The position numbers were made by a program, and so were the translations under genes. Shown piece after piece: positions 1 to 64,000 of a stretch of DNA of 64,000 nucleotides. The notes beneath the pieces were generated by a model that was not told where the DNA came from, made no database searches, and worked only from the letters and a program-made list of their open reading frames with translations. The stretch is from Eledone cirrhosa (taxonomy: Eukaryota): NCBI GenBank assembly GCA_964016885.1, contig OZ024748.1:45446001-45510000 (forward strand), read 5' to 3'. The first letter of the stretch is position 1, and every line of letters begins with the position of its first letter.

Positions 1-74
<74 letters not shown>

Positions 75-186
75 TAAGAGGAATTCCAACTTTGTCTGAT
101 TTACTCGTTTTATTTACAATCCTTTAAAATTTATAATGGTATTATAATGAAATAGTATGATAGAATATCAAATTCTAAGTGTTAAT

Positions 187-225
187 TGAACAAGTACTTT
201 CATGCTTTCGCAATCTTCAGGTTCA
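187..225 (-). ncRNA. Type I hammerhead ribozyme (minimal, PLE-type)
   Basis: Minus strand reads tgaac-CTGAAGA-t tgc gaaa gca t-GAAA-gtac-TT-gttca: perfect 5-bp stem I, GNRA-capped stem II, palindromic stem III, CUU site. Lies in an island between (TA)n tracts. Confidence 0.8.
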
Positions 226-495
226 TAATATGTGGTGACAGTCAAGTCTGCAATTTTCAACTGTAATAAGATGGGTAAATTTTCTACCTTTTATACATTT
301 TATACAGGGAAAAGTGGCTCCAGAATCCTAAGTCTTGCAAACTGTATTTCGACCAATCAGTGTGTAGTTTCACTGAATTACTAAAGCTGATTAGTTTAAG
401 CGTCACGGCTGGTTGAGCATGTCTAACGACCAATAATTAATCATACCCAAAGCATCAATTGTTTTGCTATTTTTCATCATTTCTAAAAATAGCAA

Positions 496-555
<60 letters not shown>

Positions 556-558
<3 letters not shown>

Positions 559-715
559 AACCAGTAGGACATTTAGTCCAGAATTAGCCGTCGAAACGGC
601 TTGAGCTCAGCCGTCGGGGTCCTACTCGTTCTTATTACCCACTCTACTGCCCTAAGTATTGAGTACTTTGGTGCGCTATGGTCCATCTGGTTCCTTACCA
701 CATTTCCTTCGTTAT
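556..715 (+). mobile_element. PLE-like terminal fragment with 3' half of a hammerhead (family A)
   Basis: agtccagaattagccgtc-GAA-ACGGCT tgagctc AGCCGT-C-ggggtc. Homologous to 20759-21570, 28782-28940 and 43283-43485. Flanked by (TA)n, with a short inverted copy at 556-570. Confidence 0.7.
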
Positions 716-729
716 ATATATATATATAT

Positions 730-793
<64 letters not shown>

Positions 794-1060
794 TGCTGTT
801 TCAGTCATCTATAGAAAGATGTCAACGGCAACTTTATAGATGGAGAGAAAACTAAGAGAGACAGGTTTTATCTTCGGTGTAATATAAGACACATACATAC
901 ACACACACACGCACAATCACAATCATATATACATACATATATATATATATATATATACAGACCACAAACACACTTATACATACATATATGTGAGTGTATG
1001 TGTGCTTCAGTGTGCGGGATTTTAAGAATTTATGCGGGCCTACATTTGCATAAATATTTA

Positions 1061-1475
<415 letters not shown>

Positions 1476-1897
1476 CATAATTACACTTATATTAGCTGCA
1501 CCAATTTCCGTTTCATCTAACTTACTTAAACTATATCATTTCTGCAATAAATATCGGGCATATAAACATACATACATACATACATACATACATACATACA
1601 TACACACATACACACATACATACATACATACGTACACACATACATACATACATACGTACGTACATACATACATACATACATACATGTATACATACATACA
1701 TACATACATACATACATACATACATACATACAAACATATATACATACATACACACGTACGTACTCACTTACATACTTACACATATACATATATGTAAACA
1801 TATACATATGCATACACATATACGTATATGCAAACATATATACATACAACTCTCTATATATGTATGTATATATATTTACACACACATATATATATAC

Positions 1898-1960
<63 letters not shown>

Positions 1961-2040
1961 AATATTTATATATATATACATATATATATAAATATATATA
2001 TATAAACGTATATATATTATATATCTATATATTACTTCTT

Positions 2041-2144
<104 letters not shown>

Positions 2145-2147
2145 ATA

Positions 2148-2233
<86 letters not shown>

Positions 2234-2638
2234 ATACACATGTGTGTAGCTATGCATACATGTATGTATACAAATAACTTTACACAAATACACATATCTA
2301 TGCATATATATTTATATATCATATATCCTATATCCTATATTTATTGGGGAAACCGTGATAGTTTACATAAGCTAGATGAAAGGCAAATTGCTCCAGCTGA
2401 GACTGTATAATTACTTTGATTGCTGCATTGTCTTTCTCTATAAATCTATATAGAATCTTGTGCTGTTCGTATATTCTGAAATTCTATTAATCCATTCCTT
2501 CTATCTATATATTCTTATGGAATGATTACCCAATAATACATTCGGTTTTAACACGCTCTTCTCTTATCAATTCTATGTTAGACGCTGTTCATTACAAACC
2601 TACCTACATATAAATCTACCTACACACCTTGACTGCTT

Positions 2639-2803
<165 letters not shown>

Positions 2804-2844
2804 CTGAAAGCAGCGATTCTTTGCTTAAACTTTAATCTGTTATT

Positions 2845-2904
<60 letters not shown>

Positions 2905-3031
2905 CAATATTTCTATACACACGCACTTACATATATATATTTATATATATATATATAAATATATTTATATATATGCATGTATGTATATAGATAAATATAT
3001 ATGTATGCAGTTAAGTAGATATGTTAGAACG

Positions 3032-3105
<74 letters not shown>

Positions 3106-3125
3106 TATATATATATGTGTGTATG

Positions 3126-3178
<53 letters not shown>

Positions 3179-3332
3179 ATTATATATACGTACATACCTA
3201 CCAATATAACTACTTAACTCTATACATATATAGTTATCTATATACATATATGCATATATTCGTACATACTTGCATACATGCATTCATATATATATATACA
3301 CACATCATACATACATATATATATATATATAG

Positions 3333-3363
<31 letters not shown>

Positions 3364-3555
3364 GATACATACATATATATATATATATATATACATATAT
3401 ACATATATACATATATATATATATATACATATATACATATATATATATATACACATATATACACATATATAAACATAGTAACTTTTAAACTTCTTTTACA
3501 ATTACTTATGAATAGTGTGGCTTTGAAGAGTCACATAAATAAAGAGAACGATGAC

Positions 3556-4244
3556 GATGTTGGTGGTGGTGGTGGAGGTGTTGGTGGTGGTGGTGATGGT
3601 GGTGGGGATGGTGGTGGTGGTGGAGGTGTTGGTGGTGGTGGTGATGGTGGTGGGGATGGTGGTGGTGGTGGTGGGGATGGTGGTGGTGGTGGTGGTGTTG
3701 GTGGTGGTGGGGATGACGGTGATGTTGGTGGTGGTGTTGGTGGTGGTGGTGGTGTTGGTGGTGGTGGGGATGATGGTGATGGTGGTGGTGGTTGTGGGGA
3801 TGATTGTGATGTTGGTGGTGGTGGTGGTATTGGTGGTGGTGTGGATGATGGTGATGTTGGTGGTGGTTTTGGTGGTGGTGGGGATGATAGTGATGGTGGT
3901 GGTGGTGGTGGTGGTGTTGGTGGTGTTGGTGGTGGTGGGGATGATGGTGATGGTGGTGGTGGTGGGGATGATTGTGATGTTGATGGTGGTGGTGGTGGTA
4001 TTGGTGGTGGTGGGGATGATGGTGATGTTGGTGGTGGTGTTGGTGGTGGTGGGGATGATAGTGATGATAGTGTTGGTGTTGGTGATGGTGGTGGTGGTGG
4101 GGATGATGGTGATGATGGTGGTGGTGGTGGTGGTGGGGATGATTGTGATGTTGGTGGTGGTGGTGGTGGTGGTGGTGGTGGTGGTGGGGATGATGGTGGT
4201 GGTGGTGGTTGTGTTGGGGATGACGGTGGTGTTGGTGGTGGTGG

Positions 4245-4298
<54 letters not shown>

Positions 4299-4519
4299 CG
4301 ACGATGGTGATTACGATGACAATGAGTATGATGATGTTTATGTTTGTAATGACGATGACAATGATGATGACGATGATGATGATACTCGTTAAAAAAATGG
4401 TTGCCTTTATTGCCTCAGGACTGTGAAATGTGTTGTTGATAGTTTTATATTGACTCCGATAAGAAGAACGGATGTAAACAAACAAACAAACAAACAAACA
4501 AACAAACAAACAAACAAAC

Positions 4520-4585
<66 letters not shown>

Positions 4586-4617
4586 AAACAACAACAACGA
4601 CAGCAACAACAACAACA

Positions 4618-4648
<31 letters not shown>

Positions 4649-4673
4649 CACCACCACCACTTCCACCACCGCC

Positions 4674-4715
<42 letters not shown>

Positions 4716-4722
4716 GCAACAG

Positions 4723-4755
<33 letters not shown>
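3556..4755. repeat. Compound (GGT/GAT)n then (AAAC)n/(AAC)n microsatellite
   Basis: Directly visible repeats that explain the poly-G/D/T/Q ORFs. Confidence 0.95.
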
Positions 4756-5038
4756 CGATAATGACGATAATGATAATAATAATAATGGCCGTGGATTCAG
4801 TGAGAACTTCGGACATTTTGATTATATGTTCAGCTAACAACATTTAGGTTCTAATCAAGCACCCCCCCTACACACACAGACAGACAGACACACACACACA
4901 TTCACAAAGGCACACATACACACACATACACACACACACACTCACGCGCACACACATGTTTACGTATATTTATGCATACGTATATATTTCATAGGTATAA
5001 CTATATAGTAATATATATATATGTATAATATATATATA

Positions 5039-5122
<84 letters not shown>

Positions 5123-5181
5123 ATAATATATATATATACAATATATATATATATATATAATATATAATATATATATAAAAT

Positions 5182-5236
<55 letters not shown>

Positions 5237-5562
5237 CACAGACACACACACATATATATATATATATATACACATTTATATATTATACAGCAGTGTTAAT
5301 ACGTGCCCTGCGTACTGTATAATCGTGGAAATTGTATCATCGTTAATGTAGTTAGTTACCTCCCCTTGGCATTTTGAGGGCGTCTCTAAAACAATGCCTT
5401 CAGATAAGACGTGGCGGAGTTTGATTGTTACCATTTCACTTGAAATTAACCGGCGTTCATTACATGCTTGGAATCCATATGTAAGTAAATAGATATAAAT
5501 ATATATGTATATATATATATATATTATATATATATTATATATACATACATATGCATACATAG

Positions 5563-5593
<31 letters not shown>

Positions 5594-5778
5594 ACTATAT
5601 ATTATATATATATATATATATATACACACACATATATACACGCATATATATATATATATATATACATATATATACATATATACATTATATGTATTTATAC
5701 ATGTATATATAAATATATATATAGAAAGCAGCGATTCTTTGCTTAAACTTTAATCTGTTATTTTAATAAATATATATA

Positions 5779-5879
<101 letters not shown>

Positions 5880-6017
5880 CCATACATATATATCCATACA
5901 TACACATCACACACACACACCACACATATATATATATATATACATATATATACATATATACATTTATATATATATGTATTTATACATGTATATATAAATA
6001 TATATATAATATATATA

Positions 6018-6077
<60 letters not shown>

Positions 6078-6236
6078 GATATGTATTGTTATACTTGGGG
6101 AGGGTCATATTGTTATAATATTTGTAGAAATAGTAAAAACACATTCACTTTTGGGTTGGCTTTCAGTTCTGTATCTTTTATATCTCCATAGTTAATTTAT
6201 TTGGCAATTAATGTTCATTATTGATTGACCAGCGGT

Positions 6237-6428
6237 ATGGGTAGAAGATGAATGGCAGTATAGGTAGAGGGTCGGACGCCATGCTTTCCAGCATAGAGTT
6301 ACGTCCCTTTACGATATGAGTTCAAATCCCACCGAGGTTGACTTTGCCTTTCATCCTTACGGGGTCGATAAAATAAAGTACCAGTAATGCACTGGGTAAT
6401 TGCTGGCCTTGTGCCAAAGGTAGAAACA
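6237..6428 (+). mobile_element. tRNA-derived SINE (octopus-type family 1) with 20-bp TSD
   Basis: A-box-like tggcagtataggtag, B box gttcaaatccc, body gactttgcctttcatcc...gtcgataaaataaagtacc. TSD attattgattgaccagcggt at 6217-6236 and 6429-6448. Confidence 0.88.
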
Positions 6429-6484
6429 ATTATTGATTGACCAGCGGTTAAAAATGCAGATATAAATATATATATATATAGTAT

Positions 6485-6526
6485 AGCAAAGTTCTTTCGT
6501 CGCACATCTGCAACATCATCAGTGGT
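6485..6526 (-). ncRNA. Type I hammerhead ribozyme
   Basis: acca-CTGATGA-tgttgc agat gtgcgac-GAAAG aa CTT-tgct. Same family as 33229-33271. Confidence 0.7.
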
Positions 6527-6988
6527 ACTATTATGTTTCCTCCCATTATAATCATCAAACAGAAAGAATAATTTCATTCCGATTACTTTTTCGATGTGAA
6601 TACGGAGAATCCAATTACACTCAGTCGAGGGCCTTCTCACATCTTGACTCTCTGTAGTTCATCCGCCCTTTTAACAATTGTTGTTTTTTGTGGTACCCTT
6701 GTTCCACGTATAGTCCTCAGCACATCAGGATATAGTGGGCTAGCTGGTTTAGTTGCTGACCAAGTCGACCATGAAGCATGTTGCATTATGATTCAAAGTA
6801 CGATGCACCCCTCCCTGCTTGACTTCCACCACATTCTCTTTGATCTTAGTCCGTGTATTTAACCAATAGTTGGCGTGGATTGTGCTTGACACTGTGCAGT
6901 TGATCCGCCCTGTTAACAATAAGATGCTGACTAAGTATTACATAATACATCCTTATATTTGCACTTCTTCAACATGACTAAATGCATA

Positions 6989-7110
6989 TCGCATTTCCCG
7001 GCGCCAAAAATAAAAAAATAAAATAATAAACAACCTTCGGCCTCCAGGACGCATGGTAGATTTTTGAGACTTATTTTAGGAAAAAGTATCTTCGACGCCT
7101 GGAAATACGG
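6989..7110. mobile_element. Degenerate Tc1/mariner (pogo/Tc2-like) MITE
   Basis: Imperfect terminal inverted repeats tcgcatttcccggcg / cgcctggaaatacgg, with TA on both sides. Confidence 0.5.
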
Positions 7111-7195
7111 TATATGCTTTCTTCCTGTGGAGAAAAAAGTCTTTACTCTTTTTCTTACTTTCGTCTATATTTCTATTTCTACTTCTCTCGCTATA

Positions 7196-7305
7196 TTTTC
7201 CGATGAAGGACTAACGCCCGAAAAGTTAAAACGTGGTTTTCTAACATATTAAGCGTTAAACTAATATATATGTCATCGTCTTACTGTTGGTTTACCTTGT
7301 TTTCG
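7196..7305 (+). ncRNA. Degenerate hammerhead plus PLE-like end (family B)
   Basis: CCGATGA-aggactaacgccc-GAAAagTTA then gcgttaaactaatatatat. Related to 34313, 36742, 48445 and 63841. Confidence 0.5.
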
Positions 7306-7310
7306 CACAC

Positions 7311-7413
<103 letters not shown>

Positions 7414-7431
7414 CGCACACACATACCCACA

Positions 7432-7500
<69 letters not shown>

Positions 7501-7589
7501 ATACACATACACATATATATGTTATGTCCAAACATTACTACCACCTGTTAATCCGAACCCACCACCTTTTGCTTTGTATGCAAATAAGC

Positions 7590-7633
<44 letters not shown>

Positions 7634-7638
7634 ATAGC

Positions 7639-7685
<47 letters not shown>

Positions 7686-7692
7686 CAATAGC

Positions 7693-7742
<50 letters not shown>

Positions 7743-7881
7743 CAATAGTAGTAGTAGTAGTAGTAGTAGTAGCAATAGCAGTAGTAGTAGTAGTAGTAGT
7801 AGTAGCAATAGCAGTAGTAGTAGTAGTAGCAGCAATAGTAGCAGCAGCAGGGGCAGCAGCAGCAGCAGCAGCAACAGCAGC

Positions 7882-7915
<34 letters not shown>

Positions 7916-8025
7916 ATAGTAGTAACATTAGCAGCAATAGTAGCAGCAGCAGGGGTAGCAGCAGCAGTAGCAGCAACAGTAGTAGTAGTAGTACTAGTAG
8001 TAGTAGCAGCAATAGTAGTAGCAGC

Positions 8026-8076
<51 letters not shown>
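7590..8076. repeat. (AGT/AGC)n microsatellite
   Basis: Directly visible. Confidence 0.97.
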
Positions 8077-8077
<1 letters not shown>

Positions 8078-8504
8078 ACCAGAAACGTTTTAATCGTCCC
8101 CTTTTCCCGCACCCACCACCGACCCTCAACAAAGAAAGAAAACGAGGAGCAAGTACATCGCTAGATCATCTTTAATCTGTCCACGTAAGACGATAACCCA
8201 GGATCTAGTGACTGCTAATCACATTAACTAACCCTTTATTCACATAACCACATTTGTCATTCATTTAACCCATGCTGTTCGTTTATATCTTCTTCTTAAC
8301 GTCAACTGTAAGCACCGAAGCTTTCTACAATGGATCAGTTAAAATGAGACACCACTTCAAAAACTGTCCATTCTTTGTTTCTTCGTCTTCTAAACAAATA
8401 TAATTAAATTTCTTCTTACTAATCATGTAATTGCATTAATTACTCTTACTACATGAAACTGTAGTATTTTTTTTTCTTTTACAAAGTTATGTCAGTTAGC
8501 TGTT

Positions 8505-9415
8505 ATAGTAATAGTGGTAGTGGTTTTAGTTATTGTGGTAGTAGTGTTAGATATTAGATAATGGTTGTGGTTGTTGTGGTTGTTGTGGTTGTAGTAATAG
8601 TGGTTTTAGTTATTGTGGTAGTAGTGTTAGATATTAGATAGTGGTTGTGGTTGTTGTGTTTGTTGTGGTTGTAGTAATAGTGGTTTTAGTTATTGTGGTA
8701 GTAGTGTTAGATATTAGATAGTGGTTGTGGTTGTTGTGGTTGTTGTGGTTGTAGTAATAGTGGTTTTAGTTGCTGTAGTGCTGTATTAGTTGTTGTAGTG
8801 GTTGTTGTGGTTGCAGTAATAGTGGTTTTAGTTATTGTGGTAGTAGTGTTAGATATTAGATAGTGGTTGTGGTTGTTGTGGTTGTTGTGGTTGTAGTAAT
8901 AGTGGTTTTAGTTGCTGTAGTGCTGTATTAGTTGTTGTAGTGGTTGGTGTGGTTGCAGTAATAGTGGTTTTAGTTATTGTGGTAGTAGTGTTAGATATTA
9001 GATAGTGGTTGTGGTTGTTGTGGTTGTAGTAATAGTGGTTTTAGTTGATGTAGTGCTGTATTAGTTGTTGTAGTGGTTGTTGTGGTTGTGGTTGTAGTAA
9101 TAGTGGTTTTAGTTGTTCTAGTGGTTGTGGTTGTAGTGGTTGCAGTAATAGTGGTTTTAGTTGTTGTGGTAGTAGTATTAGATGTTGTAGTGGTTGTGGT
9201 TGTTGTAGTCGTTGTGGTTGTAGTAGTAGTGGTTTTAGTTGTTGTGGTGCTGCATTAGTTGTGGTAGTGGTTGTGGTTGTTGTTGAGTGGTTGTGGTTGT
9301 TGTGGTTGTTGTTGTTGTAGTGGTTGTTGTTGAGTGGTTGTGGTTGTAGTAATAGTGGTTTTAGTTGCTGTAGTGGCTGTATAAGTTATTGTTGTTGTTG
9401 TTATAGTGGTTGTGG
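8505..9415. repeat. GTT/GTA-derived minisatellite with a higher-order unit of about 66 bp
   Basis: Recurring gtaatagtggttttagttattgtggtagtagtgttagatattagatagtggttgtgg. Confidence 0.85.
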
Positions 9416-9818
9416 TCGCTGATTGGTTGTAGTAGCCTTATTAGACCGTTCAGTATTTATTTGTTCCTTGTCTCTGCGATCTGTGTTCTAATCCTGCCGA
9501 AGTCCTCTTTATTTTCACATCTTTCCTGGTTTAACAAAAATAAACAAAAATGTTACCAACTCAGTGTTGGTGAAATCCTTTCTCTCTCCATCTGTCACAA
9601 GTTAGGTGTTCTGCTGAATTAAAGAATAAGGAGTCGAGATGGTGCCTGTGTTTATATGGGCACCTAAAAGACTTAGCAAATGCATAGTAAATTGGACTGT
9701 CAAATAATTATCTCAGTGACGTCATTAGTTTTCTAGCGTTCTTTAGCAACCTCTTAAAACTTTTACGAAATCCAACTAGACTTACTGACGTCATGAATAC
9801 GGAATTAGTATTTGTACG

Positions 9819-9848
<30 letters not shown>

Positions 9849-9849
<1 letters not shown>

Positions 9850-10216
9850 CGGACCGAGGAAACAATGTTTCCATTGGTCTTTCCAGTTGCTAGTAGTATC
9901 TATCGGTCGCAACTCCAGGTAGAAGGAGCAACGCGAAATAAAGTGTCTTGCTCAAGGACATAACGCATCGCCCGCTCCAGGAATCGAACTCACAACCTCA
10001 CGATTGCGAATCCAATCCTCTAACCACTTGGATTCACACTCTTGAGATTGTGAGTTCGATTCCTGGACCGGGCGATGCGTTATGTCCTTGAGCAAGACAC
10101 TTTATTTCACATTGCTCCTTCTACCTGGAGTTGCGACCGATGGATACTAAAAGCAACTGGAAAAGACCGACGAAAAACATTGTTTCCTCGGTCCGATTTG
10201 ACGAAAGTCGATCGAT
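9849..10216. mobile_element. Head-to-head inverted pair of tRNA-derived SINE family 2
   Basis: 9849-10030 (-) and 10043-10216 (+) share gagttcgattcctgg...tgtccttgagcaagacacttt...aacattgtttcctcggtccgat. A third copy is at 28452-28662. Confidence 0.8.
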
Positions 10217-10268
<52 letters not shown>

Positions 10269-10634
10269 CATATGCATATATATATTCATAGGCACGTATG
10301 TATATATATAACTTATATCGGGTGTGGGTTGTCTTTTAGACTCCAGATTTAAGCCGAAAGTGACGTCATGTTCCTTCTTAAAGGTTTAAGAAAAGATAGG
10401 GTCTGCATGTAAAGACGCTGCTTGAATCTATTGGCGGTTAACCCTATGTAGGCCCTACTAGACGTGAGTGTGTCGACCTTACATTTGTAGACAATTATAT
10501 ATATATATATATATATAATTATATATATAGATATATATATAGTGTATTTTACAATACACTGTATGCTTAATTAAAAGCATTTCGAAGACTTTACGCTATT
10601 GTTTTAGAGTAGTGACAGTTTCATTTACTTTAAA

Positions 10635-10727
10635 TTTTCAGCAAACAGGGGAGATAAAGCTGACAGAGCTCTGTTTCGTACTTTTTGGTGCTTATCAAAG
10701 CTAAGTACTCCACCTGTTTGCAGAAAA
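10635..10727 (-). ncRNA. Extended type I hammerhead, U3-A8 core variant
   Basis: ttttctgcaaacaggtggag tactt agct-TTGATAA-gcacc aaaaa gtac-GAAAC agagctct GTC-agct ttat ctcccctgtttgctgaaaa: long stem I with an internal loop, GUC site. Confidence 0.8.
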
Positions 10728-10954
10728 TCATGAATGTTTGATTCTTATAGAATTCTAGTAATAATTAGGAACTGATTATACAGAGCGGTTGCCGGTCAAG
10801 CAGAAATTGAAAATTCGAATTGGTGCTCTGAAATAGCGATATATATATGAATGTATATATAGTGTATTTTGCAATACACGGTATGTTTAATTAAAAGCAT
10901 TTCGAAGACTTTACGCTATTGTTTTAGATTAGTGATAGTCTCACTTACTTTAAA

Positions 10955-11040
10955 TTTTCAGCAAACAGGGGAGATAAAGCTGACATAGCTTTGTTTCGTA
11001 CTTTTTGGTACTTATCAAAGCTAAGTACTCCACCTGTTTT
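10955..11040 (-). ncRNA. Second tandem copy of the U3-A8 hammerhead
   Basis: agct-TTGATAA-gtacc aaaaa gtac-GAAAC aaagctat GTC-agct, exactly 320 bp from the first copy. Confidence 0.75.
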
Positions 11041-11196
11041 GCAATACACTGTATGCAATACACTATATATACATTCATATATATATCGCTATTCAGAGCA
11101 CCAATTCGAATTTTCAATTTCTGCTTGACCGGCAACCGCTCTGTATAATCAGTTCCTGATTATTACTACAATTCTATAAGAATCAAACATTCATGA

Positions 11197-11290
11197 TTTT
11201 CAGCAAACAGGCGGAGTACTTAGCATTAATAAGCACCAAAAAGTACGAAACAAAGCTATGTCAGCTTTATCTCCCCTGTTTCCTGAAAAT
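11197..11290 (+). ncRNA. Inverted third hammerhead copy with mutated core
   Basis: Same stems, but the core reads TTAATAA (G5 lost). Confidence 0.55.
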
Positions 11291-11398
11291 TTAAAGTAAG
11301 TGAGACTGTCACTACCCTAAAACAATAGCGTAAGGTCTTCGAAATGCTTTTAATTAAGCATACAGTGTATTGCAAAATACAGTATATATATATCTATA

Positions 11399-11824
11399 TG
11401 GTGGTGGTGGTGGTGTTGGTGGTGTTGGTGGTGGTGTTGGTGGTGGTGGTGGTGGTGTTGGTGGTGGTGGTGGTGGTGGTGTTGGTGGTGTAGGTGGTGG
11501 TGGTGGTGGTGGTGATGGTGGTGGTGGTGGTGATGGTGGTGGTGGTGTTGCTGGTGTAGGTGGTGGTGGTGGTGGTGGTGGTGATGGTCGTGGAGGTGTT
11601 GGTGGTGTTGGTGGTGGTGGTGGTGCTGCTGGTGGTGGTGGTGGTGGTGGTGGTGTAGGTGGTGGTGGTGGTGGTGGTGGTGGTGGTGGTGGTGGTGGTG
11701 GTGGTGGTGGTGTAGGTGGTGGTGGTGGTGGTGGTGGTGGTGGTCGTGGAGGTGTTGGTGGTGTTGGTGGTGGTGGTGGTGGTGGTCTTGGTCCTGGTGG
11801 TGTTGGTGGTGTTGGTGGTGGTGG

Positions 11825-11865
<41 letters not shown>

Positions 11866-12049
11866 GACAGTGGTGGTGGCGGTGATGGTGGTTGGTTGTT
11901 ACTGTTGTTGACATAGTGATTGTGTGTGTGTGTGTGGGGAGTTGTTGTTGTTAACAGTAGTGGTGGTATTGTTGTTGTTGTTGACATTAGTGGTGGTGGT
12001 GATAGTGGCTGTGTCTTGCTGTTGTTGTTGACATAGTGATTGTAGGGGG

Positions 12050-12087
<38 letters not shown>

Positions 12088-12360
12088 GCAGCTGCTGCTG
12101 TTGCTGCTGTTGTTGTTGTTGTTGTTGTTGTTGTTGTGGTAATGTTATTGTTGTTGATGACAGAGTGTTGGTGGAGGGTTGTTGTTGCTGTTGTTGTTGC
12201 AGCTTCTGCTGTTGCTGCTGTTGTTGTTGTTGTTGTTGCTATTTCTTGTGTTTGCTGTTGTTGTTGTTGTCCCCGTTGTTGCTGCTGCTACTGTTGTTGT
12301 TGCTGCTGCTGCTGCTGTTGTTGTTGTTATTGTTGTCATTGTTGTTGTTTTTGTTGTTGT
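11399..12360. repeat. (GGT)n grading into (GTT/GCT)n
   Basis: Directly visible. Confidence 0.95.
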
Positions 12361-12489
12361 TTTATTGTTACTTCTATTTATGCCAGCAATTATTTAGTGT
12401 AAGTCTCAGCTCTATGTTCGCAAGTCGCTGCTTGTAAAAAATGCAGTTCACGTTTTGGTTCTGATATAAAAAGCATACGAGGTGATAAA

Positions 12490-12936
12490 GTGGGAGAGAG
12501 AGAGGAGGGAGAGAGTGAGGGAAGGGGCGAGAGAGAAAGGAGGGAGGGAGTGAGGCAAGGGGTGAGGGAGAGAGGATAGAGGAGGGAAGGAATTTGGTGA
12601 GAGAGAGAATAGGGAGGGTGGAGGAAAGGGTGAAGGAGAGAGTAGGGAGGGTGGAGGGAAGGGTGAGGGAGAGAGAAGGGAGCGGCTGGAAGGGGTGAGA
12701 GAAGGGTGAGGGAGAGGGGAGGGATGGTTGAAGGAAGGAGTGAGGGATAGAGGAAGGGGTGAGGGAGACATGAGGGAGGGAAGAGAGTAGGGGTGAGGGA
12801 GAGATGAGGGAGAAAGTGAGGGAAAAGAGAGAAGGGGAGATCGAAAAGGGGAGAGAGTAGAAATGGAGAGAGTGAAAGAGAAAGGTGTGGATATAAGGAG
12901 AGGTAGAGCGAGAGAGAGTGAAGAGAGAGAGAGAGC

Positions 12937-13020
<84 letters not shown>
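12490..13020. repeat. Polypurine G/A tract ending in (GA)n
   Basis: About 530 bp that is almost all purine on the + strand. Confidence 0.92.
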
Positions 13021-13021
<1 letters not shown>

Positions 13022-13630
13022 TGAGAAAATTGCTCTTCAAAACGTCTCTTCGATATACAATTTGGCTTTATCTTTATATACTGGAAGACTGATTCATTGC
13101 TATGAAGACATATTCTTAAAGCTGGGCAGTTTATTCTACCTCGCTATTATTTCCCAGCTAGAATATTCCAAAATTCAGAAGCGAGAGGTTTCCGTCTTAG
13201 TTTACATTCTATTGGCAGAGAAAATGATATATAATTAAACCGGTTGTTATAGTTAGAAACCTACGAAAACAATAGTGTCTAATGGACATGGTTTCTCTGC
13301 TCAATGATCTTCAGACATGATGGTGAAAACCCAATATCAAATCATAGTATTTCTCTGTTTATTTTAGCGTTAGTTGTAGCTAAGCATTATGGAAATAAAG
13401 CAGTTATAATTCCCCCCTCCCTCTCTCTCTATGAGAATTCCAGTCACTGTCCTCCATTACACTTCATGGTATTACCATACGAGTCAATTGTTGTTGATTT
13501 TTTTCCTCCACACATACTAATTTATATCAATCCGTGAGAGTGAGTAATGGTTACTATTCATTCGATTTTATAGCTGTTAGCTTCCATACACATTACAGTT
13601 TCGATTCGCGCTACCTACATACCAAGACAA

Positions 13631-13790
13631 GCGGCGAATTGGCAGAGTCGTTAGAACGTCAGATAGAATGCTTTATGGTTTCGCATTCCGAATCTCTGTT
13701 CTCTGAGTTCAAATCTCACCGAGGTCAACTTTACCTTTCATCCTTTCGAGGTCGATCAAAAACGTACCAGTCTAGTACTGGGGGTCGATT
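13631..13790 (+). mobile_element. Older copy of SINE family 1
   Basis: gcggcgaattggcagagtcgttag...gagttcaaatctcaccgaggtcaactttacctttcatcc. Confidence 0.75.
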
Positions 13791-14439
13791 CTTCCTCTAT
13801 ATCTCTTTCTCATTTCCTCTCTCCCAGTTTCTATTTTTCTCTGGAAGAAATCTGCTGTACTCAGGCCTGGAGAGGGAGGGGCTCCGCCAGGCTTAAAAAG
13901 CCCAAGAAATGGCGTATGTCAATACGGTGCCCCTACGACTCTATCAGAAGTTACGGGACCAAGCATACATACATTCCAAGCGTTTTGTTTACTTTGGAGT
14001 AAAAGGAAAGAGGGAAGGAGGGAAATCTTATCTTCTGGTTGGAGAGTATATCACAGCTGCGCCTCGAGAACAAGGTGACATAAAACATTACAAAAGCCAA
14101 CCAACCTGCTGTATCAACCATTGCATCTCATGTGGCCCCTTACTCAGGCAAGATACCACCCCTCCCAGTTTTGGTGGAGTAAAATTGAGGTTTAGCTACT
14201 GTGGACACTGGAGGTCTCTGTGCGACCAACACAGAACAAAAGAGGTAAGCCAATGCCAAATATTTAGTCATATCCTCAACCCCTCTGATTTGCGGGTGCC
14301 TGTGTCAAGGTCTGTGACCGAACCGATGAGGTTGGCACCAAAGAAAGGGTTGCAATATGAGTGACTTTGGAATTGTAGCTAACCAATATTGAAATCCCAA
14401 CTCCCAACTCCCAACTCCCAAATCCCAAATCCAGGGCCT

Positions 14440-14655
14440 TCTCACTCCTGTTAGAACACCCCCTCCCTAGTTGACCACCACCACTTCCTACTTCTGGCCA
14501 TATTGGGCCATGTGGGGGCTGAGGTATCGGGTTAGATCATCGCGCCATCTGGACGTTGGTCGCCCTCTGGTTTTTCTCCATTGCCTTGGTATTCCCTCTG
14601 TCACTCTAATAATCCACCTGTTGTCTCTGATTTGGCCAAGCGTGATGCCTACGGC
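14440..14655 (-). pseudogene. RTE-clade LINE 3' fragment
   Basis: Manual translation IRDNRWIIRVTEGIPRQWRKTRGRPTSRWRDDL matches the RTE ORF C-terminal motif DxRW...RGRPxxRW. Confidence 0.75.
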
Positions 14656-15007
14656 TACACCCCTGTATACATGGCCAATATAGAAATAAAACAGTTATAA
14701 TTCTCTGAGAGAGAAGCAAGTCGATATACACCTCTCCCCGCCTCCACACGCTTCAGGGTATTATCATTCGCTAGATAATATTGTTGGAGTTTTTCCCCCA
14801 CATATACTAACTCAGATATTAACCTAGTGGTCAGGATGTAGGGTTCATAACCATAGGTAGTGAGGTCAATTGAGTCATTGTGGCCTTGAGCATGGCTCTT
14901 CATTACACTTTATAATAAGTGGGTAGTGTGTAAAGTCTGTACCACTTGCATCATAGTAAATCCGAAACTGGCAAGAAAAAAAAAAAAAACGAAATCATAC
15001 TAATAGT

Positions 15008-15348
15008 GGTTTCTGATTTAGGTGCAAGGCCAAACATTTGAGTGAAAGTCGATTAAATCTACCCCAGTGCATTACTGGTACTTTATTTGATCGACCCAGT
15101 AAGGATGAAAGGCAAGGTTAACATCGGCGGGATTTAAACTCAGAACGTAAAGGGACGTAACCCTATGCCGTGAAGCATGGTGTCCAACGCTCTACTGATT
15201 CTGCCAATCCACCGCCCTATAAAACAATAATAATAATAATTGTTTCTACGTTAGGCACAAGGCCAGCAAATACCCAGTGTATTACTGGTACTTTATTTTA
15301 TCGACCCCGTAAGGATGAAAGGCAAAGTTAACCTCGGCGGGATTTGAA
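15008..15348 (-). mobile_element. Two tandem SINE family 1 copies (full 15008-15217, 5'-truncated 15236-15348)
   Basis: Reverse complement of 6237-6428, associated with (ATT)n. Confidence 0.85.
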
Positions 15349-15913
15349 CAATAATAATAATAATGATTATAGTTCATTTATTGGCCACAAGGGCTGACAT
15401 ATAGGGGACAATACAATAAAATAATTTTTTTCTGGTGCCTCCCTGTCTCCTAGAGTGCTAATCACGTGTTTATGTGGCTTAATGGTCCATCTAACTGTGA
15501 ATGTATGAGTAATTATTAATAAAAGAAATATTACTTGAGGAACTTGGTAGGAATAAAAAAAAAATATATATATAATAAATATATAAATATATAAAATATA
15601 TAACAAAATATAAATATATAAAAATATATAAAAATATATAAAAATGTATACAAAAATATATAATAAATATATATATATGTAAAGATATATATATATAAAA
15701 TGTATAAATATATAAAAATATATAACAAATATGAATATAAAAATATATAAAAAATGTATAACTATACAAAAATATATAATAAATATAAAAATATATAAAA
15801 ATATATAATAAATATATGAATATATAAAAATATATAACAAATGTATAAATATATAGAATATAAATAATTATGTAAAACAAAATCTGTAAATTCTACGAAA
15901 CAAACAGAATGTT

Positions 15914-16095
15914 ATATCTGATAGAATAACATCTCTCCGTCACCTTCTAAATGTTGTATCTGATAGCATAACATCTCTCCGTCACCCTCTAAATGTATCT
16001 GATAGCATAACATCTCTCCGTCACCCTCTAAATGTATCTGATAGCATAATATCTCTCCGTCGCCCTCTAAATGTCTCTGATAGAATAACATCTTC
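15914..16095. repeat. 39-bp minisatellite, about 4.5 copies
   Basis: Unit tatctgatagcataacatctctccgtcaccctctaaatg. Confidence 0.9.
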
Positions 16096-16164
16096 CTGCC
16101 AGCCTCTAATTCGTTTTTGACAAGCTCTGGCTTCTTGTGTAGTTGGATGATTGTCTGTGTGTAC

Positions 16165-16195
<31 letters not shown>

Positions 16196-16311
16196 CACGT
16201 AAATACACGTAAATACATGTATATATACGATAATTTGAGAGAAGAGACAAATTAAGTAAAAATATTTCAGTTGAAATTAGAGTGTCTCTTTCTCTCTTTC
16301 TGTCTCCCTCC

Positions 16312-16343
<32 letters not shown>

Positions 16344-16344
16344 G

Positions 16345-16421
<77 letters not shown>

Positions 16422-17989
16422 ATATATATATATATATATATAATTCACATTTCTACGATTCCTATCTTAAATTCTTTTTTCACTCAATCATTTTCTTTTG
16501 TCTGTGTGTGTATGTGTCTATATATGTGAGTGTGTCGATGTCTGTATGTGTGTGTATATATGTCTGTATATACGTGAGTGTGTCCATGTCTGTGTGTGTA
16601 GGTGTCTATATATGTGTGTCGATGTGGGAGATATGGCGACATGCGTGTCGATGTAATTAGTTCTCGAAGGGCAATTTTCTCCATCCATCTCTTTAAATAT
16701 GTTATCAAGGCATTCGATTTCTCTAATTTAAATGCAGTTTATTTTATTTTATTTCATTTAGGTATATTTTAAATGTTGAGGTTTTTATTTTGTCTTAAGA
16801 AATATTTTGGGAGAATTATTTAAGCAAACGCGTATAAACGAATTGAAATTGTTTGTGGTTAGAATCGAGAAAAATATATATTTATGTATGTATATAGTGG
16901 AGGATATTACATTGATTGTAAGAAATCTAGAGCTAACGATTCTTCTTCTTGTCGCCCCCACAAGAGAGTCAGTTACAAAGCTTCGTTAGATGTGGTTCCG
17001 CCACAGCTGAACATATTGCTGTCTCTTTCATTAAACTTTGCCAAGTTCAGGGGGGTGCCAGCAGGGGGCATATCAGGTGGTGCTTAGTATATCACATGTA
17101 CAATATAAAATATACAGTAGAAGATCTCCTACGAGCAGTATAGCATATATGTTTCATCTAATGTATCACCAGCCTATAGGAAGGTTTCTGGCTCATAATA
17201 TCGGCCAACAATCTTGACCCATCATCCGTTTTCAAAGCTAGAAACACACCTCTCTACGCTTTAACCTTGTCATTGCGACAGATATCTGGTCACATATAAT
17301 CTAGAGTTTCATTTTATCACATCCTTTGAGGGCACATGGAAGTTTTGTCTAGTTTTCTTTCAGCAGAACTAAGCCTGCTTCCTTACCTGTTCTTGAATAA
17401 AGTCCACAGACAAATAGTCAAATACCGGGGCCTGACCGACCGCTTCCGCTTTGCACCGGTCTCCATCAAGAACTCTGAAGCCCTTAGTCACCATCCCCCA
17501 CTGCTGAATTCCTCTGAAAAGTTGGAAAACCGGCGACCCTCTTGTAGAGGGATCCCTGTGATGTGGGGAAGCTGGTGCAGCGTGCGTCTGAGGCCATTCT
17601 CTGCGGTAACGCTTTTTGCCATTTTGTCTGCTGGGCGCAGCTGAGACATCGCTCAGACTGGGGTGTAGTGTCTGTCTCTCCGCACTCAGACCAGGGTGAA
17701 GTGTCTGTCTCTCCCCTCCCCCTTCCCCTTTCTTACGTTGCTTGGTACCTTGTTTTCTTTTATTTGTTTCCATTTCCCTTTCCTTTTACTTCTGTTCCTT
17801 CCCTTTTTCGCTCCCTTTATTGTTCCCTTTAATACCGTATTTTCCTTTTTATTAGGGGTACATTATTTCTTAAATTAAAATATCCACGTGTCTCTCTTTC
17901 ACTGGATTTGACATATATTTAATAATCAACCTTCAACTTGTAAAGGTAGCCAAGGAAATATTGTTAGATCCTTTCTTAATGTCTTAAAC

Positions 17990-18274
17990 CAGTCATAAGC
18001 AACGTGCGGCCAGCGAAGCTTTCTGAAGGGCTCACCAAAGTCACCTAAGTGAAATCTTTCTGATTTTTTTACCCCAAATTTTCACTCCAGATTTATCTTT
18101 CTATCATTTTTACGATCGAGGAAAACAACGTGTACGAATTCTGAAGAAACAAATCAAAACAACCTGAGTTACCACCCTTTTTTTTTTTTATTAAATGTGG
18201 TCATGAATGTAAATTAGCGCTTGCGGCCCACCTGATGATGCGCCCCGCTTCTGGAAAAAGGTTGGCCATGCCTA
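17990..18274. mobile_element. hAT (Charlie/Buster-type) MITE
   Basis: Ends cagtcataagcaac / gttggccatgccta, subterminal gcggcc motifs. 8-bp TSD tcttaaac (17982-17989, 18275-18282) with central TA. Confidence 0.78.
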
Positions 18275-18567
18275 TCTTAAACTCTTCTATCGCCGTCGTC
18301 ACCCTTGGTATTGCAACTAGTTTTGTTTATATCTTTCAAAGTTTTGTTTTCAGGTGTTAAACTCTAAATATCTGTTTGGAAATCTCTGTTTCGTTATCCT
18401 ATTCCTATTTTTAGTACATATTCATTTTTTCGTTAATTTTCATAAATTCGATCATGTGTATTGGAAAATCAAGTAGTTCCACAACAGTTAGTTCACCAAA
18501 CTCGTCCCATGGACTGAGTGCTCTACTACTATGGAGATAACCCACCAGTGTTCTACTACTATATATA

Positions 18568-18622
<55 letters not shown>

Positions 18623-18628
18623 TACTTC

Positions 18629-18686
<58 letters not shown>

Positions 18687-18809
18687 AGGTGAGTTTTATT
18701 GTAGTACAATAAAGCAATGCAGATATCGGATAAGAAGCACTCTACAGTTTGTAGGACTGGAGTATACATAATATATAAGAACAAAAGATGGTTAAAGGAG
18801 TTCCATGTA

Positions 18810-18876
18810 TTTTATTATGCGCATTTCAAAAACAAACATCATCATGCAATAATATTTGTGTTTTCATCAGATAAAA
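18810..18876 (-). ncRNA. Type I hammerhead ribozyme
   Basis: ttttat-CTGATGA-aaacacaaat...atgtttgttttt-GAAA-tgcgca-TA-ataaaa. A truncated + strand relative is at 27842-27895. Confidence 0.75.
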
Positions 18877-18933
18877 CAGGAGGACATGATATGAAGGGTA
18901 AAAAACACTTGTGGATAGTGCAGTTTTAAATCA

Positions 18934-18980
<47 letters not shown>

Positions 18981-19033
18981 GTAGTAACACAACAGCTAGG
19001 CCACCATACCGAAAACAATTGTTTCACCTTATG

Positions 19034-19170
<137 letters not shown>

Positions 19171-19687
19171 ATATATTTATATGGAAAACCACTCTTTTGT
19201 AGCAAATAACGAACAAATCACTACATTCCCAGTCAACCTGCTGAATATAACAACCAAATCTACATCAGCCCATAAGAGAAATAACTTAAAGAACTGTGGA
19301 AATATGTATTGCGTAATAAAGTCTTTGATATCAGCTCCAGAAAACAAACAAGTCAAAACTGGAAAAACCACGGCAAAAGGGATTTTGACAATAATCAAAC
19401 TCGATTACGGTTACCCTGAGGGCTAATGTGGGCTAATGTGGGCTAATGATTGCTAATCAACAAAGATATCATCAACACCAACTATTATAATCGTATATCT
19501 TGTCTGGTTTAAATTACAGAAGCAGTACACTGAATTAGTGTTTACGTATTAAGACATTAGTGAGACATATAATTGGATAGGAAACTACATTAATAATTAG
19601 ATAAAGACATCGTTTATCGTTAAAAAAATTCTATAATGATATAATTACAAGGATTATATATGCACACATACATACATACACACACAC

Positions 19688-19760
<73 letters not shown>

Positions 19761-19793
19761 TTAGCTTCTCGCTAAAACAATTTCTATACCTTC

Positions 19794-19834
<41 letters not shown>

Positions 19835-20128
19835 CAGACAAGCAAACATACGCACATACATACATTTCTCCGAGGGTTCTTAACCCCACTATCAGGCTAA
19901 ATAATTTCTTTAATTTCTTTAGTCAAAATACGGCGATAGCTGACATTTATAATAATTTCAAACCCACTCGCTGTTTCGAAAATATTCTTACTATATATAT
20001 ATATATATATATATATGCAGACAAGCAAACATACATACATACATTCATACATACAGACATACAAACACACATGCATGCATACATATATGCATTCGTACGG
20101 ATACACACATACACATATATATACCTAC

Positions 20129-20211
<83 letters not shown>

Positions 20212-20212
<1 letters not shown>

Positions 20213-20477
20213 GATATTAAACAAATGGAAACTATATTTATAAAACCATATTTATTTCATTATACATATTTCGGGGATACCATATTAAAAATATGGCATG
20301 CCTTCTTCAGATATGGTTGCTCAATATTTATGGTACGTCAAAATTATTTATAAAACTGTTTATATATTGTATTTTATCTGAAGAAGGCATGCCATATTTT
20401 TAATATGGTATCCCCGAAATATGTATAATGAAATAAATATGGTTTTATAAATATAGTTTCAATTTGTTTAATATCGT
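20212..20477. repeat. Inverted repeat (about 100-bp arms), each arm containing a hammerhead
   Basis: + strand 20374-20428: ttat-CTGAAGA-aggcatgccatatttttaatatggtatcccc-GAAA tat GTA-taa. Mirror copy at 20259-20313. Confidence 0.85.
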
Positions 20478-20562
20478 ATATCTACTCCAAAACTTGTCGA
20501 GTGCTTTATATCAGTTATAAAATATTTACTTGTTGTAACCCAACAATTTTAAATAAAACTTT

Positions 20563-20670
<108 letters not shown>

Positions 20671-20758
20671 CACATACATATGTATATACATATATATATA
20701 CATATACACATACACACACCACACATATATATATATATATTATATATATATATATATA

Positions 20759-21570
20759 GGAACGAGTAGGACCCCGACGGCTGAGCTCAAGCCGTTTCGA
20801 CGGCTAATTCTGGACTGAATTAGCCGTCGAAACGTCTGCTTTCCCCTTTCGCCTACCCCGATGCAGCCCATCGGGCTTCTGTAGCATCAGTTCTCCCACC
20901 CCTGTAATTTTAAGATAAAATTGGCCGAATAGGTTTTACTAACTACGTATAGCAGATGTGTTAAACCCCTTTAATTCTGTATCAGTTTTGTTACTACTCG
21001 ATTTCTACAAGTTTTTTTCTATTGTCAACTTATCAACCTGTAATTGTAAGATAGCATTGTGATTTTTTTAAAATTCATTTCTCACTATCTAATCTTATAT
21101 ATATATTTTTTTCTTTCTTTCTATTATCTTTTATTTTCTCCTACTCTCATTCGATTTACCTATTCTATAACCTCCCTCCTCCACTTCATACACTATCCTT
21201 AGAATCTGCTGTATAAATATCACTTTCAACGCTTGACCGCTCCACTCACTCCCCTATTGTTCTACAGGCAAGTTCAGCCACCCCTACCTCCCACCAAATG
21301 CCATGATAGACTTATTTGTGTTTACAACAAATTTTAACCAGTCCTCTTGAAAACTACAATCTTCCCATATAAGGAAGTACCCCCTTGACAAGTTCGGCTA
21401 TTTATTCACCAGGCTAAAAATTCTAATTTAGTCCAGAAACAGCCGTCGAAACGGCTTGAGCTCTGCCCTCGGGGTTATACTTTTTCCTATTTTCCACTCT
21501 ACTGCCCTAAGTATTGAGTACTCTGGTGCGTTATGGTCCATCTGGTTCCATACCACAATTCCTTTGTTAT
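20759..21570 (+). mobile_element. PLE-like terminal region (family A) with inverted left arm and full hammerhead at 21378-21477
   Basis: taccccc-TTGACAA-gttcggctattt...aaacagccgtc-GAAACggc ttgagctct gcc CTC-ggggtta. Inverted arm at 20759-20816. (TA)n on both sides. Confidence 0.65.
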
Positions 21571-21594
21571 ATAAATATATATATATATATATAA

Positions 21595-22740
21595 GTTAAA
21601 GCAATGAAATAAAAAATCAAGTCATTAGAGATATACTTCACTGCTTTACGATCGTTTCTAGGTGATGATAATACATTGTAGCTATACTCCGTTATTGATC
21701 TATGTACGGTTCGTTTGTGGTTTTTCGGTTGTTTGGTGTAATAGGAATAACCACTTTAGGTATTTGTTTCAATGGTATTTTTTGGTGTTTGTAGTTTTTG
21801 CTAGGTTTTATGTTTTGGTCCATAGTAGTGTTGGGGATATATGAGATTTTTTCTTTATATACACTTCTAGTTAAGGCCTAGTTGTAGAAGGGTGCATTAT
21901 TATAAAATATATCTTCATTGGAAGATAATTTAAAAAGCATAAGAGATATGTTATATACTAAGTTCTTGAGTATAGAGCCAGGATCATACTTCTAGAAGTG
22001 GATATAAAGAAAACATCTTATATAGCCCCAACATTACTATGGACCAAAATATACATAAACATACTTGATAGTATTTTAGAACGTATCATATGTTGTATTA
22101 TACTAAGTGCAATTTACCACACCGTACTATATTGTGTTGGTTATGTTGTATATTATCGCATTACTGTATTTCATTATCTTATTATAATTTTCATTTTTTA
22201 ATATACTATCTCTCCTAGCCATAACCTTAATTTATATTCACCTAAAAACTCAATACAACACTAATCGCCATTTATTTTTACATTTATTTTTACATTCCTT
22301 TTAAACTTCACTATACCAGATACACTCAAGTATCAGTTTGACAATCCCTTTCCTCCTAATAGATTTTTATGCCAATTCTACTATTAACACCATTCAACCA
22401 TTCCTATCAAAGTGTCATGACCTCAACTAAAGTGTATTACTTTTCATCTTAACACCATATGAAAAAAACAATTTGATTGGTTAGTTCTTCAACTACCTCC
22501 AAATAAGGACATGATACTAACATACTACTAATTCTGAATAAAATTATTGTTGCTTTTGATAACAGCTGGTGATATGTATGTAAGTAAATATTCTCTTTAT
22601 CTGATATTTTGTAACTAACCTTACATAGATCAATAACGGAGTATAGCTACAATGTATTATCATCACCTAGAAACGATCGTAAAGCAGTGAAGTATATCTC
22701 TAATGACTTAATTTTTTATTTCATTGTTTTAACTTATATC
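21595..22740. mobile_element. Degenerate PLE with inverted ends and RT-thumb remnant
   Basis: Arms 21595-21707 and 22622-22740 are inverted. Minus strand about 21800-21977 translates SILKNLVYNISLMLFKLSSNEDIFYNNAPFYN*ALTRSVYKEKISY, resembling a PLE RT thumb. HHR-like motif at 22551-22686. Confidence 0.65.
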
Positions 22741-23323
22741 ATGACTCTGTTTTCCTTTTAATGTTTTATTGTTTTCCGGGATTTATCTTAACCTACAACA
22801 TTTTCAACATATGGATTACATCGAGTTCTTCATACAGAATTGACCCCACAACACACTGTGGATACCTCTGTGTATATATATATATACATATATACAGTGG
22901 TGTGGATGTGGATGTCTTGAAGTTTATAAGGAATTACCATAACGGCTGAATCTATTCCTTTTCTGTAGCTTTTTGTGTAATTCAATGTTTAATATACTAG
23001 ATATGTTGAAGTCTCCACCTATTTCAGGTAACAGCAGATAACAAAGGCTTTCATTTTTAGACTTACTCTACACAATATATAGCTTTCATATTTTTATATA
23101 AAACACACACGCTGTTAAATATGTAAGTATTCATGCATGTATGCATGCATGTATGTATGTATGTGTGTATGTATGTATGTATGTATGTTCATCACCCGGT
23201 CTGAGAATTGAACTAACAACCTTTCGATTGCAAGGCCAATGCCCTAACCACTAAGCCATGTGCCTCCATATATATATATATATATATGTTTGTATGTTTG
23301 TATGTTTGTATGTATGTATGTAA

Positions 23324-23734
23324 GGGAGAGATGACCCCTTAGCCTTTGTCAAGGCAGAATTCTAGGAGAAGGAAAACTCTGATATAACACCTGCAACCCT
23401 GATGGTAACCAATGATGTTGACTTGTTCTTCTTTTTGGTAAATATCATCTTGGTTAAGAGAGTGGGACTGGTTTTGTGCAGTACCTTTGCTCACTATAAA
23501 AGCTTCACGGCACAGGCATTGCTTTATATCTGGAGATCTCTCTGCACTTGTCGTCACATGGTACCATGGGCCCAGCACTATGTGTCAATAATTGTCACAA
23601 GTATAGTGTTTGTGCCAGAGTTTTCAAGTCGCTGGCTGGACTAAAAAGTCACACTCGTTCAGCGCATCGGTAGGGGTTCTCCTACATGGATATAAAGTAG
23701 TGGCCGTACTCGAAAACGAGTTGGCAGCCACCAT
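23324..23734 (+). mobile_element. Non-autonomous RTE-tailed element, 5'-truncated copy
   Basis: Homologous to 24221-24817. Ends gaaaacgagttggcagccacc then (ATGT)n. An extra 3' fragment is at 23977-24052. Confidence 0.8.
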
Positions 23735-24220
23735 GTATGTATGTGTGTGTGTATGTATGTATGTATGTATGTATGTATGTATGTATGTATGTATGTATGT
23801 ATGTATGTATGTATGCATTTATGAATGTATGTATGTAAATATGTATTTATGTATGTATATTTGTATATCTATTTATATTTGTATATATATTTGTATATAT
23901 ATTTATGTATATGTATTTATGTATGTATATTTGTATGTATGTATGTATGTATGTATGCATGTATGTATGTATGTATGTTCAGCGCATCGGTAGGGGTCCT
24001 CCTACATGGATATAAAGTAGTGGCCGTACTCGAAAACGAGTTGGCAGCCACCATGTATGTATGTATGTATGTATGTATGTATGTATGTATGTATGTATGT
24101 ACGTATATGTGTGTATGTTTAGGTGTATGTGTAAATGTATATATATAATGTATGTACGTATATGCATGAATGTATATATTTGTATATTTGTATGTATGTA
24201 TCTATGTATGTATATATGTC

Positions 24221-24817
24221 AGGTCACCAGTTGGTGCTACTGGTAACATGTATCCCAGTACAACCTGTCTCATGGTCGGGTCGTTGGCGACTAAACTGGC
24301 AACCCCACCAAGGTTTCTCGGTGAGGAGGGTGACTTTGGACATCCTGCAGGACTAAAAACAAAACCTGTCAAAGGGCAAAGGAGCTCTTAAGAGTCAATG
24401 GCCATCCAAAATCACCGGGAGAGATGACCCCTTAGCCTTTGTCAAGGCAGAATTCTAGGAGAAGGAAAACTCTGATATAACACCTGCAACTCTGATGGTA
24501 TCCAATGATGTTGTCATGTTCTTCATTTTGGTAAATATCATCTTGGTTAAGAGAGTGGGACTGGATTTGTGCAGTGCCTTTGCTCACTATAAAAGCTTCA
24601 CGGCACAGGCATTGCTTTATATCTGGAGATCTCTCTGCACTTGTCACATGGTACCATGGGCCCAGCACTATGTGTCAATAATTGTCACAGGTGTAGTGTT
24701 TGTACCAGAGTTTTCAACTGGCTGGATTAAAAAGTCACACTCGTTCAGCGCATCGGTAGGAGTTCTCCTACATGGATATAAAGTAGTGGCCGTACTCGAA
24801 AACGAGTTGGCAGCCAT
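24221..24817 (+). mobile_element. Non-autonomous RTE-tailed element, longest copy
   Basis: About 600 bp. The family's 3' part encodes a C2H2 remnant (CSVCTRGFKSLAGLKSHTRSA in the 27265 copy) typical of RTE ORF ends. Other copies: 27265-27513, 31047-31392, diverged 41905-42400. Confidence 0.75.
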
Positions 24818-25062
24818 CATATATGTATGTATATATGTATGTATGTTTATGTGTATGTATAAATGTATTTATGTGTATATAAGCAATGTATATATGTATG
24901 TATATTTGTGTATTTGTATGTATGTATATACGAATATGTATGTTTAGGTGTATATGTAAATGTATATAAGCAATGTATGTTTATGATAATTCGGATATAA
25001 GAAACGATTTCAAACGAGAATCTTCAATTATTAAATCTTGTTATTTCCCCATTGGCGGTCTG

Positions 25063-27135
25063 TACACACACACTAACACATACTAACACACACACTAACA
25101 CATACACTAACACACACACTAACATATACACTAACACACATACTAACACACACACTAACACATACACTAACACACACACTAACATATACACTAACACACA
25201 CACTAACACACACACTAACACATACACTAACACATACACTAACACCCACACTAACATATACACTAACACACACACTAACACACACACTAACACATACACT
25301 AACACATACACTAACACACACACTAACACATACACTAACACACACACTAATACATACACTGACATACACTAAGAAGGACTAACACACACAGATAACACAC
25401 ACACGGACATACACTAAGACACAGACTAACACACAGACTAACACACACACTAACACATACTAACACACACACTAACACATACACTAACACACACACTAAC
25501 ACATGCACTAACACACACACTAACACATACACTAACACACATACTAACACACACATAACACACACATTAACACACACACGAACACAAACATAACACACAC
25601 AGTAACACATACTAACACACACACAAACACACACACAAACACACACAGTAACACCCACACTAACACACACATAACACACACACTAACACATACTAACACA
25701 CACACTAACACACACACACACTAACACACACACTAACACACACGCTAACACATACACTAACGCACACACTAACACACATAACACACACACTAACGCATAC
25801 TAACACACACACTAACACACACATAACGCACACACTAACACACACATTGACATAGACACTAAGACAGACTAACACATACACATAACACACACACTGCACA
25901 TACTAAGACACAGACTAACACACACACATAAAACACTCACTGACATACACTAAGAAAGACTAACACACACACATAACACACACACATAACACACACACTG
26001 ACATACACTGAGACAGACTAACACACACACATAAACACACTGACACATACTAAGACAGACTAACACACACACATAACACACACACTGACATACACTAAGA
26101 AAGACTAACACACACACTGACAGACACTAAGACAGACTAACACACACACATAACACACACACACTGACATACACTAAGACACAGACTAACACACACACAT
26201 AACACACACACATAACACACACACTGACACACACTAAGACACATACTAACACACACACATAACACACACATGGACATACACTAAGACACAGACTAACACA
26301 CACACTAACACACACACTAACATATACTAACACACACACTAACACACACATAACACACACACTAACACATACTAACACACATACTAACACACACACTAAC
26401 ACACACATAACACACACACATAACACACACACTGACATACAATAAGACACAGACTAAAACACACACATAACACACACTGACATACACTAAGAATGACTAA
26501 CACACACACACACACACTAACACACACAATTACACACACACTAACACACACACGAATACACACACTAAGATATACACTAACACGCACACTAACACACCCA
26601 TTAACACACACACACGCACTAACACACACACTAACACACACTAACACACACCCACACACACTAACACACACCCACACACACTAACACACACTAACACACA
26701 CACACACACACTAACACACACAATAACACACACACTAACACACACACACACACACACACACAATAACACACACACTAACACACACACGAACACACACACT
26801 AACACACACACTAACACACACACTAACACACACATTAACACACACACTAACACACACACTAACACACACACTAACACACACACTAAAACACACACTAGCA
26901 TACACACTAACACACACTAACACACACACTAACACATCCACTAACACACACTAACACACACTAACACACACACTAACACATCCACTAACACACACACACT
27001 AACACACCCACTAACACACCCACTAACACACATATACACCGACTAGCATGCTCTCACACACACACACATACACGATAACACACACGCTAACACACACACT
27101 AACACATCCACTAACACACACACTAACACACATAT
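25063..27135. repeat. CA-derived minisatellite (about 12-bp unit ACTAACACACAC)
   Basis: Directly visible, about 2 kb. Confidence 0.93.
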
Positions 27136-27511
27136 ACAAGGATACGCATGCTCACACACACAGGCGGGTATTGGGTATGGAGTCCTTTTTTTCAACTGTT
27201 TACACATGGAAGCCCTTATGGACATTTAAACACACGTAAAACACACACAAACAAACCCATATAAACAGGCATTGCTTTATATCTGGAGATCTCTCTGCAC
27301 TTGTCCTCACATGGGCCCAGCACTATGTGTCAATAATTGTCCTACCATGGGCCTAGCACTATGTGTCAATAATTGTCACAGGTGTAGTGTTTGTACCAGA
27401 GGTTTCAAGTCGCTGGCTGGACTAAAAAGTCACACTCGTTCAGCGCTTCGGTAGGGGTTATCCTACATGGATGTAAAGTAGTGGCCGTACTCGAAAACGA
27501 GTTGGCAGCCA

Positions 27512-27554
<43 letters not shown>

Positions 27555-27616
27555 AAATATAAATTGTAGTGTAGTTAATAGATATACAGATATATATGCA
27601 TCTGTATACACTCACA

Positions 27617-27663
<47 letters not shown>

Positions 27664-27689
27664 TTATGTATGTATGTTTGTATACATAC

Positions 27690-27789
<100 letters not shown>

Positions 27790-27894
27790 ATGTATATATA
27801 TATATTTATGTATGTATGTTTGTATACATACATATATATGTAATGCGCATAATAAAATACATGGAACTCCTTTAACCATCTTTTGATCTTATAT

Positions 27895-27936
<42 letters not shown>

Positions 27937-27981
27937 CATGTATATATATATATTTATGTATGTATGGTTGTATACATACAT

Positions 27982-28021
<40 letters not shown>

Positions 28022-28451
28022 CAATTAGAGACGCTGCCGTTTATTGTCCATGATCTAAAAACTGATATTTACATTCTGCTTCCATTCTAACTCAACAAAT
28101 AATTCTCCACAATTGAACATCGAATGTTGAACAAAAATATAACGAAATATTGCTGTGATTCCTGCAACTAAAGACCCACCCATACATACACCCCCCTATC
28201 TCTCTCTTTATCTATCTGTCTGTATATATATATATATATATATATACATATATATACATATATATATCTTCTGCTGTAGAATTGATTTAATGGAGACATT
28301 ATATTTTAATATTCGCTATTTACATATTTCAATATTATTTAATAAAACATCCAACTACACTGGCATATCAAAACCTATATACTTGTATTTCTCGATGAAT
28401 ATCTATTTCCATACATCATATATATATATATATATATATGTATCTCTTAAC

Positions 28452-28662
28452 GATCGACTTTCGTCAAATCGGACCGAGGGAACAATGTTTCCGTTGGTCT
28501 TTCCAATTGCTAATACTATCTATCGGTCGCAACTCCAGGTAGAAGGAGCAACGTGAAATAAAGTGTCTTGCTCAAGGACATAACGCATCACCTGGTCCAT
28601 GAATCGAACTCATAACCTTACGATTGCGAATCCAATTCTCTAACCACTCAGCCACACGCCTT
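28452..28662 (-). mobile_element. tRNA-derived SINE family 2, full-length
   Basis: Minus strand ggcgtgtggctgagtggttagagaattggattcgcaatcgtaaggttatgagttcgattc (A and B boxes). Confidence 0.85.
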
Positions 28663-28720
28663 CACATATATATGTATATATATATATATATATGTATATA
28701 TATGTATATATATATATGTA

Positions 28721-28767
<47 letters not shown>

Positions 28768-28952
28768 TTATATATATATATAGGAAAATGTTTGACCCCT
28801 AGTCCAGAAATAGCCGTGGAAACGGCTCGAAAGCTGCTGTCGTCGTCAAACATTTTCCTATTACCCACTCTACTACCCTAGTATTGAGCACACACGAGCG
28901 TTATGGTCCATATGGTTCCTCACCACACCTCCTTCGTTATATATATATATAT

Positions 28953-28990
<38 letters not shown>

Positions 28991-29038
28991 ATGATATTAA
29001 ATAAACGGAGACTATATTTATAAAACCATATTTATTCT

Positions 29039-29090
29039 ATTATACATATTTGAAGGGTACCAAAACTTTGGTACGCACTCATCAGATAAA
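29039..29090 (-). ncRNA. Hammerhead with G12 substitution
   Basis: tttat-CTGATGA-gtgcgtacc aaagtttt ggtaccctt-CAAA tat GTA-taa. Same family as 20374 and 34570. Confidence 0.6.
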
Positions 29091-29182
29091 ATACAAAGTT
29101 TGTTTTATAAATTTTGATATAACCAAGAAAAAATACCTTAACGGTTCAAGTTTTTCCTGGATTTATACATATATATATATAT

Positions 29183-29700
29183 AGAATTCACAAGAATCAA
29201 AGCTATGTTCAAACCATTTATTCACTTACAATTGTTTCATCCAAACCTAGGCTTGGAGTCTTCGGAGCATTTTTCCATGTTTGTACACATGATTGACTTC
29301 CTTTCCAACGCAAGAGACATACAGATAGATATGTATATATTGATGTACAGTGGAGTGACATATATTATATTATATTTCTGTATAGCAATTCAAATTCAAA
29401 ATCAAAATCACATTAAAACAAAATCAAAGCAAAATTAAAATACAATCGGCATTTAACATAGATAATGCAAGAGGATAGTTTGTTAGTCAGATGTAGTAGT
29501 TATTTTAGTTATTTTATGCGTTAGTTACACGTGGGGCATGCACGTGTGTCTCATTTATATATGATTATTATGCGGCAGGGTGTTACATGTAATAGAAGCA
29601 CTTAAAGCGGGTAAGTAAGAGTATTATGGAGGTTGTAGTCGTAAGGTATTTTTTGTATAAGATACAGAAGTATGCGTGCAGAAAAATAGTATAAAGGAGA
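29183..29700 (-). mobile_element. Solo copy of the PLE upstream region with U4C hammerhead (29222-29270)
   Basis: Homologous to 39465-39950. atgct-CCGAAGA-ctccaagc ctag gtttggat-GAAAC aatt GTA-agtg. Confidence 0.75.
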
Positions 29701-29740
29701 AGCAAATGTGTATATGATGTATATGTATATATATATATAT

Positions 29741-29945
29741 CTTAGTCTTAGGTCCTCCTACCCTCTGGGTTATATTGGGAATTAAGTCTTCTCCAATTTA
29801 TATGATCAGCTAAAGCATCTTGTGTAGTTTCCCAGTCCAATCCTCTCGAGAACGTCTTTGAAAGTTGAGCGCCAGATTTTCTTGGCTCTCCCTTTTTAGC
29901 GCTTACCACCAACTGGAGTCCATCTCATTGCCACAGAGAGTGTTC
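29741..29945 (-). pseudogene. RTE-clade LINE 3' end
   Basis: Translation VAMRWTPVGGKR*KGRAKKIWRSTFKDVL, tail ctaagactaag. A shorter copy is at 37841-37942. Confidence 0.7.
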
Positions 29946-31563
29946 CAGTACTCAGACATACTCAGACATCTATCAGTTTAATCATAATGCTGTTGATTGT
30001 GCATATGTCGATTGAATGAATAGGTAGTATAACTGTTTGAACGACAGACTCCCCCACTGCCGAAATAGAAAGATATTTTTACAATTTAATTCTGTGTGTA
30101 GCCTGTGTGGAGCGTAAGCGTATGTATGTATGTACATATTTGTGTGTGTATGTGTGTGTCAGTATCTATGTGTAGTGTTTGTGAATGTGTGGGCGTCTCT
30201 CTGTGTGTAGTTGTGTTCTTATTTCCATACGTATATATGGGTCGGTTGAAAGTTCGTAAGCTGAGCAAGATACTCTCATGGAATGACCAAATGAGGTTTA
30301 TTTTATGGAATCAATGTTGCGGTTATTAATAAGAAGAGTTAAAATAAATACATGCAATATTTCACAGCTCTAGAATCCCTCCTTTATAGTCAGTCAATGA
30401 ACATCACAACCGACACCTCATACATAGATCTATAGGAGTGCTGAAAAAGCAGATGTGAAACAGTGGAAAATGGCGGATCAATCGTTTGAAGAAACAAAAT
30501 GGCGGCATCTTCACTGAGTAAACAAGAAAACATCAATCAATTAACACACACACACACTCACTCACAGACACACACACACACACACAAACAGACACACAAA
30601 CACAAACAAACACAAACACACACGTACACCCACACGCACACAGACAAACACAAACACACACTCACACTAACTAATACAAACACACACAATTATACACTGA
30701 CACACAAGCACACAGATGCAAATACGCGCACACACAACTACATACACACACACACCGATATACAAACACACACAGACACACAAATAAACATACAATCACA
30801 CATTCACAAATATATTAACACATACAAACACAAGCACACACTAACACACACACAGAAATACGCACACACACACAGGTCTTTCTTTCTCTCTTATATTATG
30901 ATTAATCATACATTTCACATTTACCTAACTCCATTTCCACAGAGTGCAGTATGTATGTATGTATGTATGTATGTATGTATGTATGTATGTATGTATGTAT
31001 GTATGTATGTATGTATGTATGTATGTATGTATGTATGTATGTATGTATACCTGCAACCCTCATGGTATCCAGTGATGTTGACTTGTTCTTCTTTTTGGTA
31101 AATATCATCTTGGTTAAGAGAGTGGGACTGGCTTTGTGCAGTGCCTTTGCTCACTATAAAAGCTTCACGGCACAGGCATTGCTTTATATCTGGAGATCTC
31201 TCTGCACTTGTCGTCACATGGTACCATGGGCCCAGCACTATGTGTCAATAATTGTCACAAGTGTAGTGTTTGTACCAGAGTTTTCAAGTCACTGGCTGGA
31301 GTAAAAAGTCACACTCGTTCAGCGAATCGGTAGGGGTTCTCCTACATGGATATAAAGTAGTGGCCATACTCGAAAACTAGTTTGAAGCCACCATGTATGT
31401 ATGTATGTATGTGTGTGTGTGTGTGTGTGTTTAAATGTATATTTATATGTGGATATATATGTTTGTGTGTTTCAGTGCATGTATATATATATATTTATAT
31501 ATGCATACTTATATCTATATGAGCATATATATGTGTGTGTTTTTATGTGCATGTATATATATG

Positions 31564-31679
<116 letters not shown>

Positions 31680-32010
31680 TACTTACATATATATGTGCAT
31701 ATATATGTGTGTGTGTTTTTATGTTTTATTGTATAGGTATATATATATATAGATATATCGATGTATGTATTCACTAGAAAAAGGTTTTACACCTGGGCTG
31801 ATGCAATAAACATTAGTGTGTTAAATATATTGGTTGCTATACATATCTAATTCAATAATGCAGTTTATTGCATGCATGTTCACTCTAACACACACAAGAT
31901 TGCACTCAATATATGGTGTAGGGCATATTTACTCGAAAAAAACGATTTCCCCCTCGTGATTTTACGTGATTTTACAACTAAAACATATCTTGCTAGAAAA
32001 GCCGAACGAA

Positions 32011-32147
<137 letters not shown>

Positions 32148-32365
32148 AATATACCCAGTTCAAGAATAACCAATCTTAAAGAGAGAGATGGAGATAGGGG
32201 AGGAGATATGAGAGGAGAGATTGGTGAATTAGTTAGAAGCCAAAGCGTAAAGGCATGTGCTCAATGTGCAATATGCAGTAGAAAGCAGCTAGGTGGCTGG
32301 GTTCATGCAGAAGTTAGGCGCGCACAGATGGAAATATTCATTAATTAAGCAAAACAAGACCATAA

Positions 32366-32507
<142 letters not shown>

Positions 32508-32648
32508 GAGTTAAACAAGATTCAATGAGTACATAAAAGAATGAGTTTTACAGTAGATTGGAAGCACTCTACAATCAAATAATTTTCCAGAGTTATTAAT
32601 ATTAAAATACAAATATTAATAAAATAGATGTTCTTTTGATCAATAACA

Positions 32649-32699
32649 TTTTATTATATATATTTCAGAGGTACAAAAGTACGTCCTCATCAGACAAAA
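32649..32699 (-). ncRNA. Type I hammerhead ribozyme
   Basis: ttttgt-CTGATGA-ggacgtac tttt gtacctct-GAAA tatata TA-ataaaa. Confidence 0.75.
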
Positions 32700-32842
32700 T
32701 ATAATGATACATGACATACCTTGAGATGTTAAATGGTTAAGATTTAATCAAGGTAGTATTAATATATATATATATGTTATGTTATATGTTATATGTTATG
32801 AAATGCTGTTGGCTTCACGCTCACAATAATTTCTATACTTTC

Positions 32843-32943
<101 letters not shown>

Positions 32944-32974
32944 TATATATATGTATATATATATAAATAAATAA

Positions 32975-33078
<104 letters not shown>

Positions 33079-33228
33079 TGTTATACTTTGGGAGGGTCAT
33101 GTTGCCAATAAGAAACACACGCACCGGTTGCTTTCACTTCAATTTATTATAATAAATTTATAAATTTAGGAATTTATTAATTTCCGGTTGGTTAGTTGGT
33201 TCCACAACCAGATGGTTGTTTATATATT

Positions 33229-33271
33229 GTCAAAGTTCTTTCGTCACACATTCTGTGACATCTTCAGTGAC
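33229..33271 (-). ncRNA. Type I hammerhead in the left arm of an inverted repeat (duplicate 35658-35700)
   Basis: gtca-CTGAAGA-tgtcac agaatgt gtgac-GAAAG aa CTT-tgac. Inverted arms at about 33075-33256 and 33343-33525. Confidence 0.8.
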
Positions 33272-34312
33272 TGGGGGTTCTTTTCTTTGTTTTTTGTGCC
33301 TCTCCTTTGTTCTGTCCTACGCCATATTGTTTTTGTAAGACACACAGAATGTGTGACGAAAGAACTTTGACAATATATAAACAACCATCTGGTTGTGGAA
33401 CCAACCAACCAACCGGAAATTTATAAATTCCTAAATTTATAAATTTATTATAATAAATTGAAGTGAAAGCAACTGGTGCGTGTGTTTCTTATTGGCAACA
33501 TGACCCTCCCAAAGTATAACAATATCGGTTTCAACACACGTTTTCAGATAAAGTATCTTGCTAAACAAATTCAGAAACGAAATATATATATATATATATA
33601 CTGCTTGACCACTTCCTGTTGCGCGCGCACCCCACATCTCTCCTCTTCCGACCATCGCTTCATGGAATACTCGTACGTAGAACTTGACCACTACAGAATC
33701 CACTAAACATCATCGGATTTTACCAACTTTTCAACCATCCTCTTACGTAATCACCTATATAACTCACCCACACACACACCCCAAATTTTTTTTTCTCCAC
33801 ACGCCACCTACACCCACAACACGCTTAAACCCCACACACACGTGCTTTCCACCACATATTTACACCCTCAGCCTCCTGATTCCTCTCCCCCACCCCTCTA
33901 TCCACACACGCACAGACACTCCGACCTACACCCCCCACACACACCTCTTCCTGAACATGCAACCCCGTTCTTCCCCCAACCCTTACTTCACATACACACA
34001 CACACACGTACACCTACACACACACCACCTTCAGCCCTCCCCGCTCGGACACCCCGTCTCCCTCTCCCCACTCCACCCGCCACCACCCCTACACACACCC
34101 ACACCCTTCCACCACCTGTTTTACCCCCCTTTTAATTTCAGTTTATTTTGATCATGCTTTTATATTTAAATTTATTTCATTCCTTGTATTTTGATCATGC
34201 TTTATTTTTATTTTTATTTTAATTTTTAATTTCATTCGCACCGTTTCCTTTCGCTATATGTCTCTCCACCACCACCCTACACACACTTTTAACTCTGTTC
34301 CCACACACTTCT

Positions 34313-34346
34313 CACCTGAGGAAGGGCTTATGCCCGAAACGTCGTT
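34313..34346 (+). ncRNA. Minimal hammerhead, family B (duplicate 36742-36775)
   Basis: cac-CTGAGGA-agggc ttat gccc-GAAAC-GTC-gtt. Confidence 0.75.
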
Positions 34347-34432
34347 CCCCACCAACACCCCACTCTCCAGAGCGTGAAATTAATAAACATTCGTTGTACT
34401 GCCTCTCTGTTTTGTTCCTGTTCAAATTTTTC

Positions 34433-34520
<88 letters not shown>

Positions 34521-34569
34521 CATTATATTAGCAAATGGAAACTATATTTATAAAACCATATTTATTTCA

Positions 34570-34625
34570 TTATACATATTTCAAGGGCCACCAAGGCAAA
34601 CTATGGTGCGCTTTCATCAGATAAA
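34570..34625 (-). ncRNA. Type I hammerhead (duplicate 36993-37048)
   Basis: tttat-CTGATGA-aagcgcacca tagtttgcct tggtggccctt-GAAA tat GTA-taa. Confidence 0.75.
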
Positions 34626-35303
34626 ATATAATATAGGTTTGTTTTATAAATAAATATTGACATACCCTGAAAAAAATGAAACCATTCTGGTTGGAATCTC
34701 CTGGATAGTAGAGTTATTAGATTTATTGTTGGTTTATTATGCAAATTAGTGTGGGAAAGGTTTAAATAACAGTATATTTAAATTAAGCCGTTGGAATAGG
34801 GAAAAAAGAAAGAAAGAGAAAAAAAAAGAAAAAAACGAAAGAAAGAAAAAAACCTTAGTATATTTAAGTGAGAGAGAATAGCGTAATTTTGAGAGAAGAG
34901 GCGAAGAAATAAATATATCTAATGTTTAATTAATACATTTGATTAAATGCTTAATTAATAATTTATCAATTCAATCCGTAGTTTAAATGTTTAAATGTGT
35001 ATGGTAGATTATTAAAGTTGAGACCTATATATTATTAAAGAATATATATTATTAAAATATATATTATTAGAAAATATGTTATTATTACAAACCATATATA
35101 ATTTTATTAAATATTAATTAATTATTAAAAAAAATTTGTAAGTTTGAAATATCCGAATATTAAGCTCATGGACATTCCGAGAGTTTACAAACTCCGAGAG
35201 TTTGCTAATATATTGTATATTTACTCCAATAATTTGTTGAGTGCTTTATATCAGTTATAAAAATATTTTGCTTGTTGTATCCTAACAAATTTAATATAAC
35301 CTC

Positions 35304-35383
<80 letters not shown>

Positions 35384-35413
35384 TATATATATGTATATAT
35401 ATATAAATAAATA

Positions 35414-35507
<94 letters not shown>

Positions 35508-36862
35508 TGTTATACTTTGGGAGGGTCATGTTGCCAATAAGAAACACACGCACCGGTTGCTTTCACTTCAATTTATTATAATAAATTTATAAATTTAGGA
35601 ATTTATTAATTTCCGGTTGGTTAGTTGGTTCCACAACCAGATGGTTGTTTATATATTGTCAAAGTTCTTTCGTCACACATTCTGTGACATCTTCAGTGAC
35701 TGGGGGTTCTTTTCTTTGTTTTTTGTGCCTCTCCTTTGTTCTGTCCTACGCCATATTGTTTTTGTAAGACACACAGAATGTGTGACGAAAGAACTTTGAC
35801 AATATATAAACAACCATCTGGTTGTGGAACCAACCAACCAACCGGAAATTTATAAATTCCTAAATTTATAAATTTATTATAATAAATTGAAGTGAAAGCA
35901 ACTGGTGCGTGTGTTTCTTATTGGCAACATGACCCTCCCAAAGTATAACAATATCGGTTTCAACACACGTTTTCAGATAAAGTATCTTGCTAAACAAATT
36001 CAGAAACGAAATATATATATATATATATACTGCTTGACCACTTCCTGTTGCGCGCGCACCCCACATCTCTCCTCTTCCGACCATCGCTTCATGGAATACT
36101 CGTACGTAGAACTTGACCACTACAGAATCCACTAAACATCATCGGATTTTACCAACTTTTCAACCATCCTCTTACGTAATCACCTATATAACTCACCCAC
36201 ACACACACCCCAAATTTTTTTTTCTCCACACGCCACCTACACCCACAACACGCTTAAACCCCACACACACGTGCTTTCCACCACATATTTACACCCTCAG
36301 CCTCCTGATTCCTCTCCCCCACCCCTCTATCCACACACGCACAGACACTCCGACCTACACCCCCCACACACACCTCTTCCTGAACATGCAACCCCGTTCT
36401 TCCCCCAACCCTTACTTCACATACACACACACACACGTACACCTACACACACACCACCTTCAGCCCTCCCCGCTCGGACACCCCGTCTCCCTCTCCCCAC
36501 TCCACCCGCCACCACCCCTACACACACCCACACCCTTCCACCACCTGTTTTACCCCCCTTTTAATTTCAGTTTATTTTGATCATGCTTTTATATTTAAAT
36601 TTATTTCATTCCTTGTATTTTGATCATGCTTTATTTTTATTTTTATTTTAATTTTTAATTTCATTCGCACCGTTTCCTTTCGCTATATGTCTCTCCACCA
36701 CCACCCTACACACACTTTTAACTCTGTTCCCACACACTTCTCACCTGAGGAAGGGCTTATGCCCGAAACGTCGTTCCCCACCAACACCCCACTCTCCAGA
36801 GCGTGAAATTAATAAACATTCGTTGTACTGCCTCTCTGTTTTGTTCCTGTTCAAATTTTTCC

Positions 36863-36943
<81 letters not shown>

Positions 36944-37726
36944 CATTATATTAGCAAATGGAAACTATATTTATAAAACCATATTTATTTCATTATACAT
37001 ATTTCAAGGGCCACCAAGGCAAACTATGGTGCGCTTTCATCAGATAAAATATAATATAGGTTTGTTTTATAAATAAATATTGACATACCCTGAAAAAAAT
37101 GAAACCATTCTGGTTGGAATCTCCTGGATAGTAGAGTTATTAGATTTATTGTTGGTTTATTATGCAAATTAGTGTGGGAAAGGTTTAAATAACAGTATAT
37201 TTAAATTAAGCCGTTGGAATAGGGAAAAAAGAAAGAAAGAGAAAAAAAGAGAAAAAAACGAAAGAAAGAAAAAAACCTTAGTATATTTAAGTGAGAGAGA
37301 ATAGCGTAATTTTGAGAGAAGAGGCGAAGAAATAAATATATCTAATGTTTAATTAATACATTTGATTAAATGCTTAATTAATAATTTATCAATTCAATCC
37401 GTAGTTTAAATGTTTAAATGTGTATGGTAGATTATTAAAGTTGAGACATATATATTATTAAAGAATATATATTATTAAAATATATATTATTAGAAAATAT
37501 GTTATTATTACAAACCATATATAATTTTATTAAATATTAATTAATTATTAAAAAAAATTTGTAAGTTTGAAATATCCGAATATTAAGCTCATGGACATTC
37601 CGAGAGTTTACAAACTCCGAGAGTTTGCTAATATATTGTATATTTACTCCAATAATTTGTTGAGTGCTTTATATCAGTTATAAAAATATTTTGCTTGTTG
37701 TATCCTAACAAATTTAATATAACCTC

Positions 37727-37843
<117 letters not shown>

Positions 37844-37956
37844 TAGTCTTAGGTCCTACCCTCTGGGTTATATTGGGGATTAATTCTTCTCCAATTTATA
37901 TGATCAGCTGCAGCATCTTGCATAGTTTCCCAGTCCAATCCTTATGTATATATATA

Positions 37957-38002
<46 letters not shown>

Positions 38003-38080
38003 TAGATAGATAGAGATTTATATACATAAATGTGTGTGTATGTAAAAGGTAAACAGAAATAACAACACAATCGGTACAGT

Positions 38081-39258
38081 TTATGTAAAGAATATATTTT
38101 TAGTGTTTTTGTCTATGGTGATACTTAGGTTATAGTTTTTGAAAGTCTTATGCAATAGTTTCCTAGTTCTTTCTATATTAAAGTTTTTATAGTCTATAAG
38201 GAGTAGTGCATCATCGCGGTACAAACCACCGTTGAGGTATGGTAGGTTCTTATGGATTTCGTTTAGTAGGTATAGGCCCACTAAATCAGTGACCTGCGCC
38301 GCGTCACTAGATCCCATGGTTATGTCAAAGTTGTTATGCGTATCCTTGCGGGTCCATAACTGATCTTCAAAAGTGATTACGGTTTTACGGGCCGCAAGTA
38401 TGACATCAATCTGGGGTCTAGTCAGGTCACTATTGTTCATGGCCATAGTTAGTGCTTTATTTAATAGGATAGGGGAAACAGAGGTGTAGTATGAATTGAT
38501 ATCAAACTGAATAAATTTTTTATTTTTGTTTTCCTTGATCATATCCTTAAACCATTCAATGACTTCACCCGTATTTCCCCACTGTTTAACGTATATTTTG
38601 TGTTTAATCTGTGGGATGATTTTATCTAAAATTTTCTTACTGATAATGCCAATGTCAGACTTGGAAGGGAAGATTAGTCTAATCGAAGGGTTACTAATGA
38701 AATCCTCCTTATGGTCCTCCAGAGAGAATCTAGGGGGCTCGGGGTGTATGGTTGTGTATGTCTCTGAAGTCCCAGTTTGGACACTATATTACGGCCTTCC
38801 AAATTAATATCTTCTAGGTTTTTCAAAGTAGTTTTCTTGTAGCTCTTGTGTAGTTCACTATATATAAACTTTCTATATGTATCATAATCTAGGCTGTATA
38901 TGTTATTAGTTTTATCCGCATGCACAATAATTTTACTACTTGTTTTGAATCCATTAATAGAGGAGTTAAGTTTGTTTAAGAAGGTGTTGTTTCTATTACG
39001 ATGCTTTTTGTATTTAATGTTCTTAACTAGTTTTATTAGGTCACTTTCAAAGGAGTTTAGTAGTGTGTTGTGAGGGAGGCTTCTAAAAGTTATAAAGCCG
39101 AAGGAGTCGAATTTGTTAGTATCATCAATTTTGTTAGATCTGTTTTTATCATAATGGAATGTCCTCCATCTCACTCTATTGATAAAGGAGTTGACACTAC
39201 TGATCAATAATTTCTCGTATGTATCTTTGTATGGTATTGGTATGTTCTTGGTTGACAT
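38081..39258 (-). pseudogene. Penelope-like element ORF: N-terminus and reverse transcriptase, frameshifted and 3'-truncated
   Basis: KNIPIP...RVRWR N-terminus, ADKTNNIY, RLIFPSKSDIG, FDINSYYTSV, FDITMGSSDAAQVTDLVGLYLL, GLYRDD. Confidence 0.9.
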
Positions 39259-39505
39259 AGGAAGTTGATCTTTGATCAGTATACTCGTAATTTAATGTAT
39301 GTTAGCTCAACAGTATGGAGCAGTTAATAATATTAAGGATACTATTTATAGTTATGTATATTTTAAACCATAAACAAGGAAGGTCAGTAATTTATTACTA
39401 CCATATTACCAGTAAGATAAATAGCTCAATGTAGTAACATCAGTTGTTCTACAGAGCAGTTATATAGAATTCACAAAAATCAAAGCTATGTTCAAAGCAT
39501 TTATT

Positions 39506-39553
39506 CACTTACAATTGTTTCGTCCAAACCTAAGCTTGGAGTCTTCGGAGCAT
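39506..39553 (-). ncRNA. Hammerhead (U4C core) upstream of the PLE ORF
   Basis: atgct-CCGAAGA-ctccaagc ttag gtttggac-GAAAC aatt GTA-agtg, about 250 nt upstream of the ATG at 39258. Confidence 0.72.
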
Positions 39554-40419
39554 TTTTCAATGTTTGTACATATGATTGACCTCCTATCCAACGCAAGAGA
39601 CATACAGATACATATATATATATATTGACGTACAGTGGAGTGACATATATTATACTATACTATATTTGTACAGCAATTCAAATTCAAAATCAAAATCAAA
39701 ACTAAAATTAAAATTAAAATACATTCGGCAGATAACACAGATAATGCAAGAGGATAGTTTGATAGTCAGATCTAGTAGGTAGTGTATGCGCTAGTTACAC
39801 ATGGAGCATGCAAGTGTGTCTCATTTATATACGATTATTGTGTGGCAAGGTGTTACATGTAATGCAAGCACTTTAAGCGGGTAAGCAAGAGTATTATGGT
39901 GGTTGTAGTGGTAGGGTATGTTTTGTATAGACAAAAAAATATGTGTGCAGAAAAAGAGAAAGAAAAAGAAAACGAAAGTTATAGTTTTCGCATCCACCAC
40001 CATTTTCACATTCAGAAAAAGGAAGAAATATTTTTTAGATCCATCACATAAGTTACGGTGATTCCGTATTGAATGTTTGATGCATTAAATTATTGTAGCC
40101 TATTGACGCTCAGTGTTATTTAATCCATATTTATAGAATAGGTTCTTTCTGCTGCGAGAATTTACAGTGGTTTATTACCCGGAAGTAGGTGTGTAACTAA
40201 GGGGAGTTAATGCGTAAGGGGAGGTATCTAGCTGATTCTCATAACTAAATTGATTGTTCTAACATACATTATATGGTGCCTCAATTGAGTCCCTTATATA
40301 AAAAGTTATATATTTATATCTAATTTTTAATTTTAAATATTAAATACAGTCTACTCTATCATAATGTATTAAAGGTATCTATAGGAAGTTGATTACTCTT
40401 TATTATGTAGTGCTATAAT

Positions 40420-40608
40420 AGGGGCGGTGAATTGGCAGTATCGGTAGAGGGTCGGACGCCATGCTTTGACGCATAGAGTTACGGCCCTTGCCATTCTGAG
40501 TCCAAATCCCGCCGAGGTTAACTTTGCCTTTCATCCTTACGGAGTCGATAAAATAAAGTACCAATAATGTACTGGGTAATTGCTGGCCTTGTGCCAACAG
40601 TAGAAACA
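40420..40608 (+). mobile_element. SINE family 1 with 18-bp TSD, nested in the PLE
   Basis: TSD attatgtagtgctataat at 40402-40419 and 40609-40626. Confidence 0.9.
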
Positions 40609-41174
40609 ATTATGTAGTGCTATAATTGAATTTTCCATACAAAGTGCCATATGTTTATATCAAAGTTCACTGTAAATACAGTCTACTCTCAAAACATATC
40701 TATTAGAACTTTGCCTACATAACCGCTGGTAAGATATGGAACAGCGTATGGCTGTTTGTATGACAAAACCAAATACATCTCTTGGGTAGACAAATACATC
40801 CCTCATTTACAATGTCATTAATCTATCCATCAAGTTATACATGCATATGTAATTCATATATAATTCATTGCACCACCCTATATATTAGTTAAACAGATCC
40901 CTTATGTTAATAAATTAATCTTATATATATCTAATGTTATTATTCCATACATTTAATTACAATTGCATATATAATCCACTGCCTTATCTAGTATTTAAAG
41001 TTTATACAGACTGTATTATATGTGTTTATGGGGATATTTCTAGGCTATAAAGTTATAGATAGATAGAATGATTTGTGTCGAGGTAAGGTTGGATCAGAGA
41101 GTGTGGTGTTGTGGTGTAAGGTGTGCCCTTGAGGTGTGGTGTTAGAAGCGGTGATGGGTTCAAGTCTGACATTG

Positions 41175-41558
41175 TCATATATTGGGTTTAAAGTTTTGGA
41201 AGGAGTGCCGGAAGCGGTGCTGGCACGACGCAAACACTTCGGATTTTTTATTAAGGAGGTTAAGGTTCGTGAAGATTATAGTATGTGTCTCTAGTAGACA
41301 GAGGTTACAACATTTATTAGGTGGTCTGTACGATGCCGCTTTACCTATCACTTCCCATTGAAGTGTATGTGATCTATTTCTAGTTTTCAGATAGTGTATG
41401 TAGCTAGATAGTGAAGTGGAGTTGGCGAGACTGTATTTTTTGAAAGAATAGAGATGCGAATTGTATCTGGTTTTGAAGCAGTTCGAAGTGGAGCCTATAT
41501 AGGTCTCAGAAGAGTTGCTAGTTCTGACCGTGCATGAGTAGATGGTGTCCTTGACTAA
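41175..41558 (-). pseudogene. GIY-YIG endonuclease C-terminal fragment of a PLE (not in ORF track)
   Basis: Open 127-codon frame [39 protein letters not shown]...TSLSSYI...CNLCLLETH...LLNKKSE...CQHR to a stop. Cut at its 5' side by (TA)n. Confidence 0.88.
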
Positions 41559-41565
41559 GCTTTTT

Positions 41566-41655
<90 letters not shown>

Positions 41656-41674
41656 TACATATATATATATATGA

Positions 41675-41739
<65 letters not shown>

Positions 41740-41755
41740 ATATATATGTATATAT

Positions 41756-41809
<54 letters not shown>

Positions 41810-42396
41810 TTTACGTATCGAGAAAGAGAGAAAAAAAGGAGGGATAGGTGATACATATAGTTATTTGCCAAGTAGCGTATGCCACTTATATATGTCGAGT
41901 CACTCTTGAGTGCTACTGGTAACATGTAACCCAGTACAACCTGTTGCATGGTCGGATCGTCAGCGACTAAACCGGCAACCCCACCAAGTTTACTTGGTTA
42001 GGAGGGTGATTTTGGACACCCAGCAGGACAAAAAACAAAACCTGACAAAGGGCGTAAGTACTCATAAGAGTCAACGGCCATCCAAAAGTGTATAAATATG
42101 TATATACACATGTAAAGGACCCCTGGCCTTTGTCAGGGCATTCTTCTAGGAGAAGGTAACTCAGGAAACTGGGATAACTCTGACAATAAACGTGCGGTGC
42201 AGTAGTTATTGATGATGTTGATCTTTTCTTCTTTTCGGGTTATAACTACTGTCGTTCAGAGAGTGGGATTGGCTCAGTGCACATTCTTTCGTCACTTTAA
42301 AAAAATCTTCACACACAGGCATTTCACGATAGAATTAATTAATAATTATTAATAATGGTATATCGTGCAATAGTCATACTCGATAACGAGGGGGAA

Positions 42397-42435
<39 letters not shown>

Positions 42436-43282
42436 TATGTTTATGTGTGTGTGTTTTTCTATATATGTATAAAAATATCATGAGGAGATATTGCTTGTCG
42501 GCTGAGCTCTTGCCGTTTCCACAAAAAGTCGAATAGTTATCTTTATACTATCAACGCTAAACTTCCTGAATTACTATTACTAATCTGAATCATGATCTTA
42601 ATACTCTACACTGGTAACTCCCATTTTATCTGCCTGTCTATCTATCTACTTCTCTATCTATCGTATGTATGTATGTATGTTCTTCTGGTTTTATAATTTC
42701 ACCAATTTTTTCCCAATAGAGAGAGAGTCGGTTTCTAACATAGACACAAGACTCTCTCATTGGAATTTACACAACATCAACTAGGTAGATTATGTATGCA
42801 TGCATGTGTAGATATGGATGTTTTTGTATGTATGGCTGTGTATGTTTTGAGTTGTATGTGTGCATGTGTATATGCTTTGTATCTATACATGTGTATATGC
42901 AGTTATTAGATGCAACATTTTTGGAATGTTTTACATATTTTTACTGTTCCATTAATGGATTATACTTGTAATTTCCTAACTAGTTGTGTTCTTTCTGTTC
43001 CTGTGAAGCCTAGCTTCTCAAGTTTTGTATTGAGGCAGTTACTAACATACTCCAGTTCCCCAGTGTATGTATGTATGTATGTATGTATGTATGTATGTAT
43101 GTATGTATGTATGTATGTATGTATGTATGTATCACTCTCTCTCTCTCTGTATATATATATATATATATATAAATATATGCACACATATATAAAAGTATGT
43201 AAATACACATACATATGCACACACACACTAACACACACACATATATATATATGTATGTATATGTATATAATATATATATATA

Positions 43283-43598
<316 letters not shown>

Positions 43599-43701
43599 AA
43601 TATATATATATAGTAATAATAGATTAAAGTTTAATCAAAGAATCACTGTTTTCACCCTTAAGGGTGGAAGCAGTAATAAATATATGTATATATATATATT
43701 A

Positions 43702-43760
<59 letters not shown>

Positions 43761-43772
43761 CATATATTATAT

Positions 43773-43809
<37 letters not shown>

Positions 43810-43898
43810 CATATATTATATGGTATATATATATATATATATATATACCATATAATATATGTAATATATATATATATATATATACCATATAATATATG

Positions 43899-43948
<50 letters not shown>

Positions 43949-43959
43949 CCATACACACA

Positions 43960-44087
<128 letters not shown>

Positions 44088-44386
44088 AATATATGTATAG
44101 TGTATTACCGGAATTCTCTAGCTCATTACGGATATGGAAAGACAAAAATAGATTTATTCACCTACAGTCAGATTCTCATACACAATTTCCATTTTCCATT
44201 ACTAAACCATCTCTAGGTTGTAACAAATACATATGATGCAATCTCTAGAAGTAAAAACACCGACTTTCTTGCATAAAGTATTGTTAATACACACCATTTG
44301 ATCACTTAGTTCACCCCAGAGAGGCACAGTGTGTGGGAAACCCCCATAGCTAGGCACTATAGAAGAAAACTCTGACGCACAACTGA

Positions 44387-44466
<80 letters not shown>

Positions 44467-44505
44467 ATATCTATATATATCTATATATATATATATATAT
44501 ATATA

Positions 44506-44584
<79 letters not shown>

Positions 44585-44686
44585 GATATACATATGTGTG
44601 TGTGTATGTATATATATATATATATCTTTTAAATATATGTGTAAGTATATATAATATATATTTGTGTGTATGTATATATATTTATG

Positions 44687-44746
<60 letters not shown>

Positions 44747-44887
44747 TATTCATATAAATGTATATATGTATATATATAATATGTATATATGTATTTGAAT
44801 TTCGATTTTCTAAGAAATGCGGTATGTTTATAAATAAACATTTAGAAAGCCATAGCTATGAAATAGATTTTATATATATGAATGTAT

Positions 44888-45098
44888 GTATAGTATATTG
44901 GGCAATATACCGTATGTTTAATTAAGTGACCATGTCACTTACTTCTATTTTCGGCGAAATTCTTTTGCCGAAAATAGGAGTGAGTGACATAGTCACTACT
45001 TTAAAATAATAGCGCAAGGTCTTCAAAATGTTTTTAATTAAACATACGGTATATTGCCAAATATACTATACATACATCGCTATTTCAGTGCACCAATC
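44888..45098. repeat. Diverged palindromic relative of the 10.5-11.4 kb unit, lacking the ribozyme core
   Basis: Shares gtcactac...tagcgcaaggtcttcaaaatg...taattaaacatacggtatattg and catcgctatttcag. Central hairpin ttttcggcgaaa/ttttgccgaaaa. Confidence 0.6.
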
Positions 45099-45152
<54 letters not shown>

Positions 45153-45172
45153 TTATATATATAAAGGTATTC

Positions 45173-45533
45173 CGGGTTGAATCGGAGGTAACCACAGTAA
45201 GTAGGGTACTCAATATATAGCAGAGCAAAAATGTTTTAATATAGAAGAGCTTCTACAGGACTCTACAGAAGCTCTTCTATATATATATATATATATATAG
45301 AAAGGATGAATATAAAATGAAAGTGCTTTTGTTAAAAAAGGAATTTATTAGGTATTGACATATGTTTCTGTAACAGACCGAATACCTATGTATCGCTGCT
45401 TGCGTAATCATATAATGTTAGCAAGTATTCGATAGCAAATGTATAATCAGTTGTCACTTCTTCAGAGATTTTGGATAAACTGGATAAAATCTAACGTAAC
45501 GATATATTATCAATACATTATTGATAACCTAAA

Positions 45534-45588
<55 letters not shown>

Positions 45589-45690
45589 GAGCTTCTACAG
45601 GACTCTACAGAAGCTCTTCTATATTAAAACATTTATACTCTGCTATATATTGCGTATCCTACTTACTGTGGTTACCTCCGATTCAACCCG
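45173..45690. repeat. Inverted repeat enclosing a long-stem-II hammerhead-like motif (45353-45468, -)
   Basis: Arms cgggttgaatcggaggtaaccacagtaagtagg / cctacttactgtggttacctccgattcaacccg. CTGAAGA-agtgaca...tgttaca-GAAAC atat GTC. Confidence 0.6.
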
Positions 45691-46314
45691 ATTCACACGA
45701 GCAAACGATTGCATATATATATGCATTTGTTTGCTCGTGTGAATTGTGCTCGTTTCCATATAATTCCCTTTCAATACTTATCACACACTCATACACACAC
45801 TCATACACACACAAACACACAGACACACATACATTCACGAACACACCCACGCAGACAAACACGTCTCCTCGTTCCCACTATCCTGCACTACGCCCTTAAC
45901 TCCACACAAAACCTTTATCTCCATTTAATTTGCATACAACTATAAAATTCTGTCGCCCGCCATTCATATCTTTGAATTCAATGTAAAATATTAGTCATGT
46001 TGGTGAAATATAACTACTTTGATTTCATTTGTAGAAGCTAATTGATATGCACCAGTTAATCTCATTTTCCTAAGCAAACAATTATCTAGATTTTTATACC
46101 ATACCTCCACGCTCATACATGAAGCCTGGTAGCATAATGGTTAATGTGTTCAGCGTAGGATAGTGAAGTCGCCAGCTCGATTCCCGCAGCGTTTTGTGAT
46201 TTTGCGCTCGACTTACTTTCAGAAAGAGAAAGTTCTTCCTTGTTTTTCTACCCCCCCCCTCCACTTCAACCAACGTATCACGCCAGACTATCACATTGCT
46301 CTCAAATAAAAGAA

Positions 46315-46425
46315 GAGGCATGTGGCCTAGTGGTAAGCGTGTGGGACTTAAAATCATAATGCCAGGGCTGCGATCCCTGGGCTGGGTTGTATATTGTGTT
46401 CTTGAGAAAAAAATACTTCATTTGA
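46315..46425 (+). mobile_element. Diverged tRNA-derived SINE head
   Basis: gaggcatgtggcctagtggtaagcgtgtgggact...gcgatccc...tgtgttcttgagaaaa. Similar heads at about 46125-46215 and 23192-23268 (-). Confidence 0.6.
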
Positions 46426-46583
46426 CCTATATCTTTTGTCGCATCATCAGTCTGAGGAACATATCGATACTGGAGTCGGGTGCACGAGTCACCTTGAGCC
46501 AATCTTCTGCGAAGCGCGCGTAACAGGGGGTAAGCAATAAATACTTTTCATACGTAAACACAACTTCCTCGTTCGTTTTTTCC

Positions 46584-46652
<69 letters not shown>

Positions 46653-46742
46653 AGTTTATGTTGGTTGTATACCAACACCTCAGTATGCAGGCTGGAGCAC
46701 TCAACGAAGTGCGCAGGTTGGTTTGGTTACTCCGGAGTAGTG

Positions 46743-47077
46743 TAAAATAAAGTTAAATAAAAGTCAAATGATTAAAATTTAGCTTCGTTTATTACTGCTA
46801 TATATATTTCAGTGACAGCCATCTTTGGCTGTGACCTCTTCAGGCAGTTTGAATTAGTATGGTATAGACAAGTACATATGTTGTTTAGGTGTATGATATT
46901 GTCAATACTCTGATATGCCCAGTTCCAATATCATACACCTAAACAACATATGTACTTGTCTATACCATACTAATTCAAACTGCCTGAAGAGGTCACAGCC
47001 AAAGATGGCTGTCACTGAAATATATATAGCAGTAATAAACGAAGCTAAATTTTAATCATTTGACTTTTATTTAACTT

Positions 47078-47084
<7 letters not shown>
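46743..47084. repeat. 159-bp-arm inverted repeat (24-nt spacer) with a hammerhead in each arm
   Basis: + strand 46979-47033: actgc-CTGAAGA-ggtcacagcca aaga tggctgtcact-GAAA tatata TA-gcagt. Mirror copy at 46794-46848. Confidence 0.9.
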
Positions 47085-47131
<47 letters not shown>

Positions 47132-47159
47132 TTGGGGAGGGTCAACAAAAACCTCGCAA

Positions 47160-47194
<35 letters not shown>

Positions 47195-47234
47195 AAAGAA
47201 CACAAGACCGTCTACAACATCAAAAGATTTTTAT

Positions 47235-47283
47235 TGGCTTACAATGTTTCTTCCTTACGTAACCGTAGGATTCGTCAGAGCTA
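47235..47283 (-). ncRNA. Type I hammerhead ribozyme
   Basis: tagct-CTGACGA-atcctacg gtta cgtaaggaa-GAAAC att GTA-agcca. Confidence 0.75.
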
Positions 47284-47586
47284 TAAGAGGGGTTTGATTG
47301 GTGTTATGGACTCTACCAACCAAACATTCAAGAACAAAGAGTAAAGAGAAAAAGTAGGGGACGATAAGTCTAATTTTGGTGCGGGAGGGTGGGATGTGGG
47401 TCCTTGTTTACTAGCTGCGGTCATATTCATTCCCGGGAGTCGAGTGGTTAGCTGAACTATAGATGGGGTGGCGTCGATAGTATGGTGCAGAGGGTGTGCA
47501 GAGGCTACACAAACACAAAGGGCATACAATATATATATATAACGGAGGAGAAAGTACATGAGGTAATTAGAAATGGAAAAAGAGTA

Positions 47587-47770
47587 ATAATAATTGTTTC
47601 TACTTTAGGCACAAGGCCAGCAATTACCCAGTGCATTACTGGTACTTTATTTTATCGACCCCGTAAGGATGAAAGGCAAAGTCAACCTCGGCGGGATTTG
47701 AACTCAGATCGTAAAGGGACATAACTATGCTGGAAAGCATGGCGTCCGACCCTCTACCTATACTGCCAAA
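47587..47770 (-). mobile_element. SINE family 1
   Basis: Reverse complement of 6237-6428, with (ATT)n tail. Confidence 0.87.
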
Positions 47771-48286
47771 ATAATAATAATCTATAATTAATAATGTATA
47801 ATAAGGCATGGGGAAGATTACACTATAATAAGGTATAAAAGTAAGAATAAGGTAAAATATAAAGGAGGATAAAAGTGGAAATAATAAAGATAAAAAATAT
47901 ATATGTAAAAAAATATATAGAGAATATATAAAGAAATATAAGCGAGTATTTGGAGGGGAAAACACAATGTAAAAAAACCGATTTTTTCAAATAAAAATAA
48001 AAATATATATATATATACATTTCACCTGCTCCGCGGGATACACACACACTGATACATATTCTCTCACTCAAACACACACAAATAAATACACCCACACACC
48101 CTCCCACACACGCATACAACACTACACAAAGACACATAAGTATTTATGTAAATATTACGATTTTATTAAATGCCTTTTCTGAATATATAAATAATATTCT
48201 TTGATAAATTGAAGTATGAGTAGGTGTGTTTGGGAGTGTTGACACAAACACGCACACACACAGACCCCCCCCCCCACACACAGACA

Positions 48287-48328
<42 letters not shown>

Positions 48329-48503
48329 CCCCACCCCCACACAAATACACACGCACATACACACACATACGCGCGCGCACCCCCCACACACAAATCAATT
48401 GACACAGTACAACGAGGATATATATTATTTTAACGCTTAGTATAGAAGAAAACGTTTCGTTACGTTTTGGACATTGGTCTTTCTTCAGAAGATCGAATGA
48501 GAA

Positions 48504-48563
<60 letters not shown>

Positions 48564-48564
48564 G

Positions 48565-48614
<50 letters not shown>

Positions 48615-48619
48615 AATCT
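48504..48619. repeat. (TATC)n microsatellite, 5' flank of the Tx1 cluster
   Basis: Directly visible. Further segments at 54262-54329, 55193-55217 and 60880-60888. Confidence 0.95.
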
Positions 48620-48761
48620 AGCTGTCGTCTGTTCTACAGTGTGGATGTAATTCACATCGCGCAGAAGTTTTGTTCAAATTTATTGCGGAATTACCCCTCC
48701 TAGAGGTGAAAAACCTGTTTAAAAAATTTTGTGGGAAAAAAATTTCAATCGTCTGACAGAA

Positions 48762-50662
48762 ATGTTAAACGAAGCGAACGAAAATAGTGGTGGGGGGACA
48801 GCGGTAAGAGTTGTAAGCTCGCACGCTTTAGTCCCCCCTTCCTTCCCAACTAACGTCATAGAGAAGGAAGGAAAAAATAAAATAAAAACAGACGAATCTG
48901 CGGAGAAAAATGACGAAAACACAAATCTGGACATGGATTCCAACAACGAAAAAAAAAAAATTTGATAAATTGCATGACAATACTAACACCACAAACAAAG
49001 ACACAACAAACACAAAAATAACATTTGAAAATAACACCATAACAGAAAGCAAAGCAGACGACAGAGTCAGCAAAATTTCATTTGCACAAACAACAAAGAA
49101 ATCTTTGACATATATACCTGAAAATATTTCAGATGTGGCACGAAGAATCACAGACGCCAAACAATACATAAGTGAAGGAGAGAATGGTATTTTATCGGTA
49201 AAAATGCCTCAAGAACTCACCAAAGACATTGAAGGTCGAATGGTCGTGTTCCGCACCATCAACAACACTTCAAAAAAACCTGAACAGCCAACTCAGGCAG
49301 ATATCAAAACAGTACTCACAGAAGTACTTAATGAAACCACTTTCATAAGAAAAGACAAACTGTATGGAAGCCTAGCAATTATTATGAAGAACGAATCGGC
49401 GGCAAAAAAATGTGCTTTGTCACCGATTCGTTCGAAAAATTTTACCTTTTATCCATCTTATATGGGTAAAAGAACTCAACGCATATGGCTGGATGCAATG
49501 ATGCCAGATGTGGACTACTGCTGGCTCATAGCTGGCTTCATCGATCCAGTGAATGACAACGTGATTTCCATTGGGAAAACCACAGGCAATGCGTTCAGTG
49601 GAACAGGTATAGAGCTGGTAGTGCAAATGAAGCCTGAACGCATCGCCCAAATACCCGACAGAATCCTATTAGAGGGCCACGGGTATATAAACATTAGCGT
49701 GGAGGGGAGAAGGCCGTCCTGTCATATCTGTGCAGGCAGAGGGCACCTGAAGGCCGCTTGTCCCCAACTCAACAAAAAGAAAACCCTGCTACCAACACCA
49801 GCTCCACCACCACCACCACAACAGATAAACAAACAAAACTCAGTCCCACCCAACCCGTCCCTCAGTAAAACTACACCACCACCACAACACAAACAGTCAC
49901 AACACATTACCCCAAAACAAAATACAGGCCACCCAACCCCTCACTCAATAAAACAACACAACCACCGCAGACACAACACACAACACAGTCTAACATAGTG
50001 ACATCCATCTCCCCCACAAAGAAAACCAACACGGAAACATTACCAGCAAACATACCTCTTCCCTCCAACACTGAAGATAACCCAACGAATTCGGAGGAAG
50101 AAACGGAGTCCTTCAGACAGATTAAAAGGAAAAAAAGAAAACATGTGCAAAACACACAAGGCCAAACAACCCCCACCCAAATCTCAACACAATCCAACAA
50201 AACAGAAAATACCCCTCCAGCAACAAACAAAACAAACCTGCCCCTCCCCTCTTCGAAACACTCACACCATCCGAAAAAAAGACATTACACTATACTTACA
50301 TCAACAGAAACAATAATAAATTAAATGAACTCATATACAATAATCCTTCGGTACAAACCGAAGGTGTAAACTTTGTTTCTTCAGAAAACTACCCACATTT
50401 AAAATTAATAAAGATCCCAATGAACCTCTACCAAAAACTAAAAAAGGATTTTAAGGAGGACGTAGGACCACCCTCTGTCAAACCCATAAACCGCGTCCTA
50501 CTAAAAAGCTTTCCCCCTCCCCTTCCCCTCCCCAACACAACTCCAAACACCCCAACCCCACCACACACTGACGACCCCACACCACCACAAGACACCCCTT
50601 CACCCAACACCCCCGACCCCATGGAAGTCGTGCGACCCGAACCCCGGGAAGCGGAAAGGTAG
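48762..50662 (+). pseudogene. Tx1 ORF1 (gag-like, CCHC knuckle), frameshifted
   Basis: VEGRRPSCHICAGRGHLKAACP and a P/T-rich tail. Homologous to 55421-57265. Confidence 0.82.
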
Positions 50663-50695
50663 GTCTCTACACTCTTCTTTGGCTCTGCCGCCCAC

Positions 50696-53600
50696 ATGGA
50701 TGTGTTAAGAGTAGGATGTTTGAATGCACGTGGCCTGGGCTCAACTTGGAAGCAAGCAAAGCTTCTAAATGACCTCAGGTCATGTGGTATAAATGTAATG
50801 GTTATCTGTGAGACTCGAATCAGCGTCCTGCGGCAGCTGGCCTCTACCTTCGATGACTTTGAGGTGCATGCATCTCTCTGTCAACCTGGAGGTGGGGGTG
50901 GGGTTGTCGTACTGCTGCAAAAACACCTGGGTCTTGCCGTACAGGTTGTGCACTCGGACCCGGAGGGTCGTTTGTTGGTGCTAGACGTTGGCAGTAGTGA
51001 AGGTGCGGCCTTGAGACTGGTCGCCGTCTACTCCCCTTTCGGAGCTGAACGGCCCGACTTCTTCCAGCGTTTGGAGACTTTTCTGGGAACGTCGCGTTCC
51101 CTGCTTCTAGCGGGGGATTGGAATGACATCCTAAATGCACGTTGGGACTATGCAGGAGCATGTCCTAATAGAGGGGGGTGTAACAGCCTCAAGGGGTTAC
51201 TCGACCGTTTTAACTTCGTCGATAGATATCGACTAGATTTTCCAACTGTGCCTACCTGGACTTGGAGAAACCACAGTGGTCAATCTAGATCGTACTTAGA
51301 TAGATTCTTAGTTAGAAGTAAGGATAGGGACATATTAAGCTGTCCAGAAATGCGCACGGTTGGCTACACGGATCACAAATTAGTGACCTGCGTAGTCAAT
51401 CTCGAGAAAACACATAAACAGGGTCCCGGTTACTGGAAACTTAATTTGTCTTTACCGGCAAAAGAGACTTACAGAAACCGGATTAGCAGATTAGTTAAGG
51501 AGAGGTTGACGGGTGCAATCGTCAACAACCGATGGTGGGCATCTCTCAAAAGAGAGATTAGAACAGAATCAATAAGTTATAGCAAGATGTTAGCTGCCGA
51601 TAGGAATAGAAACGAGAAAGAATTAACAGGAAAATTAGAAGAGGCAATCAAGAGCGAAGATGTGGCCAGAGTGCTGGCATCGAGGACGGCCTTGAACCAG
51701 TTTTTCGATGCAAAGCACGAAGGCTGCGTCATTCGAAGTAAAATACGTGCTCTAGGTAATGAGGGGGCCAAAGCCGTTGGCTGGGCCCGCGTGACAGAAG
51801 CTAAGAGTGGAAATCGATCCACCATCCGGTCGTTGCAAGACGAAGATGGACGGGTGATCCGGGAGCCTAAGCAGATGTGCGAGGCCTTTCAAAGGCACTT
51901 TGCCCGATTGTTCGGGGGAGGCGAGGGTCCGGGCGGGGGCGTGTATTTCGGCCCATACCTCGACGACCTGCCGCGTCTCTCGAGCGAAGAGGCAGAGTCC
52001 TGCGAGGGACCAATCTCGGCTGATGAGATCGGAGATGCGCTGAGCCAATGCAGCAGACGCAAATCTCCAGGTCTCGATGGTATACCTTACGAACTTTATT
52101 TAGCAATGCCGGTCTTCTTCTCCGAACTCCTCGAAGTCGTCTACTGCAATTGGCAGCAGAACGGGAGAATTCCTTGTTCTGTAGCCAAGGACGTAGTCAC
52201 GCTGGCGAGGAAGGACGAGAACAAGGGAGATAGTATAAATAATTTTCGGCCCATAACCCTGCTAAACACAGAGTTAAAGATTTTGGCCAAGGTGTTAGCA
52301 AAGAGGTTGGCGCTTGTCGTGGGTGGCCTGGTGGGAGATGCGCAGACATGTGCTATCCCATCCAGGTCCATTCATGATAACCTCCACCTCATGCGATATA
52401 TCATAGAGAGGGTTGGCAATAAACCCGGCTTCGGTGGGGCCCTGATCAACTTGGATCAGTCTAAGGCCTTCGATAGGGTCGACCATGGTTACCTGGATGC
52501 GGTGCTAGCGGCGGCTGGTTACGGTCCTGTTTTCAGAGGCTGGATCACTGCCTTACATAGCAACCACATCTGTTCTAGGATCAAGGTGAACGGCTACCTT
52601 TCGAAGCCGTTCGAAATCACACGATCCATTCGACAGGGGTGCCCTCTCTCCTCCCTTCTGTACGTATTGACTCTCGAGCCTTTACTGAGGAAGTTGGAGT
52701 TGTTGCAGGGTATCCCCCTGGAACCAGGATTGAGCAAAGCGGTGTCGGCCTACGAAACTGAACCGGGAAAAATCCATCGGGCTGCAACTCGGAACGTGGA
52801 GAGGCAGACAGATGCCTCCCGACGGTGTCGTCGGACACTGGACGGAGGGCCCGGTAAAGTTGCTTGGGGTCTGGTTTGGACCGGACCTCCAGGTGGAAAA
52901 GAACTGGAACGAGGTTACGAACAAGGTGTTTGCACTAACCCAGAAATGGGCCAAGTGTAAGCTGTCCCTAAAAGGCCGGGCGGAGGTGGCGAACATTTAC
53001 ATAGCGTCCGTCACTTACTACCGCCTGACTGTCGTGCCTTGCCCTAAGGAAACACTCACCACCATGGAACGCATGCTCTTCCAATTTCTTTGGAAGAAGC
53101 GCCCTCCTATGGTGAGAAGATCCATCTGCTGCCAACAACCTTCGAAAGGAGGGCTGGGGATGCCGTGGTTGATGATGCGTAGGCACGCATTAAGGCTACG
53201 GCACCTACAGGTATTCCTCACTAGTCAACCGGTGTGGGCTCCGTTCGTGAAACGAGCCTTTCCGAGACTCGTCTCGCTCACCGAGCTACAGTCCTGGGTC
53301 AAGCAAAGATCCGGAAAACTGGGAGACTGGCACACTGAGTGTGCTCAGGCGCTCAGGGCTCTCTGGCAAGCGGGCCAGGCCGTCGGTGGAGAATCCACCT
53401 CATCATTCTATAGAGGGCTGGTGGCTAGCAGGGGCGATGACACCCTTGGAGAGTCGCTGGACATGGAAGAGGACGAACTGGCCAGCCTGTTCGGTAGGAT
53501 TTTCGGCCCGGGACCATTGGACAACTTCCAGAAGTCACTAGCCTGGCAGTGCTACCGGGGGGCTCTACCCGTTCGAGAGAGGCTCTACGGACACGGGCGC

Positions 53601-54044
53601 CCGGGCAGGGATCCCTCAAAAAAGATTTGCCCTAGATGCGTGCGTCATGAAGAAACCGTTGCGCACGCATTGGTGCAATGTCCGGGCGTGGCTGATCTGT
53701 GGGGCTACGCCGAACGACTGCTGTCGCGGGAGGCGCCGATTCAATTGACCGCCGAGTCCGTGATGACAATCAAACCGCCTCCCCTCTTCACAAAGGAAGC
53801 AAAGGCGGTTTTTCTGTGCGTAATAGCCATGCTGAAAGAGGTTGTTTGGTGGACACGATTGAAAGGTCTGAGGTCAGGCAACTTCCTCTCTGGCCATAGT
53901 CTGGTCTACTTCTTCCGATATCACTTCGGAAGAAGGATAAGAATGGAGAGAGAGGTGCTTGGCCACAGGCAGTTTTATGAAAGGTGGGTGATAGTGGCGA
54001 GAATGGCTCGTGTAAATGGGCCTTCTCTGTATACCATCCTGTAG
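50696..54044 (+). pseudogene. Tx1 ORF2: AP endonuclease, reverse transcriptase, C-terminal zinc finger; YADD deleted
   Basis: LNARGL, GDWN, SYLDRF, TDHK; KSPGLDG, FRPITLLN, LDQSKAFDRV, IRQGCPLS; CPRC...ETVAHALVQC. Frameshifting deletion at about 52755. Confidence 0.93.
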
Positions 54045-54261
54045 GTAAAGAAGTAAAGGAGAGGGGAGCACCTTCTCCATGTGCTCCCCGGGCAAAGGAT
54101 TGCACACTTTTTCGGGGGTGTGTACAACCCCCATCACGTCCCCACGCTTTTGAGGTTATTTTCGATTATTTTCATTTTATACCCTTTTTACTCGATTGTA
54201 TGTAAACTCCCCCTTTGTATTTGTCCCTTCTTTTTATGCCTTTATGGTAAATAAAGAAATA

Positions 54262-54329
<68 letters not shown>

Positions 54330-55192
54330 CAAGTCCTCGGGGAAACTCTAGGCATCGAGGAGGACGAACTGACCAGTCTGTTCGGGAGGACTTTCCGTCC
54401 AGGGCCTATGGATAACTTCCAGAGGTCTCTGGCCTGGCAGTGCTACCGAGGAGCTCTAACTGTTCGAGACAAAATCTACATGCACGGACACCCTGACAGA
54501 GATCCTGCCAAAAAGACCTGTCCAAGATGCGAGCAGAACATCGAAACCGTTCTGCACGCAATTGTACAGTGCCCAGGGGTGACCGACCTGTGGAATTATG
54601 TCGAACAGCTACTGTCACGTGTGGGACGCAACCAGTTGTCAGCCGAGTCCATCGTGAGGATCACCCCGCTGCCTGCATCTGCCTTCATTTAAGAATAAAG
54701 TAGAGGCGGTTTGCCTCCGTCTCCTGGCTATGGCGAAAGAGGTAATATGGTAGCCGAGGTTAAAAGGACTGAGGGCAAACACCTTTCTCTCCGGACAACA
54801 ACTTATCCCCTTCTTTAAGTACCACTTCAGAAGGAAGGTGAGGGTGGAGAGAGAGGTGCTACACCCCAGTAAATTCGCTGAAAGGTGGGTGAATGTGGCG
54901 AAAATGGCCCGAATGAATGGGCCTTCTCTGTATATAAACCTGTAGGTTGAGGAAGATAAACAGAGGGAAGACAGAAACACCTACAAAACGTGTTCCTGGT
55001 GTTGAGGGTTGTTCTATCCACGGGGTGTAAAACAACCCTGCAGTAACTTTCCCCCCTACTGGGGATTTCAATTGTTATTTTATTATATATAGTTTATTGT
55101 TATTTATTAATGTTAAATTTATTTTTATGTAAAACCACCGCCGTCACGTCTTGTAATGTCCCATTTGTGTACGCCCCTGTGGTAAATAAAGA
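54330..55192 (+). mobile_element. 5'-truncated Tx1 copy 2 (diverged subfamily)
   Basis: MDNFQRSLAWQCYRGAL...CPRC...ETVLHAIVQC. 3' UTR ending ggtaaataaag, between (TATC)n tracts. Confidence 0.9.
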
Positions 55193-55420
55193 TATCTATC
55201 TATCTATCTATCTATCTTGATAGAGTAAGACACGCTTCACATCGGCTCCGCTATTCCATCGGGATTTACCCTTACTATAGTAAGTACCGGATAAATTTTT
55301 CAGTGCAACACATTTGGAACACTAACCCCTGTTATTTAGGGAAACATTTTTGCATTTACCCCCTTTTTAGGGGGTAAAATAAATATCTATTTTTTGCCGA
55401 AAAATTTCTTTCTTGGCAGC

Positions 55421-57265
55421 ATGGCGGAAAAGATGGCAGACATGTCTGCCATTAGCTCTGCCACGCCCCCCAAGTCTGAAGAACAAAAAATAATTACAAC
55501 AAAATTAGACAACGAAACAAACAAGGAAAATGAAAAAACAAATGTTAAGGAAAATGAGCAAACGGAAAACAAACAAACAGAAAATAATACAGATAACAAC
55601 AGGGCAACTTTCGCCCAGAAAACAAAACAATCCATAACATACACACCAATTGACTTAACTGCCGCCAGAGAAAAACTGGCCGAATCGAAAAAACAAATAG
55701 TCTTGGGGGAGAACGGAATGTTTTCCATTAACTCCCCCCCAGAATTCAAGAAAGCCAGAACAGAGAGCACAGTTCTCTTCAGAACTATACTGAACCAGAC
55801 AAGAAAGCCAGCACAGCCCAGCCAAATGGAAATAGAGTGGTCCTAAAAGACTATATGAAGAATATTCTCTTCATACGAAAGGACCGACTCTATGACAGCA
55901 TTTCGGTCCTAACAAAAGACAAGGAAACGGCGGAGAAGCTTTCCCTAAGCCCACTCTCATCGACAACATACAGCTTCTATCCCTCCTACATGGGTAGAAG
56001 AACACAGAGAGTAAAAGTAAAAACAATGCTGACCACAATGGACTTCTGGTGGGCTATTGCTGGCTTCATAGACATGGGCGAAGACACAATGCTGTCAATG
56101 GGGAAGGCAACTGGAGATGCGTTCCTGGGAATGGGCCTCGACATACTAGTCCAAATGAGGCCCGAAAGAATAGCACAAATCCCGGATCGCATCTGGCTGG
56201 ATGACCTTACCCCAATAGATATAATTGTAGAGGGGAGAAGACCAGCATGCTATTTATGCATGAAAAGGGGACACGTTAAGGCTAACTGCCCGAAACGTAT
56301 CCCCCAAAAAGGACTATTGCTCACACCCACCACAAACAGTACACCAACACCACCCACCTCCAAAAATACACTAATACCACACACAGCAAACAAAATACAG
56401 ACACCACCAACCACAAACACAACACAAACATCACCACCACCAGCACCAAACACAAGCACGACACAAAAATCACCACCGCCAACCACAACACAAACATCAC
56501 CACCACCATCACCAACCACAAGCACGACACAAACATTACCACCACCACCACCACCACAAAACCCATTCCAAACAAATAATAAAAAAAAAACAGTAACAAA
56601 TCTACCCCTCCCGCAAAAAATAACAACCACACAACACGTCCCTCCCACCTAGCGCTGAAGAGTTTCCCCCCACTTCTGAAGAAGAAGGAGGAGAAGCCTT
56701 CAGACAAGTTAAAAGAAAAAAAAGAAAGCACACACCCAGCACACCACAAATAACCCACACACAAACACCAACTCCAATAAAAAACACCCCACCCTCAACA
56801 AACAAAAATAAATCTGCGCCTCCCCTCTCCGAAACATTGACAGCATCACAAAAAAAGACATTGCAATACACATATATAAATAAAGAAAACAAAAAACTGT
56901 TTAAATTAATAAACAATAGCCCTTTGGTGCAGACCGAAGGGCCAAACTTTATCTCAACAGAGAACTTCACCCATTTAAAAATGATAAAGGTCCCTCTGGA
57001 CCTTTATCGTTCCTTAAAAGAACAATTTAGACAGGACGTGAGCCCCCCCCCCCCCTGTTTAAAACCGTTAAATCGCGTCCTCTTGAAAGATTTCCCCATA
57101 ACCTCCCCTCTCCCCGACACAACTCCAAACACCCCAACCCAACCACACTCGGGCACCCCCACACCACCACAAAACATCCCTCCACCCAACACACCTGACG
57201 CCATGGAAATTACACAACCCGGAGAGGTAAGTGCTTTTCTTTCTTCACTTTCAACACCAAAATAG
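55421..57265 (+). pseudogene. Tx1 ORF1, frameshifted
   Basis: FYPSYMGRRTQR, VEGRRPACYLCMKRGHVKANCP. Confidence 0.82.
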
Positions 57266-60200
57266 ATCAATTGAGAGTTGGCTGTTTGAACGCGCGTGGC
57301 CTGGGCTCAGCTTGGAAGCAAGCAAAGCTACTAAGTGACCTCAGGTCACGAAGTATAGATGAGATGGTTGTTGGCGAGAGTCGGATCAGCAGCGTGCGAC
57401 AGCTGGCTCCCGCCTTCGATGACTTTGAGATGCACGCATCTCTCTGTCAACCCGGAGGCGGGGGGGGGGGGAGTTGCCGTACTGCTGGATAAACGTCTGG
57501 CTCTCGACGTACAGATTGTTCACTCGGACCCGGGGGGTCGATTACTGGTGCTGGACGTCGGAGGTGGTGAAGGCGGGGCTTTCAGACTGGTCGGTCTTTA
57601 TGCCCCCTTCGGGGCTGAATGACCCGACTTCTTCCAGCGTCTGGAGACTTTTCTAGGAACGTCGCGTTCCCTGCTTTTAGTGGGGGACTGGAATGGAATC
57701 CTAGATGCGCGTTGGGACTATGCAGGGGCATGTCCAGATAGAGGGGGGTGTAGCAGCCTCAAGGGGTTACTCGATCGATTCGACCTGGTCGATAGATTTC
57801 GACTAGATTGTCCAACTGCGCCAACCTGGACCTGGGCAAACCGCAGTGGACAATCTAGATCGTACCTAGATAGGTTTTTGGTTAGGAGTAAGGATAGGGA
57901 CGTATTTAGTTGTCCAGAATTGATCATGGTTGGCTATTCAGATCACAAATTAGTGACCTGCGTGGTCAACCTTGATAGAACGCATAGACAGGGTCCCGGT
58001 TACTGGAAGATGAACTTGTCCTTGCCGGCAAAGAAAGATTACAGGAACCGGATTAGTAGCTTAGTTAAGATGCGGTTGACGGGAGCGATTGTCAACAGTA
58101 GGTGGTGGGTATCTCTAAAGAGAGAGATTAGAGTAAGTTCGATAGGTTACAGTAAGGAACTAGCGGCGAATAGAAATAGGAAGGAAAGGGAGTTAACAGA
58201 TAAACTAGAAGAGGCGATTAGGAGCGGAGACGTAGCCAGAGTGTTAGCGGCGAGAACGGCGTTGAGCCAGTTCTTTGACGCGAAGCACGAAGGCTGCGTT
58301 GTCCGAAGTAAAATACGTGCTTTAGGAAACGAGGGGACCAAAGCTGTTAGCTGGGCCCGCGTGACAGAAGCCAAGAGTGGGATTAAATCCACCATTCGGT
58401 CTTTGTGAGACCAGGATGGACGGGTGATCCTTGAACCTGAGCGGATGTGCGAGGCCTTTCAAAGGCACTTTGCTCGACTGTTCGGAGGGGGCGGGGGGCC
58501 GGACGGGGTGTGGACTTCGGTCCATACTTTGACGGTCTACCGCGTCTTTCGAGCGGCGAAGCGGAGTGCTGCGAAAGGCCAATCACAGCCACTGAAATCG
58601 GGGAAGCGCTCAGCCAATGCAGCAGACGCAAATCTCCGGGTCTCGATGGTCTACCATACGAACTTTATTTAGCTATGCCGGTCTTGTTCTCCGAACTCCT
58701 CGAGGCTGTCTATTGCAACTGGCAACAGAACGGGAGAATTCCCTGTTCTGTGACCAAGGGCGTGGTCACGCTAGTGAGGAAGGACGAGAGCAAGGGGGAC
58801 GACTTAAGTAACTTTAGGCCCATAACTCTGCTGAATGCAGAGTTACAGATTTTGGCCAAGGTGTTGGCGAAGAGGTTGGCGCTTGTGGTGGGTGGTTTGG
58901 TGGGAGACGCGCAGACATGCGCTATCCCGTTCAGGTTCATTCACGACAACCTCCACCTCATGCAATACATCATAGAGAGGGTTGGCAACGAACCCGGCTT
59001 TGGTGGGGCCCTGATCAACTTGGATCAATCTAAGGCGTTCGATAGGGTCAACCATGGTTACCTGGATGCGGTGCTAGCGGCGGCGGGCTTCGGACCCGTT
59101 TTCAGGGGCTGGATTTCTGCCATGCACAGTGGCAACATCTACTCTAGGATTAAAGTAAACGGCTACCTCTCGGAGCCGTTTCAAATCACCCGGTCCATCA
59201 GACAGGGGTGCCCCCTCTCCTCCCTTCTGTACGTATTGACTCTCGAGCCACTGCTGCGGAAGTTGGAGTTGCTGCGGGGCATACCCCTGGAACCGGGATT
59301 GCACAAAGCGGTCTCGGCCTATGCCGACGACGTAACAGTAATGGTGGCGGACGCCTCGGAAATCGGGGCGATCGCCACCCTACGTGGAGGGGCAAACCGT
59401 GGAGGGGCAAACCGATGCCGTTAGACGTTGTCGTCGGGCGGTGGACGGAGGGCCCGGTGAAGCTGCTCGGGGTCTGGTTCGGACCGGACCTCCAGGTGGA
59501 GAAGAATTGGGGCGAGGTGACGAGCAGGGTATTTGCGCTGACCCAGAAGTGGGCCAAGTGCAAACTATCACTGAAAGGTCGGGCGGAGGTGACGAACGCT
59601 TACATAGCGTCCGTCATCTGCTACCGCCTGACCGTCGTGCCTTGCCCCAAGGAAAAGATCACCATCATGGAACGCATGCTCTTCCAGTTCCTCTGGAAGA
59701 AGCGGCCTCCCATGGTGAGGAGATCCATCTGCTGCCAGCACCCTTCGAAAGGAGGGCTGGGTATGCCGTGGCTGTTGATGCGTAGGCACGCATTGAGGCT
59801 ACGGCATCTACAGGTATTCCTCACCGGTCAGCCGGTGTGGGCCCCGTTTGTGAGGCGAGCTTTCCCACAGCTCGTCTCGCTCACCGAGCTGCAATCCTGG
59901 GTGAAGCAAAGACCGAGAAAACTGGGCAACTGGCACACTGAGTGTGCCCAGGCGCTCACGGCTATCTGCAAGCGGACCCGACTGTCAGTGGAGAATCCAC
60001 CTCGACATTCTATAGAGGGCTGGTGGCTAGCAGGGGCGACGACACCCTTGGAGAGTCGCTAGGCATGGAGGATGACGAACTGGCCAGCCTGTTCGGTAGA
60101 ACTTTCGGCCCGGGACCCATGGACAACTTCCAGAGGTCCCTAGCCTGGCAGTGTTACCGGGGGGGCTCTACCCGTTCGAGAAAAACTCTACAGACACGGG

Positions 60201-60647
60201 CGCCCGGGCAGGGATCCAGCGAAAAAGATCTGTCCCAGATGCGTGCGCGACGAGGAAACCGTTGCGCATGCACTGGTACACTGCCCGGGCGTTGCCGATC
60301 TGTGGGGCTACGTCGAACGACTGGTGTCGCGTGTGGTGCCGATTCGATTAACCGCCGAGTCTGTGGTGAACATCAAGCCGCCGCCTCCCTTCAGAAACGA
60401 AGCAGAGGCGGTCTTTCTGTGCGTAATAGCCATGATGAAAGAGGTTGTGTGGTGGACGCGCCTGAAAGGTCTGAGGTCGGGTGACTTTCTCTCCGGCCAT
60501 CACCTGGTTTACTTCTTCCGATACCACTTCGGAAGAAGGATCAGGATGGAGAGAGAAGTGCTTGGCCCCAGACAGTTTTATGAAAGGTGGGTGAAAGAAG
60601 CGAGAATGGCTCGTGTAAATGGGCCTTCTCTCTACATTGTTCTGTAG
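57262..60647 (+). pseudogene. Tx1 ORF2 (APE-RT-zf), multiple stops and frameshifts
   Basis: LNARGL, GDWN, SDHK, KAFDRV, QGCPLS, AYADD retained. Deletion plus 15-bp duplication at about 59383-59412. Confidence 0.92.
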
Positions 60648-61032
60648 GTGAAGAAGTGAAGAGGAAAGGGGGAGCGCCTCCTCTCTGGCTTCCCCCGCGA
60701 AAAGGGTTGCACACTTTTCGGGGGTATGTGTAATCCCGAACACGCCCCCTCCCTTTTGAGGACTTTTTATTATTATATTATTATTGTTATTCCTTTTTTC
60801 TTTACTCGATTTATGTAAACTCCCCCACTGTGTATTTGTCCCCTTCTTTTGTGCCCTCGTGGCAAATAAATAGAAATTTATCTATCTCTTTACGATGGAC
60901 ACATGTGCTGAGCTCGCTCGGTAAGTTTCGTTTAAATTTAACTGGAAATTGTGAACTGTAAACTTTCATTTTTGTACCATTTTGTAGAGGGACTGCCAGG
61001 TCAAATTTTGATCTGGTCAGTCTCTCAAAATA

Positions 61033-63085
61033 ACCACCCTACACCACACCACACCACACTACACTACATCACACCACACCACACTACACCACACCACACC
61101 AGATTATACCACACTACACCATACTATACTACACCATACTACACTACATCATACTATAGTACATCACACTACACTACACCACACTATACCACATCACACC
61201 ACACTACACCACACTACACTACACCACACTACACCACACTACACTACACTACACTACACCACACCACACCACACTATACTACACCACACTACACCACACT
61301 ACACTACACTACACCACACTACACCACACCACACTACACCAAACGACACTGCACTATATTACACTACACCACACTACATCACACTACACCACACTACACT
61401 GCACTACAGCACACTACACCACACTACACTAGAGCACACTACACCACACTAGACTACACCTCACTACACCACACAACACCACACTACAACATACCACACC
61501 TCATCATACCACACCACACTACACCACACTATACTACACCACACGACACCACACTACACCACACCACACTATACTACACTACACCACTCTACACTACACC
61601 ACTCTACACCACACTATACTACACCACACTACACCACACTACACCAAACCACCCTACACCACGCCACACTACACCACACTACACCACACTATACTATACC
61701 ACAGCATACCACAATACACCACACGACACCACACTACACCACACTACACTACACCACACCACACCACATTACACCAAACTATACTACACCACACAACATC
61801 ACACTACACCACACCACCCTATACCACACCACACTACACCACACCACACCACACTATACTATACCACACCACACTACACTACGCCACACTACACTACACT
61901 ACACAACATTACATCACACTACACCGCTCCACACTACACCACACCATACCACACCACACTACACCACACCACACTACACCACACTACACCACATTATACT
62001 ACACCACACCACACTACACTACACAACACTACACTACACCACACTACACCACACTACACTACACCACACCACACTACACCACACTACACCACACCACAGT
62101 ACACTACATCACAGTACACCACACCACACCACACCATACTACCCCACACCACACTATACAACACCACACTACACTACACTACACTACAAAACACACCACC
62201 ACACGACACCACACTACACCATACCACGCTACACTACACTAAACTACACCACACTACACTACACCACACTACACCACACTACACTACACTACAATACACT
62301 ACACTACACCACACTACACTATATTACACTACACTACACCACACTACACTACACCACACCACACTACACTACAATACACTACAGCACACTACACTACACT
62401 ACACCACACTACACTACACTACACCACACTACACTACACTACACCACACTGCACCACACTACACTACAATACACTACACTACACCACACTACACTACACA
62501 ACACCACACTACACTACAATACACTACACTACACCACACTACACTACACTACACCACACCACACCACACTACAATACAATACACTACACTACACCACACT
62601 ACACTACACTACACCACACTACACTACACTACACTACACAACACCACACTACAATACACTACACTACACCACACTACACTACACCACACTACACTACAAT
62701 ACACTACACTACACTACACTACACAACACCACACTACACCACACTACACTACACTACAATACACTACACTACACCACACTACACTACACTACACCACACT
62801 ACACAACACTACACTACACTACACTACACTACACTACACTACACTACACCACAATACACTACACTACACCACACTACACTACACAACACCACACTACACT
62901 ACAATACACTACACTACACCACACTACACTACACTACACTACACTACACCACACTACACCACACTACACCACACTACACCACACTACACTACACTACACT
63001 ACACTACACTACACTACACTACACTACACTACACTACACTACACCACACTACACTACACAACACCACACTACACCACACTACACT
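61033..63085. repeat. Pentanucleotide satellite (ACACC/ACACT)n
   Basis: About 2 kb. Fully explains the 726-aa H/Y/T ORF. Confidence 0.95.
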
Positions 63086-63840
63086 TGGAATAAAAGGACA
63101 TTACTGGACGGAGGGTGGGATTAAGGGTTGAAGGTGATTTTGGTGTGAAATTGAGCTGCAACGAGACATCATGCGAGAAGTGGGGTGGGGGTTAACGAGA
63201 AATGTGGGCGGGGCTTTGTAATTAATTAAGGACCAGCTGGATATTAGTAGACATCAGATGTAACTGGAGACTATGGGCGTGGTCTTGCTGTTAATTAAGG
63301 AGAGCAACTGATTACAAATCAATGGATGGGATGGGAATGTGCAAATTGATTTTACATGCATTTGTGAGAAATATGAAGAGGACAGTTATGTTGAAGTAGG
63401 ACACTGTTGTTTGTGTTGTTGTTGCTGTCGTTGTTGTTTAGATCCGGGTCAACCTAAGGTTAAGCAGATCTACAAGGTAAGGCATTCCAAATATGACCAT
63501 CACATGATGATTTCAGAGATGTCCAAGAATTCACAATCCAATCCACCCATACCATTTTAATGGCGAATATATGGTGTCTAAGACTTATGTTGCAGCAAGC
63601 TTTGAAACCATGGGTAGCATGCAGAGGATTTGAACATTTATTTACAATTATATCCTTTATATAGGAAAAGATTTATACTACGTTACATACAAAAACATAC
63701 ACAAGCACATAAACACACCGACATTTAAATATATACATGTACGTGGATATACATGTAATTCACCTCCATGTTTTTTTTTGCGTACCTTTCACTCGATTTT
63801 CTCGTTTATCTTTTTATTTGTCCCTTTATCTCTCATTCAC

Positions 63841-63950
63841 TCTTCTGAAAAAGGGCGAACCTCTGAAACGTTAAGAATATTTCCCTCCTGTATCAACAGT
63901 TAAACTAATATATATCTTCATTGTATTCTATCGTTCCTCTCTTTGTTTGC
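63841..63950 (+). ncRNA. Degenerate family B hammerhead plus PLE-like end
   Basis: tctt-CTGAAAA-agggcgaacctct-GAAACg TTA-aga then gttaaactaatatatat. Minus-strand relative at 48445-48492. Confidence 0.5.
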
Positions 63951-64000
63951 TTGTTTCATATTGATAAGCATTAGATTCAAATATTAATAATTATTTCATT

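Follow-up and report, generated by a model that had tools for sequence, protein, structure and literature searches.

The locus at positions 48504–61032 of the window (the whole stretch of 64,000 nucleotides from Eledone cirrhosa analyzed here) raises the question of why diverged LINE copies should lie head to tail within one tetranucleotide microsatellite, and whether that repeat is the place where they land or something they bring with them. All members are on the + strand, belong to different subfamilies (70–81% nucleotide identity), and occur in the order (TATC)~28, a 5.6-kb LINE, (TATC)17, a 0.86-kb 5'-truncated LINE, (TATC)6, a 5.7-kb LINE, (TATC)2, and a 145-bp 5' LINE fragment, with the following features:

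48504..48614, +: upstream (TATC)n array forming the 5' flank of El1, ~28 units of which one is the variant TGTC (TRF, pattern scan, sequence)
48615..54261, +: El1, a LINE of the El1-type subfamily, full-length though defective, start AATCTAGCTGTCG, end GGTAAATAAAGAAATA
49273..50659, +: El1 ORF1 region, frameshifted (tblastn with P0002, 3 HSPs, 82–95% identity)
50663..54041, +: El1 ORF2 with APE, RT, and CCHC (Pfam; tblastn with P0001, residues 1–697 and 722–1156, 96–97% identity)
50756..51376, +: APE (Exo_endo_phos) of El1 ORF2 (Pfam PF03372, E 4e-9, residues 32–238; catalytic motifs align with human L1 ORF2p)
52229..52699, +: El1 reverse-transcriptase domain, N-terminal part ahead of the break (Pfam PF00078, E 1e-17)
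53532..53702, +: zf-RVT motif (CCHC, zinc-binding) at the C-terminus of El1 ORF2 (Pfam PF13966, E 8.5e-6, 26.8 bits, slightly below the 27.5 cut-off)
54262..54329, +: (TATC)17, perfect, the El1–El2 spacer (TRF, sequence)
54330..55192, +: El2, a 5'-truncated copy of a third subfamily, end GGTAAATAAAGA (tblastn 58–70% amino acid identity; zf-RVT)
55193..55216, +: (TATC)6, perfect, the El2–El3 spacer (TRF, sequence)
55217..60878, +: El3, a LINE of the El3-type subfamily, full-length though frameshifted, start TTGATAGAGTAAG, end GGCAAATAAATAGAAATT (ORF matches in several frames)
60879..60886, +: spacer of El3 and the fourth element, reduced to two complete TATC units (sequence)
60887..61032, +: 5' terminal fragment of ~145 bp of a fourth ("El4-type") subfamily (158 nt match the 5' end of a copy at L125 with 97.5% identity)

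TRF, a pattern scan, and the sequence itself bear out the first-pass annotation, which had described three diverged + strand elements bounded by (TATC)n at both junctions, including the truncated copy; the last 3' junction retains two units only. The scan for (TATC)4 with at most one mismatch returned 45 matches against 0.03 expected, with TRF concordant, and 43 of these lie on the + strand in three blocks, at 48504–48620 (29 units, 96% matches), 54262–54329 (17 units, perfect), and 55193–55217 (6 units, perfect). The other two form a degenerate 4-unit site on the - strand (37997–38016); the first-pass annotation had described the array of the stack as the only long (TATC)n array of the window. 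The window as a whole is very microsatellite-rich (12.8% perfect SSR) and carries a 2.4-kb tandem duplication at 32864–37723. Proximity to a repeat is not in itself remarkable here; the motif, strand, and phase found at the junctions are.

Pfam detects zf-RVT in all three elements, together with Exo_endo_phos and RVT_1 in El1 and El3, and the El1 endonuclease falls within the interval of about 50696–51400 already proposed for it. El1 contains frameshifts and two deletions of ~85 bp relative to other copies (~84 bp after 48690 and ~87 bp near 52754), and its ORF2 is broken near 52740–52754 by deletion and frame change; El3 contains frameshifts, and El2 comprises only the ORF2 C-terminus (residues ~958–1156) and the 3' UTR. 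El1 and El3 are 81.1% identical over 4220 nt, and El2 is 70.3% identical to El1 and 72.0% to El3. With intact ORF1 and ORF2 as queries, tblastn finds no match in the window outside 49273–60644, in agreement with the earlier statement that no comparably intact copy lies elsewhere in it. The L125 copy, whose 5' end matches 60887–61032, runs on into an ORF1, and in the window this homology ends at the start of a 15/20-mer satellite; thus, the stack has four members.

The coding capacity of the lineage is best seen in one natural copy, L062, in which both ORFs are intact (ORF1, 464 aa; ORF2, 1156 aa). Its ORF2 (P0001) contains APE (PF03372, E 7e-9, above the cut-off), RT (PF00078, E 1.6e-26), and a zf-RVT match (PF13966, E 8e-6, 26.8 bits, slightly below the 27.5 gathering score) with a visible CPRC...H...C string. 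In phmmer searches against the PDB it is collinear with human L1 ORF2p over residues 7–866 (E 1.3e-49), while R2 proteins reach only E 6e-19, confined to the RT region. The endonuclease motifs (N, E, D-N, D, D-H) are in place as LNARGL, ICETR, GDWN, LDRF, and TDH, aligned with human L1 ORF2p, as is the RT active site YADD. The intact ORF1 (P0002) has a visible CX2CX4HX4C knuckle and no match to Transposase_22 or any other Pfam domain. Variable 5' truncation, target-site duplications (TSDs), and a lack of terminal repeats, hallmarks of target-primed reverse transcription, also characterize the elements. Judged by these sequence features, they are APE-type non-LTR retrotransposons of the L1 group, and possibly members of the Tx1 clade, as the collinear ORF2 and the ORF1 knuckle indirectly suggest. 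The absence of poly(A) together with sequence-specific insertion into repetitive DNA is typical of the Tx1 clade, though not exclusive to it. Database matches bear no clade names, and the nearest named homologue comes from a cephalopod. Surveys give L1-Tx1/Tx1 as the L1-group LINE class of molluscs and cephalopods, and a type I-like ORF1 (RRM plus CCHC knuckle), as opposed to one with Transposase_22, is termed "consistent with the Tx1 clade" in PMC5203782.

Across the genome, the El1 5' end is common to at least 40 scored copies (the best 40 of 1027 candidates) and its 3' end to the best 40 scored of 896, while the El3 ends are 99–100% identical in the best 40 scored of 659 (5') and of 1628 (3') candidates. 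Junctions were taken from the best-scoring 30 of the 40 scored matches per query, out of 659–1628 candidates, and the samples are skewed to young copies and are not a census; each set of 30 full-length copies contains the window's own. Ninety-eight independent 3' ends fall into nine clusters at 90% nucleotide identity, every one ending directly on (TATC)n, which supports the earlier suggestion of several subfamilies, at least nine clusters with a conserved 3' end. Nine subfamily representatives share 25 invariant columns in the 3'-terminal 80 nt, including an AATAAA present in 9/9, and the element body ends ...AATAAA(N3–9), followed at once by target DNA beginning TAT(C/A)T. Poly(A) is absent from all 60 3' junctions examined, and 11 of 30 3'-end loci are 5'-truncated.

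TATC repeats in the orientation of the element flank full-length and 5'-truncated copies alike on both sides. At least two TATC units occur within 30 nt of the 5' end in 28/30 El1-type and 30/30 El3-type full-length copies, and the 3' flank starts with TATC in 28/30 of each (56/60 together), against a background for the flank criterion of 0.4–0.7% (85/20000 windows from positions 1–48000 and 23/3224 at distal locus ends). The array is also present at the truncation point in 9 of 11 5'-truncated El1-type copies. The repeat is missing from 2/30 El1-type 5' flanks and 2/11 truncated copies, and several insertions occupy TATAT or lone TATCT sites; specificity for TATC is strong, not absolute.

The TSDs indicate where the repeat comes from. 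Among 21 El1-type copies with both flanks, 11 (e.g., L063, L055, L039, and L058) have TSDs of 15–22 bp extending at least 5 nt past the periodic lead, nine lie wholly within repeats and are uninformative, and one has no TSD. These TSDs begin TAT(C/A)T right after the last base of the element and can extend past the array edge into unique DNA; none of the 11 informative copies has gained a TATC unit between the terminal ...GAAATA and its TSD, and three of the sites (L063, L039, and L058) have no TATC repeat whatever. Because the TSDs start directly after the element end and reach unique DNA, the flanking repeat is target DNA and not an element-encoded tail. The junctions of El3-type copies are in phase on both sides, (TATC)a followed by TTGATAGAG...GAAATT and then (TATC)b, and unique DNA is not duplicated.

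Occupancy can also be viewed from the arrays. The initial 22.2 Mb of contig C1 contain 23 arrays of (TATC)>=8, or about one per Mb, and in an unbiased set, the first 18 on that contig, 11 adjoin a LINE of this lineage; for 10 of these the arrangement is the canonical one. One array (L133) adjoins an inverted, end-truncated copy, an arrangement that target specificity does not predict. Another copy lies within 150 nt on the same strand at 51 of 120 junction flanks and solely on the opposite strand at none. A second stack, at C1:22.19 Mb, contains four full-length elements of four subfamilies, and L178 contains three El3-type copies in tandem. Neighbors within the window and C1 stacks differ in subfamily (70–81% nucleotide identity; 75–96% ORF2 amino acid identity) and are therefore independent insertions.

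Based on these junctions, we propose with a probability of roughly 0.88 that the locus is a stack of L1/Tx1-like APE-type LINEs of a lineage whose insertions into (TATC)n/(GATA)n share a single orientation and phase, most likely owing to an endonuclease that nicks the GATA strand. The first-pass annotation had likewise suggested a GATA-repeat-targeting family, and the 5' flanks (58/60 full-length, 9/11 truncated) and the TSDs without added units agree with it. The endonuclease would nick after GATA, on the bottom strand at 5'-GATA^G as the TSD start positions indicate, and reverse transcription would be primed at the nick. Insertion would leave repeat on either side, with El1-type insertions duplicating 4–5 units, so that the site remains a target. 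Later insertions of any subfamily would then land between resident copies and never within them, giving non-nested, same-strand stacks such as that in the window. We lean toward the endonuclease as the main seat of specificity. Taken alone, however, a recognition sequence of the length of C^TAT(C/A)T would be too short to account for >90% array use, which leaves room for RNA–DNA pairing or cooperative binding. A further point against the model is that in El1-type copies the upstream repeat is the longer (median ~12 units, versus ~3 downstream), an asymmetry that the TSD only partly explains.

The alternative that survives best, possible but on balance doubtful, takes such pairing as the main source of specificity, with the UAUC 3' end of a read-through RNA annealing to any nicked GATA strand and so picking the target. 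As AATAAA lies 3–9 nt before the junction, invariably so in the 9/9 representatives, transcripts would end within the downstream TATC repeat of the donor; the lack of poly(A) at all junctions examined fits this, and every informative TSD has a match of at least 3 nt (TAT) to the sequence that follows the element in donor copies. However, off-target insertions began reverse transcription exactly at the first unit and added none, which favors a start positioned by protein on the conserved 3' block over annealing that is free to take any register, and a passage of PMC8869645 states that in target-specific LINEs including Tx1L the endonuclease cleaves specifically at the insertion site.

It is very improbable that LINEs and TATC arrays merely accumulate in the same repeat-rich, low-recombination DNA, or that the stacks arose by tandem or segmental duplication. 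The microsatellite content and the tandem duplication of the window are compatible with this, and homotypic tandems such as L178 could come from unequal exchange, but the junctions are base-precise, of a single phase and orientation, the elements do not use TA, AC, or other motifs that are much commoner, and single copies are flanked by TSDs; for heterotypic stacks, whose mixed subfamilies mark independent insertions, the data already contradict it.

Least probable of all is that the elements themselves encode (TATC)n as a 3' tail ("microsatellite seeding," as in CR1, L2, or RTE), with nearly random integration and the 5' repeats of the window being the tails of upstream neighbors: all subfamilies do end directly on TATC repeats, two of the three 5' flanks in the window double as the 3' side of the preceding element, and a passage of PMC3157835 reports that snake CR1 LINEs seed (ATA)n and (AATAG)n via their tails, but on the sampled copies this is contradicted, as only 24/60 full-length copies have another copy within 150 nt upstream while 58/60 have TATC 5' flanks, the repeat recurs at the truncation point, and all 11 informative TSDs, including the three at non-TATC sites, start without extra units. 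The pattern named beforehand as decisive against targeting, TATC at the 3' end alone with random 5' flanks, is thus not what the genome-wide sample contains.

Insertion into GATA repeats by such LINEs has close parallels. Kibi and Koshi are teleost Tx1-clade LINEs specific for (TC)n and (TTC)n, according to passages of PMC4494074 and PMC3812793. Like the present elements, they are APE-type LINEs within a microsatellite, with repeat on both flanks, no poly(A), and several families per target; in contrast, the present target is a tetranucleotide, TATC/GATA, whose strands are mixed purine/pyrimidine, and the hosts are fish, whereas the nearest named relative of the present host is a cephalopod. 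Crocodilian Tx1 families prefer (TTCC)n or (TTTC)n in the account given by PMC4494074, which sets target specificity at >20% of flanks in the same microsatellite; the present lineage, with 93–100%, is far above this. These families share a tetranucleotide preference, the L1/Tx1 type, and several families on one target, but the motif differs, and the present lineage has a fixed 3'-junction phase and frequent multi-subfamily stacks (42% of flanks). Tx1L of Xenopus laevis is a likely model for the specificity, its APE endonuclease making a specific nick at the target site (Christensen et al. 2000, as cited in PMC8869645), although its target is another transposon, Tx1D, rather than a microsatellite.

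Other resemblances are more distant. Dong (R4 clade, (TAA)n) and Waldo and Mino (R1 clade, (ACAY)n and (AC)n), as listed in part of PMC3812793, are also microsatellite-specific non-LTR retrotransposons, but the ORF2 studied here is much closer to L1 ORF2p (E 1e-49) than to R2-type proteins (E 6e-19). Snake1 CR1, as portrayed in a passage of PMC3157835, likewise neighbors a high proportion of the arrays formed by a single AT-rich motif, but there the repeat is its own 3' tail, whereas here it is target DNA, by TSDs and on both sides. Certain plant non-autonomous DNA transposons also form non-nested linear multimers of unrelated family members with microsatellite between them; the present elements differ in being autonomous retrotransposons in a single orientation.

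The literature searched yielded TC, TTC, TTCC/TTTC, AC, ACAY, and TAA as microsatellite targets of LINEs and did not include GATA, which is a real new target for an already known type of microsatellite-specific LINE. A broader picture, which we offer tentatively, is that this LINE lineage has not been described before, is old and has diversified, and probably belongs to Tx1 and to molluscs; its integration machinery would read the GATA repeat, and in a genome of 3 Gb it would fill the majority of the long (TATC)n arrays while multiplying its own landing pads, with sister subfamilies using two second-strand solutions. If so, every insertion splits an array, and one subfamily also duplicates 4–5 units. 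One solution would be a fixed cut ~20 bp downstream; the other would be in-phase joining inside the repeat, by means of a 5' end that, together with the flank, makes up an inverted repeat, TCTATC-TT-GATAGA.

The stack in the window consists of LINE copies that lie on one strand and alternate with (TATC)n arrays.

48504–48620, + strand: (TATC)n array, 29 units (TRF)
48615–54261, + strand: El1, first LINE of the stack, 5' end AATCTAGCTG, 3' end GGTAAATAAAGAAATA, ends read in the sequence
54262–54329, + strand: (TATC)n array, 17 units (TRF)
54330–55192, + strand: El2, 5'-truncated LINE with the ORF2 C-terminus and 3' UTR alone
55193–55217, + strand: (TATC)n array, 6 units (TRF)
55217–60878, + strand: El3, third LINE, 5' end TTGATAGAG, 3' end GGCAAATAAATAGAAATT, ends read in the sequence
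60879–60886, + strand: residual TATC, two units, directly after El3
60887–61032, + strand: 145-bp 5' fragment of a fourth (El4-type) subfamily, matching the start of that subfamily at 97.5% identity

The first-pass annotation had described three diverged + strand elements within the only long TATC arrays of the window, with no comparable copy elsewhere in it, and each part of this description was borne out. A TATC pattern scan of the 64 kb gave 45 matches against 0.03 expected, 43 of them inside the three + strand arrays, and neither the scan nor TRF found another long array. The LINE copies match the Exo_endo_phos, RVT_1, and zf-RVT Pfam domains, El1 and El3 are 81% identical at the nucleotide level, and El2 is 70–72% identical to either. 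A tblastn search of the window with an intact ORF1 and ORF2 found no match outside the stack. Other copies of the fourth subfamily run on from the 5' end into ORF1; given its 5' fragment after El3, the stack therefore has four members. El1 is defective: it carries frameshifts and, compared with other copies, lacks ~84 bp and ~87 bp. El3 is defective too, its coding matches being spread over several frames. El3 also has a private 15-bp tandem duplication in its RT region (CGTGGAGGGGCAAAC x2.1, 59383–59414) that is absent from other copies.

We used the terminal sequences of El1 and El3, 5' and 3' alike, as queries against the 3.0-Gb assembly, in which the window is G000:C8:45446001-45510000 (assembly, contig, and positions). 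These queries gave 1027 (El1 5'), 896 (El1 3'), 659 (El3 5'), and 1628 (El3 3') candidates; 40 of each were scored and 30 loci kept, the window's own copy counting as one in every set. Within the 30 nt that precede the 5' end, at least two TATC units in element orientation were found in 28/30 El1-type and 30/30 El3-type loci kept from the 1027 and 659 candidates. The background for such a flank, on either strand of 30-nt windows, is 85/20000 in window positions 1–48000 and 23/3224 at distal locus ends. Among the 30 loci kept from each set of 3' candidates (896 and 1628), TATC opens the 3' flank in 28 El1-type and 28 El3-type loci, and it does so as TATCTATC in 20 and 24, respectively. Eleven of the 30 El1-type 3'-end loci are 5'-truncated, at element positions 4856–5388, and in nine of these the TATC repeat lies precisely at the truncation point. 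The first-pass annotation had proposed such a tabulation of flank motif and phase, and had named TATC at the 3' end only, with random 5' flanks, as the pattern that would contradict a GATA-repeat-targeting family. Because the repeat also occurs at 5' flanks and truncation points, the genome does not fit an element-encoded 3' tail combined with random 5' flanks, and the targeting interpretation is supported by a test able to refute it.

Target-site duplications (TSDs) bear on the same point. Both flanks were available for 21 El1-type copies: the 11 truncated ones, four whole full-length ones, and six of a further ten by retrieval of the 5' end; in the other four of these ten, the 5' end was not found at the expected distance. 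TSDs of 15–22 bp (median 20) are present in 11 of the 21 copies, nine lie wholly within repeats and are uninformative, and one has no TSD. The 11 TSDs begin with TAT(C/A)T directly after ...GAAATA and extend at least 5 nt past the periodic part. Three of the El1-type sites (L063, L039, and L058) are off-target and have no TATC repeat, and one (L055) has a single TATCT; other TSDs span the 3' edge of the array, as in L051, TATCTATCTAAGGCGGGTAAA. In none of the 11 informative copies were TATC units added between element and TSD. The (TATC)n is target DNA and not an element tail, and the TSD data exclude the look-alike "microsatellite seeding" described for snake CR1 elements in a part of PMC3157835. 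The TSD start positions lead us to infer a first nick in the bottom strand, at 5'-...GATA^G; in + strand terms it separates C (once T) from TAT(C/A)T.

El1-type and El3-type copies differ in their 5' junctions. Those of the El1 type resemble the junctions of a LINE that makes its second cut ~20 bp downstream, whatever sequence lies there. Their repeats are long upstream vs short downstream (median ~12 vs 3 units), an excess over what the TSD contributes. The reverse asymmetry in El3-type copies, short upstream and long downstream, was rejected as an artefact, these copies having been picked for short upstream arrays. El3-type 5' junctions read ...TATCTATC|TTGATAGAG in all 30 loci kept from the 659 candidates. 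A short downstream array of 1–5 units is present in 11 El3-type copies (the window copy, three of nine pairs, and seven of seven further copies), and in none of them is the unique DNA beyond the array duplicated. Flank and El3-type 5' end together form the inverted repeat TCTATC-TT-GATAGA, at 55209–55225 in the window and at all 30 junctions (L065–L094). The first bases of El3-type elements copy the GATA strand of their own target. For this type, either the second cut would also be repeat-specific, or the RNA would begin in the upstream repeat, letting the cDNA end pair with the array.

Orientation, phase, TSD structure, and the use both of natural arrays and of repeats beside resident copies are directly observed. 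In the mechanism we propose, the APE endonuclease of ORF2 would nick the GATA strand, and the RT, placed on a conserved 3' block, would initiate exactly at the last base of the element. Repeat remnants on both sides would remain targets after insertion, so that later insertions would go between copies and never inside them, and because of the asymmetric target every copy would have the same orientation. An El1-type insertion would duplicate 4–5 units and divide the array in two, multiplying landing sites; the transposon may in this way drive microsatellite multiplication by target splitting and duplication, not by tail seeding. The main alternative, which we regard as possible and on balance doubt, is that much of the specificity comes from pairing of the nicked GATA end with UAUC of a read-through RNA; it is compatible with the endonuclease model. 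As to the 3' block, 25 columns of the terminal 80 nt before the junction are invariant across subfamilies, including AATAAA 3–9 nt from the end. Conserved RNA structure in the 3' ends of nine subfamilies was not supported by RNAalifold, which gave one 3-bp hairpin with zero covariation.

The (TATC)8 pattern has 127,148 matches genome-wide, overlapping in-phase matches included, and the first 100 listed correspond to 23 arrays in 2.2–22.2 Mb of one contig (C1), or ~1/Mb. With a cluster of five set aside, the first 18 arrays on this contig form a small unbiased sample, in which most long (TATC)n arrays (11/18) are LINE junctions: ten canonical end-to-array junctions and one inverted and irregular, with seven arrays free of the lineage. 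The irregular locus (L133, G000:C1 ~5,362,000) has (TATC)13 followed by the 3' end of an inverted copy without its last ~12 nt; this departs from the single orientation seen otherwise, perhaps through rearrangement. The five clustered arrays, at intervals of ~5.8 kb in C1:22.19–22.21 Mb, mark a stack of four full-length elements of four subfamilies, with ORF2 identities of 95–96, 82, 75–78, and 81% to the intact ORF2 of the L062 copy (P0001).

Over four junction sets, a second copy lies within 150 nt in 51/120 flanks, on the same strand every time, and one locus (L178) has three El3-type copies in tandem. With ~40% of copies in head-to-tail stacks, repeat maskers and assemblers can misread them as nested or as tandem duplications. 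Counting upstream copy ends by fuzzy motif (12 and 18) proved too permissive, and a BLAST-based count (10 and 14) took its place. The several subfamilies anticipated from the window alone are evident genome-wide: 98 independent array-abutting 3' ends, from all loci collected, fall into nine clusters at 90% nucleotide identity (30, 26, 18, 10, 7, 4, 1, 1, and 1 members), across which identity of the ORF2 C-terminus to El1-type falls as low as ~56%.

One natural copy, L062 (- strand), has both ORFs intact. Its ORF1 (P0002, 464 aa) contains a CX2CX4HX4C knuckle and had no match in a Pfam search, and its ORF2 (1156 aa) contains APE and RT domains and a putative zf-RVT domain. This ORF2 aligns collinearly with human L1 ORF2p across the endonuclease and the RT and on past them (E 1.3e-49), with the endonuclease catalytic motifs and YADD in register; R2-type proteins match it in the RT only (E 6e-19). 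Among named homologues the nearest comes from the octopod Argonauta hians, a hypothetical protein with 66% identity in the RT region; an unnamed NCBI protein reaches 73% identity. A homologue search of protein clusters returned generic cluster names without taxa, all eight cluster matches being nameless, and a further homologue search yielded 16 matches with a single, irrelevant name. In the parts of three papers that bear on it, L1-Tx1 is among the LINE classes with recent activity in Octopus vulgaris, with 13 families and 421 insertions (PMC13282606), belongs to the ancient repeats of coleoids (PMC8967140), and is the L1-group clade present in molluscs (PMC10294476); the same parts name no insertion target for it. 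A passage of PMC5203782 calls an ORF1 of RRM/CCHC type "consistent with the Tx1 clade". The lineage is plausibly a member of this clade.

Metagenome relatives (80 loci, 24–45% identity) are distant and their contigs break at repeats; the 16 scanned contain no TATC arrays and just two (AT)n. El1 3'-region 31-mers were found in runs (X1–X8) labelled as several organisms (A–E), at shares of 0.69, 0.42, 0.34, 0.28, and 0.22 of the words; no RNA run was among those listed. In alignments to window positions 53900–54282, a 617-nt contig from organism B covers window positions 53909–54245 (337 nt) with nine differences and three gaps. With near-identical 3' sequence in several organisms' runs, the El1-type family is therefore either common to related species or has moved between species.

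In nature, target-specific LINEs exemplify safe-harbour integration, and they are under study as tools for site-directed gene insertion. A lineage aimed at a simple 4-nt repeat would be a tractable system, and its diverged subfamilies, with one 3'-junction rule and two 5'-junction outcomes, could separate the roles of endonuclease, 3' UTR, and RNA-target pairing. Microsatellite-specific LINEs are a known kind of element: the portions of the literature consulted describe Kibi and Koshi at (TC)n and (TTC)n (PMC4494074, PMC3812793), crocodilian Tx1 elements at (TTCC)n and (TTTC)n (PMC4494074), Waldo and Mino at (ACAY)n and (AC)n, and Dong at (TAA)n (both PMC3812793). No GATA/TATC-specific LINE was found in the full-text literature, a scope outside which lie Repbase Reports, Dfam, and most subscription journals. 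The target motif appears new, though an earlier description is possible. Some features are unusual, namely the pervasive heterotypic stacks and the two 5'-junction modes; plant SaTar MULE arrays, as the abstract of PMC5907723 presents them, have the non-nested stack architecture in common with the present LINE stacks.

Other repeats occur nearby and at the same arrays. A ~2-kb satellite of 15/20-mers at 61039–63085 (CTACACTACACCACACTACA-like, ~100–136 copies, 81–82% matches) truncates the fourth element, and a comparable 2-kb 12-mer array lies at 25064–27132 (ACACACACACTA x177). A tandem duplication of ~2.43 kb (32864–35300 vs 35304–37723) is 99.1% identical and has short inverted matches within. 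Perfect repeats of period ≤6 make up 12.8% of window bases, or 15.4% excluding the LINE stack, with many microsatellite motifs (TA, AC, TGG, AGT, AAC, GTT, and others); the GC content is 36.7%. At four unrelated loci (L006, L026, L027, and L156), a recurrent non-LINE sequence, ...GGAATTCCTTTTATTAATATAATCTTCTAT...CACCCGTGTATAT, terminates on TATC repeats and may represent a further repeat family or a non-autonomous partner with the same target. The sequence GCGGGTAAAATTCCCGAGATCCATGGA... follows short TATC arrays in the 3' flanks of two unrelated loci (L051 and L121) and is probably yet another array-abutting repeat.
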